Part shown: piece after piece, positions 1 through 64,000 of the stretch
How positions within the stretch are numbered: the stretch's first letter is position 1
Layout: each line of letters begins with the position of its first letter
Source of the DNA: Cirrosporium novae-zelandiae
Taxonomy: Eukaryota
Assembly: GCA_026023565.1 (NCBI GenBank)
Contig: JAPETS010000016.1
Span: 310,001-374,000 of the forward strand
Direction: 5' to 3'
Length of the DNA: 64,000 nucleotides
The notes under the pieces: generated by a model
Told to the model about the DNA's origin: nothing
The model's input: the letters and a program-made list of their open reading frames with translations, nothing else
Databases searched by the model: none
Position numbers and translations under genes: made by a program

Positions 1-36
1 GGATCCTGTTCCAGTTAGAGAACCCAGGGACAAGCT

Positions 37-1143
37 TTAAGGGTCAGCACCTCTTGCTTTAACAGTTGAGCCAGAGAGACCACTCAACCCAGATGAACTA
101 CCAAGCGAACTCAACGACCCAAACCCAGAAGATGTACCAGAGCCCAATGATCCAAGCCCTCCAATACCGGAAGTCAGGGAACCCAATCCAGAAGAGGTGC
201 CAGAGCCAAGACTAAGACCAGAGGTCAGAGAGCCCAGCCCAGAAGATGTTCCAGAGCCTAGGGATCCGACTCCGCTGGCAATGCCTTGACGTTTTTCCAA
301 CCCCGTTAAATCGCCAAGTCCTGAGGAGCTCTCGGATGACCCTCCTAAAGAACTCAACGATCCAAGCCCGGAGGACGAGCCAGAGTCCAATGACCCAAGA
401 CCAGATGTCAGAGAACCCAAACCAGACGATGTGCCTGTACCAGAGCCCAAGGAACCCAAAGACCCAAGACCACTTGCAATCCCTTGACGTTTTTCCAATC
501 CTGTTAAATCACCGAGCCCCGAAGAGCTTTCAGATGATCCTCCTAGAGAACTCAACGACCCAAGCCCAGAAGATGAGCCAGAGTCCAATGAGCCAAGACC
601 AGAGGACAGAGAGCCCAAGCCAGATGACGTGCCTGAACCAGAACCCAAGGAGCCTAAAGACCCAAGACCACTTGCAATCCCTTGACGTTCCTCTAAATTT
701 ACTACGTCACTGGGTTCTGAACTTGCAGGCGACCCTCCAGCCGAACCCAATGATCCAAGCCCAGAAGATGATCCAGAACTCAAGGAACCAAGTCCCGCGG
801 ATGCAGTTGGAATAGCAAAGCTCGATCCTATTCCACCGGGGATGCTGATACTAGGTAGCCCTGACAAACTCTCAAGACCACTAACACCCCCCAGCCCACT
901 GAGCTGTCGCTTCTCGATTTTCCCAGCCTCTCCTGTAGGAATGCTGAGTGATGAACCTTCTGTGAGCGGAATGCCCATGCTTGGAATGCCCATACTAGGC
1001 GAGCCTGTTGGAAATGGAAAATCGCCCGATGGGATTGGGAATGGAGGAGATAGTAGGCCGGAGGCACGACGATACGGTCCGGCTGGAGCTGCGAATGCAG
1101 ATGCGGTAAAAGCCAGAATGGCTGCTGCTGTTTCAGTCTTCAT
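37..1143 (-). CDS. Secreted Gly/Ser/Leu-rich Kex2-processed repeat protein (KEP-like), 368 aa
   Basis: Single ORF with an N-terminal signal peptide (MKTETAAAILAFTASAFAAP). It has 66-aa tandem units (198-bp DNA period) delimited by EKR/EER followed by Gln. Confidence 0.8.
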   Translation of the reverse strand: MKTETAAAILAFTASAFAAPAGPYRRASGLLSPPFPIPSGDFPFPTGSPSMGIPSMGIPLTEGSSLSIPTGEAGKIEKRQLSGLGGVSGLESLSGLPSISIPGGIGSSFAIPTASAGLGSLSSGSSSGLGSLGSAGGSPASSEPSDVVNLEERQGIASGLGSLGSLGSGSGTSSGLGSLSSGLGSLDSGSSSGLGSLSSLGGSSESSSGLGDLTGLEKRQGIASGLGSLGSLGSGTGTSSGLGSLTSGLGSLDSGSSSGLGSLSSLGGSSESSSGLGDLTGLEKRQGIASGVGSLGSGTSSGLGSLTSGLSLGSGTSSGLGSLTSGIGGLGSLGSGTSSGFGSLSSLGSSSGLSGLSGSTVKARGADP

Positions 1144-3378
1144 ATTGCTGGCTGGTGGGGGATAACGAGGAAAGATGGATTCTGGAAAATTAATTCAATG
1201 AAATAAAGAATGTCAAAGCTATCAAAGCTTGAAGAATGAATGAATATGCAGGACTGATGCTGATGAACAAGAAGACAGACTTGCAGAACCACTGCAGCGT
1301 CTTTATAGTAAAGGGAGGTCTAGGTAGACACACACTAGAATCAAGATGCACGTATCACGCTCAAACTCTCGAGTTCACAGTAGATGGACCGCGGCTAATG
1401 AAGCTTGATGTGCACTAAAACCGATTTAAGGAAATATGAAAGGATCGAAAACCGTCCCGTGGACCTAGGTAATGTAAAGCTAGGTACAAGGACAGAACAG
1501 ACTGTACAATAATATCAGATGCTGGGATATATGTAGGTTTAGTGGAGCCTATGAGCCACAAAAAAGCTATATGTCGTCAATTCCCTAGGCAATAGGGCTT
1601 CAAACTTCAAGATACTACCGAATTGGTCTAATTTCAAAAGGGTATGCATATATACCGAGGCGATTTTCCATTTCCCGAGTAGCAATTGTAGATAAATAGG
1701 GATAGTATAACACATTAAGGATGAACGTGGACCACTATAGAGCAAGGTCTTAAGACAGTGCTTCTGGGTGAGCAGCCCTTGGTGGTGATCATTAAACTCA
1801 GATCAGCAGAGAAGGTTATAAGAAACGTTTCGGCACATCCGAGGCAGTTTCAACGTCTTTGGAGGCTGCATGAACATCGGGTTATGTGCCGGGCGAGGAA
1901 GTATTCACAGGGTCATACAACCACAATGGAAAAAAGTAGGAATCCCCCCGTTATTTAATATAAAGACCCATTTATTTGGAAGGATTGGCACAAAGCTACT
2001 CGGAACGGTTTACTATCTTAACTGGGGAAATAAGGGGAACTGCATGGAACTGCATAAAACCACAGGGTTCTCCAGATTATAATAAGTTGCTTTAGAGCTA
2101 GTTCGCATAACCAGAAGAAGATTAGCCAGGCAATGAAGGGTAAATCATACTAGAACTACACACAGATGTAGTCTCGATCTTTGAGGTATTGCTGCCGGAA
2201 TGACAGACGTTTATTTCTACTCAAGGTTAGATGCCATAGGAGCTACAGGTGGTGCTTGATCAAGGCCCATATCCAGTGGAGTCGAAGCGCGATAGGGTTG
2301 TTCGGAACAACGCCTATTTGAAGATCATAACCAAGATGAGATTAGGGTAGCAACCGCGAATAAGCTTCAAATGAGCCTTGGTCTTGGAGTCAAACAATTG
2401 TCGGACCATAACGGTATAATGCTTGTTCTCCATATATCACTGCCTTGTTTCAGTGTGGGCGAGTTGGATTTATTCCCTGTACATGTCATGGCATATCAGG
2501 AACAACATCTGACATTTTCATGCTAGGGCATCATCTCTCCCATAGAAAGTCTTAGGATGAGTTAAACTTTCGGCATTTATATGCTAACCTTCTTTGCTGG
2601 TAATAGAAAGTTGAATAAGTAGATCGCTATGGACGTACTTTAGTAGGCACATGGTAGGCTGTACTCGAATATTATGTGCTGCATCAAGCAATGAACCATA
2701 AGGCATGACGACCACTTGGATTAGACCTGGACATGTTCGGGTTCAGTTTAGCCATGCCGAGATAAATTCTGGTAATTGGAACAACCTCTGGAAGCTGAGC
2801 TGAATGTCTTGGAGATGTATGAAACAAGAACTGGTTTCATAAATGTCATGTTGTTCTGCCGAAGTGAAGTATCTTGTAAACAAGGAAGATAAAAAAATCC
2901 CATTTGTAGAGAACTCGAAAGAAATGTGGAGAATACTGACAGAAACTTAGTCCAGGTGCCACGCTGCTAGGTTCAAGGTCCAAGGTGTGGTTGATTTAAG
3001 GTACAACAAGGAACATTCTCAGTATTATTTTCGGGTCTTTGCGTCTCAGGTGCTGCAATACAAAGGAAATTTGATCTACATATCATATACGGTATATTGG
3101 TGGATTGATATTTAATCGGGAGGCTACATCTTCCTCGGTAATGAATCATCTTCTTCTAGAACCCACCATCTGTCGGCAGTTTGAAACATTCGCATGTAGC
3201 CCCGTGCTCGTACGATTGCTTCAAGGGTCTTATAAGTAACTGCGTGCTCGGGTGATTTGAGACACCCTGCGTATTTATACGCTATGACTATATAGATGTC
3301 TTCCTATGGTTGATCAATTGCTTCAAATCTTTTCATCTTATTAATAGTATTATACAGGAGCGAAAGCTATATTCTAGC

Positions 3379-5610
3379 TCAAGAGACATTTTGCTTCTGC
3401 TTCCATTGATGTGCAAGGGCCACAAAGTTGGAAATTTTGGCAGCAGACTCGTCATCCGCGGGAAAGATGTAATCCATGTACTCTTCGTAGCTGTCATCAT
3501 CCAGCTTTCTTCTCTTCTTGACTTTCCGTGGCATCTGCTTCTCGACCTTCTCAATGTCCTCCGCCGAGCCATGCGTGTGTTCGAATGCCTTCCGGGCATT
3601 TAGGAGAGCAACCCGCTGTTCGATTGTTAGTGCTTGATCATTTATTCGAGAATGTGGAAATGGAGAACTTACCTCTTCCTTTAGATCTTTCTCCTTCATG
3701 CTCTTGTATGCCCGGTCGAAGATCTTCCTTGCACGATCCTTGGCTTCTTCGCTGATAGGCTTCTCTTCCTCCTCTTCTTCTTCCTCGTCTTCGGGAATGT
3801 TAATCTCGAATTGAGCGTAGCTGATCCAGACCTTGACATGGTCTGTCTTCTCCAGTAGCCGCTCGTATAATGCTCTGGCTCGCTCATATTCACCTTCATC
3901 AACCTCAAAATCAATATACTCCTTCCAAAGTAGTTCTGGCATATCCAATGTCGGTTGACGAATAGCGAGCTCAAAGATTGCTCTGGCACGATCAAGATCA
4001 TCGAGACCTCTTTCTAACTTTGCAAAGTCAATCCATGCTTGGCAATTCGCAGGGTTCCATTCAATTTCCTTCTCGAACAATTTTCGACACCTAACGAATT
4101 CGAAAAGCTGCTTTTCTAATTCAATATAACCCCTGAATATCCGATCTTTCGGACACATCCCAATAGCTCGGCCTAAAGTCTTGCGCGCTGCTCCCAATTG
4201 CATCTGTCTGATCTCAAATTCGGCATTCATTAACCAGAGTTTGGCAAAGGTGAACTTCTTATGGGGAACTAAGTCAATGCAAGCCTGATAGACCTGACGC
4301 GCTCGTTCAATGTCTTTGGTCTCAAGCTCCTCGAATATTGCATAATTCAACCAAAGATAAATGTATCGGCGCCAATGCCGTTTCTCCTGCGAAGGGGGTA
4401 TCTGGGCTATGGCCCTCTCGTATACATCTCGAACGCGGTCAGGATCACCTGAAGTTTCTTCCATGGATGAGTAGTCAAACCATATATCGTAATTTTTGGG
4501 GTTCTCCTTGAGCTCCTCTTCGTATTTGACACGTCTCTTTGACAGGATGACATCCTCAACTCCTTCGCGGTCGCCAAACTGCTTCTCGAAGGTCGTATAG
4601 GCCTTGTGAAGAGCAAGCGCTTTTGCCCGTGATAGTCGATCCAGTGCATATTTATAGATTGCTCGGGCCCTCTCATACTCCTTTAACTTGGCTTCAAATC
4701 GGGCGTATGCGATGAATATTTTCTCGTCCATGAAATCATCGCCCAGCGCTTCGATGGCCATACCAAATACTTCTCTCACCAGGTCCGAGGTGCCATTCTC
4801 CTCTTCGAACCGTGTCCATTTTATCCAGTTTCGTGGTTCAGGGTGAACAATAGTGAATCTTTCAAATATAGCACGTGCTCTATCGAATTCACCGTATCGC
4901 TTCTCAAGCTTTATGTAGGCAGCCCAAGCATTCTCGTCAGGTTCTGTGTCCTTGTTAGGTGCTGTCCAGGGTCAAAATTGAAGAAAGGATCTCATACCCC
5001 ATGCCATCCACCGTTCAAACACCTGCCTAGTACCAGCAATATTGCCAAGAGTCTCTTCCATATAAACATATTTATACCATAGCTTGTCGATCCTAGGGAG
5101 TATCTATTTAAGACCCAGTCAGTAATTATTCTCAGCTCTAATTTAAGACTTTGCGTACCGTAACTGCGCGGTCAAGTAGGTTTCTTGCATGGTTTATATT
5201 CCGCGTTTTCATTTCAGACTCTATGTACCGTATCCATAGAACAATGGATGTTGAGTCTACGTCCAAAGCTCGCTCGAATATACTTCGGGCCCTTTTATAT
5301 TCTTTCTGGTCAAGCTCCCACTGTGCATAGCGCATCCAGTTGTTCCTGCAGCTGTTAATGTTACTGCAAAACTATACCGCAAGTCTGTAGCTTACATGTT
5401 TATTCTATTCCTCCGTACATAGTCCTCAAACTCTTTCCGCTTCCTCCCCTGATATTCATGAAGCTCTTCGAGGTCAGCGAAACGCTGAGTAGGCGCCTGA
5501 AGACCAGGCTCTTGGCGATCAACAGCTTCGCGTAGTAACTGTTCTGCAGATATCTGTTGAGGCGCAGGTGCCTTGTTTTTGACCCTCGGGGGGCCTCGAG
5601 AGGTCTCCAT
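3379..5610 (-). CDS. CLF1: Pre-mRNA splicing factor Clf1/Syf3 (crooked neck, HAT repeats), multi-exon
   Basis: N-terminus [32 protein letters not shown] repeats, WRRYIYLW and [12 protein letters not shown] motifs. Four short GT-AG introns join the ORF pieces. Confidence 0.95.
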
Positions 5611-5720
5611 GTTGTTACCGATCGACCAATGTAGGCTGTTATAAATGGAATTATGTAAGGTAGTTATTGCTGGTGTTTTGCACAAGCAAGTTGTAGTGTA
5701 GCTGGTAGATAATGACCTGC

Positions 5721-6052
5721 CACGCTAGTCCCAAAATAAGCAGGACTCACAAGAAAAGCTACCATGTCTAGCTACCGAGGTAGGTCGAGGAATTTATTCT
5801 AAAGCGACGCTGCCAAGAAGATTCTAGACTAGACCAAAAATGATTTTTCGGAGGCTGAAGGTGAGTCGCATGTTTCAAACGGACGAACTACTCTCCGGTT
5901 TTTAAACAAAATCAGCTTTCAATAATAACTGAATTTGAAAGTCTTTTTAAAGCCTAAAAAATAAAAAATAATTTTGATTGAAGGCCTCTCTAGAAAAAAT
6001 AATAGTTAAAAAAAATGAATTTGTGAGTCCCGCTTATTTTGGGACCCGCGTG
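5721..6052. repeat. 32-bp inverted repeat pair bounding an A/T-rich segment (MITE-like or palindromic promoter element)
   Basis: 5721-5752 cacgctagtcccaaaataagcaggactcacaa matches the reverse complement of 6021-6052 (cacgcgggtcccaaaataagcgggactcacaa) at 29/32 positions. CTGC lies directly outside both ends. Confidence 0.6.
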
Positions 6053-6233
6053 CTGCTTTAGCCGATGTTGAAGCTTCAAGGTAAAGAGAACTTCAAGATG
6101 CGGCTACTTAATTAAGGTTTACGCTAGTCCCGCCACGCGCTTGAGGCTCTTTAGCTCACCTTCAAGAAATCTCCAAGGTCCTAGAATGTCAACCTTTCGA
6201 TCTTAACAGCCTTTTCATACCAAAATCGACAAA

Positions 6234-8182
6234 ATGGCGACTTTGGCGGATGAACTGTTGAATGACTTCGAGTCTGGGTCCGAAGGCGAAGAGAATCAAA
6301 ATACAGGTCTTTTTCAAGATGACAAGGGCTCTCCAGCAACAGGTATTAACGACCATGCACGGCAACCAACTTCAGCAAATGCCTCAGGTGATATGGAGCT
6401 CGATGGTGATGAGGAGGACGATGAAGATGAAGAAATGGGCGAAAGCCCAATTGTCAATAGTGTTGTGAATGGTGAGGATGATGAGGAGGCGACAAAGGCA
6501 AAAGTCGAGAAGATGAATCTGGCAGAAGTCTCAGACGTCAGCAGCGTCGCAGGATTGATGAAAGTCCTGGAGCCAGTATTAGAGGTCAGTATCCCCTTTC
6601 TCAATACTTTGATTGAGTGGCTCAAGATTTACATCGATTGGAACATAGCCCTGACTTGAATTCCCGCGCCCTATAGAAAATCACACACTATCAAAACCTT
6701 CCACCGGAGGAGCAAACAACTACGATTGGGTCTGTTGAGGATAATCCAGAATATCATTTGTTAACCCAGAGTAACTCGCTATCTATCCAAATTGATAATG
6801 AAATCATCCTGGTGACCAAGTTTATCCGCGATCACTACTCTGTCCGTTTCCCTGAACTTGAGACCCTCATCCAGAACCCCCTCGACTACGCCCGCACCGT
6901 ATCTATCATTCAAAATGGCCCTATGGACGATATAAAAACTATAGCCCAATCCTCTGATAACCCCGTTGGAATCCCCTTAAAATCAATTCTCGATGGCCCT
7001 TCACTCATGATCGTCACTGTCGAGGCTACCACTACCCGTGGCACCCCCCTCTCACCCCCAGAGCTCCAAACTGTTCTTCGCGCTTGTAGCATGTCGCTCT
7101 CTCTCGATAAAGCCAAAAAGACCCTCACCTCATACGTCCAATCGCGCATGAACATATTCGCACCCAACCTCACCGCACTTATTGGCTCCCTCACTGCAGC
7201 TCAACTCCTGAACTTCGCCGGAGGCCTAACCGGTCTTGCTAAAACACCTGCCTGTAATATTCCACCCTTAGGCTCAAAAAAACAGTCCCAAACCGGGTTC
7301 GCCACGAATGTTGGCATCCGACAACAAGGCTTCCTATACCACTCCCCACTTATTCAGACCATTCCCCCCGACCTAAAGCGTCAAGCCATGCGCATTGTCT
7401 CCGCAAAAGTCGTCCTCGCTGCTCGCGTCGACCGTACTCACACTTCTTCCGATGGCTCCACCGGCGAAGATCTAAAACAACAATGTCTAACCCGTCTCGA
7501 CAAACTCACTGAACCGGCCCCAAACAAAGGGCCCCGTGCTCTCCCCGCGCCTGACGACAAGCCCTCGCGCAAGCGTGGTGGTCGCCGTGCCCGCAAAGCA
7601 AAAGAAGCAACAGCAATGACCGACCTCCGCAAAGCCCAAAACCGCATGGCCTTCGGCAAGGAAGAAAAAGAAGTCGGGTACGGAACCGGTGAAGGGACAA
7701 AGGGGCTCGGCATGATTGGGCAGGCCAACGACGGACGCATAAGAGCCCAGCAGATCGATCAACGGACGAAAGCCAAGCTCTCGAAATCGTCCAAAGGCTG
7801 GGGTGGAGCGACGCCGTTCCCTGGGGGGACCGGGGGCACCGCATCAAGTCTTCGTGGTTTCGGCCAGGCTTCTGCGGGGAACTCGACTGTGCTTCGTGCA
7901 CACGGACTTCGGTCTACTGGTGTTGGTGTTGGTGGTCCTGCGACCGCGGGAACGGCATCGAGTATTGCGTTTACGCCTGTGCAGGGGCTGGAACTTGTGG
8001 ACCCGAAAGTTCAGGCGGAGTTGAAGAGGAAGAGGAAGGCCGAGGAGGATCGGTGGTTCAAGGGCGGTACGTTTACCATGGTTGGGAATGGTGGTGGTGG
8101 GGAGTCCAAGACCGATGCGGATGGGTTTAAAGTGCCGGGTTTGCCGAGGAAAAAGGTTGATACTGGTGTGACTAAGAAGTGA
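6234..8182 (+). CDS. PRP31: U4/U6.U5 tri-snRNP protein Prp31 (Nop domain), 2 exons
   Basis: MATLADELLNDF start, Nop domain (RFPELETLI, GGLTGLAKTPACN), KRGGRRARK, QNRMAFG and SSIAFTPVQGLEL motifs. One intron at about 6585-6676. Confidence 0.95.
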
Positions 8183-8529
8183 AGAGGCATCTTGGGAGGG
8201 GATTCATACTGAACTAGATGGACATCAGGGTGGAGGTACCCATGGCGTTGGGGAGTTTATTGATTCTTAGGGCGGACATACCCTTGAAAGGAAAACATAT
8301 GGGAGTGTAAATTCTACAGGGGACAAGTGATCGCAATGGTGCCATCAAGCCCATAAAGACCCTTTCATTTCAGTATGGAGGCTAGCTGTATGTAATAATA
8401 ACACAATAGTACTTTCTCGGAAGCAGAGAAAGAGAAACACAACAGTACGGGAGAGCGAGCGGATAGCTGCTTTCAATTAACTCCGTAAATCCTACAGTCC
8501 ATCCCCAATTTTATCCAAAAACTCTGCCT

Positions 8530-10218
8530 TCAAACCTTCTCCCCGTCATCTGCGGTCTTCCCCTCAAGCCACTCTCCAAACTTTTCCAACCGCTCATCCT
8601 CCTTCTCATCGTCGCCTCCATGGTTATCACCCGATTTCCGGAACCTTTGCGGGCCGTCAGCAGTATAAGCTTCGACCTTTGTGCCAGAGAAGAATCTTCC
8701 ATCCATCAAGGTCACGCATGCCTTTGCAGACTCGGAATTCGAGAACCGGACGCTAGCGATGCCTTCATGCTCTTTATCAAAGATGACAACGTTGGTGACA
8801 TCCCCGAGCTTGGAGCATTCGTCACGGATATCTTCTTCGATATCGAGAATAGCGTTGGGGTCTTCCTTTATGGGCCGTTAGAAGAGACAATGATGAATGG
8901 GAGAGAAATTTAGAGAAGAGAATGTTGGGGGTGATGCTCAGAGTTCGAGATTCTCAACAGGGTATATTGTTTCAGACAGGGATAACTGAAATTATAATAT
9001 AGCTCATCATTGCAAAAGGGTTATGTTCACAAAGGATCAAAGAAAGGTGATATTATGGAGAGAAGGGGTATGAAGACGTACTTCAAGTTCCTGCAGGGTG
9101 AACATGTGCTTAAGTATCACGACCTTATCCCATCGGGAGCTTGTTTCCTGAAGAGTTGATGGATCGTCATCGTCCCAATCGGCTAGTTTACTAGATCATA
9201 TTATTAGCAACCATATCCCTTTACCTAGATTAATTTAGGGTCTCACTGGTTCAGTTTTTGGGTCCTTTTGATGATTTTCTTCTTGTCCCTAACATTAGGT
9301 TTTGCGGGAGCTTCTTGCTGCTTTTTATAACTTGAATCTGCCATCTGTACTTTCATCTTCCCGGCTGGCCCCTGTACTCCTAGCCGAAAGTCGGAGTCAT
9401 CCAACATCTGTATGGCAAGATCCACGCTTTCAGGCCTAAAATATACGATAAGAGCATCTCCTTTGAATTTGCCAGCCTCATCTTTGTACATTTTTATGCG
9501 GGGTTTGGAGCTGTCAATTTCTTCAGCGATGACACCACATTTCGAGAATACGTAGTGCACTTCATCCTCGTCGGCATCAAGGGGAATGGATGTTACATAG
9601 ATGGCGGTCTTTTTGCGTTCATGGGGTTGGTTGGGGCCTTTCGTTTTCTTGTGTTTAGATGTACCATTGTGCTATATAATTCATGAGTAAATGAAATGAA
9701 ATAGATCATAATTAAGAGTCAAGGTGTTGGCAACTGGCACTTACAGTATCGTCTTCCTGCTCATTCTTTCGCTTTTTCGCCGGTTTTACGGGTTCATTTT
9801 CGTCCACGCCCTTTACAGCATATGCTTCTCTTTGCTTTTCCAAAAGCGCATCGTCCAACTGCAATCCTCGAAAAACACAAGCAACGCGATTAGAATTTGC
9901 CCGGACCGACCAGCAGGAGAATTACATATGTAGCAACAATGCAAATATGCTTGTAAATCTTACAAAACTTCACATTGAATACCTCTTGAGGAAGGAAGAT
10001 GGTAGGCGGCGTATGAAGGGCTGAGGGCATACCACTGGGACCCATCTCCTCAAAGCGTCATCGAATTCGTATTCTTGTCCATCTTCTGTCTCAAGGATGA
10101 ATTTATTCGAGATCTTAGAGAAGGAGATACGATGGTCGGCGTCGAATTCCTCGGGGTTTTTCGGTAAAGAGGAAAGGGAGCTTTCGGGATATGGTAGGGG
10201 GGAAATGTTTTCTTCCAT
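8530..10218 (-). CDS. CUS2: U2 snRNP-associated RRM/UHM protein Cus2/Tat-SF1 (HTATSF1), multi-exon
   Basis: RRM with IYVTSIP, FSKCGVI, KMYKDEAGKFKGDALIVYFRPESVDLA. UHM exons contain VILKHMF and MDGRFFSG. Confidence 0.88.
8934..9015 (-). ncRNA. snR38: Intronic box C/D snoRNA, snR38-like (25S rRNA 2'-O-methylation guide)
   Basis: On the minus strand: C box ATGATGA (9010-9004), guide CAGTTATCCCTGT then D' CTGA (8975-8972), D box CTGA (8941-8938) and a short TGC/GCA terminal stem. The guide is complementary to the conserved LSU rRNA sequence ACAGGGAUAACUG. It lies inside the 216-nt CUS2 intron 8866-9081. Confidence 0.85.
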
Positions 10219-10732
10219 GTTCAAGGTTCGATAAAGCTAGAAGAGCTCTGTAAAGATGCTGTCGAGAAGCTGGTGAGTTTAAAGAGTTGAAGGTGTTGCG
10301 AAGTGGATGAAATCAGCTGTTTTAAGCTCCTAGGGCGACGCATTGACGCCATTTTGGCAAGTGACATAATGGGGTGATTCTACATATTTCATTACTGTGC
10401 CAACACTCATACTCACCTTCTAGGGTTCTCTATAAAGTAGGAAGCTATGGATAATATCTTGAGAACCTTGACTTTGCTATTTTTTCATTCCATAATCAAT
10501 GCGAAAAAGAACAAATGAGTGTGGTTTTAATTAATAATCCTATATACCAACTGAGTGCTAAGCCCTCTTTTAATATTTTATTTTTTTATCTAGAAATAGC
10601 TCTAAAAACATGTACACAGTACATTAATGAGCGGACGCCGTTAAGCAGACTCTCATGTTCCACAATTTTCCGACCAGTTTCAGCCATACAGTAGGACCGG
10701 GGGTATATTCATCTATAGGGCAGCTAAGCAAT

Positions 10733-12409
10733 TTATTGCTGGCCTTCTAGGTCATGGGGAGATTCCATTCCTTTCTCGTGAGGTTGAACAGGACTATCCC
10801 TTTCACCAGAGTATTTAGAGCTCTCATCGTTCTCGGTATGGACAATGTCGCGAGTGAGCTCAACGTAGTCATATGCAAATTCACCAATCTCAGCCTCATC
10901 GATACCAGCAATCTCAGCTTCCTCGCTGCAGCGAAGGCTCAATCCTGGGATGAGATTCATGAGGAACAGAATAATGCAGCTACCACCGAACGAATAGACA
11001 AAACCAGAAACGGAATCAGCAAGTTGGTAACCAAGCTGAATCCAGTTGTGGTTGAGCCAACCACCTGGGATGACAGTGTAGCCATCCAAATGAGCAATAT
11101 AGTCACTATATCAGGTTAGTAATAATATCTCGAAGGAATAGCCTGCCACACTTACGCAGCAAAGAAAGCTGTCAAGATGTTTCCGGCGAATCCACCAACA
11201 CCGTGGATTGCAAAGACATCCAGGGCCTCATCAACACCAATCAGATATTTGATTTTGGTGGCATAATTGCAGACGATACCAGCGACAACTCCATATATAA
11301 CAGCAGACCAAGCAGGAACGAACCCAGAAGCTGGAGTAATAGCCACTAGGCCAGCGATAACGCCAGAACAGAAGCCGACGGTGCTCCATTTCCTCTCGAG
11401 CCTCCAATCAACAACACACCAAGTGATGCCAGCGACTGAAGCAGCAAGGTTAGTAACAACGGCGGCCATGACGGCCCTGAGGTTAGCAGCGAGAGCAGAA
11501 CCTGCGTTAAATCCGAACCATCCAACCCATAGGAAGACGGTGCCGATGACGATATAGGTAACGTTGTGAGGTCGGAAGTTAAGTTCGTGAGTACCATGTC
11601 CACGTCTTTTTCCAAGCATTACCGAGTAAGCCAAAGCCATAGCACCTGACGAGATATGCACGGGAGTTCCGCCGGCAAAGTCGAGACCACCCATTTTGTA
11701 TACCCAGCCAGAGGAATTCCATGTCCAGCATGCAATAGGATCATAGATAATCGTTGACCAAATGAACATGAAAACCAAAGCAGGGAGCATTCGGCCACGC
11801 TCAGCAATAGCGCCAATTCCAAGAACAACGCTGTTTCAATATCAGGAAATGTCCATGCAGTTTATTCTCTGTTACTTACGTGATAGCCGCGAACATGCCT
11901 TGGTATACGGCAAACAATAAATCGGGAATTTTCGAGCTGCCCACCGAGGGGGCCGCAAGAACATTGCGAAAGCCGATGTTCTCAAGGTCACCGATATATT
12001 TACCAGCAGTGTGGGAGAAGGCTAGAGAATATCCCCAGAAGAACCATTGGAAAGAGATCAAGGCTGTACCCATGACTGAGAGCCAGATCAAAGATAGAGC
12101 CGATTTTCTGCGCGCAAGACCGGAGTAGAAGAAACTGGGAGAAAATTAATTACTGGTGCAATGAAGCAGATTGCCGTAACCTACCCAACACCAGGAATCA
12201 TGAGTAGCACAAGTGCAGTTGAGGTGATCATCCAAGCGATGTTACCACTCTGTTTGGATAGTAATTAGCGCTATGTGTATCGACAATTGCGTCTCACTTG
12301 GCTCAGTTCATCTCACCTCATAGTAAACATTAAGATCTTGTGTGAGCGAATCACCTCCGGTGGCAATAGTGCCATTGTAAGGGTCCAATTCAACGTAGTT
12401 GCCGCTCAT
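10733..12409 (-). CDS. Ammonium transporter (Amt/Mep family), multi-exon
   Basis: DFAGGTPVHISSG, LWVGWFGFNAGS, GLVAITPASG and VFAIHGVGG signatures with both conserved His residues. N-terminal exon MSGNYVELDPYNGTIATGGDSL. Confidence 0.93.
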
Positions 12410-15400
12410 TTTGTGTGTATATGTATTAGATAGAAATATAAATGAGAAGATAGGCCGCCAAGGAGAGTTTGAATCAGCACTCTAGCAACGGTTCTAAGGC
12501 CGCTGAGATGCTTTGAGACCGCGGGGAATGCAAAGAAGAACAAGAGAAGCAAAAAAGAGTCAGACGGACACAAGGCGTCCAAGGCCTGGTTGATATGTAT
12601 AACTATGCAGGGCCAAGAGAACGAAGGAAGCAACAGAGGAGCGGGCCCCAAAGAAAAGCTGTGGGCCTTGGCGTCTACAAGTGACTTTGATAATCCAATT
12701 GGCAGACGCCTCGTTCCGGGCAGTGTACGAGATTCCATCATCCTTGGAAATCGTAGAGATAGGGCGCTGGTGGGATTAATTTTGGACACACAGACCTAGT
12801 CATGTTGAAAATCGTGAGAGAGTGGAACTTGGTTTCAGCCATACAACAAAGAGAACGGTTTGAGTAATCAGCAATAATCTGGGCCTGCGACTAATAGTAT
12901 TATGCGCACCAATTGCTTTTCTCTGATATCGGCAAGATGCCAAGATCATTCCCGAATAGTGGCTGCCTCTAAGAGCTCTGGAGACCTCTAAAGGGTGGTC
13001 TAAGAAACATTTAAATCTCAAAGACTTGACCGTTACTTGACCATCACTGGCCTGATTTCCGTTGTCTTGAATATGTTTTGGGACGTGCTTTTCCAGGTCC
13101 ATCCGTCTCCGTTATCGCTACAGTGTCTGAGTGGCCTGTCATGCCTGCCAGACACCCCCCTTCAATGTTGTTATCCAGATCTTGGCACCCTTCCGGAACC
13201 ATTCATCTATTTTTTTGTATCGGGTGCAATATAAGGGATTAGGAGCCGATGTCAACTATGATCCTCTTGCATGAGCCAACATGAACCAACATGAGCCAAC
13301 GTCCGTGTTTAATTCAGAGCAACACTCAACCCTGCATAATATGCAGGCACCTTGTTACATCAGTTTTTATTAGTCTACATGACGTGGGGGGATCAATTTC
13401 TCCAAATTACGACCTAATATCAAGCCGTGTATATCCACAGCCGTCTAAAGAAAGTCGCCAAGCTTCTTGTCAGTCTGGGCCTTTTCTAGGCATCTGAATA
13501 TCCGACCTCATATCAGTCTTGGCCATCACATTCTCCTCCAAGTGTCCTCGATCTAAGCTGGTGGCTGCCCACCATATGGTTGTTGAGGTTGCCGAGTCTT
13601 TGTTTTCATTGTTGTGTATCAATTCATGATATCTATAGCCTGTTGAATTATTTGCCGCTATCACGGATTCTCTTGGATGGCTTTGTTGAGTAGAGTAGAT
13701 TGGTGAATGGTTCGCCATGTGGAATATCCCAAGATCCAGGTGGCCACGATCTATTTACTCCACATTGAATGTTGTGTACGTATATCATTTCTAGGAGACT
13801 GTCTAACTGTATCACAGCCAAGGTGCACAGCCCCAGTATTTGCTTCTTCCTTCTTCTTCTTCTTCCTTCTTCCTTCTTCCTGTGAATCCTATCAAACCAG
13901 CCTCTGTCATATATTTGGATCCTATTAAAGTGTAAAAGCTATAACACAGCATCCATCCTGTGTTCCTACAACGAAGTACAATATACGAGGCACAACTCCC
14001 TCATCTCAGAATATTTGATTCGTGGCAGGACCGACGCTGCTGATTTGAAATGACCGTGTCCGGAGACCGGCACCACCTCACTGTTATTAGAGTTGCATAG
14101 CAAATTTGGGATTGGGAAATTTTCATCTCTTTCCGTCCAATTAATTCGTTTGAAAGGACAGAAAGGAGCAATGTTACAGAACTTTGAGGTCGTGTTCAAG
14201 GTACAAAAAGTACGCAGTCGTACATGGTTGGCCGTTGATGGTAAGTTGACCTCGGTTCTTAACCAAATGTGGACTAGTGAAAGATAAGTGTAACATCCCC
14301 TATTGGCTGTGACTTGTTGTCAAGATAAGCACTAACGAGCTTTCTCAATTTGGAAATGAAAATAACCTTTCCGATATCCGCCTCCCTCTCGACCCACCGT
14401 GTTCTTTCCAATCTATCGGTTCTCCTCTCCACAACAAGCTATATCCGTCGGACCTTCCATATGAGAGTCCTCCGACCATGTCTTTCTAGAATAGCACAAT
14501 AGTTCCCTCTATTTCTATCGACAATAACTCGACATTAAGAAACAGTAATAACACCCAAGTTTCAGATTAAACGACTATAAAGGTCTCGAACTTCTGCCTG
14601 TGTATTCATTTTGGCCTTGATTAACGACCTAGGTACACGGGTACTACAAACCATGCCATCAAACACAAACGGTACCAATAAATATTTATGCCTTTGAACT
14701 TTAGTCTTTCAGGATCAACGGAAGTGAAAAGGACCAGCGCATGACATTCGTTTAAGGTTTATACTCTACTAAATACACGCCACAAGGCTGAAAAAGTCTT
14801 GAGACACCATGAGGATTCCGTAGTTTAGTATTTGAGTTCATGTTGCGGTGTCAAGTCGCGGGGTGGACCACATACAATGTTTCTGTACTTGTCGTTTCTC
14901 GAATAATATATCCCATCAATCTGCGTTAAGGGAACTTTCACGCAACATGGAGCTTTGATAAAGATCAACTTTTTGTTTGAATCGACCCCTGCATCTATAA
15001 TGTTAACAAGGCCGTCAGGAATAAGGGAATGACAAAAACACTCAATAAAGAGTTTAAGTACTAATGGTCTGGGATCATGTTGTCCGGGTTATGCTCTTTC
15101 GAGCTCCCCCTCGTGGATTGTTGACCGCTACCTTGATTGTCTTCCTATTATGTGGGAAACAGTTTCGCAAAACCTAGACCACGTGGTGAATATTAAATTC
15201 TATGAGTGCCAGCAATTTCTTTCAAAGCTAGCTATATCCTTAACAAACTCCCTGTTGTCTCGCTACCTTTCTCACTCTTCTTTAATACCTTTTCAATTTC
15301 TCTATATAATCAATTTTCCTTATATTCAGGCATATTTCATACGGTGGAACTAGATATGGTGCTGCATAGGATCACTTTTATAGTATTTAAATATGTTGCA

Positions 15401-15670
15401 TGTAATCATAGGAGTGCAAGAATCTTAATTAATATGGTAGTTATCATGGAGAGGAAAATATTGACCTTTCAGAGGAGTCCAGCAGCGCCAAGGCGCTTAG
15501 GTGACGCGCAAGTCACATGCTCGATAAGTATCTTGTCAATCAGTAGATCTTGTCTAACCCCGATTCAGACATGTTGCCTTAAACAATTTCAAGTAATTTT
15601 TATATTATTGTGCCATTACGTTAAAAAATTACTCACGCTTCTTGAAATACTGTGTAGCTCTAATTCACCC

Positions 15671-18330
15671 ATGGAGGCAGAAATACGGGCTCAGATTCCC
15701 AATGTCGATTCGGTCGTTTCAGATTATTCCATTGTAAGCTAATTCTACCTGTTTTCGCATCCAGATTCTGAAGTACATATCAAAAGAGTTGCCATGTCTT
15801 TATAGCCAATGGCTGTCTATGCCGTGATACTAGATGCTAGTCGATCGACCTAGTCACTTTAAACTCGTTTTGGAAGATTGCAGGCGTGTACTTCATATTT
15901 CTATTATTCTAATATATAGTTAACCTTATTTTGATTCCTGCTAACAATTTTCACTAGGGCTATCTGACACATGCTTCTCGTGCTTATCAAGTGGATGGAG
16001 AAGCAAATGCTCTCTCACCGTTAGACGAAGCGGCCGAGTCTATTACTGCTCTCTTGATATCCGCTTCTGGTGATTTTACTGAAGAAAATGCTACTGCAGT
16101 CCGCAATTTGGTCCAGAAGTTCGTTTCAAAGTTAAATGCCGCAAATGGCGTTGATGGTGAAGCAAGGCAGATGCCCATGGCAGCAAAGAAACTGGACAGG
16201 GTTATCAATGTCGCTTCCCAGCGGAATATGTCCTCGACACTAGGCTTGGCCAGCGGTAATGTTGATCTAGAAGCTACTAATGTCAGGAAAGTAGAGTCTC
16301 GGGTCGACAAGAAGAAGCTCGAAAAGGCGGAACGCAAAATCCGTGCAAAGCAAGAGAAAAAGACGATGAAAAATGTCGAGTACGAGGCTTCGCGACTGTT
16401 GGACCAACCGGACGATGCTCAATCCTACGAAGAATTCTACATGGCTGTCAATCCTCTACAGCTGGGCTTGGATGGAAGTACCAAGAGTAAGGATATCAAG
16501 GTTGAGGGGTTCGATGTCACTATAGCTGGCAAGCGTATTCTATCAGACACATCTTTGACGCTTGCATATGCACGAAGATATGGTCTCGTGGGTCAAAACG
16601 GTATCGGTAAAAGTACTCTTCTACGTGCTCTGAGTAGACGTGAAGTTGCAATCCCAACACATATCTCGATTCTTCATGTAGAGCAAGAGGTATGACTGCC
16701 TTACGACAATTATATGGCAGTGCTAACAGATCTCAGATATCCGGGAATGACGTTCCTGCCTTGCAAGCAGTCCTAGATGCTGACGTCTGGTTAAAACACC
16801 TTCTCGCTGAACAAGAGGTAACTTCTCTCTCCCAGCTCGTGCTCGGACATTACTAACAATGTGTCCAGAAAATCATCAAGAGACTCACAGAAATAGAGAA
16901 TGAGCGCTCGTCTATGGCAGATACTTCAGCAGATGCCATCCAACTTGACAAAGAACGGGAGGCCTTAGATACCACCTTGACCGATGTTCAGGCAAAGCTC
17001 GGCGAGATGGACTCTGACAAGGCCGAGCCGCGAGCAGCAAGCATTCTAGCCGGTCTAGGCTTCTCCCCAGAACGACAACAATACGCAACCAAGACATTCT
17101 CAGGAGGTTGGAGAATGAGATTGGCCTTAGCCAGAGCACTTTTCTGCGAACCTGACCTCCTTCTCCTTGATGAACCTTCCAACATGTTGGATGTCCCATC
17201 CATCACCTTCTTATCAAACTACCTCCAGACCTACCCCGGCACCCTCCTTGTCGTTTCCCACGACAGAGCATTCCTGAACGAAGTTGCCACCGACATCATC
17301 CACCAGCATTCGGAACGCCTTGACTACTACAAGGGTTCGAACTTCGATTCCTTCTACGCCACCAAAGAAGAGAGGCGAAAGACAGCCAAACGCGAATACG
17401 ACAACCAGATGGCACAACGTGCACATCTGCAAGCCTTCATTGATAAATTCCGCTACAACGCAGCTAAATCCTCCGAAGCGCAATCAAGAATCAAAAAACT
17501 GGAGAAGATGCCGGTGCTCGAAGCCCCCGAGGCCGAATACACCGTCCACTTCAAATTCCCCGAGGTCGAGAAGCTCTCTCCTCCTATTGTGCAGATGACA
17601 AATGTTTCCTTTGGCTATGAGGCCGGCAAAATTCTCCTCGAGCATGTCGATCTGGATGTCCAACTCGATTCGCGGATCGGTATCGTTGGCCCCAACGGTG
17701 CCGGTAAGACTACCGCCTTGAAACTCCTGATAGGTGCTCTGGAGCCTACAAAGGGATTGATTTCACGGCAACCGAGGTTGAGAATCGGATACTTTGCACA
17801 ACATCACGTCGACGCTTTGGATCTGAACGCCAGCGCCGTCGGCTTCATGTCAAAGAAGTATCCCGGTAAGAGCGATGAAGAGTACCGACGACATCTAGGA
17901 GCGTAAGTCTCAACAAAACCAACAATATCCCTCCCCCCTAAAAACCTCTCCACTAACTACCCCCCTCCCCCACAGCTTCGGCATAACAGGAATGACCGGC
18001 CTCCAAAAAATGGACCTCCTCTCCGGTGGTCAAAAATCCCGCGTCGCATTCGCCTGCCTCTCCCTAACAAACCCCCACATCCTCGTCCTCGACGAACCGT
18101 CCAACCATCTGGATATCGAAGCCATGGACGCCCTAGCCCTAGCCCTCCAGCGCTTCGAGGGCGGCGTCGTCATGGTCAGTCACGATGTTACTATGCTGCA
18201 GAATGTTTGTAATAGCCTTTGGGTTTGTGATCATGGCACTGTGGAACACTTTGAGGGGGATATTAAGGCGTATAAGAGGAGGATTACGGCGCAGGCGGAT
18301 TCGTCGGGGGTGGTGCAGAAGCAGATGTAG
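15671..18330 (+). CDS. GCN20: ABC-F ATPase Gcn20, multi-exon
   Basis: Two ABC domains (GQNGIGKS, FSGGWRMRL, LDEPSN; GPNGAGKT, LSGGQKSR) without transmembrane segments. The N-terminal extension is typical of Gcn20. Confidence 0.92.
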
Positions 18331-18659
18331 GTGTAGATATTGATGTGGGTGGATGGGGATGGAATGGGTGTGGAGAAATGATGTGGGGGTTTTGTTGGTA
18401 GTGATGATATGAATTCTACGAGTTTATGTTAGCCAAGTGGGGGGGGGGGGAAGGAACCTCATTTCCAATCTCAAAAAGTATAGGAATATTTCCCCATGCT
18501 TTATGCAACAACATACAAGTTTAGAAAAGCATACATACTTTGGAATTTAACCCCCCTACCCAAAACAAGTATCTATATCTTGTATAAAAAAAACTCCCTT
18601 GACCTATAGCAAAAAAAAAGCGAGTAACCAACGAGCCATTTGTTGTACTGTACTTTGCT

Positions 18660-20475
18660 TTATTCCTTTACTACCACATCCATATCCACATCCCTTTTCG
18701 TATTATCCTCCTCGGCTTTCTCAACCTTCCTCCGTTTATATCTTCCCCTCGCCTCGACCTTCCCCTCTGCTGGTACAACCCTCCTTGCACAAAACATATA
18801 CCCATCCGCCCCGCCCCGATCACTCATTACAGGGTGCGTCCGTCCCGGAAGAGCCTGCCATCGCTGTACCCTCGCTGTATGGATCGTTGGCGCAAGCAAC
18901 AGCGTCGGATTGACAGGCCACTCCTCGCTGGGAACTGTAGGCGGAGTCTGAGAATCGGATTCAAGCTGGAAGGCGGCACGGCGGGCCGTGGAATATAGGT
19001 CGGCGAGGTGGGTGAGGGGTTCGATTGTCGGGGAGTATACAACAATGTGAGCGGCACCGGCGAGGAGGGGCACACAATGTTGGAGGATGGAGACGGGAGA
19101 CATGAATGCAGAGATGATTAGACCGTCGAACCCGCCGGCGCGAGTCTCGTCTACTACGTTCTTGATTCGGGTCCAGCGGCGACGTTTTCGGAAGTAGGAG
19201 CTTCGTTTTCCGGTTTTCCAGGTCTTGAGTACGTCGTCGGGGATGAGGGCTGGTTCTGCATAACCGGAGTCCGACCCAGGGTGTAGGAGTTGGAGCCAGG
19301 AGAGGGTTTTGAGGTGAGTGTAGAGCGGGTGCGTGTGGGAGGGTTCGTTAGCGTCGAAATGGAAGTAGCGGAGCAGAGAGAGGTTGGGTTGAGCAGCGGA
19401 GTGGAGGAGAGTGAGGGTGTTGGTGGGAGAGCCCATTGCGAGAGGATGGTTATGTTTCTTGGGATGTGCACGCGCTGTCATTGTAGGAGAAGGGGGATTT
19501 GCTGTTGGTGGCGGGTTAGGACATTCCGAGTCGGAATCCGAGGTCTTGTCGTGTGGATATAAAATGCCCATTCGTTCTGCCATTGCTGCTATAAGGAGTC
19601 CACCAGTTTCGTCTACTACGAGCCATCTACCACCACCGATTTTGCCAACTCCATCCTCCGTGGTCGGAAACGTGCGATTGGCACCTCCGTAATGTATATT
19701 CGCCCAGCTTCCTACCAGTGCCATCAGCTCCTCTCTCATCTCCATTATTTTCATCGGCTCTTTATCACTCAACATCCAGTTCGTCAGGGTCGGGACATCC
19801 AGCGGGAGCACCGTAAATCTCTTCAGATACTTCTTCGCTTTCCGTAGGGTATATTTCGCCAGAGAAAAGGCAGTTTTCTGGTCGATTGCTGAATGAGATG
19901 CAAGGACTTTGGAAATGATATCTTTTCCTGAAGTGCCATCTTTTTTTAGGGCTTCGATATCCTCCATTGTCAGCTTTTGCCGACTCGGATCATCAATTGT
20001 ATGTTGATTTGTTCGCATGACAACTTTGCCATCGTTTTCAACAAGCTCATATTCTGGAGTTCCATCCACGCTTTCATTCTTTGGCTCATCCACAAGTTCT
20101 AGGGGGGGCGTCGAAGCTTCTTCGTCAATGAGATCGGTGAGAGCTTCAGCGTTCAGCTCTGAGGCTGGGACGATGCGTAAACTGGGGACATTCGGGGGAT
20201 CTTGTTTTTCAACTATCTCAAAGGTGATATTGTAAGGGCGACCTAATATCTGGTTTACCTGGAAGATTCCATATTTTCCAAGGGAGATTGTTCTGTGTAG
20301 TAGCTTGTTAGTGAGTGAGCTAGAACTGCAACAGGGAATGAGGTGTAAGTGGTGTCAAATGCTCACAAAAGAACCAATTTACATACGTATTAGGCACAAC
20401 CTGTATGATTTTATGAAGCTCTGATGGTAGTAGCAATGCTACGTAATCATTGGGACGAATTGTTGAATGGATCAT
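18660..20475 (-). CDS. TRM6: tRNA m1A58 methyltransferase non-catalytic subunit Trm6/Gcd10, 2 exons
   Basis: Exon 1 MIHSTIRPNDYVAL and exon 2 ISLGKYGIFQVNQILGRPYNITFEI. Also QKLTMEDIEALK, KTAFSLAKY, VVDETGGLL and WQALPGRTHPVM. Confidence 0.9.
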
Positions 20476-20655
20476 AGCTGCGCATAACTTCTAAGCAATT
20501 AATTTAATTTCTGGAGCTCAAAGTTGGAGGGAAATAATATCCTTGGCCTTGGATAAGAGATAAACTTCAAACCTTCTTATCAAGAAGCCCTAATCTTTCA
20601 CCCATACACAGTACATACACAGTCCACATCAATCGCTAAGGATTTTCAACCCCAT

Positions 20656-20861
20656 AGTTGGCTGGTCTAATGGTTATGATATCTCGTTCACAGCAGTGTG
20701 AGCTCCACAATACCGAGAAGGTTCCGAGGTTCGCATTCAATCACCATTATTGGCATATATAAAATTTCAATTAACATCAGCTAGTTCGATCCTCGTAAGT
20801 GGTTCCTGGGCTTCAACCATTCCTTCACAGATGTATTAACTAAGACATTAGGAGCTGACTA
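20656..20861 (+). tRNA. tRNA-Val(CAC) with one canonical 37/38 intron (20693-20712) and two GT-AG introns in the T-arm (20729-20784, 20795-20851)
   Basis: Joined exons give AGTTGGCTGGTCTAATGGTTATGATATCTCGTTCACA-CCGAGAAGGTTCCGAG-TTCGATCCTC-GAGCTGACTA (73 nt). Acceptor stem AGTTGGC/GCTGACT, Val-type D arm, anticodon stem TCTCG/CGAGA, T-loop TTCGATC, discriminator A. Confidence 0.85.
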
Positions 20862-20870
20862 TATCAATGA

Positions 20871-20876
20871 TTTTTT
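20871..20876 (+). terminator. Pol III oligo-dT terminator of the split tRNA-Val gene
   Basis: T6 run starting 10 nt after the discriminator base. There is no run of 4 or more T within 20656-20861. Confidence 0.7.
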
Positions 20877-21360
20877 GACCATTCTATTAATACTACCACT
20901 TCAAAAACACGCCCGTACTTGAAAGGTGAATGTATGAACGTATGAATGACAACGCTAGATGGGAATGAATAAAAAATATCAGCATTCCCTTAAGCTAGTC
21001 TTTAGGGTCTAAATAGTAATTATGGTTGATATAGTTTATTAGCCTTATGGAGCCAACCCCCTGACCCCACAGGACAAAGTATTATCAGATGGTTTTATAT
21101 AAGTTGTATAAAACAAAGGGTACAACTATGCAAGAGTACTCCTGCCTTTCCGACAACCTTTGAAATTGGAAATGATATTGGTTCCTAGACTTTGGGACTG
21201 CAGAGTGGACACCGGCTTCTTTGGTTTCATGAATATATCATTCATCGCTCCTTCGCCAGCAAATATATCGTCTAACGCAGGGATGGTCACTGAGCAAGGC
21301 CTCCTTTTTCAACTTGCTGTCTTCTATTGAACACATATATACGCTGCCTTACACATTTCC

Positions 21361-22302
21361 TTACAGAGATTTGCCCATGAACTTTCTCTTTGTGAAACTA
21401 AGCCACCACTGTGTAGTTTCAAGTCAGCATATGTTCGAAGTAGTTTGAAGTTCGAGTGGTACCTTTGATGGCGTGTTTGTTCCGTCGGCATAAATTCTTG
21501 CTAATAGTCGTTGAGCAAGTTCTTGTCGAACTTGGGAGATGTATCTAAGACGCACACCACTTTATTAGAATATACCCTGGAAGTGAATGAAAGAGAGTTA
21601 GGAGTAAAAGCCCAGGACTAATAACTCACTGTCGTAGCGTCTCGGCGTCTTGTCTATTACTGGGAGTTTCGAATGCCTGGTTCAGCGGGAACGATGCATC
21701 ACCGGGAATAGCAAATTGATCGAGGGCAGTATTCGTTAAGACCTATACCGGAATAACCAAAAAATCTTAGTAACTGTGCCTTTTATCCTCTCCTTCGAAT
21801 TTGTCTTTTAGAAAATAGCATAATAATGCAAGCCCAGACAAACCTTCTCAGCCTCTCTAGTCCCCATTCCCTTATTCAGCTTTCCCAAACATTCGCTCAC
21901 GAACAAGATCCCATAGATCAACAATCGATCAGCTGGTCCCTTAATCTCAAAGTTTCGAAAAAAGGTATTTGCGCGGAAGAGGGAAATGACTTCATCGAGC
22001 GGATCGTAGGATTCGGAGGAGGGGTCTACATCAAGGTCGGAGGTTCCAGCAGGGAGAGGAGGGAGGGTGTACGCAGGACCACGAGTACGAGTACGCAATG
22101 GAAGGAGGGCGAAATTCCCTAGTAACAAAACGATCAAAACTATTCCTACAAAGGAGGACAGGACAAAAGACTATACCTATCACTCGAACTTCGGGATCAT
22201 CGAGGAAAACAGAGTGATAAGCCTAAGAAGTGAGGGAAGTCAGTTTCTTAGCAACCAAGTAGACATGTATACTGTGGGGGAAAGTTATATACTCACCGGC
22301 AT
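21361..22302 (-). CDS. ARC18: Arp2/3 complex p21 subunit (ARPC3), many small exons
   Basis: MP|AYHSVF start, GNFALLPLRTRTRGPA, LFRANTFFRNFEIKGPADRLLIYG, FAIPGDASFPLN and WWLSFTKRKFMGKSL. Confidence 0.93.
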
Positions 22303-23863
22303 TGTTATCGTAATATCGGAGAGTAATGCTGTAGTTTGTCTAGGCCGTTAGAATAGCATTGCAGGTAGAATCTTGGTTGGGTCCTACCTTATGCATACAC
22401 ATGTCTCATAGGGCTACGATTAAGGTAATCGTCACCGGCGCGCTAAGCGGCTAAGCCGCATATTGGCTTGAGAGCAAGGTAGCCCTTCAATTCACCCAAT
22501 TGGTTTCAAATTACAATTAACAAAGGAAAAAAAAATTACTTAATTCATTACCTAACAATTATCTTGGTTTAGTTATTAGAATAGGCAATCTCTGGGCTTC
22601 AAACTAAATGTCTTCACGTTGTTTTACAGACTTATTTGGGATATCCTTCTGAAGTCCCTGTATAAAAACATTTCCTTGTTTGATAGCATTCGAGTTTGAC
22701 TACGACCTTAATAAAGGGTTCGACATGTCTTTCTAACAATACATAAAGTCTTTAGCAGTGGATTCATACCTAGAATATGTTCTATGGTTGATGCCCACTA
22801 TCCAAGAGAATGATAACAATGGAGAAATCTAGCTTATGACCTCTCGAAACGGCCACCACTTTGATTGCTGTTCACCCTAGCCGTGTATCCCATGGTGATA
22901 GCAGTTCCCTTAGATATTTATCAAGAGAGCTTAAAAGGAGAACATGCATGAGAACGATAGACTATTTATTTTTTTTAAAAAAAGGTTAATACCACAAGGC
23001 TTGGGTATAATTGCCGGGCCGTTTTGGGTTAAGGTTGGACGTCAAGTCATTATGGGAAAAAAAGGGAAAAAAAAGTCCTGATTGGATTTTCAAGATATCT
23101 GTTCTGACTGTATCCAGAAAGTATGTTCGTTGGTAATAGAGAAAGGGGTTGGTAGATGTCGGAAGGGGCCTGATATTAATAGCCTTAGATTGGAAATTAG
23201 TGTCCCAAATGTAGTAGCTAAGAGGAATTTTCAAAGCAAAAGTTTATACAAGGAGAAGAACCCCAAGACCTGGGATAAACCAAAACATTCTTCTATATAT
23301 GTAAGTTAAGTGACGGTAAGTAATAAAATATATTTCCAAGGTTGGCAGGGACCTTTAATAAACGTAGACGCGTACAGCATAGTTGAAAGGTGGAATGGTG
23401 AGGAGAGTGAAGGTCCCTAAGGCTTGGTTGCACTAGTCACGTGATCGTCTCGCTGCCTTAGTTACGGTTCTACGACAACTCAGTTCAACTTGACATTCAC
23501 TCCCGCCGATCAATGACCTAAATCCTGGGTCCTCCATCGCATTGTTCTCTCATCACCTCGAAATACACGATCTGCTCGATCCGTCTTCGAAATTTACGAA
23601 ACCTTTCGATATTCCTTCCTACGACTTTGAAACATCATCGACTTCTAGCGAGGTGCTGACATGCTGAACAAAACCTGAAGCGCTTCCCGCCTTCTTTGAA
23701 GCCTGTGCCGTGAGAATTTGAGTGCTTCGCTCCACCCTTTCGGTAATTCTACCTCAATACCGCATATACGCCTGCCTCGCACCCTGAATACCTCGTGAAC
23801 GCTTCCTTGCAAATCCTGGAGAAAGAGGCCCGTCACTCGACATTCCCAACATCTCTTCCCTTG

Positions 23864-25382
23864 ATGTCAGTGGCGGAATCAAATAATGCCTCTCTCAATC
23901 CATCGACACAAGCGCCTTCCGACGAGGCGACGTCGCATTTCCAGTCTTTCTCATCCCCACCATCATCAACTCCAATGTCCGCTCAAACATCTCAGAAAAC
24001 GATAACAACCCCCAACACCGTCCCCACTCCAGCTAGTACTAGTTTCGGTCCGACATCTGCGCCAATGTATAACAGCGGTAGTGGAAGTATGGATGGAGAT
24101 GCAATGATGGATATTGATGATCAGAAAAGTAAAAATTACGGACATGTTGAGAATCATAACCAGGGCGGTGTAAATATGGATATTGATCACCCAAGGGAAT
24201 TGCAAAATCAGATTTCAGCCAGTCAGGGACTAAACCAATTCGGTAGCAGTGCCGCAGGAACCAGTATGGGAGAGAACGGGGGTGACGAGGGAAGTATGCG
24301 TGGAGTAAAGAGAAGCTCAGATTGGCTTCGAGAAAATACGGAATCTCACTATCTTGTCTGCAATAAGGGTAAGGATTCCTCACTGACTTTTCCCATTCTC
24401 CTTTACATCTAAAGCACAATATGTTGACACAAGACGATGACCTAGCTCATCGTACTACCCCACCTTACTACACTCACGATATGCTGGATACCTTCGGTCT
24501 AGGTTATCTTGCAGCGCAATTTGTCCGCACAGACGAGAAAGGTCAGAAATTAAACAAATTGAGACGATCTTACAAGGGATATATCATGTCATTTGGACTG
24601 GCTGGGCGAAATAAAGCCACCAACTCAATACGAAGCGAAGAAGATTTTGGGCCTTTGCACGAAAGACTCTCGTGGCCGGACGAAGAATGGCAGAATCAAA
24701 GAGTATCTGGGAAGGATGTTGAAACAGGATGGACTATGGACAAATCCATGGAGGCGAAACTCGCGCAAGCGATGCAGATGGAACCTGGACCAGTACCAAT
24801 TAGAAATCCAGACAGAGAACGAGCCGATGAAGATTCAAAGGACTCTACGAAATGGCTGAATTGGGAGCATATATTAGGCACCGAGAAGTCCAAGCCGGTC
24901 CGATCTACCATAGACGGGAACTTGAAAAAACCAATATCTACGACAGCACCAAATACTCGACAGCCTTCACAAATGAATGGCGTGGCTGCTGGGAATATCA
25001 CGCCCAATGCAAACGAGAACCCTAGATTAAGACGCCGTGGGCGCAAACGACGTTACGACGAAGGTAGCTTTGAGGGATACGGTGAAGGATATATGGATGA
25101 TGATGGGGAAACTAGTGCTGACGATGGAAGTCGGAGAGGCAGCGGGTCAAAAAAGAAGAGAAAAAAGGTAAATTGATCTAGTATTTTATGCGTCTCACGA
25201 GAATGGCTTTATCATATTATTGTGATTTTGATTTAGGCCTTCACCTACCTAGTAGCCTTTTAAATGCAGTGTACTAATTTAATGGGATACAGGATTTTGA
25301 GCCCCCAAGCCAGTCTGGTATGGGTCAAAGAACAGGAAGTTATGGCATTGGCATGATGAGCGTTGGAGCCTATGGCCGGTGA
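23864..25382 (+). CDS. ROX3: Mediator subunit Med19/Rox3, 3 exons (start codon uncertain)
   Basis: FGLGYLAAQFVRTDEKGQKLNKLRRSYKGYIMSFGLAGRNK resembles the fungal Rox3 domain. Basic tail RKRRYDEGSFEGYGEGY...KKKRKK. Confidence 0.75.
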
Positions 25383-26716
25383 ACCTGCGATGACTTTGTA
25401 CTGACAACATCAATCTTGCTGGTTCTTGGTTTCCTGAACGGCATCTTATCTATCTCCTGCGTTGGTTGGATGGGACCAATGTTAATGAGCGGAAATGTTA
25501 GGATGATAAAGTTCATTCCACTTAATGCCCTTTCCGCGGCAAACGATGGGTGGTGTTACGTGGATTCATGTTTTGCATAATCCCGGCCACTCTATCGACC
25601 CTCTTCGGATCCCTACCTCGCCAACTCACGATTTAATCGTATTCAGAATTTTTCCACTGTTTGTACAGCATGGGTATACCCGCATATCGTGTTTTGAGCC
25701 TTCTTTTATTTCTCGAACTTTGTGAAACTCGTCATTCAGATGTTTGTACAGGAGGGAGTTCTGGTGGGAATTATTCTGGCGTTTTGGGAAGAGCTGCTGT
25801 TAGGCTTAGGCAGCAATGACTGCAACGAAGTCACCGGGGTCGAATGATAGGAAAAAGAAATGGCATCCTTGGCGCCAGGAGGGAAATGGACCAGGGTTTG
25901 ATCTTTCCACTTCTGTTGATAGAAAGCAAAGGCTATGCAATGCAATCAGCTAGCAATTGAATGCTGTGATATGAAAAAAAAAATATTGGAAAGAAGGTAT
26001 ATTGGCGTAGTTAAGATGTTGACGAGGTTAAATAATGGGGGGGGGAGGGGGGTGTGTGGTGAGTGAGTGGTGTTTTGAGGGATAAATGTGCTCATGTTAC
26101 GTAGTTTGGAGATAAGGAACAAATGTGGTCCGATGAGCAGTTCGCGGGTATGTATAGTATGGTTTACGGTTTTTATGCATAAAACGAGCGTGAGCCATCA
26201 AGTGACCACTCAAGAGCTGAGCAGATTGAAGACAATGTACTTGATATAGGGATTTATCTGTTTTGTTTTTCTTTTTGTTCATCTTCGAAGTATCCATGTT
26301 TTTTTATCAAATGTAACCCATTGGGGTGTGCCTTGGGTGCCCTGGGGGGTCTCCTGGAGGTATGGAAGCGGAACTCGGCAATGCTGGTTTCCAGATTTCC
26401 AATGCATTGGCTGCATAGAATCGCAATGAACCGGTACTTCTTTACGTCAGCCCCCTCAAGAAGCCGGAGACGTTTCGGTCATCTCGGTTTCGAGTTTCCA
26501 TCACAAGCAGATTTCATGCTGCCTTTTTTCCTTTGTCCTCTTTTGTCTTTTTTCTCCGTCCCGTCCATTGTTCTTTCTCTCCTAGCAGCATAGATACCAA
26601 CCACTCATTCAACTTTCATTTACAAGACTACTGATAAGCCTGTACTTGTAACTACAGGGAGATAAAAGGCGCATCTCCCGCAGTATGCCTTAAGTCGCTC
26701 TATCATTGTACCATCA

Positions 26717-28386
26717 ATGGCTTCAGAAACTGCTTCTACCAATGATCCCTTCAGGGATCCTTCTGCCGACCCTTCATTAGAAGACATCCATCATACCCCT
26801 TCGGTTGCGGAATCAACTCTCGCCGTAGGAAGAAATGCGTCGCTAACCCTTGGTACTAAAGAACTCATTGTCTTAGGTACATCATCTCCTCTTCGAACCT
26901 TTGTAGATTACGGATACTGATTTTCACCTAGACGAGGGTTTTGTTGATCAAGGGAATGGGCTTTGTTGTGGTCTCATTCCTGAACGTATGTGTACCGCAT
27001 ACCTCGACTTGACTATATTTCCTTATCGCTGAACAACCCATAGGCAACAAAACTACCAAAACCATTCCTTTTTTCAATATTTTATGGGCAGAGCTCTCGA
27101 ATTTTGACATTATCATTCATTATGCAAAGCCTATTGCAAAAGACAAAGTTCGAGTCGCATATATTACTTACAATGTGGAGAAGACGGAACGATCTAAAGT
27201 GACTGAATGGACCGCGAAGCTGCTCAATCGTGCATACGGAAAATCTCAGAGGCAAAAGAGGGTAAAAGTCCTAGTCAATCCTTTTGGTGGCAAAGGGCAG
27301 GCACAAAAGACATTTATTCGTGACGTTGAACCGATTCTAGCCGCTGCGCGTTGCTTGATCGATGTCGAAAGGACCAAGTTTCAAGGACATGCGGTTGAAA
27401 TTGCCGAAAACCTCGACTACAATGCATTTGATGTCATTGCTAGTGCTTCTGGTGATGGCTTACCGCATGAAGTATTTAATGGCCTTGGCCGAAAGCCAGA
27501 CGCAATCAAAGCGCTGCAGAAAGTTGCTGTGGTACAGCTCCCGTGTGGAAGCGGCAATGCCATGTGTGGCAACCTGAATGGCACTAGTAGTCCTACCATG
27601 GCAGCATTATGCCTTGTGAAAGGTTTGCGAACACCACTGGACTTGGTTTCCATTACACAAGGAGGTCGGCGCACTCTTTCCTTTCTATCACAATCAGTTG
27701 GTATTATCGCAGAGAGCGACTTGGCAACAGAACATTTGAGATGGATGGGTGCTGCGCGGTTCACTTATGGGTTTCTAATCCGGCTAATCCGGAAGCAACT
27801 CTACCCCTGTGATCTTGCCGTCAAAGTAGAAGTTGAGGACAAGGCAACTATCCGGAAACACTACCACCGCGAACTCACTAGTCATTCGGATGAAAATGCA
27901 AGACGAGGAGACTTTATTAATACGGAAACAGTAGGCCTCCCCCCTCTTAAATATGGAACTGAAACGGACGAGCTGCCTGGTGATTGGGAAGTTGTTTCAT
28001 ATGACACCATGGGCAATTTCTATGCCGGGAACATGGCATACATGTCCACAGGCGCGAACTTCTTTCCAGCGAGCCTTCCAGATGATGGCTGCATGGATTT
28101 AGTCAACATTGACGGTGACGTCAGCCGTACGGCTGCTCTTCAGTGCATGTTTGCCGTTGACAAGCTGCATGGGGAGTTCTTTGATTTGCCCCAAGTCAAG
28201 TATAGGAAGGTCACCGCATATCGAATTACACCAAAGCGTCAGAGAGATGGATATATTAGTATTGATGGTGAGAAAATCCCATTCGAACCATTCCAGGCAG
28301 AGGTGCATAGAGGCCTGGGAACCGTGCTGTCGAGGACCGGTAGAGTGTACGAGGCTCCCGGTGTAACATATAACTACGTGGGATGA
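26717..28386 (+). CDS. LCB4: Sphingoid long-chain base kinase (Lcb4/Lcb5 family), 3 exons
   Basis: DAGK-type motifs VNPFGGKG, SGDGLPHEVFNGL, PCGSGNA, LRWMGAARF and ISIDGE. Confidence 0.9.
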
Positions 28387-28959
28387 GAAGATACGAGAGT
28401 ACAAGTGAAAGAAGAGGAATAACAAGAGCCTCCTTCATAGATGTTTCCTTTTTTTTGTGTTACTAAAGTTGCATTGATACCAGGGATTTTGGCGTTCTTT
28501 TTGGGCGGCGAGACTTGTGAGAATGTTCGAGTTCGAGACTCACGGGCCCAGGGGGTCAAGGGTTGTATCACGACGTGACGCTACATTTCCTCCTACATCA
28601 GCATTTATGTTCCGTCACTTTGTCAATGCTACCCTTGGCTCTAGGGCGGGTATGTATGTGTGGTGTGTGTGATGAGTGGGCCAGAATTGGAATAGAACTA
28701 CTCAAATCGTAGGCTGATAAGACTTATCTAGAAGGTTGCTGGAAAGGGGGCAACTAGTGTGTGTACGAGAAGGGCTATCATCGAGGTTATTCATATATTT
28801 GTGTCCCAAAGAAGATTTATGTAGTTCTAAGAATATAAACTTTTTGATACTATAATATATATGGGAGGGAGTCCGATCCCTGAACGCAGTTCCAACGCCT
28901 CTCTCTACATCTAATTAACGAATCAGATAATACCTTTTTGTTTTTTTGTTTTTCTTTTT

Positions 28960-30367
28960 TCAATCTTCTATTCCCTCCCACCCATCATCATCATCACCCC
29001 CATCGGCTTCACCGTCCCCACCTTTTTCGTCGTCCTCCCCCCTTCGTAATTTCTTCAACCGTTCATCCTCCAGGATCTCCTTAGCCTTCTTCCGAAGCAC
29101 CTTGCTCCATCCTCTTTTCTCTAACCTGCGTATCGGTTCTAATAGTCTTTCCACGGGCATGCCCTCCCCGTCATCACTTTCCGAAACCCCGGTCATTTCA
29201 TCTACATATACATCTAATACGTGATACCGGACCCCATCTGGCGTCTTAACCCTTGTTTCTGCATCCACATTCTCTTCTTCGCCCTCATCCACATCCTCCT
29301 CGCGCCCCGTACTCAGCGGCGATTTCTCCATAAGTTCTACCCATTTATCCACACCCACAGCCTCATCGTGCGCTTTCCATCCCTCTTTGGCTAGATATGC
29401 GATCGAGGCTCTGAACATCTGCCGCGCGAAGAGGAGGTATTTGGCTAGGCGGTGGCGGTCGAGGTTGGGGTATTCGCGGTTGAAGGTTGTCCAGAATGTG
29501 GAGAGGAAAGGGAGGAAGAGGGGTGGGGGGACGCAGAGGAAGAGCGTGTTTGAGAGGTGGGTTGTTAGGCGTTGGGCGGGGAGGAAGGGAGGGGTGTGGT
29601 AGAGACCTGTTTGGTGGTGGTGGAGGTAGTTAGCTTGCTTGTTTGTTTGCTTGGTTAGGTGGGTGGGTGGGATGCGAAACGTACAGTAGAAGAGAGATTT
29701 TTGAATTTTGAGAAGGTCTAGTGTGCTGAAGGTTGTGTTGTGTTGGGTTGTGAGGTAGAGGGTTATAGATTGGAGCGCCTTTTCACGCTCTTTGGTATCT
29801 GTTGGTTTTTCATGTTAGCATTTGTTTTGTATGCGTTGTTGAAACAGTTATGCGGTTGGGGAAATGGCAAAGAATTGAGCGCGGCGCATTTACATCCGGG
29901 TCCGAAAAGCCAGTATGAGAGCGGTAGAGTGGGGGATGGAAATGTTCAGCAGTTTAGCAGCTCTCTCGTTTTGCTTTACATGTCTTGCCCCATTCCTGTA
30001 TGGAAGTTCATAGAGGGGGGTGGAGGTGGGGGGAACATGTATCTAGAAAGGTAGATATGAAATTTTGAACATCGCGGCTGGCAATTGAGCTTTACTCTCT
30101 TCCACCTGAGTATTATCTTCAGAACTTAAAGACAAGGTGGCTCTCAAGTTATCTCAAGCTATCTTAATACCCTGGTGGAAAACAACTATCATAAGCAACC
30201 ACATTGGGAGTTAGATAAAGACTTGGGTGCATTATTATCGAGCGCCGAGAAAATAAATCACCAACCGCACCCGCATCACACACTGCATCAATATAAGGAA
30301 TAGTGAAAACCGTACCACTTGAGACAAGCTGTTTCGCAAAAGGGGACTTGGACACATCGGAGGCCAT
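28960..30367 (-). CDS. RRP1: rRNA processing protein Rrp1/Nop52, with a 517-nt first intron
   Basis: Spliced N-terminus PFAKQLVSSDTKEREKAL, LDLLKIQKSLFYC, FWTTFNREYPNLDRHRLAKYL and PDGVRYHVLDVYVDE fit the Nop52 domain. Confidence 0.82.
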
Positions 30368-31632
30368 TTTTTCCCTTGAAATGAAAAGCCCTCAAGGAAA
30401 GGCCTTTCGTGCTGCTGTTGCTTGCTATTCAAAGAAAATATTTTTTCTTTTCCGAGGATGTCGGGCCGGGCCTTTTGAGGGAATAGACGCCGCGATTGAA
30501 TATGTCTTGGGGTCGCTCGGACTTTGGCTAAAAGGACGTTGTAATAGGCTCTTGCGATGGAATAATGGACGATCTCTTTTCCGACAGGCTGTGATCTGTG
30601 CCCCCCTGTCTTATTATAGAGCTTGGATGAAGCGTCCAACTGAAGCTCTTGACGTGACTTTGGGACGTGTGGGATTCACTGGATGCAAAAGTCAAAGTAG
30701 ATTAAAACTTTGGGGTATTATTCTTTGAGACGCTTTCTTTGGCTAACCCTACACTCTACTGTTTATTTAATTCTTAAATTACTAGGTAACTGTCAGGGAG
30801 CCTCAGGTCATGGAAATGCCTAAGGTTCTGACTGGTGATATGTAGATTGGATGATGTCCTAGACTAGGGTGGAGGGTCTATGCCCTAATGGCCTAACCTA
30901 ATAGGGAATCGTAACAGTAACTAAACCATTCTTCAAGCCTTTAAATTAATCCAAATAAAAAATGCAAAATAATGGGTTGCACATTCCATAATAAAAAGAA
31001 CCCCCTCATTGAAATCATAAATTGCACTAGCTTAATAAATATGTTACATAGCATTGATTGGCTTATTACGCGAAATATTAGCCCCCTTTATTTAAAATAA
31101 TTGCTTTTTAAATATTTTTTATATATTCCTTCACCGTTAATTATTTTCTCCTAATAATTTCAGGTATTTAATCAATAAAAACCGCTATTGGTGCATTGAT
31201 TATTCCCTAGACCAAGATTCAATTATCAAGCCTTCGCATGAACTTAGGTGCACCATTAATACTTTGAAGTTCAGGCCACAATTTCGGCTAGTGAGGTCGG
31301 AATTAGGTACCTTGACAACAAAGCCTTAGGGCCTTCAACATCAGCTTCGTTTAAGCTTTTGGCTTTTCTTACCCTCAAATCATACACACATCATACCCCC
31401 AATGACCCCTTGTGATATACTAACCACGACAACTCGAACGTGAATTTAAAGTGTAAATATTTTTGGCATATTGCATTAATTCAAACACAAAGCCTCGGAA
31501 ATTTAAAATCGGTTACGATTATATTCACTTTAAAATCCAATGAATTTTAAGTTTGTTTTGATTTAAATTTTTTTTAAATCAACGTGCTTGACTTGAATAA
31601 TTTTTTTCTTTCTGAGAAATCAATTTTACATA

Positions 31633-33417
31633 ATGTCATCGCCGGTTTCCACTCAATTTACTGCCGGGACTTCTGCTCAAGTCGTTAACGGTTTCACTTC
31701 GCAAAATAACTTGGTAAGTTTTTCTTTTTCATTAATATTGAGATACTTTCCTTTATTATATGCTTCTTCGAACAATTTACTACTCGTAATGAATTTATTA
31801 TACAACTTTGCTTTAAAGGCATTATATATTGATAGGTGCATACTTTACATTTAAACGATATAAAAGGCATTGCTAATGAGTGAGTAATTAAATGTTATCA
31901 GATTATAATCGACTCGGATTCTAACTCGGATTCCGATTTAGATTCCGAAACCAAGAATGTTTCCTTTCATGCTATCCCATCAACTACTAGGGCACAGCCA
32001 ACTGCCATTTTGCCGGAGAAGAATTCGCAGAATATTCCTCAAGATTTGAGGCCAAATTCAGCTTTAATTCTAAGTGATGCAGCCAAGGTACGAAGCCCTT
32101 TATATATCTAATACGTGTTGGTTAGGTGTTGCAAAAAAAAAGGTAAATAAAAAAGTAAGCTAACTAGATGTGGCGTCATAGAAAGCACCTCTGCCAAGAG
32201 TCACGCGATTAGTGAGGTACGATATTATTTTTTCACTATCTATTGCTCAAAGCATTTACTCACTCAATTAAAGCCTTGATGTTAACAAGTCTCCCGTGGT
32301 TCTTTCTGCTAGTCGCAACGCAACCAAGGAATCATTCAATGTAAGCAGCGGGACCGAAACGGAAAGCTCAGGTCAGACTTCAATATCAAAACGTAAACGT
32401 TCAGCAGAACCACAACACCATGCTGGCCAACGTGCTGTTAGACCCAACTTTTTCTCTACACAGAATAAAAGAAATAGCCTTCACCCCAAGCTTCTGGACC
32501 CTATCGCAAAGAAAACGCGAAAGCTCTTCGACAAGAAATTAGCAGATATCAAAGGTCCGCCTGTGACACTGGTGAATGATATTGACAATGAGACTCCTCC
32601 CCTTGATTTTGTCTTTATCGACAAATGCGTGATTCGTGAAGGTGTTGAAGTTGCAGGCCCGGAGTACATGACTGGATGCGAGTGCAGACCCGACAATGGA
32701 AGACACATGGGGTGTGAATACACAAAATGTGGTTGCTTAGCTGATGCGGCGATAAACCCTGAAACGGGCAAGAAGCCATTCCCATATTTTGCAACGACCG
32801 CCCAGAGACCCCAGGCGCTAAGGCTCTTCTACCTCGACTCTCCGTTTGCAATCTTCGAATGCAACCATCTCTGCAGTTGTCTGGAAAATTGCAAAAATAG
32901 AAATGTGCAGCATGGACGTAAAGTCCCATTGGAGATCTTTAGAACAAAAACTAGAGGATGGGGCCTTCGCTGCACTGTCCCTTTGATCAGAGGGCAGTTT
33001 ATTGACACATATCGAGGTGAGATAATCACCAACGAGGAGGCAACCAATAGAGCAGAAAACTCTGCCCCAGAGAAAGATTGCTACCTCTACGATCTTGATA
33101 AGTTTCAAGATCATTTACCTGAAGATGAGCCTCTGTATTGTGTCGATGGTCAGTTCATGGGGGGACCAACCCGGTTTATCAACCACTCGTGTGATCCAAA
33201 TTGCCGGCAGTTCGCCGTGTTGTACAACCATGCGGATATGAAGGTATATGATTTAGCCTTTTTTGCCCTTGAAGACATACCGGCCAATACAGAACTCACG
33301 TTTGACTATATCGGAAGAGATGTTAGTGAGGAAGAAGCGGCTATATCGGAAGAAGCGGGGAAGAAATTCGAATGTCGTTGTGGGTCGGATAATTGTCGAG
33401 GCTTTCTATGGCTGTGA
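31633..33417 (+). CDS. dim-5: Histone H3K9 methyltransferase, DIM-5/Clr4 (ClrD) type, 4 exons
   Basis: Cys-rich pre-SET (GCEC..CGC..FECNHLCSC..CKNR), SET (RGWGL, RFINHSCDPN, ELTFDY) and post-SET CRCGSDNCRGFLW. Three short upstream exons splice in frame. Confidence 0.88.
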
Positions 33418-34569
33418 ATACGTTGTAGGAAATGAAAGATATCTGTAAAAGGGGTTTAGGAGAGGGTTTTTGCGGTGTTCAGGTATGGGTTTCGTGTCAG
33501 TTGGTGTTGTTTTTGTTAGGCGATGACGGAAAGCGTATTGTAGTGCTTGCGGCATACTACGAGATACCACATCGGGCACGTCGGTTATGGCGGTGTATTG
33601 TCCATGTATTTAGGATCTACGCGTGTGTAAATAAACATTCGGGGTCTCCATAAGAGTTTCAAGTACTGTTTTTGGAGTTGGTGTCCTTACCCACAACATA
33701 ATTACATGAAAGATGGCGAGTATAGTCTGGTATCATAACTAAGCCACAGTTTCTGAAAAAACAAAGATCCAAAAAGTTAAACTAATAGTAACTAAGCCTT
33801 GCCATAAAAAAAAATTAAGGATACCGTTTAGAATAAGGTAGTTAGTCTAAGGTCTTGGAATAATTGCTTTTGATTGATAATAACTGATGTCCCTTTTACC
33901 TTAGTTGGAACTTGAGAGTGCATGATAGTCGTTGTCTCACCTTATGGGAAAGGAATAAAGTTATGTCGCATGTGATTTGACTGATTGCCGATGGTTCTGG
34001 GGTTTTTATTCTTGCTGGGGGGAAGGTCTGTCTGCTGGGGGGGCTGCTGGGGGGTCCAAGGGCCTGAATGGGCCTAACCTTGCTAACCACGGGCTGACGA
34101 AAATAGTAGTACGCGGCTTAACTAGTGTAAACTTGGGCTACCACGGGGATTATCCCGGAGAGAAAGAGGTTTGAGCTGCTACAGGGCAGAACTAAGGAGG
34201 TTGTTGGAAGCTGATGTTAGTATCTGTTTAGTCCTTTACAAGACTAAAGTAATACGACAATTGCAACGAAGCCACCTTTCCATCAACATAATTAATTTCT
34301 CTTTTGGGTCTTGCTGGACAGGTTAGCTGTGGCTCCCAAGTAACGGATTGGTCAACAAATCGATACTGACGACCCAATCATTTTTATCAGAGCTCAACGG
34401 CTTGTCCTATTTCTTTTCCCTTTTGACCGTCCTTACTTCTTCTCAACGAGACAACGATGCGATTTGGATTGAGGTAGGAAATCCATGACGAGAATTGAAA
34501 CATCTGGTCGGAGGGACCATTTCAGAAAATTGAGAATCTTGGTCGGTGGCGGACCGCTTATTGCATACA

Positions 34570-37500
34570 ATGGACTCAAGAGATCACGATCCCCAAGATC
34601 AAAATACGACACAATCTATTCCTTTACGTGACCTTTCCAATAGAGCTGGGGATTCTACAGATAACACCGATGACTCACCACATCTCGGAAGGAGCCTTAC
34701 CAGTAGAGCGCGTGCTCGGTGGAGTGGAAGTCGGCGCTCGGTAGGAAGAAAAGTGTCCCTGGGAGGAGGGTACGAGAGGTTAACGGAAAGCTCTCCGAAT
34801 CCGAACGACGATGATGCATTACGCCCTCAGACATATATCACAACATCCTCGGGGAATTATCATGCGCCTGGAGTCGAAGATGTGGACGACCCTCTTACGG
34901 ACCCCAGTGGTTTCCAGGAAGCAGTTGGATCTGTTGGGCTCAGTTTCAACCCAGGCGCACGTGGTGTATCCCGTTCTCATAGTACTTCACCCATGCAAAG
35001 TCCATCCGCGTTGGGAATCATAACAGAAGGGGGGGATACTCTAAGATCTGCAACGGCGTCGAGGAATGTCGACCGAGAAGGTGGTGGTTATCTTTCGCCG
35101 ATTGATAGTGATACAACCCCTCTGACGACCCCTCGTCATCTACAACCGATAAGTGGAAAGGGAAGCATTTCGGCAAGGTCCAGCTTCCAGAGTGTCCACT
35201 TCGATGATGCGCTCCCCGCCCGTTCCCCCCGCTCCCCCCGCTCTCCTGGTGCTCGCCTCGGCGATGATTTGGCAAACATGGAAGCTGGAGTGGGTACACC
35301 GACTCGCCGTTCTAGGTCACTATCACCATCAGCATCGCCGCTCTCGCGGGCAGGAACCGTAATGAGGAACATGTCCCAGCGAGTTGTCAATCTGAGTAAT
35401 GAACCAGAAGTTGTTGAGTCAACTCTCGGACATAAATCGTCACTTAAGCAACAAGCTCGATTGGAAGGGCCGCCGTCATTTCCCGAGCTAGTCGAATATC
35501 CCCCTCCACAAGAGCCTGTTCGGGTACCATCCATTGAGAAAATACCTTCATTCTCTTCTACGAGGAGGAGAGAAAGAGATACAAATCCATTAAAAGGAAA
35601 GTCTTTGGGAATTTTCCCTCCTGATAACCCCCTTCGCTTAAAACTTTGCGATATTTTAACCCATCCAGCGACAGAACCCATGATTCTCATGCTCATTATC
35701 ATACAAACTATATTCCTTATTATTCAGACAGCACCGTCTGTGTTCGACGGAGATGGAAATGAGACCAGGTCAGGTCGCCAGTGGGGTGCTGGGTGGATCG
35801 ATTATGGAATTTTTAGTCTCTTTGTGGTCTATTCACTCGAAATCATCGCCCGAGTGATCGTGTCAGGCTTCATTATCAATCCTGCCGAATACAGTACAAT
35901 TGACAGGGCTCTCGGATTTAGACGCGCAGTGCTTGAAAAAGGAAAGGATCTATTTGCCCTTCAGCGGAAACCTTCGGTCAAACGGACGGGCTCTGATATC
36001 GATACCTTTCAACCAACGATCCTGACCTCGTTCACAGGGCTGCAGACCGAAGAAGAGATCATTGCAGACCACAGCCGGCGGCAGCAACGAATGCGCTTGG
36101 CAAGGCGTGCATTCCTCCGGCATTCGTTTAATCGTCTTGATTTTGTCGCTGTCGTCTCGTATTGGATTGCCTTTGGTCTTCAGATTTCTCAAATTGTTGG
36201 TATCCAACGCATCTATGTCTTCGAAATGATGAGCTGTTTGCGTATTATCCGTCTTCTTGGGATCACCAGCGGTACTTCGGTAAGCAAGGCTTCTTCAAAA
36301 TAATAATCTCTTACTTACACTGGTAGGTTATCCTCCGGAGCTTAAAGAAGGCTGCGCCGCTACTAGCGAACGTTGCTTTTTTGATAAGCTTTTTCTGGTT
36401 ATTGTTCGCCATCATCGGTGTACAGAGTTTCAAGTCTAGTTTCCGACGAACTTGCGTGTGGATTGGTGCTACAGAACAAGATGATTTCCCCCTGAACAAT
36501 GCTCCGGACACCATTCAATTTTGCGGGGGCTATTTAAATAGCACCACCGGTAAAGCATGGCCATGGCTTAATAGTGATCATAGCAATGGTACCACATCCT
36601 CCAAAGGATATCTATGCCCACAAGGATCAATCTGCATAGAACAGCGTCACAACATCTACAACAACACTGTTAGCTTTGACAATATATTCCAGTCCTTGGA
36701 GTTGGTGTTTGTTGTTATGACTTCAAACACGTTCTCAGATCTGCTGTATTACCTGGCAGACAGTGATTATTTAACCTCTGCACTTTTCTTTGCTGCTGGC
36801 GTCGTCGTCATGACCTTTTGGTTGATTAACTTGCTTATCGCCGTTATTACTTCTTCGTTTCAAATAATCCGCGAAGAGAGTCAAACAAGTGCCTTTACAG
36901 GTGGTATCAAGTAAGTTTGCAGAATACAGCTCATGGAGAGTTTCCGGCCTAATATACCTCGTGTAGGGAGTTGAACGATGATGACGCAGGCGATCGAATG
37001 CGTGTTAGTTTCATAAAGAGGGCTTATGATAAGACATTTTCATTATGGATCACAATTATTATATATGATCTTGTCACTCAGTGTCTTCGCAGTGCTACCA
37101 TGGAGCAGAGCACTGAGATCTTTATTGGTTAGTCCTAGTTGGCACTCCTGTATGGAAGTCCTATGGTTACTGATTCCTTGCAGAGAATAGCGAAACTGTG
37201 GTCACTTTAATTCTACTCTTTGAAATAATATTCCGATTTAGCTCAGATTGGAGAGGCTTTTTCAAACACAGGCAGAATTGGATCGATTTTATACTAGCTA
37301 TCATTACCACGATGATGCAGATTCCTGTCATACATAGATCTGGCCAGCCATATGCATGGCTAACGATTTTTCAGATCGCTAGGTTTTACCGCATCGTCCT
37401 TGCATTCCCTGTTACCCGAGACCTCCTAGTAAGCCTCGTCTACTGACTGCTTTTCTTCGGCTGCTAACAGGTACTTTAGATGGTGGTATTCGGTAACGCT

Positions 37501-40500
37501 TCTGGTTTCATCAACCTTGTACTTTTTGTGTTCCTTCTTACGTTTCTTGTCGCTATATTTGCCGCTCAGATATTGCGAGGACAGTTTCCTCTGGAAGACT
37601 CCTCTGGTAACACCAATTTCATCTCTTTCTTCAACATATACAATTCTTTTATTGGGATGTACCAGATTCTATCAAGCGAAAACTGGACGACCCTTTTGTA
37701 CGGAGCTACTGAATCTAACGTGGGATGGGATACGGCCTGGATTCTTGCTGGATTCTTCATTCTGTGGTACATACTGGCTAACTTCATTGTATTGAATATG
37801 TTCATTGCTGTCATTCAGGAAAGTTTTGACGTGTCAGAAGACGAGAAACGAATGATGCAAGTTAAGGCTTTTCTGCAACAGAAAGAACTCGGTGGATCTT
37901 CTCACGGGAATCTCTCGCTCTCGTCTATCTTAAAGCTCGGGCGAGGATCGAAAAACCAAGACCCCTTAGAATATGGACCTGCATCCATGGAAATGTTACT
38001 GAAAGACGCTGTTGTCAAAGAATTTCTGGATGACGACACTGAACCCCTGATCCAACGCGATACCAATGATGATGGTATGGCAGCGGACGCTGCAAAACAA
38101 GTTTATCCTGGTGCACTCTCATCGTTTTGGGGGAAGTTCGTATCTATCTTCAAAGACCGGGAGCCAAATCCTTTTTATTCAAGTCTCCATTTCTCCCGTG
38201 CATATGAAGACCTGGATCCTAGAACTATGGCCCAAGAAGTTTTATCTGCAAGCGAACAACGGAAGAAGGCGCAACGGCAATATCTACAACGCCATCCAAA
38301 TTATAACGTTTCGCTCTACATATTTAGACCAACAAACCCCATTCGCCGATTTTGTCAACGAATAGTAGGACCGGGTCGTGGCACTTTACGAATCGAGGGA
38401 GTGGATCCCATCAAGCCAATCTGGTACGCCTTTTCAGCATTTATCTATGCTGCAATCGTCTGTATGGTTATACTCGCCTGTATTACCACACCACTCTATC
38501 AACGTGACTATTTCAAGACGCACGGGGATGTGTTTACACCGAATAACTGGTTTACATGGGCCGATTTTGGCTTTGCTATTGTGTTTACTACTGAAGCTAT
38601 TATCAAGGTTATAGCCGATGGTTTTTTCTGGACACCTAATGCTTACTTCCGAGGCTCTTGGGGTTTCATCGATGGCCTTGTGCTTATAACTCTCTGGATC
38701 AACGTTATCACGGCGCTCTACAAAGACGGGGGCGTATCCCGTGCTGTGGGAGCCTTCAAAGCTCTCAGGGCGATAAGACTACTGAATGTCAGTGATTCTG
38801 CGAGGGATACATTCCATTCGGTTATTATACTTGGTGGATGGAAAGTTTTATCTGCAGCGTTCGTTTCCATTAGTCTTCTGTTTCCATTCGCAATTTACGG
38901 GGTGAATCTTTTCAACGGACGACTGATGCAATGCAACGACGGTGACTATCCTGAGGGCCATGTCAGCAATTGTGTTGGGGAATACAACAATTCTATTTAC
39001 GACCCGTGGGATGTTCTCTCCCCGCGCCAGGTGGCAAATCCCTATTATAGTTTTGATGATTTTGCAAGTTCTCTATTCATCCTCTTCCAAATTGTTTCAC
39101 AGGAAGGCTGGGTTGACGTCATGGTATCTGGTACTCAGGCGGTTGGCAAATATATGCAACCTCAGGACTTCGCCAACCAAGGCAACGCAATTTTCTTCAT
39201 AGTGTTCAACTTGCTCGGTGCTGTCTTTGTCCTGACTTTGTTTGAATCTGTCTTTATGCGGAACTATACAGAACAAACAGGTGTTGCATTTTTGACTGCA
39301 GATCAGCGTTCATGGCTAGAATTGCGGAAAATCCTAAAACAGATAAAACCATCAAAAAGGCCAACGAACAAGAAAGCAACTGAGTGGCGGACATGGTGTT
39401 ACCGAATTGCTATTAAAAAACATGGAAGGTGGCAGAAATTCATTACATCGCTGCTCCTCTTTAACCTTCTTCTTGAGCTTTTGGAATTCTACGGCGAACC
39501 AACTTGGTGGACTCGTGTTCGAGGTAAGCTTTCGATCCTGGATAGCATTTCTTTTTACTGACAAATGTAGATGGCCTGATGCTTCTCATAACAATGTTCT
39601 TACTGGCGAATATCGTTATTCGGGTCGCGGGACTAACATGGAAGCGCTTTCGTGCTAATTCCTGGGACCTCTTTTCCGTCTTTGCCGTCACAGGATCTTT
39701 TGTTACGACTGTTGCATCTCTGATCAGAATAAACAGCCAAGTATACGATCAACTGCACAAATTATTTCTCGTTTCAGTCACATTACTCATCATTCCTCGT
39801 AACAATCAACTAGATCAATTGTTCAAAACTGCAGCTGCAAGTCTTACTAGCATTGGCAACTTATTGGCGACGTGGTTCGTCCTATTTCTTGCATATGCTA
39901 TAGCTTTCACGCAGATCTTTGGGCTTACCAAATTTGGCGGCGAGGAATCATGGAACATCAACTTTCGGACTGTTCCTAAAGCTCTTATCTTATTGTTCCG
40001 AATGAGTTGTGGCGAGGGTTGGAACGAGTTAATGGAAGATTTTGCTAATATTACACCACCAAACTGCGTAACGTCGGAAAACTTCTTCGATTCTGATTGC
40101 GGCAGTACTCCATGGGCACGCGTCCTCTTCATCTCGTGGAACATTGTCAGCATGTACATCTTCGTTTCTCTTTTCGTCTCATTGATTTATGAGAGTTTCT
40201 CGTATGTCTATCAACGAAGCAGTGGATTATCGGCTGTGAGTAGAGAAGAAATCAGAAGATTCAAACAAGCCTGGGCGACATTCGATCCGCAAGGTACTGG
40301 GTACATTTCAAAAGAAGCTTTCCCTCGGCTTTTGGGTGTAAGTCCCTTTCCCCGGTCATATTACCCAACCTTGCTGACCATTGTTTCAAGGAATTATCGG
40401 GCGTCTTCCAGATGCGAATCTACGATCCAGACTGGTCTGTTCGTAGTATACTCGAAGATTGTCAGGCTCCTCGAAGAGAATCTACTATGAATCACCGAAT

Positions 40501-41366
40501 AGTCGAAGGCGTCGATCTTGATAGGCTGACCACACGGTTGGCGCATCTTCCAATTTATGAGGTTCGGCGAAGAAGGGAACGCATGAATATTTTCTACGAA
40601 GAGATGTTGGTATCCGCAGACAAAGACAAAGGAATCAGTTTCACCGCCTTGCTGATGATCATTGCTCATTACAATGTTATCAGCGACCAGAAAAGCTTAA
40701 GGTAAGCTGAGATTATTAGTATACACACGGCTTCGTTCACTAACAGCGTGGGTTAGATTAGAGGAATTCCTCCGTCGGCGCGCGCGCCTACAACGAGTCC
40801 AAGAAGCCGTAGACAGGAACATTGTTGTAGGCTTTTTCGATATGCTATACTGGAGTCGTGAATTCCGCCATAAGATAGCTGCCAAGAAGGCTAGTCGCAT
40901 GACGAGTGTTCCTCGCTTAGAGGTACCAGAGATCTTTGTTGACGACCAAGACGATAGCGACCATCATTCCAAGGATGGGACGAAGGAGGGGGATGATGAG
41001 TGGTCACCTTCTCATAGCCCTACGGAAAACTGGAGGGGACGATCGTCGTCCTCGGCCTCGACCGGGATTGAGCCTCGTGCCGTGTCACCTACTATCACAG
41101 ACCTCCGCCGCCGGGACTCGAGAGGAAGCTCACTAACATTATCAGATGGACACACGCTCAGTCCGGCCATGTCACCACGTACAGGCTCACCAACATTGGC
41201 ATTAGACGGGCATCAAAGCCCGTTATTCCCTTCAGGAAATGTAACACCGCAGGGTCGGAGCAGACAAGGTAGTGCGGTGAGCGCACAGGGCGTTATGGCA
41301 GCTCTGGACAGCTCGGCTTGGGGAGAAAGTATTCGGCGCAGTTTCACCACACGACGAACGGGGTAG
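34570..41366 (+). CDS. CCH1: High-affinity calcium channel subunit Cch1, multi-exon
   Basis: Four 6-TM repeats with S4-like segments. Pore loops TSNTF / SSENW / SQEGW / CGEGW (N-E-E-E filter) and a C-terminal EF-hand-like FKQAWATFDPQGTG. Confidence 0.95.
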
Positions 41367-42052
41367 GATAGCCATAAGTAAGGTTTCATGGATTGCTAAT
41401 GATTTTATGCATTTCCTGTAAAAGGCATTTTTCCAAGGCGGAGTTCATGAGGGTATCAGGGACTGTGGACCAAGACGGGGCCACATAAATCTGGTTGGGA
41501 CACAGAGGGCGTTCAGAGGACATTGCATTGGGACGGGTTTAGAGATAGAGATGGATAGGAAGGGGCGGGGTTCTTTGGTTCTTCTTCCGTGTACAGGGGA
41601 CGAGACACTTACGATGTACATTGATTTTACTTTCTCATGTGAGTGATTGAGTGGAGTAGTGGAGTTGGTGGAAGGTTGTGAATAGAGATGATGCCACCAG
41701 GTGAGGTGGCTGTTGGTTCTTGCGAGTGGATCAAGCCTCCAAGAGCTTGTTACAATAAAAAAATCCAAGCCTAAGGGAGCAATGCGAAATACTAGACTAT
41801 TATGCTACTGGAGTATCACAAGTAAATCCTCTGACACAAGTGGTACGATGGAGGAGAAAGAGAGCGAGAGAAGTTCGAGAGAGCCTAGAGGGTAGAAGGA
41901 AATTATTAACATTGGTGAGAGCGATTGGCACGATTGGGTTTCTTGGATAGAATGTCTGAACGTTTGATAAGAGGGACGTTTGATGATGTGATTTGCAGGG
42001 GGATTTGCGGGGATGAGGGTCTCAATGTCGGTCTGCAATGGATATCGAGGCC

Positions 42053-42090
42053 CAGGTCACGGCCAAGGTCACGGCCAAGGTCACGGCCAA
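42053..42090. repeat. 12-bp tandem repeat (ggtcacggccaa) x3
   Basis: ccaggtcacggccaaggtcacggccaaggtcacggccaagg is visible directly. Confidence 0.8.
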
Positions 42091-43039
42091 GGGACCCATG
42101 ATCTGAAGATCTCCAACTTCTGGCAATGGTGCGACAACGGAAAGGGGAAGAACATGATCCGTAGTTATTCTTTTCTATGGATACGATACAGTTACAACGG
42201 TTTGAACGTTGGGTTGGAAGTTTTTTATTTTAGTTTGTTTGAGAATCCTTGTTATGGGGGTGGTCCTTGAACTTGAGACCCGAACAATGACCAGGGACCA
42301 CCACCCATTTCACATTTCCTCTCAGAGCAATCAACCTTTACGGCCGCGTCAGAAACCTCCCATCGTTCAGGTTCAATCTACAAGTGGTTAATTGATTTCA
42401 TCTCTTTCATTTACATGATGATGGTTTTTAATGTTCTTATTTATATTAACTTGATTTTCCCTCGACCCGTCCTCTGCTTCTTTTCTATTCTTATCATCTT
42501 CTATTGATGTCTTGAGGACTCATTTTACTATCCCTTGATCAATATCATTCTTGTCTTATGACCCATATATATTTATATAAATATATATAGTCAATATATA
42601 TATACACCCTCTTTACACTTTTACACTTTCCCAGGACTCGCCGGAAGATTCCCTGCTACCACTTTCATTCTATATCATCAGAGCTTCAGCCTCTTCTTCG
42701 TAACCCTTTCTTTCTGTTCTCCACACAGAATACTAGTAATTTCACCCTTGTTGCCTGTTGTTTTATTTTAGCAGAATTGGAACTAATTTCCATCGCAGTC
42801 CATTCATTCAATTCACACTCACTTCGCAATTTTCCAGTCCTTACGAAAACCGGCAGGATCTCTGTAAATTATTTATATACTTGCGAATCATCATCATCGC
42901 CGTCATCACTATCATCATCATCAACAACAACATCGACCTGGCTGGCCCTCGTGTGATGTGCTCTTGATTCCTCCAAAGCTGTGATAAAACCTCATCTGTC
43001 GACCTAAACCCACCATTCCATAGGACCAAACCATCGTGG

Positions 43040-43801
43040 ATGCAGTCGAACTACATTTCCATCACCAATCCAAAGCGGAACGCCAACTCCGCTCTAACCT
43101 ACACGGCATCAGCTCGTGTCCGACGACTGGTCTCCCATTTCGAGAAGTTAAATCCTGGCGGGATCCTCCCAACGCCCGCATCCCCATCATCACCAACATC
43201 ACCACGAGCAACAATAACAACAACCGCAAACATGAGGCCCCAACAGCTGCATCACCACCACCAGCAACAGACACCCCAATCCCGGCGTCTCCCGGCTCTC
43301 CCGTTCCTCCGGACCACCTTCCGCACTCCCTTCGCCAAACGGCTCTCGTCGGACTCCTCCATCACTTCCACCTTCTCAAACTCCTCTACCACCTCCCTCT
43401 CCCCAACCCAGGACGTCGCTTCCACAGCCACAACCTCCCCCAGCACCACAGTCTCCCCCTCAACACCTCTCTCCCGCTCCTGCCGTAGAGCCGCAGGCGT
43501 CTCCCAAAACTACAGCCACCCGAGCCCCCAGAGCTACAACCACCCGAGCCTCCACCACATCATCTACTCATGCTCGACCGCAACCGTGCAGCGCAAGCAG
43601 GGAGGAAATAGCCATCGGTTCTCCGGATTTAATTTTGGTTTCGATTCCGAGCATGATTCAGATTCGGATGATAGTTACGACCGCTGCTATTACGTTAAGG
43701 AAAATATCTTTGGGAGGACGGAAATGGATAGCGTGCTAGAGCCGAGACCGCGTGATGTGGGATTCGAGGGGATCTTTCAGGTTTTGGAGGGAGAGTGCTG
43801 A
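43040..43801 (+). CDS. Hypothetical low-complexity Ser/Thr/Pro-rich protein, 253 aa
   Basis: ATG-initiated ORF that is GC-richer than its AT-rich flanks, with a compact C-terminal motif IFGRTEMDSVLEPRPRDVGFEGIFQVLEG. No family recognised. Confidence 0.55.
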   Translation: MQSNYISITNPKRNANSALTYTASARVRRLVSHFEKLNPGGILPTPASPSSPTSPRATITTTANMRPQQLHHHHQQQTPQSRRLPALPFLRTTFRTPFAKRLSSDSSITSTFSNSSTTSLSPTQDVASTATTSPSTTVSPSTPLSRSCRRAAGVSQNYSHPSPQSYNHPSLHHIIYSCSTATVQRKQGGNSHRFSGFNFGFDSEHDSDSDDSYDRCYYVKENIFGRTEMDSVLEPRPRDVGFEGIFQVLEGEC

Positions 43802-45467
43802 GGTGAGCGTCACGAGAGATGGCTCCCGTCTGGTCTACCACCGCTCTTCTTTTCGTTCACTTCTCTTCTGCGGTGGGCGGGCCTACACACGCGCACGCGT
43901 GTGCATTTAAATACCCTTCACTTCACTTCAACCTTCACTTCCTACATCCAATATTCAACATCCAACTCCAAACGAACGACCAACCAAACCATCTTCGACC
44001 TTGCCGTGTTCGCTTCTGCCTGGATATGATTAGGATTGGAACACCCCTTTAACCAAACATCTGACTCTCACATAAAAAGAGACTGTTTTTTATTATTAAT
44101 TCAACCCCTTTTGAACACACTTTTTTTCTTCTTGCTTTTTCTTCTTCTTTTAAAAAGCCCTTTTTCGATTCTTGATTCTCCTTTTAGATGAAGGCAGGGC
44201 AAGTCCTTTTCGGGGGGTATGGACGTGGGGGGTTGAATTCTTTTCTTTCGATTCGATTCTTTGATCAAGGGGAGGTGGGATATAAAATACCTAAAGTAGG
44301 GGTATATTGATATTGGAGATTACACGTTATCGTCTTTCTCTCCTTCGTTCATACGAACATGAACATATGAACATGAACATGGATTACTTAACTGACTGAT
44401 TTGATGCTTTTGGGGATATACTTACTAGAAGGGATGGACATGGATACGCGGGGAGGCTTTATTGTTTTTATATATGGTATGGCCATTTATATATATCTAT
44501 ATATATATGTTTTATGAAATACATAAATTTTTATGATTTTTTAAGTAATTTTTTTTTTCTTTTTACCCGCAAGGGGGCCCCATAGCTTATAAACGACATG
44601 TGGACAATAAAATGCAGTATCATCGAGTATTTTTTTTTTTTTGGAGGGATTGTTGTGAAAGGGTTTGAGGGGATGTGGATATGATGTATGGGAGAGAAGA
44701 GGGTAACTTAATTAGTAGATTTTGATTAGATATGGACATCTATAGATATAGATGGGTTGAGGTGGATTGGAATTAGGGAAGCACAAGTCCACTTGTCTCC
44801 ATTCATTATAATTTATGTAATTAATTTGTTATCTGTAGATGTTTTCTTGGAAGGGAGGAGATTTTACATACATCCTTTTTGTACAGTTTTGTACTTCCTC
44901 TTACATTGATTGCATTGCCACCCCATTAGACTACCAGCACTTCTTGATAATTAAATCTAAATCCAAATTTGAATTTGAAAAATAATACCCATTTGCTTCT
45001 ATTCCTTTCTTTCTTCTTCTTCTTCTTCTTTCTTCTTGTGCCCCATTTATTTCATTAATAATGGATAGGTATATTTCTGAGGTGGTTTTTTTTCCTGCGT
45101 TTTTTGTTTGCCTGCCTGCTTGTATTTTTATTAGGATGTATTATATGGCATTGGTATTGGGTATGCATGCAATCTTTTTGGTACTGTACTTTTTTATATT
45201 GTATTGTTATCCCATTGTAGGGGTAAGTAGGTAAGTAGGTAGTAGTAGTAGTAGTACTTGATGGATGGATGATGGATCTGAATTTGAAAAATACACATTT
45301 TCTATTTCTTTCTTCTGCTGTGCCCATTTGTTGATTTCATGTTCATTCCATTAATTATAACGCCGCTGATAACAAGCAGCCGAAACGTAACATGGCATGG
45401 CCTATTTGTGTAACACCCCCCCCCCCCCCGTTCTACTCCTCCCCTACTCCCTTACCCCCTTACTCTC

Positions 45468-46738
45468 TTACTCCTCAATCCACTTAACACACTCCCACTT
45501 TCCCTTAAGATCCTCCTTCCATAAGCTGACCTTATTGTCGCCCCCACTAACAGCCAAAACGTTCCCACTCAGACTCCAGCTGACGCGCCAGAGCACGGCG
45601 TCGAAGGTCAGGATCGTGCTCTTCCATTCCGTGGGGTTCGACGGGTCCGAGGTCCAGATTCGGACGGTTTTATCTTGGGAGGCGGAGGCGATGTAGTATC
45701 GGGAGAGGATGGTGGGGGACCAGGAGACGTCGCGGACCCAGTCTGTGTGGCCTTTGAGGGTGATTGTTGTTTGGTAGGTGTTTAGTTCGGGGCTGGGGTG
45801 GTAGAAGAGGAGGTTATTAGCTTTTCTATGGTTCAAATGGGATTTCATGACCCCATTCCCATATGATTCTAATGTATTTGTTCGTGCATGAGATTCACAC
45901 ATACTTGTAGTCCCAGATCTTAACTAAATTGTCACTTCCTCCGGTAACGAATCTTCTGACTTGCCCAACTCCGGGGCTTGGACTGACGAGACTTCCTGGT
46001 GCAATTGCAGGTGCCCAGCTCACCGCATTGACTCCAATTGCGTGTGCCGGGTATAGCTGATGCTCCCAGCTGTTATCCTTGAATTCGAGGATGGACACCC
46101 TGCCGTCCGAGGAGGCGCAAGCCAGTAAGCAGCCGAGTTCATGCGGTGACCAGCAAACGATGTTCACGGAGGCGGTATGAAGGGTAAAGGTGAAGACGAT
46201 TTGCCACTGTGAGTTTGTTTCTCGCCAAATGATTACTTTTCCGTCGTATGAGGAGGATGCTAGGATAGTGCCGTATTTAGGATGCGCCTTGGAGTAGCTA
46301 TTAGTTTTTTTTATTTTTTATTTTATTTTTAGGTTGACCGAAAAGGATTGTGACGAACCCATGATACACACCAGACAGCGCCTTCATGACTGTTATATTG
46401 AGATCAGTATTATGCCCAATCGGGGAAGCAATGCTTCAGACGAACCCTCGTAGCGTTTCTGTTAGACGATGTGTGTCCCCTTCTATTTCAAATATTTTAA
46501 TTGTTTTATCTGCAGAGCAAGTGGCAAGCCGTCGACCATAATAGTCCAAGACGGCATCATGCTGGTGGACGCAAACATGTTAGTTTTGTCATTTATATAG
46601 CTCTTCTGATGTTCCATCGTATGGTTTAGGTACGCACAATCATATCATCATGACCGGAGTTGGAGATAACTTGCGTCTGTAAGGGCCTGTAAGTAAGCAT
46701 GCATATATTTTGGGTACGAGCAAATTGGGACTCACCAT
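45468..46738 (-). CDS. SEC13: COPII/nuclear pore WD40 protein Sec13, multi-exon
   Basis: [57 protein letters not shown] and [21 protein letters not shown]. The first coding exon is only the ATG. Confidence 0.95.
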
Positions 46739-46916
46739 GGTGAAGGAATGTCAAATAGGAAAGAAGCTCTATGGTTCGATTGTGAGCTTCTAATACCTGT
46801 GAAATAGAGACCAGTTGGCAGCCTCCTCTATTCCAAGCTGTCCTAAACAATTCCCTGAGACCGCTTTACCTCGAAACGGGACTTCCCGCGCGCCGGAAGA
46901 ACTATCTTCCCAAAAT

Positions 46917-46945
46917 CAAGGTGTCAAGGTGTCAAGGTGTCAAGG
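46917..46945. repeat. 8-bp tandem repeat (tcaaggtg) about x3.5 in the SEC13/PEX20 divergent promoter
   Basis: tcaaggtgtcaaggtgtcaaggtgtcaagg is visible directly. Confidence 0.75.
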
Positions 46946-47222
46946 GGTCGGGATTGTCAAGACTTCGGAGCATCGGCATCTCATCCCCTGTGCCTGTGAT
47001 ATCAGCGCCTTTTTCGGCTTCAGCCTCGGCTCTACCGTAGTCCTTTTGGTCCATGGCCTCAGTCACCGAAACCCATCACAAATAAAAAGTAACCCAGGCG
47101 CAAAGGATTAATTACACATACACCTTCTTCACATTACTCCATTCAATTACCTGTACTTTTGATAAACTATTCAACCTCCACCCTTAATCTCGCATTCACG
47201 TTCTTCGGTTTCAAGTTCAAAC

Positions 47223-48451
47223 ATGGCGGAAGCACTCTGCGGACCTGCGAATCCATTACAGACCTTTCAGAAACAGTCAAATGCCGACCGATCATTGCAG
47301 CAAGATCATTTGATATCCCGTCATTCATCCACTGCAGTATGGCTGTCTTCTAACCTATCATACTTTCTACTCGCTGATTTAGAGAAATGTAGGGCTTCCG
47401 CTCTCCAAACCAGAATGCTGGCATTCTAGACCCTGAATTCGAAGCCTTCCAAGTCGGATTCTCTGTCGGCCCATCTCACTCAGAATTACAGCCGTTGAAT
47501 AGAGAAGCGCAATTATTCCCTCATACTCCACTATCGCAGCCAGGCCCATCATGGGCTTCCGACTTTCAGCAGCTTCAGATTTCTGAATCGCATTCCTCAA
47601 TACCGCAATCCCGCATACACCCCAAGGCACCAATACAACAAAATGCTCCTGGGGGGTGGTCTCAGGACTTTCTTGGACAACAGTCGCATTCTCATACACC
47701 TCCACAACAACTGCGAACTCCTCAGCTCCCCACTTATGCGCCACACGTGGGGATGCAGGGATGGCATAGCTCATTTCTACAAGGTGGGATGGGAGCCGGA
47801 CCCGAAGTCTGGAATGCGGAGCAAGCGTCGTCCCAGAAACAGCCAGAACAAGTGTTTGATGAGAAGGCGTTCGAGAAGGCTTTTGTGGATGCGCGGAATG
47901 ATATGCTCTGGCAAGAGTTGGGGGAAGATGTCCAGGTCAATCAGCCGGTCGAGAATCAGGTGCCGGAACAAGATCTAAGCCATTTGGCGGAACAGGGGCC
48001 AGTTGGTGCCGATGCCATTCTACACAGTGAAAGCCAGGGAGAAAATATAGCTCATGATGACGGCGATGATCTAGCAAGGACGGCTGGTCAGCTTTTGGAT
48101 AGTGTAAAACATGATCAGAGCCAGAAATTTCAGCAAAGCAACTTTCTAGCACTGATGCGACGGCTACGGGACAAAGAAGTGAAGGTTGAAGGAGATGACT
48201 TCCGAGAGGTGAGCAGTAACTTAATCTACTAATTTTTGTATTCGGGATGAAGGTCTGTGCGAAGGTATGATTGTTCGGAAGACTAATGCAAGACATAGAC
48301 GGTACAACCACTCCATCCCGGTGGACTCGACTACCCAGATCGTCGGTACTCAGAGATAACAGAAATGACGGGGGCAATCAGTGGGGAAGATATCAGTAAG
48401 TTGAACGATAATGTCGAAGGTGGATCGATGGGGGAGATACAAGACTTATAA
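47223..48451 (+). CDS. PEX20: PTS2 co-receptor peroxin Pex20, 3 exons
   Basis: N-terminal conserved Cys (MAEALCGPANPL), three WxxxF motifs (WASDF, WSQDF, WHSSF) and the Pex7-binding box KFQQSNFLALMRRLRD. No TPR domain, so it is not Pex5. Confidence 0.85.
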
Positions 48452-49401
48452 AGTACAGATCAACCGACAGTATGACTCTCGAAGCAAACACGCTCCCCGA
48501 ACCTACTAGGGTCATCTGATATGTCTTTGGATTTCCCATGCAATACTGATGCAGCCATTTCGAAGGAAGATGATGGTTATGATAATAGCAGAGGCAGGGT
48601 TCATCACCAAGTATTATATTCTTCAGGATGCTTTTTCAGAAAAGAGTTTGAAAAGCAAGGCTTGTCTTAGCTTCACCACCATAAAAAAAAAGTGGACGAA
48701 TAATGCAATGTTGTTGGGGTGACTGTCTAGGGATGTATTACAAGGGGTACTACATGTACTTTTGTATCTAGGAAGTCTCATCAGACGGATGTATGATATA
48801 GCGAAGTACAGTGGAGGGCAGATGACTTGTTTGGTCTGTGAAGTATTCCAGGGTATTCAGGCACATGTCAAACGGGCTCAGGGATTGCTGTACTCAGGAT
48901 TGACGTATTGGATTGGCGTCATGAGTCAGTTTGGTGTAGTTTGTAACTTGAAGATTGCCAGTAATGAAGTATTTAAATAATGATTTAATATTTCCTTTCT
49001 TTTCCACTCATCCTCTCGTCCTTCTTGCCAAGCTTGTTGGGCCCCTGGCTAGCGTCCCTTCCGGTATGAGCTTATTGAGAGCCTCTCCCTATTAGACCCC
49101 ATACTGTTCCATACCATCCAGGTGATCCCTTCCATTCTTTGGATTTTGGGCCATCAGCGGCTAACCAACTTCTCCAACCTCAAACAAGTCCCCGACCTGG
49201 AAATATCAATTCTTCCAACCTCCCAGTCCTTGGACGAACCCTCAATTGTCATCAACGCTGCTGTCAAGATTATTTTATTCTTCTGATAAATTAGATCATT
49301 GAATTGCTTTTCTAATCCAACCCGCCTCCACTCTAATTGACTACTGTCTCTACATGCTTACTTACCGCATCATTCAAATCAGCCATCACTAAATCACCAT
49401 C

Positions 49402-51126
49402 ACGTTGTCGGACCCACGAGCTTCAGAGGATCGCTCGCCCGCCACGGCGTTGACGCCTCCATTTCAGACCCCTCTCACGGCGGACGACGACCTCTCCTAC
49501 ACTGCTCCACCCCCTGGTTCTCCCACTTTCGAGCCTTCTCCATCTCGAGCATCTTCTCCAAGACCCCCGCCCTTCTCCTCCCTCTACTTCCCACCTGATA
49601 CCGACCACGCCCATTTTAAATATTCCGTTACCGAATCTTGCCCCATAAATCTCGCGGCAGCATTCGCGCCTGCTCCGCCTTTCGAAGAAGCTACAGGAGC
49701 ATCATCAATCGCCTCACAGACAATCGCAGAAACAAAGGCAGCATTACCGTCAGATAATAAGGGGGAGCAATCAAGCAAAGCTGCAGAAGATTCGGAGCCT
49801 CCACCACCATACACAGAGGGGTCGAGTCCGTTAGATTCGTTTTCATATCTAATGGCGGCCGCTGGAGGAGCGGCAAGCATTATCACACAGGTCCAACAAG
49901 GCGCCGCGCCACCTCTTAACACTTTAACAGGTAAATCAATCCTCCTACAACTAGAGAAATTTTATTTCTAAAGTTTGTAATGTACCTGGCTGAAGACTTC
50001 AATTGAGGCTAATACAACGTATAGATGTTGGATCTGAAGAGCAGGTTACACTCGATCTTCGGTAGTATCTCCTAGTGATAAGTTTTCACCCTGTATTTGC
50101 TAACTCTATTTATTGTAGGGGTACCAGGTTCACATTATCGCGGGATGAGTTGCTGACCTTGCCGGAATTTGTCCTGCTTTCTCTCTTTCCGAATGGCCTA
50201 CTTCCGGATGGTCATATGAACAACTCCTTCCACGAGGGAGATGTATATCCAGTCGACGTACGTTCATCTCGAGCCATAATCAATGGCTTATCTAACCCTA
50301 ACCTATATCTAAGTTATTTAACGTATGAATCTGAACAGTATGACCCTGCCTCTCTCCAATATATGTTAGAGTTCTTCCGTGCTGTTGCACAGTCGATACC
50401 ATCATCTTCCCCTTCGCCTACAACTTCCACTGAACCGGAGGCTATTCCCATCGAGCCAATGCCTGGATCTGCACGGGATATGCTCCAGGATAAGGCTGGA
50501 ATAATCGTGCTGAGGGAAGACCTCGATTTCTATGTTATACCACCAAAAGGAGACATTGAAGCGACGGAAATGATAGAAGTAAAAAGAGCAGCGGGACGAG
50601 CATTGCAAAAGCAAGATGGCATATTTTCTGGCCTGAGAAGGAGTGAAGAGAGTGGCACAACAGAACAACATCTAATTGAGATGCTTACAGCTGGGTAACT
50701 ACCCTATTCATCTCCCTCTAGTTTTTTATTGGTATGGCCATTAACGCCTTACATTTCCAGTGGCTTTAATCACGATGATCGCTGGGGACATCGTGCCGGT
50801 GAACCAAATAAGGCTGTTATCTGTAGTCTCGCACTCGCTCGCCTACGAACCGACCTCAAGGGCACCGATCTTGCAAGCACCAATGCAGTTGGAATGGCAC
50901 AGAAACTGCTATTATTCTGGAGGAAACCTGCCCGGCGTTGTTGGTGGGAAGGAGTTGAACTTGATCATGTTGAAGGCGTGGAGGGTAAATTAAAGATTTG
51001 GATACGAAGAGTGTGGACTCTAGAGATGGTAAGTTGCGAATATATTTCTTAATGGTGCTATTCGCAAATTTCAAATTTCACGGCTAACAATGGATGTATA
51101 AACAGAGTGTGATAGGATTACGATGA
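49402..51126 (+). CDS. WHI2: Whi2 (BTB-like stress/growth regulator). First AUG is at 49852, with a probable ACG-initiated N-terminal extension from 49402
   Basis: LDLRGTRFTLSRDELLTLPEFVLLSLFPNG, IIVLREDLDFY, EQHLIEML, WGHRAGEP, LLLFWRKPARRCWW and IRRVWTLEMSVIG. The frame is open from 49393. Confidence 0.88.
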
Positions 51127-53181
51127 CGATGAATGGTTGGCTTTTCTCTGTATTCCCCCCTTTGCGAAGCACCCACAATGCATATTTATTTCCTTTTGAG
51201 ACACCCCAGGAATCAGAATCGCTTAATCTCTCTTTTTTTGGCGATCGTTGCTACAGCTATACCACCATTCGCATCACCTGCAAAAAGCACAACACCTACA
51301 TACCCCCAGCCCATATACACAACATCAAAAAATACGCATATAGACGCACCTTGGACGTCAGAAAGAAAAACGGAAATATAATCCTTGAAAGCTAAAGAAG
51401 ATGAACTTATCGACTTATTCACGAATAATAGGCAAAGGCAAAGGGGAAAAGGATAACCCAGCTAGCTAAACCTTCTATACCACCTTCTCACCCCATTACG
51501 CTACAATAGCCCATTCAACCTATGGGCTGGAAACGGCCTTTCGGGGTTTCCCCTTTCCTTTGCTTATACTTTTTTCAACTTTCGGGAGGCATATTCCTAA
51601 CTCTAAGGCTCATGAATGAATTATCCTATGTAAGGGTTTGGGCCTTTTGCTTTGGCTTTGGCATTCATGGATGAGTGAGAGTGTTTTTTTGGCTTGTGGA
51701 CTCGAGGCAGGAGAAGCATAGCCTGCCGCGCGTGTGTGTTTGACGAGGGTAAGGCGGTAGTTAGCTAGGCGGATGGTGCGGCAGTGTGTTGGTGCGTGAA
51801 GTTGGATGGATGAAACCACAAATACAAATATCCATTATTATTACTGTTATAAGTTGCAATACGCTATAGCTATCCACTACACTACACTACGCTACACCAC
51901 ACTGCACTGCACTCGACTACATTTACTCATTTTTTGTATGATATTAGTTTTGATATTGGTATAATTGGTCAATCCATACCCATCACTACTACTTGTCAAA
52001 CTACTGCTACTGCCGCGTTCCATGTTACTTGGTTTGGTTTTTGCTAAGGGCGTATATAATATACATATATGTACGCGCAGTTGATAATTATTGTGATACT
52101 TTCTTACTTGCTACTTTTGTTTCAATGCAATACATACATACAACATGCTTTTTCTTAGATAATTATTTATCCTAATTATAATCACAAATCACAAATCACA
52201 ATTATCTATATAATGAATAAATAACTCCCTTACTTCTTTTCTAGGCAATATGTATGTAGTCGTGGTTTTATATAATAATCTATGATTTATGATTAATACC
52301 ATTCGTGTTTTTAAAATTTGATTTATTTTACTGGGAGGAGGGATAATATTGGATTGAATTGTAATTATCTATACTATCTAATGTGTAGTGTACTAAAGTA
52401 TGAGGTATACCGTTGAGTGGTGACACCATTATCCGTTCGTCCATATCCATAACCATATGCATATGCGTATGCGCTATACTATGTATATATGTATGTATGG
52501 GTATGTACTGTGCGTAGTCGGTCCCTTTCCCCCTAACCTAACCTAACCTAACCAGCGTATAGGTATGACCGACCTATGTATTGCCAGGTTTTTTTTCGCC
52601 ATCATCAAGAAGAAAAAGAAAAAAATGGGGGGGAGGGGAGAAAAGAAAAAGAGAGAAAAAAACCAGGTTGCTCCATATAACGTCGTCCAAACGTAGGCCT
52701 CATTGATATTCTGGGGGGTCTTTGCATCCAGAGTTTTGCCTTGCATGTGTGATGTGTCCTTCGTTTTGACCATGGATTGATCCCAAGTATTACCTAAATG
52801 CTGCTGTTGCTGTGCTTGTTTGCTGGCTCCAAACGAACCCTGAACGGAATGAAATTGATAGAGGCGAAAATAATGGGAAAGAAGTGAAAGGAAAGAATTT
52901 TGCTCATAAGAAGTAGAGGAATGGTACCGCAATCTTAACCCCCCCCCCTCCTTGAGGGAGACGAGAAGGAAAGAACCATCGAGGCTATTCTTGTTCAGAG
53001 AATGCCCCATTCCCACCCCACCCCATAGTAGGCAGAATGATCATAATAGCCCTCGGAAATGGGAATATACCTACTACCCCTACTCAGTCCAGGTTAGTGT
53101 ACCTGATCATTTCGTCAGCGAAGCAATCAAATCTGGCTTCTGAGCCAATTCTCCGTCAATTAGATAATCTGTAGCGTCGTG

Positions 53182-54892
53182 TTATTTTGGTTCATCTTCA
53201 ATCTGCCAGAAGATGCAAGGTCCAAGGTATTGCCCATCATCGAATTCATTATCCTCGCTTTCACATCGCCACCAGCGTCCCAGGATAATCTTCTTTGAAG
53301 GCAACACCACACCTTCATATGCCCAGGCAAATCCAGAAGCAACGGTCATACTGGCACTGCTATTATCAAGTGTATCGTCTTCTAGTGCAATCTCTTCTCT
53401 TATAAGATCTTCCATGTAGTACTTTACAAACGATATGCGTTGCCAACCAGGAATGTTCTCCTGAGGAGGTAGACCATGGATGTAACCGTCACATAGGAAA
53501 GTATTTTCGCCATCTTTTCCGGTGGCCGTGAATCTTTTTGCGGCATACTTCTTGTCCAGACTCTCATGAGGCTGTGGGTTGATATGTGCGTCGAAAGCAT
53601 CGGGGAACGATTTCACAAACGTATCAGGGAATGTGAAACTGAGTGTCTAGTAAAGTAACTAAGGTTAGCACAGAGATGGGTTAACCGTAAACTTGACAGG
53701 AGCCTTCTCTAAACTCGCCTGAAATGGGCCATCGCTAGCTTCATTAATATTATCGATGAATTGGTGATCACAATCCTCATTAAAAGCGGAGGTGTCACGG
53801 AACGCCGAAATATCCTCAGGACCGTCCAGGTACGCTAGTTAAAGGTGAGATGATGACGATGCACAATACGATGACTGAGAAACTTACTATATGAACCTAA
53901 CCAATTCTTTCCGAGAATGCTTGTTGCATCTTCAAGCTTCTTATCCCAAGCTTTCGGTTTCTCCCAATCTTGAAGTTCGTTGAAGTATGGCCAAAGGGTG
54001 CTCTCTGCTGTAGATTTGATATGGTATGAGAAGAAGTTGGAAATATGAAGCGCCCAGTCCAAATTAACCTTGTTTTTTTTTCTTCCTCTGAAAATAGGGA
54101 CCTTTACAGGATCTTGATATGCTACCTTCTGTGATGCGTTAAAACTATGATGGTTGGAGCTCTTCGCAGGTAAAGTCAGGGTCTTGTGAAAGAGAACCAA
54201 TTGCATAACCGCGAGGAGCGGGCTGATCTTGAACTTAGGGCTATGCTGAAGGACACAGTTGAGAAGGTTGGTACTCTCGCAAATAGACTCGAGGAAATCG
54301 ATGTTCTTTGATTTCAGGCAAGATCCATTTGGACTTTCAAAGGATTCTAAATTATTCTTAGCATTATTATTGAAAGTAAGGAGATTAACATACCTAATGT
54401 CAAGTTTTGCATCATCTTCAATATCTCCACTTCATCCTTGCTCTTGCCGAGAGAAAAAAATGTACCAGCTTGTTGTAGAAGATTCCGAGACTTGGGTGAG
54501 CGAGTACAATTTGATAAGATAGCTTGGAGGGTGACATTTCTAGAAAGAAAGTATCTCTGGATCAACTTCCGTTTCATGTAAGAAACTTGGAGCTCTTTTC
54601 CTGATTTACCAGGGGGCAGATCAAAGAATTGAGTAAATCGATGTCTCCAGACCCCAGATTGTGGATAGATGGTAGAGTGATATACGCCCCAGCAGCTAAG
54701 CATGAAATTCATCAAGTTATGATCTTTTTCGATGAACGAGGCAATATTCTGGATCACCTGAATCGCATTAGTTAGTCAGGAGCAATGTAATCCAATGAAG
54801 GAGGCAAATACCTCTGGAGGCAACCCGAAGTTGACCGCCGCAGGTAACATTATCTTGTGGTTTGTCTTCTTTCGACAGCTGTCAATGTCCAT
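53182..54892 (-). CDS. F-box-like domain protein, multi-exon
   Basis: Spliced N-terminal LPPE|VIQNIASFI...FMLSC resembles an F-box. C-terminal WAYEGVVLP..IILGRWW..GPCIFW motif. The ORF segments are joined by GT-AG introns. Confidence 0.65.
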
Positions 54893-55348
54893 GATTACGG
54901 ACATGAGCCAAGTGAAAAGTATCCGAGGAAGGTGTAAAACGGATGACGAAAGGAGGAGACCATGAACCAACAATGGTACTTATAGAAGTCTAGAAACTAT
55001 TGCCAGACATGACTTAGCGAAAGGTGAACTTGAAAAAACTTTTACTTGAAGGCTTCCTAAAAGTTTAAAGAGGAAAGATCAGTTTTAATTAAACCTGATG
55101 TAAATCTCTGCGAAGTGTAATATGAGAAGCTCCCTTACGCCTGTCTAATCGCCTCTATTTCTCCCTATTAAAAGCAGTTCTGGAAAATAATGCAAGTTTT
55201 AAGGGAGGTTCACTAGAGTGCTGCCATAAAGTGAACGGAAGTGGGAAATAGTACTAAACCTGAGCTTGGATACCTGAGATGCGGGGGAGGTCTTCTGGCA
55301 AATTCAATCCACTCTGCTCATTCAGTTTCTTGATTGTCAGCACATCTT

Positions 55349-55997
55349 TTAAGATGTTGGCCAAATCACTGTAACTACTACACAAAGTGTATGGATACAG
55401 TTTCCCCAAACATATTTACCTGTAGAGATTTCTGGGTCAGTTGATGTCGGGACTGTCCCAAAGCTCATCTCAGTAGCTGACTCTTCTCGAACGACAACAT
55501 AGATCTCCCCAGTAGCATCTGGGCTCATAAATATGCATCCTTGCTTATCAATTGCAATACTCATCGGTCTAAAGCAATTATCTGAGCACTTTGAATTATT
55601 CACATTCGTCATGATATCTGTTGTCGAGGTCTTATTATGGAAAGCTGCTACCGTGAAACGTTACCCAGCCTTCTGTGCCGCTATTGTTAAACTTGATATC
55701 TAACGGTGCTATGTGCGCTTGGAATGTCAATCGCGGAGGCACTATTTCGGCGCAGAAAGTGTCGTCGATGGTGTTGTTTGGGATCCCCATTGCCAACTGT
55801 TCACCAATGGTTAGATTGTCTGGAATATCATTCAAGTCCCATGCTGCATAGCAATACGAATGTTCATAATTATTCCTGATTCGCATACTTCGTTTCATCC
55901 AAATAGCCATGAAAGTTCATTTCTTCCCTAGGATTATTCCCATGTATATCCCTACCGCCTCTGGTGACCTGATCAGCCGAATTCTCCACACTATATA
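55349..55997 (-). pseudogene. Truncated, frameshifted glucose/sorbosone (PQQ-type, AA12-like) dehydrogenase remnant
   Basis: SVENSADQVTRGGRDIHGNNPREEMNFHGYL, then a frameshift near 55873, then YCYAAWD..PPRLTFQAHIAPLDIKFN..VTFHGS. A further frame break or deletion precedes CFRPMSIAIDKQGCIFMSPDATGEIYV. The N-terminal half is absent. Confidence 0.8.
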
Positions 55998-56957
55998 TAT
56001 ACTTCTACCTTGACCAAGTGCTGCTTTTGGCAAATCAATTCTGTTCTCCTACGATTAGCCGATTGACTGATTAGATGTATGTATGACTCTGTTTCAAATG
56101 TGTTGCCAGTATATCGGGGGGGGGATTGAAATTAATAATGTTTCAAATATTTTAAAGGTTGAATTCTAAGAAACGCGAATATAAATGAGCAAGCTCTAAC
56201 ATCAGAAATGTGAAAAAAAGGGGGCGGCATTACTCGCTTACGTCATTAGTGGGGAGTATTTCATTCTTATTTACACGGCAATTGTTATTATACCAAAGTA
56301 GAGACGGAGAGCCTAAGGGTGAAACTAAAAAGGTATACTACAGTATATGCACAGTACGGATTTCAAAAACAACAAGATAGCCCAATTTACATTGAGAAAG
56401 ATCTCCTAAGTAAAACCACGTTTCAATCTAAACCATAAATATCCAGATTTTATTTGAGGCCCCCCCCCCACATGCATACCGTAGCGTAACTTTTTGGTTC
56501 TATCCTTGGCCATCAAAGATCGAGTATTTGAATACATTCGATTCCAGTTATACGTTACATGACCAATGGTAAAAAAACTTCATAGCTATTCATACAAGAC
56601 CTCGAGGTTAGTCCTCTGCACACTTGCAGCATCCACTCATTCTGCACCAGCCTTTTGGCATTGCCATCTTTAACACTTTCTAATTACGAATTCTCCCCCT
56701 AACTAAAATTCATTGCTTAGATGGAATTCATCATCGAGAACATATACCGTTCAGATCCATATTTTTTGGGGTATCGTAAGAAGACTGTCACTTTTTCGAA
56801 GAGAGTTGCCCGTTGTTGTTCAATGGGATGTAAATGTTGTCTCTCCCGAAAGAGGGAGTATTACTCCTGAGAAGAATACGTAAATTCAAAGGAGGACAGG
56901 AAAACAATCCAACTGCATATCTGGCCTTATTTCAAATTAAAGACCCAGATTCGCCTT

Positions 56958-59859
56958 TCATAGTAGACTTTCATATGCATCAATTCCTTGCTTCTGTTCT
57001 TGTTTTTGTAATCCCGGGGTAGTATTTGTACCAGTCATCCCACCCCCGCTGGCGGATAAACCTACCCCGTAACGAGGCTGGGGGGTTAGTATTGAATTTG
57101 CTTGAGGAGGTGGTGCTATGTTGAAAGTTGAGAAAGTACTTGGGGCTATGGTGCTTTGGGGGGATAGCGGACCGCCTGGGGATAAAGAAGATGGTGGTGC
57201 TGGGATAGAGAAAGACGTGTTAAAAGTATTGCTATTGTTCCCGAGGGAGCCACCAGATTGGCTTGAATTTAGATTTTTCAAATTTGCCATGGGTGAGTTA
57301 GATGGGACCCTTTGTTGAGACCATGGATTTGGTTGGGTGGAGGTATTTAACCAATTTGAAGATGGTTGCACGACACTTGGTTGAAGAGGATTCATTGACA
57401 TGCCCATGCTTGATGCCGAAGTTGACGATGAAGACGGTCGATTCGCTGGCATAAGAGTCGCAAAGGCATTCAAAGTCTGATCAGGAGTTATGGCTCGTGA
57501 CGTCATACTTTGTATTGGAGATAAAGCTGATGGTACTGATGGTTGTTGTACCACATTGGAGGGTGTCGACCAAGAGAATTTCGACTGTTCACGGTCGTCA
57601 GCCCAAGGCGAAGAATTCGAAGTTTTGGTGGCAGGGCCAGTTCCCCAGCCACTGTCAACAGGACTTGGTTCGGATTTGCGTCCTAGAACTAGTCGTTCAA
57701 AGTCTTCTTGATGGTTTCCAACCTTGGGTGAGCCATCGACAAGGCTTGAAGAAGACATCCCAGCATTTCGGTTACTACCTAGCCCACTTGCTGAATGGGA
57801 TGATAGCTCTTGGAGTTTCTTCATTTGCTCCTTTTCGATTTTTGACGATAAAATCTTAATTAAATTCATATATTGCTGGAACTGCTGTAAATTGAGGAGA
57901 GGCCCAAGTGAAAATGCCCAAAGTATAGGTAAAACTTCCGTAGCTAAGAAGTCATAATCGGCTATTGTACCAACTTGCTGAAAGACCTTGAGCGCTGCTA
58001 TCATGACTGCAGGTTCTTTGGTCTTGATGCTTTTAAGTAAAGGAACAACCTTCTCTTGGACTGTATATTTATCGAGGACCGATGTTGAGGATGACTTTGT
58101 TTGTGTATTTCCACCGAGTTCATCTTCTATCGACTTACCCTGCGTGTCTGATATAGACCCACCGCATAAAAGAACAAAGGCCTCAAGACCTCGGACCTTG
58201 ATTCCGAGGCTGTTCGTTCTACTGAAAACGGCTGCAACAATGGGGAAAACTTCGTTCTTGATTGTGGAGAAATCAAGTACAGAAAGTACAATAGGGAGGC
58301 ATTTTAATGCAGCATCCACGACTGCATGAGTTTGCGATTGAATCGCAAGTAGAATCATCGGTAGTAAATCTAGGCGGTCTTAGAAAATCTTTTAGACCAG
58401 GTAGTAGAGGCTTACCATCTTGAAACCGTTTTCCCGAGCATTTTTCACTGATAAGTTGAATATTTTCAAGAAGGACCATTAACCCTGCCTCCTTTGCAGG
58501 TTCTCTCTCAGAAGGATTTACTGGTCTCGTCAAAAACGTTTCGCGAAGCGCAGGAATTACTTTGTCATTCAAGGTGCGCTCTCCTCCGGGGAGCATCTGA
58601 ATAATCTTAAACATGTCCTGGAGAATAAGTGATAATAAATCTCGGTCCTTCATTTCATCCAATAGTGCCGGAAGTAGTTTCTTTTCTAGAACAGATACGG
58701 GAAATTGATTTAGGATGCGAGGCAAGCCCCGTAAGAATTGCGACTTTTCATTGGGTGTCTTCGCAGGAAGAGATTCGAGAAAACGGATGGTTGACACGAG
58801 GATATTATCGAAGTACTGAGACTGCTGGAATTCCCTAGCATTGCATCTCTGTGCAGGCCTTCTCGTAATAAGCCGAGGTAGTACATATGTTGAGAGGTCT
58901 TTTGAAAGCGGCTTGGAAGATAAAAAGTTATTCGCCGGCGAGGGTACAGTAGCAGCCGAGCTGAATATCTTTTTATAGGTTGATGGATTCGAATTAGTGA
59001 CGACGGGAGACTTATGGGGTGAATTATACAGGGCAATAATGAGAAGGCCTAGGGAGAATAGATCCGCAGAAGTGGTCACATTGGAGTCAAGAACGAAATC
59101 AGGAGAACAGTAGTCAAGATCCAGCTGGACAGAACGTGGAAGCCTGGGATCATAATGTAAGACTTCGGAGAGAGAGATAGGTGCTGTGGGTGTATGACCA
59201 GGGGTGTTGTCTGGTGGGCCAGAAAACCCTAATCCCGATATTTTCCAATCAGACTTTGCATTCACAAATATTGCTTCGGGGGTCAGGTTCCCATGCACAA
59301 GATGTGCTGACTCGTGCAAAAACTCCAGTCCTTTGCCTACTTGAATCAACCCTTTCTGTATTTCCAATTCATCTAATTCAATGTCCCTTTTATGCCGTTC
59401 GCCAGCCTGAGTATTCTCAGCAATATGTTGACTTGGTCGCCCACTAGAACCGCCCGACCTTTCTTGGTCGTCCCTTTCACGTAAAAGGCCAGCAAGTGAT
59501 GCTGTAACCGGTTCAGTGGCGAACATAAGACCTCCATGGCGTGTCTCCTCCACTGGTTCAGTCAACTCCAGTATACTTGGATGTCGCAGCCTTGCTAGAC
59601 TACTTGCTTCCTTTTTCAGTCTTTCGACGACTTCATCCTGGGCTCTCTTCAAAGCAGTGCCTCCAGATCGGCTGCCAAAGTTTCCAGATGGTCCTTCCAA
59701 AGACCTTCTATCGAAGACAAATACCGATACCTCCTTTCCTGTGGATTTGTTCTTCCCATCATATATCTTCCAAGGCCCAGAAATTGATGTTGGCTGGCGG
59801 TTCAAGGTATAGTTGGCTTGAATGTTGGATGAGAAGGATTTCAGCGCCGAGGTAAACAT
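56958..59859 (-). CDS. SCY1: SCY1 protein-kinase-like protein with HEAT repeats, 2 exons
   Basis: MFTSALKSFSSNI start, LARLRHPSIL, GLEFLHESAHLVHGNLTPEAIFVNAKSDWKISG, HEAT region and low-complexity tail ending AYESLL. Confidence 0.9.
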
Positions 59860-60480
59860 CTTGGAGTTAAGTAAAGAGGAAACGTTGTAAGTCGCAATTC
59901 ACCAATATCCAGGACATAGCGGGAGATAAATTTCATCAAATCCTGAGGTACGTGTGGATCGCGATAGGCAAATATTTGAATTATAATTTGGGCAGTTTGG
60001 GCAGTTTGGGCTCTACACAGGACGGTCCTTGGGTTTCCTTGGACCCGCATAAAATAAATGCCTAGGCGGCCCGCCGTGCCCGCTTACCAAGGTTTAGCGC
60101 CAAATAATCTTGGCATTGATGTTATCGATAAACTAAGACCCTTTCCAAGAGAAATGGCAACATTTACAAAAAGAAGTTTCATTACTTTCGATGGTACGGA
60201 TAGATAGAAAAAAAAGTAACTGGACTTAAGCAAGCTCCAAACAAATCAGATTAGACTATAATCTAAACCAGGTTTATAAAAATTGAATTTTGCTCTTCAG
60301 ACTGTTGGGAAACCTTCAAAAAAAGCCGGGTTATAATTCAAATCGATTTTCATTGAAACCCGGTTTTGTTTGAAGGCCTCCCCATGGTCACATTTTGGCT
60401 AGATGTTACCCCCCCGAAATACAATTGAAAAGGAAATGGGTTGTACTTTCGTTGTTGTCATCAGGCTCAAAACATAGTCA

Positions 60481-62178
60481 TCAGTGTTCACTTCCAGGCG
60501 TCGTCGCAACTGGTTCAGCGATTGCTCTTGCTGTCACTGTAACTTCTGTCTTCGTGCGCTCTCCACCACTAATGTAATCCGTCGGCTGTTTTCCAGAATT
60601 CTGGCTTTCAATATCCGTGGTATCGTCAACTGTAAATTGCACTTGTTGCCATATCTGCAAAGAGACCCCATCTGTCGTGATGTCTTCTTGGCTTTCGCTT
60701 CTTCCACCCCTTTTATTATGGTTCCATCTACCCGTGGCACTCTTGGTCGGATCAACGCTGCTGCCCAACACAGTACTGCCATTCATATAGGTTCTTCTCG
60801 TGCCAGTCCCTTTTCCATAAGAAGACCCAGAGAAAGACCGCAAATTGAAGAGATGCCGGAGGAGTGTCCAACAGTTTGGGAGATTGGCAACTAGAAAAGC
60901 CGTGCTTGCTTCTCGTACATACCAGAAGGTCCAATCGGAACTATAGGGATCCTTGAAGGTAGAGACTTTGTTGAGAATTGCAGCTAATATCTATAGTATG
61001 TCAGATGAGGCGAGAGGTATCAGGGCTATAGAGTAACAAACAACGAATGCGCCAAGGCTGAAAAGTGCACATAGGATTATTTTTCTGCGGTACCATCAGT
61101 ATATAAATTTAAATTTGAGGTCTTGACGTTCTTGGAAGTACCTTTGAGTTGCAAGCGTAGACTTTACAAAAAGAGGTAAAGGTATGCACATCATCATCAG
61201 ATCGGTTGAAATATTAAAGACCATGTTCATGATTAAGTGGTGCATAGCGGTGTTACATTGCGCTGTTGCGAATACCTTCGGTTAGAATATATGTTGATGG
61301 AGAATGGTCCAGAAATACTAACGATTTGGAGTTGGAACTGCCCAATAATTCGAAAATGGTCTACACCAAACTCCGAAGTAGCAGATCTCCATAACAATCA
61401 AGGAAACAGCGACGTATGCAGCGACAATTTTCACAGCAAGATGTTGCCTCAAGGCAAGTCTGAGGATAGAAGCAATGAGAGAAGTTTAAAATAGAAAGTT
61501 ATAGAGCTCTTTACTCACGTAATCTTGGAGTACATGAGAAGCAAGCATCCCTTGCAGCCCCATACTGTCATGATCATACTTTGTTCCACCACAAGAACCA
61601 TTTTGCTTCCATAAGTTCTGTCCTTAACGGATTGGGGCGTAAGTGACGCCAATTCATCAGGTGTCATTAAGTTTGTATCAACATGTTCAACGACGTTGAG
61701 GGTAGGGACAAGGATCGAGTAGAAGATCTATTAAATATGTAGAAATCAGTCATCAAGGAGTGTTCCAGATGATATCGACAATTCTAATATTCACGGTGCT
61801 TGAAATAGACCGAGTAACCCAAAAGACGGTGGAAATGCTCCCAAATAAAGGTGAAGGCTGTTCTTCACACCTGAATTCAAGGGCAAATAATAGTGAAGTA
61901 ACCTGTAACCATATACTGATAGGGCACTCAGGCTTCAATTTCCATTATTGCCTGGCTGAAGGGGTAAGCACATACAGCAGTCAAGACCATTAGCCAATCC
62001 TCTAGTTGTAAATTTTTGGGATTTCCGAGTAATAATGAACGTGAGGCACTATAAAAAATGGAGTCAGGACTCTGAGTTATGATGTAAATGGATAATGTGG
62101 GAAAGCTAACAATCGACAACATAATATTGCCATGGCAAAAGAATACCAAATCCATGATTCGATGCTTAAAGGAACCAT
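60481..62178 (-). CDS. PTH11-like (fungal rhodopsin-domain) integral membrane protein, multi-exon
   Basis: Assembled exons MVPLSIESWIWYSFAMAILCCRF, LQLEDWLMVLTA, GSKMVLVVEQSMIMTVWGCKGCLLLMY, FNISTDLMMMCIPLP and WYVREASTAFLVANLP. Confidence 0.8.
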
Positions 62179-64000
62179 ATTGGCTTGCTGTCGCCTGAAG
62201 CGAATAATAACGAACAATGGAAAACGATTGAGGAATTAGTGAAAAAAAGAAGGTATAGGCCACAGGAACGGAGATAGGTGGACCCTAAGTATAAGCAGGG
62301 ATTTATGACGGTACGACATCTTGTGTTGATGTACGCAATCAACCAGAACATGCGATCAATAAGCATAGGGGATCTCAGATAAAAAGCATCACCCTCAAAT
62401 TCCGAACACCGCCCTAGGATATGCTTCCTTTTACAAACGTGGGCTACAGGGGGAAGTAAATACTACTGTGGAACTAGAGCAGCTCCGAGGTCTGTGAGCA
62501 TGCACGAACCTCTCCGTTGATAGAAACTGTATCTGATAAGGCAGAGGGCAAGTTTTCAATAGCGCTGATAAAGTAGAGAAGGTGGAATGACAGCAAAGAT
62601 ACCGACTATGAATCCCGGTTTCAAGTGGCGCGTTTTCGTGGATTCCGTCAAGTTTTCCCTATTCTAGAAGCTAAGCGCCCCGTCGAGGAAACCAAAGATG
62701 TTAATACTGAGTTTATCGATTCTGGGGAAGTGTACCTTACGCTCGGTTTGTCGATCAATTATATTAAACTTGATATGCAAGTAATGACCTTGAGTTCAAG
62801 TCTGGTGGGAAAGCTTAGACAAGTGCAAGACTGGGGATATTTTGCATTCACCATTATCCCAAGTTGTTGGATTCAACGCCCATACGACGATCGTCTCCGG
62901 GTGGCAGAGCAGTCTAATGCCAAATGCCATGTGCAGTGAACGAAGCTTGAGAGGTTAAAATGGAAATTTGCAATGCGGGTGAGATCCCCCCACAAGGCTT
63001 AAAGTTAAAACAGACATTAATTATTCCTGCGAGGTGTTGACAGGCAGGGGCAGCGGGAATTCTTGTCCAAAGAGGAAATCCCGAGATTTCTCCGATATGC
63101 CACAGAGGGTTGATTGGCCAGAGATATAGAGTTCGCTTCGTCGCAAATGACCCTCTTCTTTTCTCATCCAAGCATGAAAAGCATGAAAAGCCGGAACAGA
63201 GGCGATGTTATTGTCCGGCGAAGTCTGTATTAAACCGGCTTCATGTCATCAATCTGAAAACTGGCATGTCCAGGGATGTATGTATTCCTGTTTGCAGGGC
63301 CGACGAATGAGAAGGGAATCCGCTATGGCCTCTGTATGTTAGGGGAATCACTAAAGGCTTTTTGGATCAGTGGAAAATGATGTAACCAATAAAATCACAG
63401 GGGAAGCTAATTCCTTCCAGGAAGCTCTTCGGCCCATCGTAGATAGGGGAATATCTTTAGCAACACGTGCAAGGATCCTTCGAAACCATCGAGAAGAACA
63501 TGGAAAACTTTGAGCAGGGCCGAATGAAGCTGGAATGGGATATGTTCAAAAAGTTAGGGATTCATTTATGATGAAAAGAGAGAAAAAATCCATAGTTTGG
63601 TTTTGTTCATGACGAAGTATTCCTGCTCGTACGCTAGCCATTCCTGCTATTCATAAAAGGAGATAATCAACCCATCACCTAGAGAAGAAAAGTGGTGTTC
63701 CTGCTCATATGCTAGTCATTTGTGCCAGGTCTCGCTGTCCTCGGTGTACTGGATGGGCTCTGTAGTGTTCTTTCATGATCAACATGATAGAGTCCATGAT
63801 ACCTAACGAGACTTTGTCCCTAAGCACAACAGTTCGTTGAGGTCATTGCAGGTGTTATCATAACCGGGGTTGAATAGATATAGGACCTTTGGGCCAAAAG
63901 GAGGACAAGGAATCTATTATGATTGTAGGTAAAAATAGTGATTGTCCGGTTGATAGTCCTTAATCTTCGCTCTGGGAAGTCTTCAAGCAAAATTAGTGTT

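Follow-up and report, generated by a model that had tools for sequence, protein, structure and literature searches.

Two spliceosomal-type, intron-like inserts interrupt the T arm of a putative tRNA-Val(CAC) gene in a filamentous ascomycete

Introduction

The intron classes of eukaryotic nuclear genes are held apart, with spliceosomal introns assigned to RNA polymerase II transcripts and tRNA introns to the tRNA endonuclease (PMC12530127, introduction). According to PMC5855946, spliceosomal introns are also present in the genes for ascomycete rRNA and for the small nuclear RNAs U1, U2, U5 and U6, the last of which is an RNA polymerase III transcript. The mRNA-type introns of fungal U6 genes are those of Tani and Ohshima (1989, 1991) and Frendewey et al. 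(1990), as cited in PMC5855946, where it is also described that the B block of the Schizosaccharomyces pombe U6 gene is found inside the intron. Disrupted tRNA genes occur in Cyanidioschyzon merolae, for which their numbers are given in PMC3978253. No published account of a tRNA gene with spliceosomal introns came up in our literature search, in agreement with an earlier sequence-only reading of the locus reported here, which knew of none.

The locus is located in a stretch of DNA of 64,000 nucleotides that was analysed as a whole and is hereafter called the window; all coordinates are positions in this window. Judged by its sequence, it is a tRNA-Val(CAC) gene from the nuclear genome of a filamentous ascomycete. 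Two intron-like inserts of the U2-type, GT-AG kind, 56 and 57 nt long, break up its T arm and flank a micro-exon of 10 nt.

Results

All parts of the split gene are found on the plus strand. The first of them, E1 (20656-20728), contains an intron of its own. Based on the ARAGORN analysis of the in-silico product, tRNA positions 1-37 (20656..20692) comprise the acceptor 5' strand, the D arm, the 5' strand of the anticodon stem and the anticodon CAC, with the A box at 20663-20673. They are followed by a canonical tRNA intron of the SEN-endonuclease type, which is 20 nt long, is inserted at 37/38 (20693..20712) and is identified by both ARAGORN, as i(38,20), and folding: GTGTGA of this intron is predicted to pair with TCACA, and the anticodon-intron helix has 7 bp. 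The remainder of E1, tRNA positions 38-53 (20713..20728), consists of the 3' strand of the anticodon stem, the variable loop AGGTT and the T-stem 5' strand CCGAG, as assigned by ARAGORN and by comparison with the family described below. The first insert (20729..20784; 56 nt), which has the form GTTCGC...ATTAAC...CTAG with its branch motif ATTAAC at 20770-20775 and the acceptor TAG, separates tRNA positions 53 and 54. The micro-exon TTCGATCCTC (20785..20794) then provides tRNA positions 54-63, i.e., the T loop TTCGATC, which matches that of the family, and the first three bases of the T-stem 3' strand. Because the terminal AG of the first insert (20783-20784) repeats the AG of the preceding exon, the B-box sequence of the family is intact in the DNA at 20783-20794. 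Between tRNA positions 63 and 64 is the second insert (20795..20851; 57 nt), with the form GTAAGT...ATTAAC...TTAG, its branch motif ATTAAC at 20835-20840 and again the acceptor TAG. The last exon, GAGCTGACTA (20852..20861), corresponds to tRNA positions 64-73 and supplies the two final bases of the T stem, the 3' strand of the acceptor stem (GCTGACT) and the discriminator A; it was assigned by its pairing with 20656-20662, in which all seven acceptor pairs are formed, two G-U pairs included. A run of six Ts (20871-20876), 10 nt past the 3' end of the tRNA, is a likely RNA polymerase III terminator. Every coordinate and feature listed in the sequence-only reading is present.

The genomic, unspliced form is called as a tRNA neither by ARAGORN with introns allowed nor by Rfam. 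After both inserts were removed by a script, ARAGORN called tRNA-Val(CAC), and the product of 73 nt is predicted to fold as a cloverleaf whose single mismatch is C49-A65. This is the outcome foreseen for the spliced and genomic forms, including the restoration, by cutting at GT/AG, of a full-length tRNA with a 7-bp acceptor stem and one C-A mismatch in the T stem. Among 22,874 double GT..AG excisions in the window, a single one gave a tRNA call, namely that of exactly 20729-20784 and 20795-20851; none of the 6,918 single GT(G+5)..AG excisions in the window did so. No further tRNA genes were found in the 64-kb window with or without introns allowed, or after single excisions. A protein-coding reading of the inserts was ruled out, as there is no plus-strand ORF of at least 50 aa between 20425 and 21029.

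Introns were defined by a GT, a G at +5, a YTRAY motif 8-30 nt from the end and a terminal YAG, a combination found in both inserts and in 12 of 127,888 arbitrary window segments of 56 nt and 11 of 127,886 of 57 nt (about 9 in 100,000). By simple arithmetic that includes the equivalent cut positions, three for the first insert and two for the second, the joint chance of both signal sets is about 5e-8, which should be read as an order of magnitude. In both inserts ATTAAC is 10-12 nt before the TAG. GTTCGC is a weak donor. The first insert also contains a competing CAG, which ends at 20780, 4 nt upstream of the required acceptor, and would lengthen the T loop by 4 nt if it were used. The second insert also has a nearer AG (20843-20844), only 5 nt from the branch A; in other introns of the window, AGs directly after the branch site are skipped.

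The introns that join ORFs in the window are mostly 47-112 nt long, and several candidates among them start with GTAAGC. Two local counterparts of the insert signals had been named beforehand, namely GTTCGT donors in SEC13 and an ATTAAC branch site in CLF1. Reading-frame continuity bears out the SEC13 donors (46445-46440 and 46358-46353, minus strand), and one of the SEC13 introns with a GTTCGT donor is 56 nt long, i.e., of the same length as the first insert and with nearly the same donor. A CLF1 intron ends with ATTAACAGCTGCAG, which confirms the ATTAAC branch region. The positions originally given for these signals need a correction of strand: the signals are there, but both genes are on the minus strand, and the coordinates cited for them are thus those of the reverse complement. 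In their length and in all three signals (donor, branch motif and acceptor), the two putative introns match the local spliceosomal introns. Like mRNA introns, both inserts are predicted to be unstructured, and the overall fold energy of the precursor is not unusual (z = -1.2).

The same data bear on whether the inserts could be non-canonical tRNA introns that are cut by the tRNA endonuclease or leave by some other non-spliceosomal route, with their GT-AG ends being incidental. T-arm introns removed via bulge-helix-bulge motifs are known, and an archaeal locus recovered in this study, L036, which has a 14-nt intron in its T loop, is an example. We therefore scored the motif as two 3-nt bulges with cut sites, a 4-bp helix between them and flanking helices. 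L036, which served as the control, scored 4/4 for the central pairs and 3/3 for the flanks, whereas neither insert exceeded 3/4 central pairs, with weak flanking helices; of random site pairs, 8% reached 4/4 and at least 2/3. As the motif was found at neither insert, the bulge-helix-bulge reading was rejected. The unstructured nature of both inserts and the low probability (about 5e-8) that the full spliceosomal signal set would occur in both by chance also argue against removal by the endonuclease. Moreover, the mature domain of the tRNA, from which the SEN complex of fungi takes its measurement, is absent until the T arm has been rebuilt. We consider a non-spliceosomal route for the inserts very unlikely.

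Scanning of metagenome contigs with a pattern for the 5' half of Val(CAC) identified at least 120 loci, most of which are archaeal. Among the matches listed, 114 are intact Val(CAC) calls, one (L110) is called otherwise and five have no call: L012, L041 and L062 are cut by the contig end, L116 breaks after the variable loop, and the fifth is L036. A split T arm was found in none of the nine fungal-type relatives among the matches listed (0/9). The metagenome scan with an exact pattern for the split form (the end of E1 plus GT, a gap of 30-60 and AG plus E2) gave 0 matches, and tblastn comparison of ARC18 and TRM6, the neighbours of the split gene, with 14 selected loci revealed no match.

Sequence comparison supports the assignment of the split gene to a recognisable fungal Val(CAC) family, which is represented by L034, L093, L119 and L068 and has A1-U72 and an anticodon-loop intron of 13 to 18 nt. 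The split gene resembles the family in its D arm, anticodon loop, variable loop, T loop and discriminator A, as well as in its anticodon-pairing intron and T-run terminator, and differs from it in that the T arm is continuous and position 49-65 paired in all of the family members. Of its first 37 positions, 34 are identical to those of L034 (34/37), including all of positions 8-37, while 33/37 and 30/37 are identical to those of L093 and L119, respectively. The segment from the variable loop through the T-stem 5' strand is identical to that of L119, the T loop in the micro-exon is identical to those of all four relatives, and L034, L093 and L119 have the same bases as the split gene at the loop, D-arm, variable-loop and T-loop positions. 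The anticodon-loop introns of L034, L093 and L068 are at the same site and have 18, 16 and 13 nt, respectively. The acceptor strands co-vary: compared with L119, the last exon differs at pairs 6:67 and 7:66, and the changes are on both sides.

These similarities weigh on the suspicion that the split gene is a chance resemblance or an assembly artefact, which is raised by its origin from a metagenome-assembled genome. The single hit among the 22,874 double excisions, the identity of the micro-exon to the T loop of the family and the co-variation of the acceptor strands all speak against this suspicion. An assembly error would also not make units of GT, branch motif and AG with the length of an intron twice. 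Such an origin has a nearly negligible probability in our view.

The comparison with the family also revealed possible signs of decay. Position 65 is A in the split gene and G in L119, and both the resulting C49-A65 mismatch and the wobble pair T4-G69 are GC-to-AT transitions relative to L034 and L119, as would be expected from neutral decay. The cloverleaf is the weakest of the six sequences compared (-12.8 versus -14.2 to -20.9 kcal/mol). The split gene may be a young pseudogene that arose from a normal Val(CAC) gene when two intron-type sequences, already formed, entered it by reverse splicing and subsequent reverse transcription or as introner-like mobile elements. Its precursor would then be matured not at all or only in traces, other Val(CAC) copies would serve the cell, and the locus would be starting to decay. 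The interruption would itself disable the gene if left unspliced, and this account also fits the weak first donor and the competing AG nearby, the missing split T arms and split-form matches (0/9 and 0, as above) and the lack of precedent for spliceosomally spliced tRNA genes in our literature search. However, all conserved tRNA positions except 65 are intact, with one lineage-specific wobble pair, as are the splice signals of both inserts and the terminator; the disabling would therefore need to be very recent. L093 likewise tolerates a mismatch, in its acceptor stem. Two independent insertions only 10 nt apart in a gene of 73 bp would also be a large coincidence without selection or a link to the spliceosome. 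We regard the pseudogene account as a serious rival to that of a working gene, although somewhat less likely than not.

A mobile source for the inserts would be expected to leave related sequences. Local alignments of the inserts with each other and with E1 were not above those of shuffled sequences (p 0.08 to 0.54; p 0.54 for the insert pair), and no copies of the inserts were found elsewhere in the 64-kb window, where the best BLAST E-value was 0.3 and the matches were 11-15 nt long. As the inserts resemble neither each other nor the rest of the 64 kb, there is no sign of a mobile intron family in the window, which is a small part of the genome. The same alignments led us to reject internal duplication as the origin of the inserts and to attribute their short direct repeats to chance.

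The A box and B box of the split gene are about 109 bp apart, compared with a normal spacing in tRNA genes of 30-90 bp (PMC5855946). The region of the micro-exon is one of only three loose matches to the B box in 64 kb. Within 20656-20861 the longest T run has three Ts, and the T6 run follows; in the relatives, runs of T4-T7 are found 0-9 nt past the 3' ends of the tRNAs. The missing T4 run inside the gene was dropped as evidence, because 40% of the 206-nt stretches of the window also have none and its absence is thus uninformative. The spacer that separates ARC18 from TRM6 is 885 nt long and contains the split gene, whose strand is opposite to that of its two neighbours. The protein encoded by TRM6 is 100% identical to that of a public record with the label Cirrosporium novae-zelandiae. 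The ARC18 stop codon is at 21361..21363 (minus strand). The N-terminal sequences of four TRM6 homologues, used in tblastn, place the actual first exon of this gene at 20387..20475 (minus strand); its ATG (20475-20473) is 181 nt from the 5' end of the tRNA in divergent orientation, and the exon is followed by an intron with the form GTATGT...CTAAC...CAG (20386-20293, minus strand).

Discussion

Our preferred, though tentative, reading is that the locus may be a working tRNA gene that uses two unrelated machineries in series, the spliceosome for the two T-arm introns and then SEN for the anticodon intron, and we judge its likelihood to be only just short of even. We propose that the gene could be transcribed by RNA polymerase III via its A and B boxes, both of them intact and the latter displaced, with a stop at the T6 run, or alternatively by RNA polymerase II as a divergent transcript of the TRM6 promoter. 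The nuclear spliceosome would then remove both T-arm introns. The T arm and acceptor stem exist only after both excisions, so that RNase P, RNase Z and CCA addition would act on the product of spliceosomal removal, and the SEN endonuclease and tRNA ligase would take out the 20-nt anticodon intron last. That two inserts are found 10 nt apart may be more easily explained if the transcript is a repeated substrate of the spliceosome.

Several observations count against such a maturation, including the C49-A65 mismatch, the two G-U pairs of the acceptor stem, the low stability of the cloverleaf compared with the other five sequences, the weak donor, the competing CAG, the box spacing of about 109 bp and, again, the absence of a split T arm from the nine fungal-type relatives listed (0/9) and of matches to the split form (0). 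In addition, work in animal cells reported transcripts of RNA polymerase III to be poor splicing substrates. With these points taken into account, spliceosome-dependent maturation of the split tRNA is in our estimate very nearly as probable as its failure.

If the gene works, its inserts would be the first case of spliceosomal introns in a tRNA gene. In that event they would also be a hint that a class of tRNA genes is hidden from every standard scanner, perhaps in connection with the spliceosomal introns that some ascomycetes have in their rRNA genes. It would follow that a tRNA precursor can be a substrate of the spliceosome, that mRNA-type splicing can dictate the order of the steps in tRNA maturation and that standard scanners can undercount tRNA genes. 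If it is dead instead, the gene would be a rare footprint of spliceosomal introns entering new places, with two insertions into a small, abundant RNA gene that is not transcribed by RNA polymerase II, and would bear on the reverse-splicing model of intron gain.

Among the systems described, genes with bulge-helix-bulge introns in archaea, C. merolae and nucleomorphs are similar to the split gene in that one tRNA gene can contain several introns, the T arm included (PMC3978253, PMC4033280), and in that they are missed by standard scanners. RNA structure is what defines such introns, which are cut by the tRNA endonuclease, whereas the Val(CAC) inserts have spliceosomal signals and no such structure. 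The fungal U6 snRNA genes, e.g., that of S. pombe, share with the split gene a short GT-AG intron in a small non-coding RNA gene and a promoter for RNA polymerase III with A and B blocks (PMC5855946); in both, a B-block element is associated with an intron, and U6 needs spliceosomal removal of its intron to work. Unlike a tRNA, U6 is part of the catalytic centre of the spliceosome, which explains its intron gain by reverse splicing. The split Val(CAC) gene, known here from its sequence, further differs from U6 in having two such introns, a 10-nt micro-exon and a third intron of the endonuclease type. The introns of ascomycete rRNA genes (Bhattacharya et al., 2000, as cited in PMC5855946) are GT-AG introns in a gene that is not transcribed by RNA polymerase II and are found in Pezizomycotina. 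Although these genes have long exons and are transcribed by RNA polymerase I, they resemble the split tRNA gene in that several introns accumulate in one structural RNA gene (PMC5855946).

Structure of the split tRNA-Val(CAC) gene

The plus strand of the window carries a tRNA-Val(CAC) gene in three pieces. The 5′ part starts at 20656 with the acceptor strand AGTTGGC, followed by a D arm with the A-box-like TGGTCTAATGG, the anticodon stem and the loop TTCACA, and is interrupted by a 20-nt anticodon-loop insert (20693-20712), in which GTGTGA is complementary to the anticodon loop. Up to 20728, where the T arm breaks off, the gene continues with the 3′ strand of the anticodon stem, AGGTT as variable loop and CCGAG as T-stem 5′ strand. 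The T loop, TTCGATCCTC, is found downstream at 20785-20794 and the 3′ end of the tRNA, GAGCTGACTA, at 20852-20861, with a T6 run at 20871-20876. A first insert of 56 nt (20729-20784) separates the T-stem 5′ strand from the T loop, and a second of 57 nt (20795-20851) separates the T-loop piece from the 3′ end.

No tRNA is called by ARAGORN in the 64-kb window, with anticodon-loop introns allowed or not, and no tRNA match is found around the locus with Rfam, either at the gathering threshold or at E values up to 10. After both inserts are deleted in silico, ARAGORN calls a tRNA-Val(CAC) with a 20-nt intron at 37/38, and deleting that intron as well gives a tRNA call of about 73 nt. The sequence-only reading had laid out these exons, inserts, 20-nt intron and T6 run, had predicted a Val(CAC) call for the spliced form as opposed to the genomic form, and had rebuilt a tRNA of about 73 nt with a T loop, one C-A mismatch in the T stem, a 7-bp acceptor stem and discriminator A; the sequence, ARAGORN and a comparison of the arms bear it out on all of these. 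The structural reading, a Val tRNA gene that has two introns of spliceosomal type besides a canonical tRNA intron, is well supported.

Nature of the two inserts

The introns of the window used for comparison were obtained by joining ORFs with a few homology checks, independently of annotation. These candidates are mostly 47-112 nt long, with donors GTAAGT or GTAAGC, branch motifs CTAAC or CTGAC and YAG ends. The first insert (GTTCGC...ATTAAC...CTAG) has a weak donor that is still inside the local range, since donors with C at +6 are seen among the ORF-joining candidates; the second reads GTAAGT...ATTAAC...TTAG. The GTTCGT donors and the CLF1 signals cited in the sequence-only reading are both present: SEC13 (minus strand) has a 56-nt intron and another intron with donor GTTCGT, both confirmed by protein continuity across them, and an intron of CLF1 ends in ATTAACAGCTGCAG. 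The first intron of TRM6 reads GTATGT...CTAAC...CAG. By their signals, both inserts match the predicted mRNA introns of the organism itself. The two SEC13 introns are consecutive (46288-46445, minus), GTTCGT being an unusual donor, and a long A-rich tract precedes the branch site of the second.

The inserts share a layout of ATTAAC, an AG 5-6 nt past the branch A and a tRNA-restoring TAG at 10-12 nt. The early AGs (20779-20780 in the first insert and 20843-20844 in the second, plus strand) bear on the main rival reading, in which the locus is a recently disabled gene, that is, a young and non-functional pseudogene. The weak first donor favors that reading, as do the CAG ending at 20780, just 4 nt ahead of the required acceptor, and the AG of the second insert, which at 5 nt past the branch A is itself probably too close for use. 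Against it, the sets of splice signals are complete in both inserts. Elsewhere in the window, AGs directly past the branch site (CTAACAG) are skipped.

Excision by a non-spliceosomal route is very unlikely. In a test for the bulge-helix-bulge (BHB) motif, either insert reached at most 3/4 central pairs with weak flanks, while an archaeal T-loop intron used as positive control (L036) reached 4/4 and 3/3, and 8% of random site pairs reached 4/4 with 2/3; an endonuclease-type intron is therefore not supported, and this reading of the inserts was rejected. Both inserts are also unstructured, with folding energies (-2.1 and -6.6 kcal/mol) not better than those of shuffles. A reading of the inserts as introns of a protein gene was likewise rejected, as no plus-strand ORF of at least 50 aa is found in 20425-21029. 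Within the 64 kb searched, the inserts show no likeness to each other, to the first exon or to other window sequence, and no sign of an origin by duplication or of an introner family.

An artefact or chance arrangement is extremely improbable. Under intron criteria that require a GT start, G at +5, a YAG end and a YTRAY motif whose A lies 8-30 nt before that end, 12 of 127,888 56-nt segments and 11 of 127,886 57-nt segments of the window pass, counts that include its genuine introns. The tRNA-rebuilding cut can shift among three equivalent positions in the first insert and two in the second; from these pass rates and positions we calculate a joint chance on the order of 5e-8 that, with cuts restoring the tRNA, the two inserts would both look like introns. 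When each GT(G+5)..AG segment 40-110 nt long, on either strand of the window, was removed and ARAGORN was run, none of the 6,918 single excisions yielded a tRNA, and 1 of the 22,874 double excisions (with an exon of 3-40 nt between) did, namely that of 20729-20784 plus 20795-20851.

Comparison with the Val(CAC) family

Scanning metagenomes for a degenerate version of the Val(CAC) 5′ half gave a small sample of at least 120 loci; among those listed, 114 were called as intact Val(CAC), most of them archaeal. One of these loci (L110) was called as something other than Val(CAC), and five received no call: L012, L041 and L062, where a contig end interrupts the gene, L036 and L116. Nine of the matches listed are of fungal type (L024, L034, L068, L069, L093, L095, L100, L113 and L119), with A/T-rich flanks, T-run terminators and frequently a short anticodon-loop intron.

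Closest among the matches listed are L034, L093 and L119, with 34/37, 33/37 and 30/37 identity over the first 37 positions. They share with the window gene the A1 start and the discriminator A end. All three also agree with its in-silico spliced product in the anticodon and T loops, the D arm and loop, and bases 8-9. The product has the position 26 and the anticodon stem of L034, this stem being found in L093 too, the variable loop of L093 and L119, and the T-stem 5′ strand of L119. The acceptor strand GCTGACT of the last exon pairs 7/7 with the 5′ strand of the window gene itself, and pairs 6:67 and 7:66 differ from those of L119 on both sides. This marks the last exon as the genuine partner of the 5′ end rather than a chance match. 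Judged by these comparisons, the window gene is a member of a genuine Val(CAC) tRNA family.

The product has a C49-A65 mismatch, where L119 carries G65, and two G-U pairs, one of them common to L119. Its cloverleaf energy, -12.8 kcal/mol, is the weakest of six compared (others -14.2 to -20.9); a mismatch, there in the acceptor stem, is present in the relative L093 too. The 49-65 mismatch and the lineage-specific wobble pair are both GC-to-AT transitions, which is consistent with a pseudogene, as are the lack of a split T arm in all nine fungal-type relatives among the loci listed and the zero matches that the first metagenome scan gave for the split form, whereas all else that selection would preserve stays intact.

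Other interruptions were seen among the scanned loci. The archaeal-type Val(CAC) genes include one with a 14-nt T-loop intron and a clean BHB (L036, reverse strand), one in which about 52 nt are inserted behind the anticodon, miscalled by ARAGORN (L110), and one with a 9-nt intron at position 41 (L014). In the GC-rich contig of L116 (GC 0.60; 1-338, reverse strand of the locus), a Val(CAC) gene is present over its first two thirds and resembles the genes of the L002 and L044 tRNA arrays. This gene breaks off directly past the variable loop (...GGTAGGT|GCTCTCC), with no T loop or acceptor 3′ strand in the 290 nt downstream, and is either truncated or holds a long insert beginning with GT.

Genomic neighborhood

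The ORF at 18660-20354 (minus) is TRM6 and has 100% identity to a public protein that carries the label Cirrosporium novae-zelandiae (MAG). Identity drops to only about 60% in the next relatives (Sarea, Pycnora, Lasallia, Xylona and others), and the source fungus is an isolated lineage of Pezizomycotina; one study places the genus in Xylobotryomycetes (PMC6712537). A public model (P0001; 732 aa; Pfam ARPC3 and Gcd10p) joins ARC18 to TRM6 across the tRNA locus (20293-21363, minus). It passes the ARC18 stop codon (21363-21361) by taking an overlapping GT as donor and omits the genuine first exon of TRM6 (20475-20387, minus; MIHSTIRPNDYVALLLPSELHKIIQVVPNT), which is backed by four homologues. As corrected from sequence, ARC18 and TRM6 are distinct genes, and the tRNA lies between the two in a spacer of 885 nt, on the strand opposite both. 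The tRNA 5′ end and the TRM6 start codon lie head to head, 181 nt apart, and a bidirectional promoter region common to both genes is possible.

TRM6 is one subunit of the A58-methylating enzyme. This base falls within the 10-nt micro-exon of the tRNA that TRM6 adjoins, which is probably a coincidence. The sole Rfam family match in the window is the C/D-box snoRNA snoR38 at 8931-9018 (minus; 49.6 bits, gathering score 45).

Proposed transcription and maturation

Pol III could transcribe the gene, whose A box is intact. The B-box sequence of the family (AG plus micro-exon) is intact in the DNA, because the AG ending the first insert repeats that of the exon; it is shifted about 56 bp downstream, and this enlarged A-box to B-box spacing speaks for a pseudogene. 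The exon G and the start of the first insert also form a B-box-like GGTTCGCATTC at the normal position, matching, by our count, 8/10 specified positions of the consensus. The longest T run inside the gene is 3 and T6 follows it; the absence of T4 is uninformative alone, since 40% of comparable window stretches also lack it. Alternatively, a divergent Pol II transcript from the TRM6 promoter could carry the tRNA in sense.

In either case, we propose that the spliceosome would remove both inserts first, and that only then would RNase P and RNase Z cleave, CCA be added, the tRNA be exported and SEN cleave the anticodon intron. The enzymes of these later steps recognise the mature tRNA domain, and spliceosomal splicing would have to precede them because the T arm and acceptor stem are absent until both inserts are removed. 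That such spliceosome-dependent maturation is real, at least at some level, is plausible, at only slightly under an even chance. The pseudogene reading is a serious possibility, somewhat below evens. For a 73-bp gene to have taken up two intron-type insertions only 10 nt from each other would require selection or a link to the spliceosome, which argues against a pseudogene; if the inserts arrived by reverse splicing into the transcript, the spliceosome had accepted this RNA as a substrate, and splicing in the forward direction would be equally possible.

Comparison with known systems

In the full-text literature searched, with most subscription journals outside it, no published spliceosomal intron in a tRNA gene was found, in agreement with the claim of the sequence-only reading that no such gene had been described; this lack of precedent also weighs toward a pseudogene. 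Spliceosomal introns occur in U6, a Pol III transcript whose B block lies within the intron in S. pombe, in the U1, U2 and U5 snRNA genes and in ascomycete rRNA genes, and a 2018 review of U6 names these as the non-coding RNA genes with such introns, tRNA not being among them (PMC5855946). A 2025 paper treats the intron classes as unrelated and places spliceosomal introns in Pol II transcripts (PMC12530127). A tRNA gene would be a new host for introns already known in other non-coding RNA genes. Archaea and Cyanidioschyzon have multiply interrupted tRNA genes that resemble the window gene in anatomy, but the structural motif that defines those genes is not found in it. Its nearest counterparts in working principle would be fungal U6 genes with introns and the spliceosomal introns found in the rDNA of ascomycetes.

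Follow-up and report, generated by a model that had tools for sequence, protein, structure and literature searches.

The WHI2 gene in the window (the whole 64,000-nt stretch of Cirrosporium novae-zelandiae DNA analysed here) carries 149 AUG-free codons in frame ahead of its main AUG, and comparison with relatives supports this N-terminal extension as protein-coding and conserved. The arrangement is, in the sequences compared, conserved across Pezizomycotina, that is, in filamentous ascomycetes in general. We think it likely that a single WHI2 mRNA gives two isoforms by leaky scanning, one of 448 aa started at UUG and one of 299 aa started at AUG; initiation at the UUG, and the ratio of the isoforms, we infer from sequence.

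Gene structure and identity of the product

As shown in Table 1, the WHI2 coding region is interrupted by five introns, all GT-AG and 57-94 nt long. The predicted long isoform has a mass of 48.6 kDa and the predicted short isoform 33.0 kDa, and the 440 C-terminal residues of the 448 are identical in P0001, the public model from the same organism. Relatives 70-79% identical over the whole protein are named 'general stress response protein Whi2' or 'WHI2-like protein P4H10.16c' in their sources, and by this full-length similarity the gene is the orthologue of Whi2/WHI-2, a KCTD-related regulator of general stress, nutrient signalling and TORC1. Domain and structure searches added little: Pfam at E<=0.1 gave no family for P0003, P0001 or WHI2 exon 1, the sole match of WHI2 in a PDB sequence search was a chance one to enolase (E = 0.94), no usable match came from the ESM Atlas, and AF2 run on an alignment of 23 sequences (A1) reached a mean pLDDT of 48, too low for a fold search. 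The N. crassa WHI-2 protein is stated to hold a BTB domain in the available part of PMC6987382, and Whi2 is reported to form a complex with a Psr1/CSP-6 phosphatase both in N. crassa and in M. oryzae (PMC5800702, PMC8295519, in excerpt).

Table 1. Features of the WHI2 locus in the window, with positions counted from the first letter of the window.
Feature	Position	Strand	Remarks
Upstream neighbour, peroxin-20-like by source names of fused homologues	47393..48411	+	TAA ~48409-48411 read by eye
uORF, 9 codons + TAG	49066..49095	+	Same frame as WHI2 main ORF; in the leader only if the TSS lies 5' of it
uORF, 12 codons + TAA	49354..49392	+	Same frame as the extension; TAA 49390-49392 bounds the extension frame 5'
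Start-site context CAUC-ACG-UUG-UCG	49398..49410	+	ACG 49402-04, UUG 49405-07
WHI2 coding region, predicted long form	join(49405..49930, 50025..50061, 50119..50257, 50339..50694, 50761..51028, 51106..51126)	+	
AUG-free N-terminal extension, 149 codons	49405..49851	+	
Second conserved in-frame TTG	49450..49452	+	Motif P-x-T-A-L, ACG GCG TTG, G at -3
PPPF	49564..49575	+	Inside conserved block SPRPPPFSSLYFP
PPPPY, PPxY (PY) motif	49798..49812	+	Inside block EPPPPYTEGSSPL; EPPPPY = 49795-49812
Main AUG of WHI2	49852..49854	+	Earliest AUG on the scanning path; begins the predicted 299-aa short isoform

What the first-pass annotation had read from the letters of the window was borne out. Past the in-frame TAA the extension frame is free of stops from 49393 to 49971, and the other two frames contain 3 and 4 stops. 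All three frames are without ATG between 49357 and 49851, where composition predicts 4.4; 0.9% of 20,000 mononucleotide shuffles were ATG-free. The EPPPPY and PPPF motifs lie in the extension, and ACG 49402, the proposed start, has A at -3 (ATC ACG). The main AUG had been described as weak in context, and this stands for the window, which has C at -3 (CTA ATG G), but not for most relatives, in which a purine was found at -3 in 44/58 and G at +4 in 56/58.

Upstream of the extension, ATG 49354 is in frame with it, yet its reading is ended after 12 codons by the TAA. Stop-codon readthrough from this uORF was considered as a source of the extension and rejected, the in-frame upstream AUGs before the stop not being conserved in relatives. 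A 5'UTR intron had also been proposed. Its GTATGA (49064) and CAG (49380-82) can be read in the sequence, its length would be 319 nt against 57-94 nt for the coding introns, and blastn of cDNA-like against genomic relatives resolved no leader intron. Such an intron is irrelevant to the argument for the extension because the TAA at 49390 would stay.

Conservation and coding constraint in relatives

The 179-aa translation of exon 1 matched 423 proteins of several classes (E-values down to 1e-43, coverage 92-99%), among them Sordariomycetes such as Sordaria macrospora and S. brevicollis. A peptide similar to the one given for N. crassa WHI-2 in the available part of PMC4184795 occurs in the Sordaria proteins, and the presence of the extension in N. 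crassa is inferred from this sister genus; the N. crassa peptide itself had no match among 232 collected public proteins. In metagenome data the main ATG was located in 71 of 80 loci, upstream sequence was available in 70, and the frame was open there in all 70. An in-frame ATG in the extension frame was restricted to L030, L031, L033 and L058. The first three are nearly identical to one another and have it ~100 codons 5' of the conserved start; L058 is an exception, with an in-frame AUG 25 codons ahead of the main AUG and no recognisable NTG start.

Two sets of apparent exceptions were discarded. Most database proteins with a methionine in the extension proved to be regex matches in fused upstream genes or exons, the sole genuine case being P0063, a second copy in Helicocarpus that combines a Met in the extension with a degenerate PPxY. 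The short frame of L005 was rejected as a splice variant, since a 1-nt indel in a homopolymer, seen on comparison with L003 and L068, accounts for it.

AUG depletion was measured in 58 non-redundant environmental relatives plus the window, over at most 360 nt ahead of the main ATG. These 20,241 nt held four ATGs, whereas dinucleotide shuffles predicted 84.9±7.5. The density was 0.20 ATG per kb in the extension, compared with 14.9 just 5' of the in-frame stop and 24.2 in the downstream CDS. With the relatives added, the AUG-free state far exceeds what chance would give on this sequence evidence, and chance is excluded as its explanation.

A long AUG-free leader, left untranslated and conserved for reasons at the RNA level, would by itself account for such a depletion, and only the short size was reported from the N. 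crassa blot in the portion of the source available. The coding signals make this the least credible of the alternatives. In the same set, stops numbered 0 in the extension frame as opposed to 82 and 216 in the other two frames. The median dN/dS of the extension was 0.26 (range 0.05-0.56, 190 unsaturated pairs), a value obtained on a codon alignment that was steered by the protein alignment and so flatters coding. Differences at codon positions 1, 2 and 3 numbered 78722, 65372 and 128098, third-position differences being about twice those at the second position. Peptide motifs are kept across classes while the nucleotides diverge, and conservation runs unbroken through the main AUG. RNA folding after the start (49396-49500) was not unusual and gave no sign of a start-enhancing hairpin (z = -1.35; 19/200 shuffles folded equally well). 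The view that the extension is protein is thus upheld by its motifs, its dN/dS and its lack of in-frame stops, and the conserved open frame, dN/dS<1 and AUG depletion that the first-pass annotation had named as checks were all found in the relatives.

The same set bears on the question whether the long form alone is made, ATG 49852 being an internal methionine. The Met at this position is invariant and central in the most conserved block, SFTY[VL]-M-AAAGGAASIITQVQQ, so that it could be structural. A gene making only the long form would, however, tolerate methionines and out-of-frame ATGs in the extension, whereas Met occupied 1 of 6747 extension codons and ATGs numbered 4 where 85 were expected. 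The N. crassa product of ~32 kDa (PMC4184795, available part) likewise argues against exclusive synthesis of the long form, which we regard as very unlikely.

A conserved TTG in a constrained context

The first-pass annotation had expected a conserved near-cognate start codon and had placed it at ACG 49402. A conserved near-cognate codon was indeed found, but it is the TTG that follows. In the aligned start column TTG occurred in 33/43 loci and CTG in 1/43, whereas three other conserved leucine columns had TTG in 0/46, 0/56 and 0/49. Inspection by eye added 17 loci in which the homologous motif holds TTG, GTG or CTG and -3 is a purine; with these counted, an NTG start was present in 51/52 evaluable loci.

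In the window, UUG 49405 is flanked by C at -4, A at -3, C at -2, U at +4 and C at +5. Among the 33 loci with TTG, position -4 was C in 33/33, even though the codon concerned specifies I, G, N, S, V or T, and position -3 was likewise a purine in all 33 (A 31, G 2). Position -2 was C in 30, position -1 was free (G14, C12, A7), and downstream +5 was C and +6 a purine in 33/33 each. Because the codon with the constant C at -4 encodes varying residues, this context reflects constraint at the nucleotide level rather than the protein level.

The ACG itself is not without support. It too has A at -3, with C at -4, and it stands directly before TTG in the window and 13 further loci (14/33). In Neurospora reporters UUG initiates weakly, and ACG performs no worse than UUG. 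Adjacent near-cognate pairs are used elsewhere, as in the ACG-AUU of Cryptococcus LeuRS (PMC7049704, in part). If the extension were translated mainly from ACG 49402 in this species, TTG would be merely its second codon. Yet 19/33 loci have ACC or ACA in place of the ACG, and others have GCA/GCG or AAA/AAG, none of them near-cognate, whereas the codon that follows is TTG, GTG or CTG almost everywhere, and it is from the TTG that the positions of the conserved C (-4) and A (-3) are counted. Main use of the ACG is therefore judged unlikely. The conserved start is probably TTG 49405, to judge from the alignments, and ACG 49402 may contribute as a second start in this species. The other conserved TTG, at 49450, lies 15 codons 3' of the first and is the only TTG past the upstream stop in some Chaetothyriales-like relatives.

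Upstream exons and fused gene models

An extension that is coding could still take its start from a conventional AUG, supplied by an upstream exon that has escaped recognition or by fusion to the upstream gene. P0001 is drawn in this way, with the upstream gene spliced to an acceptor near 49426, and many public models take their AUG from upstream exons. Several observations speak against it. The joining intron of P0001 is ~1030 nt, far from the range of the real WHI2 introns, and peptide and nucleotide conservation starts at the TTG, 5' of the P0001 acceptor. The window has no AG between TAA 49390 and TTG 49405; therefore no acceptor can skip the stop. The fusion partner varies by lineage (DPP3, G-patch, ABC ATPase, peroxin 20, a kinase), and the invented N-termini of the fused models have no mutual similarity.

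Six intronless, mRNA-like (spliced) contigs of relatives pointed the same way. None had an AUG exon feeding the extension frame; the presence of such an exon in cDNA was what the first-pass annotation had said would refute its proposal. In five of the six the leader crosses the upstream in-frame stop, reaches 9 to 340 nt 5' of the open frame and holds just uORFs of 2-8 codons, with no in-frame AUG; the sixth ends at the contig edge. We accordingly give an upstream AUG very little credence, and the peroxin-20-like neighbour is a separate gene, wrongly joined to the WHI2 extension in P0001.

Models longer than 700 aa made up 44/120 and 53/112 entries of two match lists (together 97/232), fused to differing upstream genes, and many JGI WHI2 models are flagged 'partial'. 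An unrecognised extension would account for the fused annotations. The wrong names 'dipeptidyl-peptidase III' and 'peroxin 20' have been passed on to stand-alone Whi2 proteins.

A proline-rich arm with a conserved PY motif

The extension is acidic and rich in Pro, Ser and Ala (15.6 kDa, pI 4.3). Its AF2 confidence was low (the mean pLDDT of 48 given above, with values below 50 in the PPxY region), which hints that the arm is probably disordered. Conserved short motifs in it are PPPFSSLY, ETKAALPxDxK and PPxY. PPPFSSL is invariant in 23/23 sequences of A1, and so is E-P-P-P-x-Y, in which x is P or A. A regex for PPxY matched 60/80 loci, and near variants (APPPY, QPPPPY) occurred in most of 11 additional loci. 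The PPxY motif to which the first-pass annotation had drawn attention is thus strongly conserved, being kept in almost every relative.

Adaptors and substrates of Rsp5/Nedd4-family ligases with PPxY motifs include arrestin-related proteins, Bul1 and Bsd2. Whi2 resembles these adaptors in that its PPxY is strongly conserved and would lie in a probably disordered, accessible arm, and in that the protein has a role both at the cell periphery and in endocytic and nutrient signalling. The PPxY may recruit a WW-domain ubiquitin ligase of the Rsp5/HulA type. Literature searches found nothing tying Whi2 to PPxY, and a search on Whi2 with Rsp5, including the available part of one paper, yielded no PY-motif link, binding or ubiquitylation of Whi2.

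The role of ubiquitin-ligase adaptor under control of start-codon stringency, as suggested by the first-pass annotation, is speculative. In an extended form of it, which we hold to be doubtful, the long form would be a translationally gated adaptor whose PPxY arm brings an Rsp5/HulA-type ligase, at the cell periphery, to the complex of Whi2 with the Psr1/CSP-6 phosphatase. The ratio of long to short form, set by start-codon stringency through eIF1/eIF5 and stress, would decide whether Whi2 works as a phosphatase scaffold or as a ubiquitin adaptor in nutrient/TORC1 and cell-fusion signalling. If so, every published functional study in filamentous fungi that relied on the AUG-started form has missed that layer.

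Proposed translation of the two isoforms

According to the two-start reading, scanning ribosomes would first reach the near-cognate UUG 49405 in its Kozak-like context, C-A-C-N-UUG-U-C, with the adjoining ACG possibly adding initiation in this species. Part of them would start there and produce the long isoform with its 149-residue, probably disordered, Pro/Ser-rich arm. The others would scan ~445 nt kept AUG-free in every frame by selection and start at AUG 49852, giving the putatively BTB-type short isoform, the form annotated in Neurospora. Leaky scanning is possible because the spacer is AUG-free in all frames, and the arrangement is, as read from the sequence, the classic leaky-scanning layout.

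The N. crassa work available to us concerns the short form and supports its existence. WHI-2 is described there as a protein of 297 aa, and a whi-2-gfp construct driven by Pccg-1 and described for this protein complemented the knockout (PMC6987382, in the sections available). HA-WHI-2 expressed from its own promoter with ~1.5 kb of native upstream DNA ran near the predicted 32.2 kDa, and the blots in the part of the paper available report only WHI-2 of ~32 kDa (PMC4184795). From the blot size and the complementation it follows that N. crassa may make little of the long form, make it only under some conditions, or not need it for the phenotypes studied.

WHI2 has been studied in Neurospora for cell fusion and clock output, and in Magnaporthe and Colletotrichum for infection and TOR. 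If Whi2 has a conserved arm of 149 residues that includes a PY motif, a functional part of the protein would be absent from that picture. The locus would also be a very clean comparative example of dual starts, in the order near-cognate codon, AUG-free spacer and AUG, and could act as a natural reporter of start-codon stringency in filamentous fungi.

Comparison with known non-AUG extensions

We found no description of the Whi2 extension, which would belong to a known class of conserved non-AUG extensions. Searches on Whi2 with non-AUG initiation turned up only a review of KCTD proteins, with no Whi2 extension described. Whi2 was absent from the titles and abstract openings retrieved for non-AUG initiation in Pezizomycotina. 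A term search of PMC7049704 and PMC7498311 gave no Whi2 or NCU10518, and the available 'whi' passages of PMC5487733 do not mention the WHI2 gene.

A close known system is N. crassa cpc-1, for whose product, CPC1, conserved non-AUG N-terminal extensions are described and initiation was shown experimentally (Ivanov et al. 2017, PMC5487733, available text); for WHI2 initiation is proposed from sequence. In both, a regulator's frame is extended 5' of the annotated AUG across Pezizomycotina, near-cognate codons are conserved and lie in good context, and the isoforms differ N-terminally. They differ in that the cpc-1 extension, as far as the same text describes it, is overlapped by long AUG uORFs that are inhibitory and has several possible starts, whereas WHI2 has a spacer AUG-free in all frames and essentially one NTG, with a second 15 codons on.

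In yeast genes of the ALA1 (ACG-ACG), GRS1 and HFA1 type, one mRNA yields an additional isoform through a near-cognate start that precedes its first AUG. The tandem near-cognate codons of ALA1 resemble the ACG-UUG of WHI2. The extensions of ALA1, GRS1 and HFA1 are mitochondrial presequences; that of WHI2, acidic and Pro/Ser-rich with a PY motif, is not presequence-like.

The non-AUG start of WHI2 also parallels that of human KCTD11, a BTB protein reported to replace yeast Whi2 in TORC1 control, whose long form begins at AUU (Correale et al. 2011, as given in the accessible part of the review PMC6566181). KCTD11, too, was long annotated from its first AUG despite an upstream non-AUG start that adds in-frame residues. 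Its extension has 39 residues and completes the BTB fold, whereas the predicted arm of Whi2 has 149, looks disordered, lies entirely upstream of the presumed BTB region and carries linear motifs. The two extensions have no sequence relation, and the parallel is probably convergent.

WHI2 locus and its upstream open frame

The stretch carrying the extension belongs to the + strand of the window and forms exon 1 of a WHI2 orthologue. Its frame was open from an in-frame TAA (49390-49392) through 49971, while the two other frames of the extension contained 3 and 4 stops. After position 49354 the next ATG in any frame is 49852, as the first-pass annotation had described. Other features that it had named were confirmed in the window sequence: ACG 49402 has A at −3, ATG 49852 has C at −3, and the EPPPPY and PPPF motifs are in place. 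Composition predicted 4.4 ATGs in 459 nt, and none occurred in 0.9% of 20,000 shuffles. The gene model derived here is free of internal stops and has five GT-AG introns, each 57-94 nt long. Translation from the putative upstream start, TTG at 49405, would give 448 aa (48.6 kDa), and translation from the AUG 299 aa (33.0 kDa). The model shares 440 of the 448 C-terminal residues with P0001, a public protein from a MAG of Cirrosporium novae-zelandiae (Xylobotryomycetes, Pezizomycotina) that is 99% identical.

Features of the WHI2 region in the window
Feature	Position	Strand	Remark
Upstream gene, peroxin-20-like	47393-48411	+	named only through fused homologues; apparent end TAA near 48409-48411
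WHI2 gene model (long)	join(49405..49930, 50025..50061, 50119..50257, 50339..50694, 50761..51028, 51106..51126)	+	derived in this analysis
Second conserved TTG, motif T-A-L	49450	+	15 codons downstream of first TTG
PPPF	49564-49575	+	window sequence
EPPPPY	49795-49812	+	window sequence

Conservation of the extension as protein

The 179-aa exon-1 translation matched 423 proteins at E<=0.01 in a database protein search. The best foreign matches (E = 1e-43 to 1e-28; query coverage up to 99%) came from Eurotiomycetes, Lecanoromycetes, Leotiomycetes, Dothideomycetes and other groups. Queries with the Colletotrichum-like locus L040 and the Sordariales-like protein P0201 recovered the extension across Sordariomycetes, including Sordaria macrospora and S. 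brevicollis. PPPFSSL, TK and E-PPP-x-Y-x-EG-x-SP were invariant in an alignment of 23 sequences, as was a block M-A-x-AGG..S-I-x-TQV that spans the AUG. Pairwise Nei-Gojobori dN/dS of the extension (pairs with 0.1<dS<1.5), had a median of 0.26 (range 0.05-0.56, 190 pairs), with the caveat that the underlying codon alignment was guided by a protein alignment. Differences at codon positions 1, 2 and 3 numbered 78722, 65372 and 128098.

Open frame and AUG depletion in relatives

A metagenome contig scan gave 80 loci, 9 of which end before the main ATG. The main ATG was placed in the other 71, one at the very contig end, leaving 70 with upstream sequence. The frame proposed to be open in relatives was so in all 70, over 42-257 codons. 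An in-frame ATG was seen in two cases only. In the near-identical loci L030, L031 and L033 it precedes the conserved start by ~100 codons, and the unconserved sequence in which it sits contains out-of-frame ATGs as well. In the diverged L058, with a 75-codon frame, it lies 25 codons ahead of the main ATG, just upstream of PPxY.

Depletion was measured in the last <=360 nt before the main ATG of 58 sequences including the window, near-duplicates removed (20,241 nt). The depletion was pronounced: 4 ATGs in any frame were observed against 84.9±7.5 (minimum 68) in dinucleotide shuffles. ATG density per kb was 0.20 in the extension. Over the 360 nt preceding the closing stop it was 14.9, and six mRNA-like contigs had 24.2 in their downstream CDS. 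Met codons were 1/6747 in the extension versus 50/1788 downstream. Frames 0, +1 and +2 contained 0, 82 and 216 stops.

Putative start codon and its context

Peptide conservation starts at the motif x-T-L-S (I-T-L-S in the window). Of 43 loci, 33 had TTG at the aligned Leu column and 1 had CTG, the others being misaligned or lost; in these sequences TTG made up 0/46, 0/56 and 0/49 of the codons at three further conserved Leu columns. By eye, the homologous codon was TTG in L012, L034, L063, L004, L029, L073 and L005, GTG in L010, L071, L048, L070 and L074, CTG in L019 and L038, and the second-motif TTG in L018, L037 and L072, always with a purine at −3. With these cases included, a putative NTG start codon was present in 51 of 52 evaluable loci (exception L058; 6 loci were cut by the contig end). 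Exchange of Leu and Val with N-T-G retained is expected of a start codon, rather than of an amino-acid position. In some Chaetothyriales-like loci the second TTG is the sole one remaining after the stop.

Around the 33 aligned TTG codons, −4 was C in all, although its codon encodes I, G, N, S, V or T; a third position fixed while the first and second vary indicates constraint on the nucleotide context. Position −3 was A in 31 and G in 2, −2 was C in 30, and −1 was free (G14, C12, A7); +4 was T in 30, +5 C in 33 and +6 a purine in 33. The CACN-NTG pattern resembles the fungal Kozak consensus. The nucleotide constraint reaches +6. The Ser codon following the putative UUG (window 49405-49410) was TCG in 22 and TCA in 11, with no TCC, TCT or AGY (33/33 TCR), and we know of no nameable context rule that explains TCR at +4 to +6.

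The first-pass annotation had placed initiation at ACG 49402. A conserved near-cognate codon does exist, but it is TTG 49405, so ACG forms the −3 to −1 triplet of the conserved start, and ACG precedes TTG in only 14 of 33 loci. An ACG-UUG tandem pair may be at work in C. novae-zelandiae, by analogy with the tandem near-cognate start pair of Cryptococcus LeuRS (PMC7049704).

At conserved Leu positions in the extension TTG was found in 0/151 and CTG in 1/151, which could reflect avoidance of internal near-cognate starts or plain codon bias.

Upstream exons and fused gene models

Six metagenome contigs (L001, L002, L003, L005, L009 and L040) contain the whole short-isoform ORF without introns and were therefore taken as spliced mRNA. 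In five of them an in-frame stop closes the extension frame. These five begin 9 to 340 nt before the open frame starts and have uORFs of only 2-8 codons in that leader part, and no hidden AUG exon was found in them. In the window no AG lies between the TAA and TTG 49405, so that no acceptor could bypass the stop. The 5′UTR intron suggested earlier (49064-49382) would be 319 nt, against 57-94 nt for the WHI2 introns, and its removal would keep the TAA.

P0001 (783 aa) reaches the extension only by linking it to the upstream peroxin-20-like gene through an implausible ~1030-nt intron (48395-49425) with an acceptor near 49426. Models exceeding 700 aa made up 44/120 in the exon-1 match list and 53/112 in a second match list. 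Their fusion partners depend on lineage (DPP3, G-patch protein, ABC ATPase, peroxin 20, kinase), and stand-alone models have unrelated N-termini or a 'partial' flag. Gene models disagree wildly ahead of the extension, as is typical when gene callers meet a long conserved ORF without ATG.

Stand-alone Whi2 proteins of 450-580 aa, including P0004, P0005, P0008, P0125, P0127 and P0136, are named 'dipeptidyl-peptidase III', 'peroxin 20' or 'G-patch domain protein', apparently an annotation error spread from WHI2-neighbour fusion models.

A pyrimidine-rich tract, ttcctttcttttccactcatcctctcgtccttcttgcc, at 48990-49060 upstream of the leader resembles core-promoter or TSS regions of fungi; were it used, the leader would have two short in-frame uORFs (49066 and 49354).

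Two proposed isoforms and the possible role of the extension

Coding constraint on the extension means that it must be translated. A near-total lack of AUG in all three frames, Met codons included, is required only where many ribosomes have to continue scanning as far as the AUG. Ribosomes would thus start partly at the upstream NTG, while many would scan on to AUG 49852. The comparative evidence gives strong support to a putative non-AUG extension of WHI2.

The AUG-started form exists, according to published N. crassa data: WHI-2 is given as 297 aa and a Pccg-1 whi-2-gfp construct rescued the knockout (PMC6987382), and HA-WHI-2 driven by the native promoter had an apparent size 'very close' to the 32.2 kDa predicted (PMC4184795). 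As reported, these data are the chief argument against the long form being prominent, at least for Neurospora and the conditions used. A silver-stained WHI-2 band is described as 'below' the ~70-kDa CSP-6 cluster, its size unstated (PMC5800702).

Non-AUG N-terminal extensions are an established kind, with yeast ALA1 and HFA1 as examples. Neurospora cpc-1 has one (PMC5487733), and human KCTD11, a functional counterpart of Whi2, starts at AUU (PMC6566181). We found no description of such an extension of WHI2: literature on Whi2 and non-AUG initiation yielded the KCTD review alone, Whi2 was absent from titles and abstract openings on non-AUG initiation in Pezizomycotina, and a term search of PMC7049704 and PMC7498311 returned neither Whi2 nor NCU10518. 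The WHI2 extension thus appears to be an undescribed case.

With a pI of 4.3 the extension is acidic, and Pro, Ser and Ala are abundant in it. It matched no Pfam family and has pLDDT <50 in a weak model. Its most conserved element is PPxY, which from its motif class may reasonably be expected to bind an Rsp5/HulA WW domain; the literature searched tied Whi2 neither to a PY motif nor, in such a role, to Rsp5. P0063, a second, diverged copy from Helicocarpus griseus, has a Met within the extension and a degenerate PPxY (PPLSY); with L058 it is a diverged copy that breaks the Met-free rule instructively.
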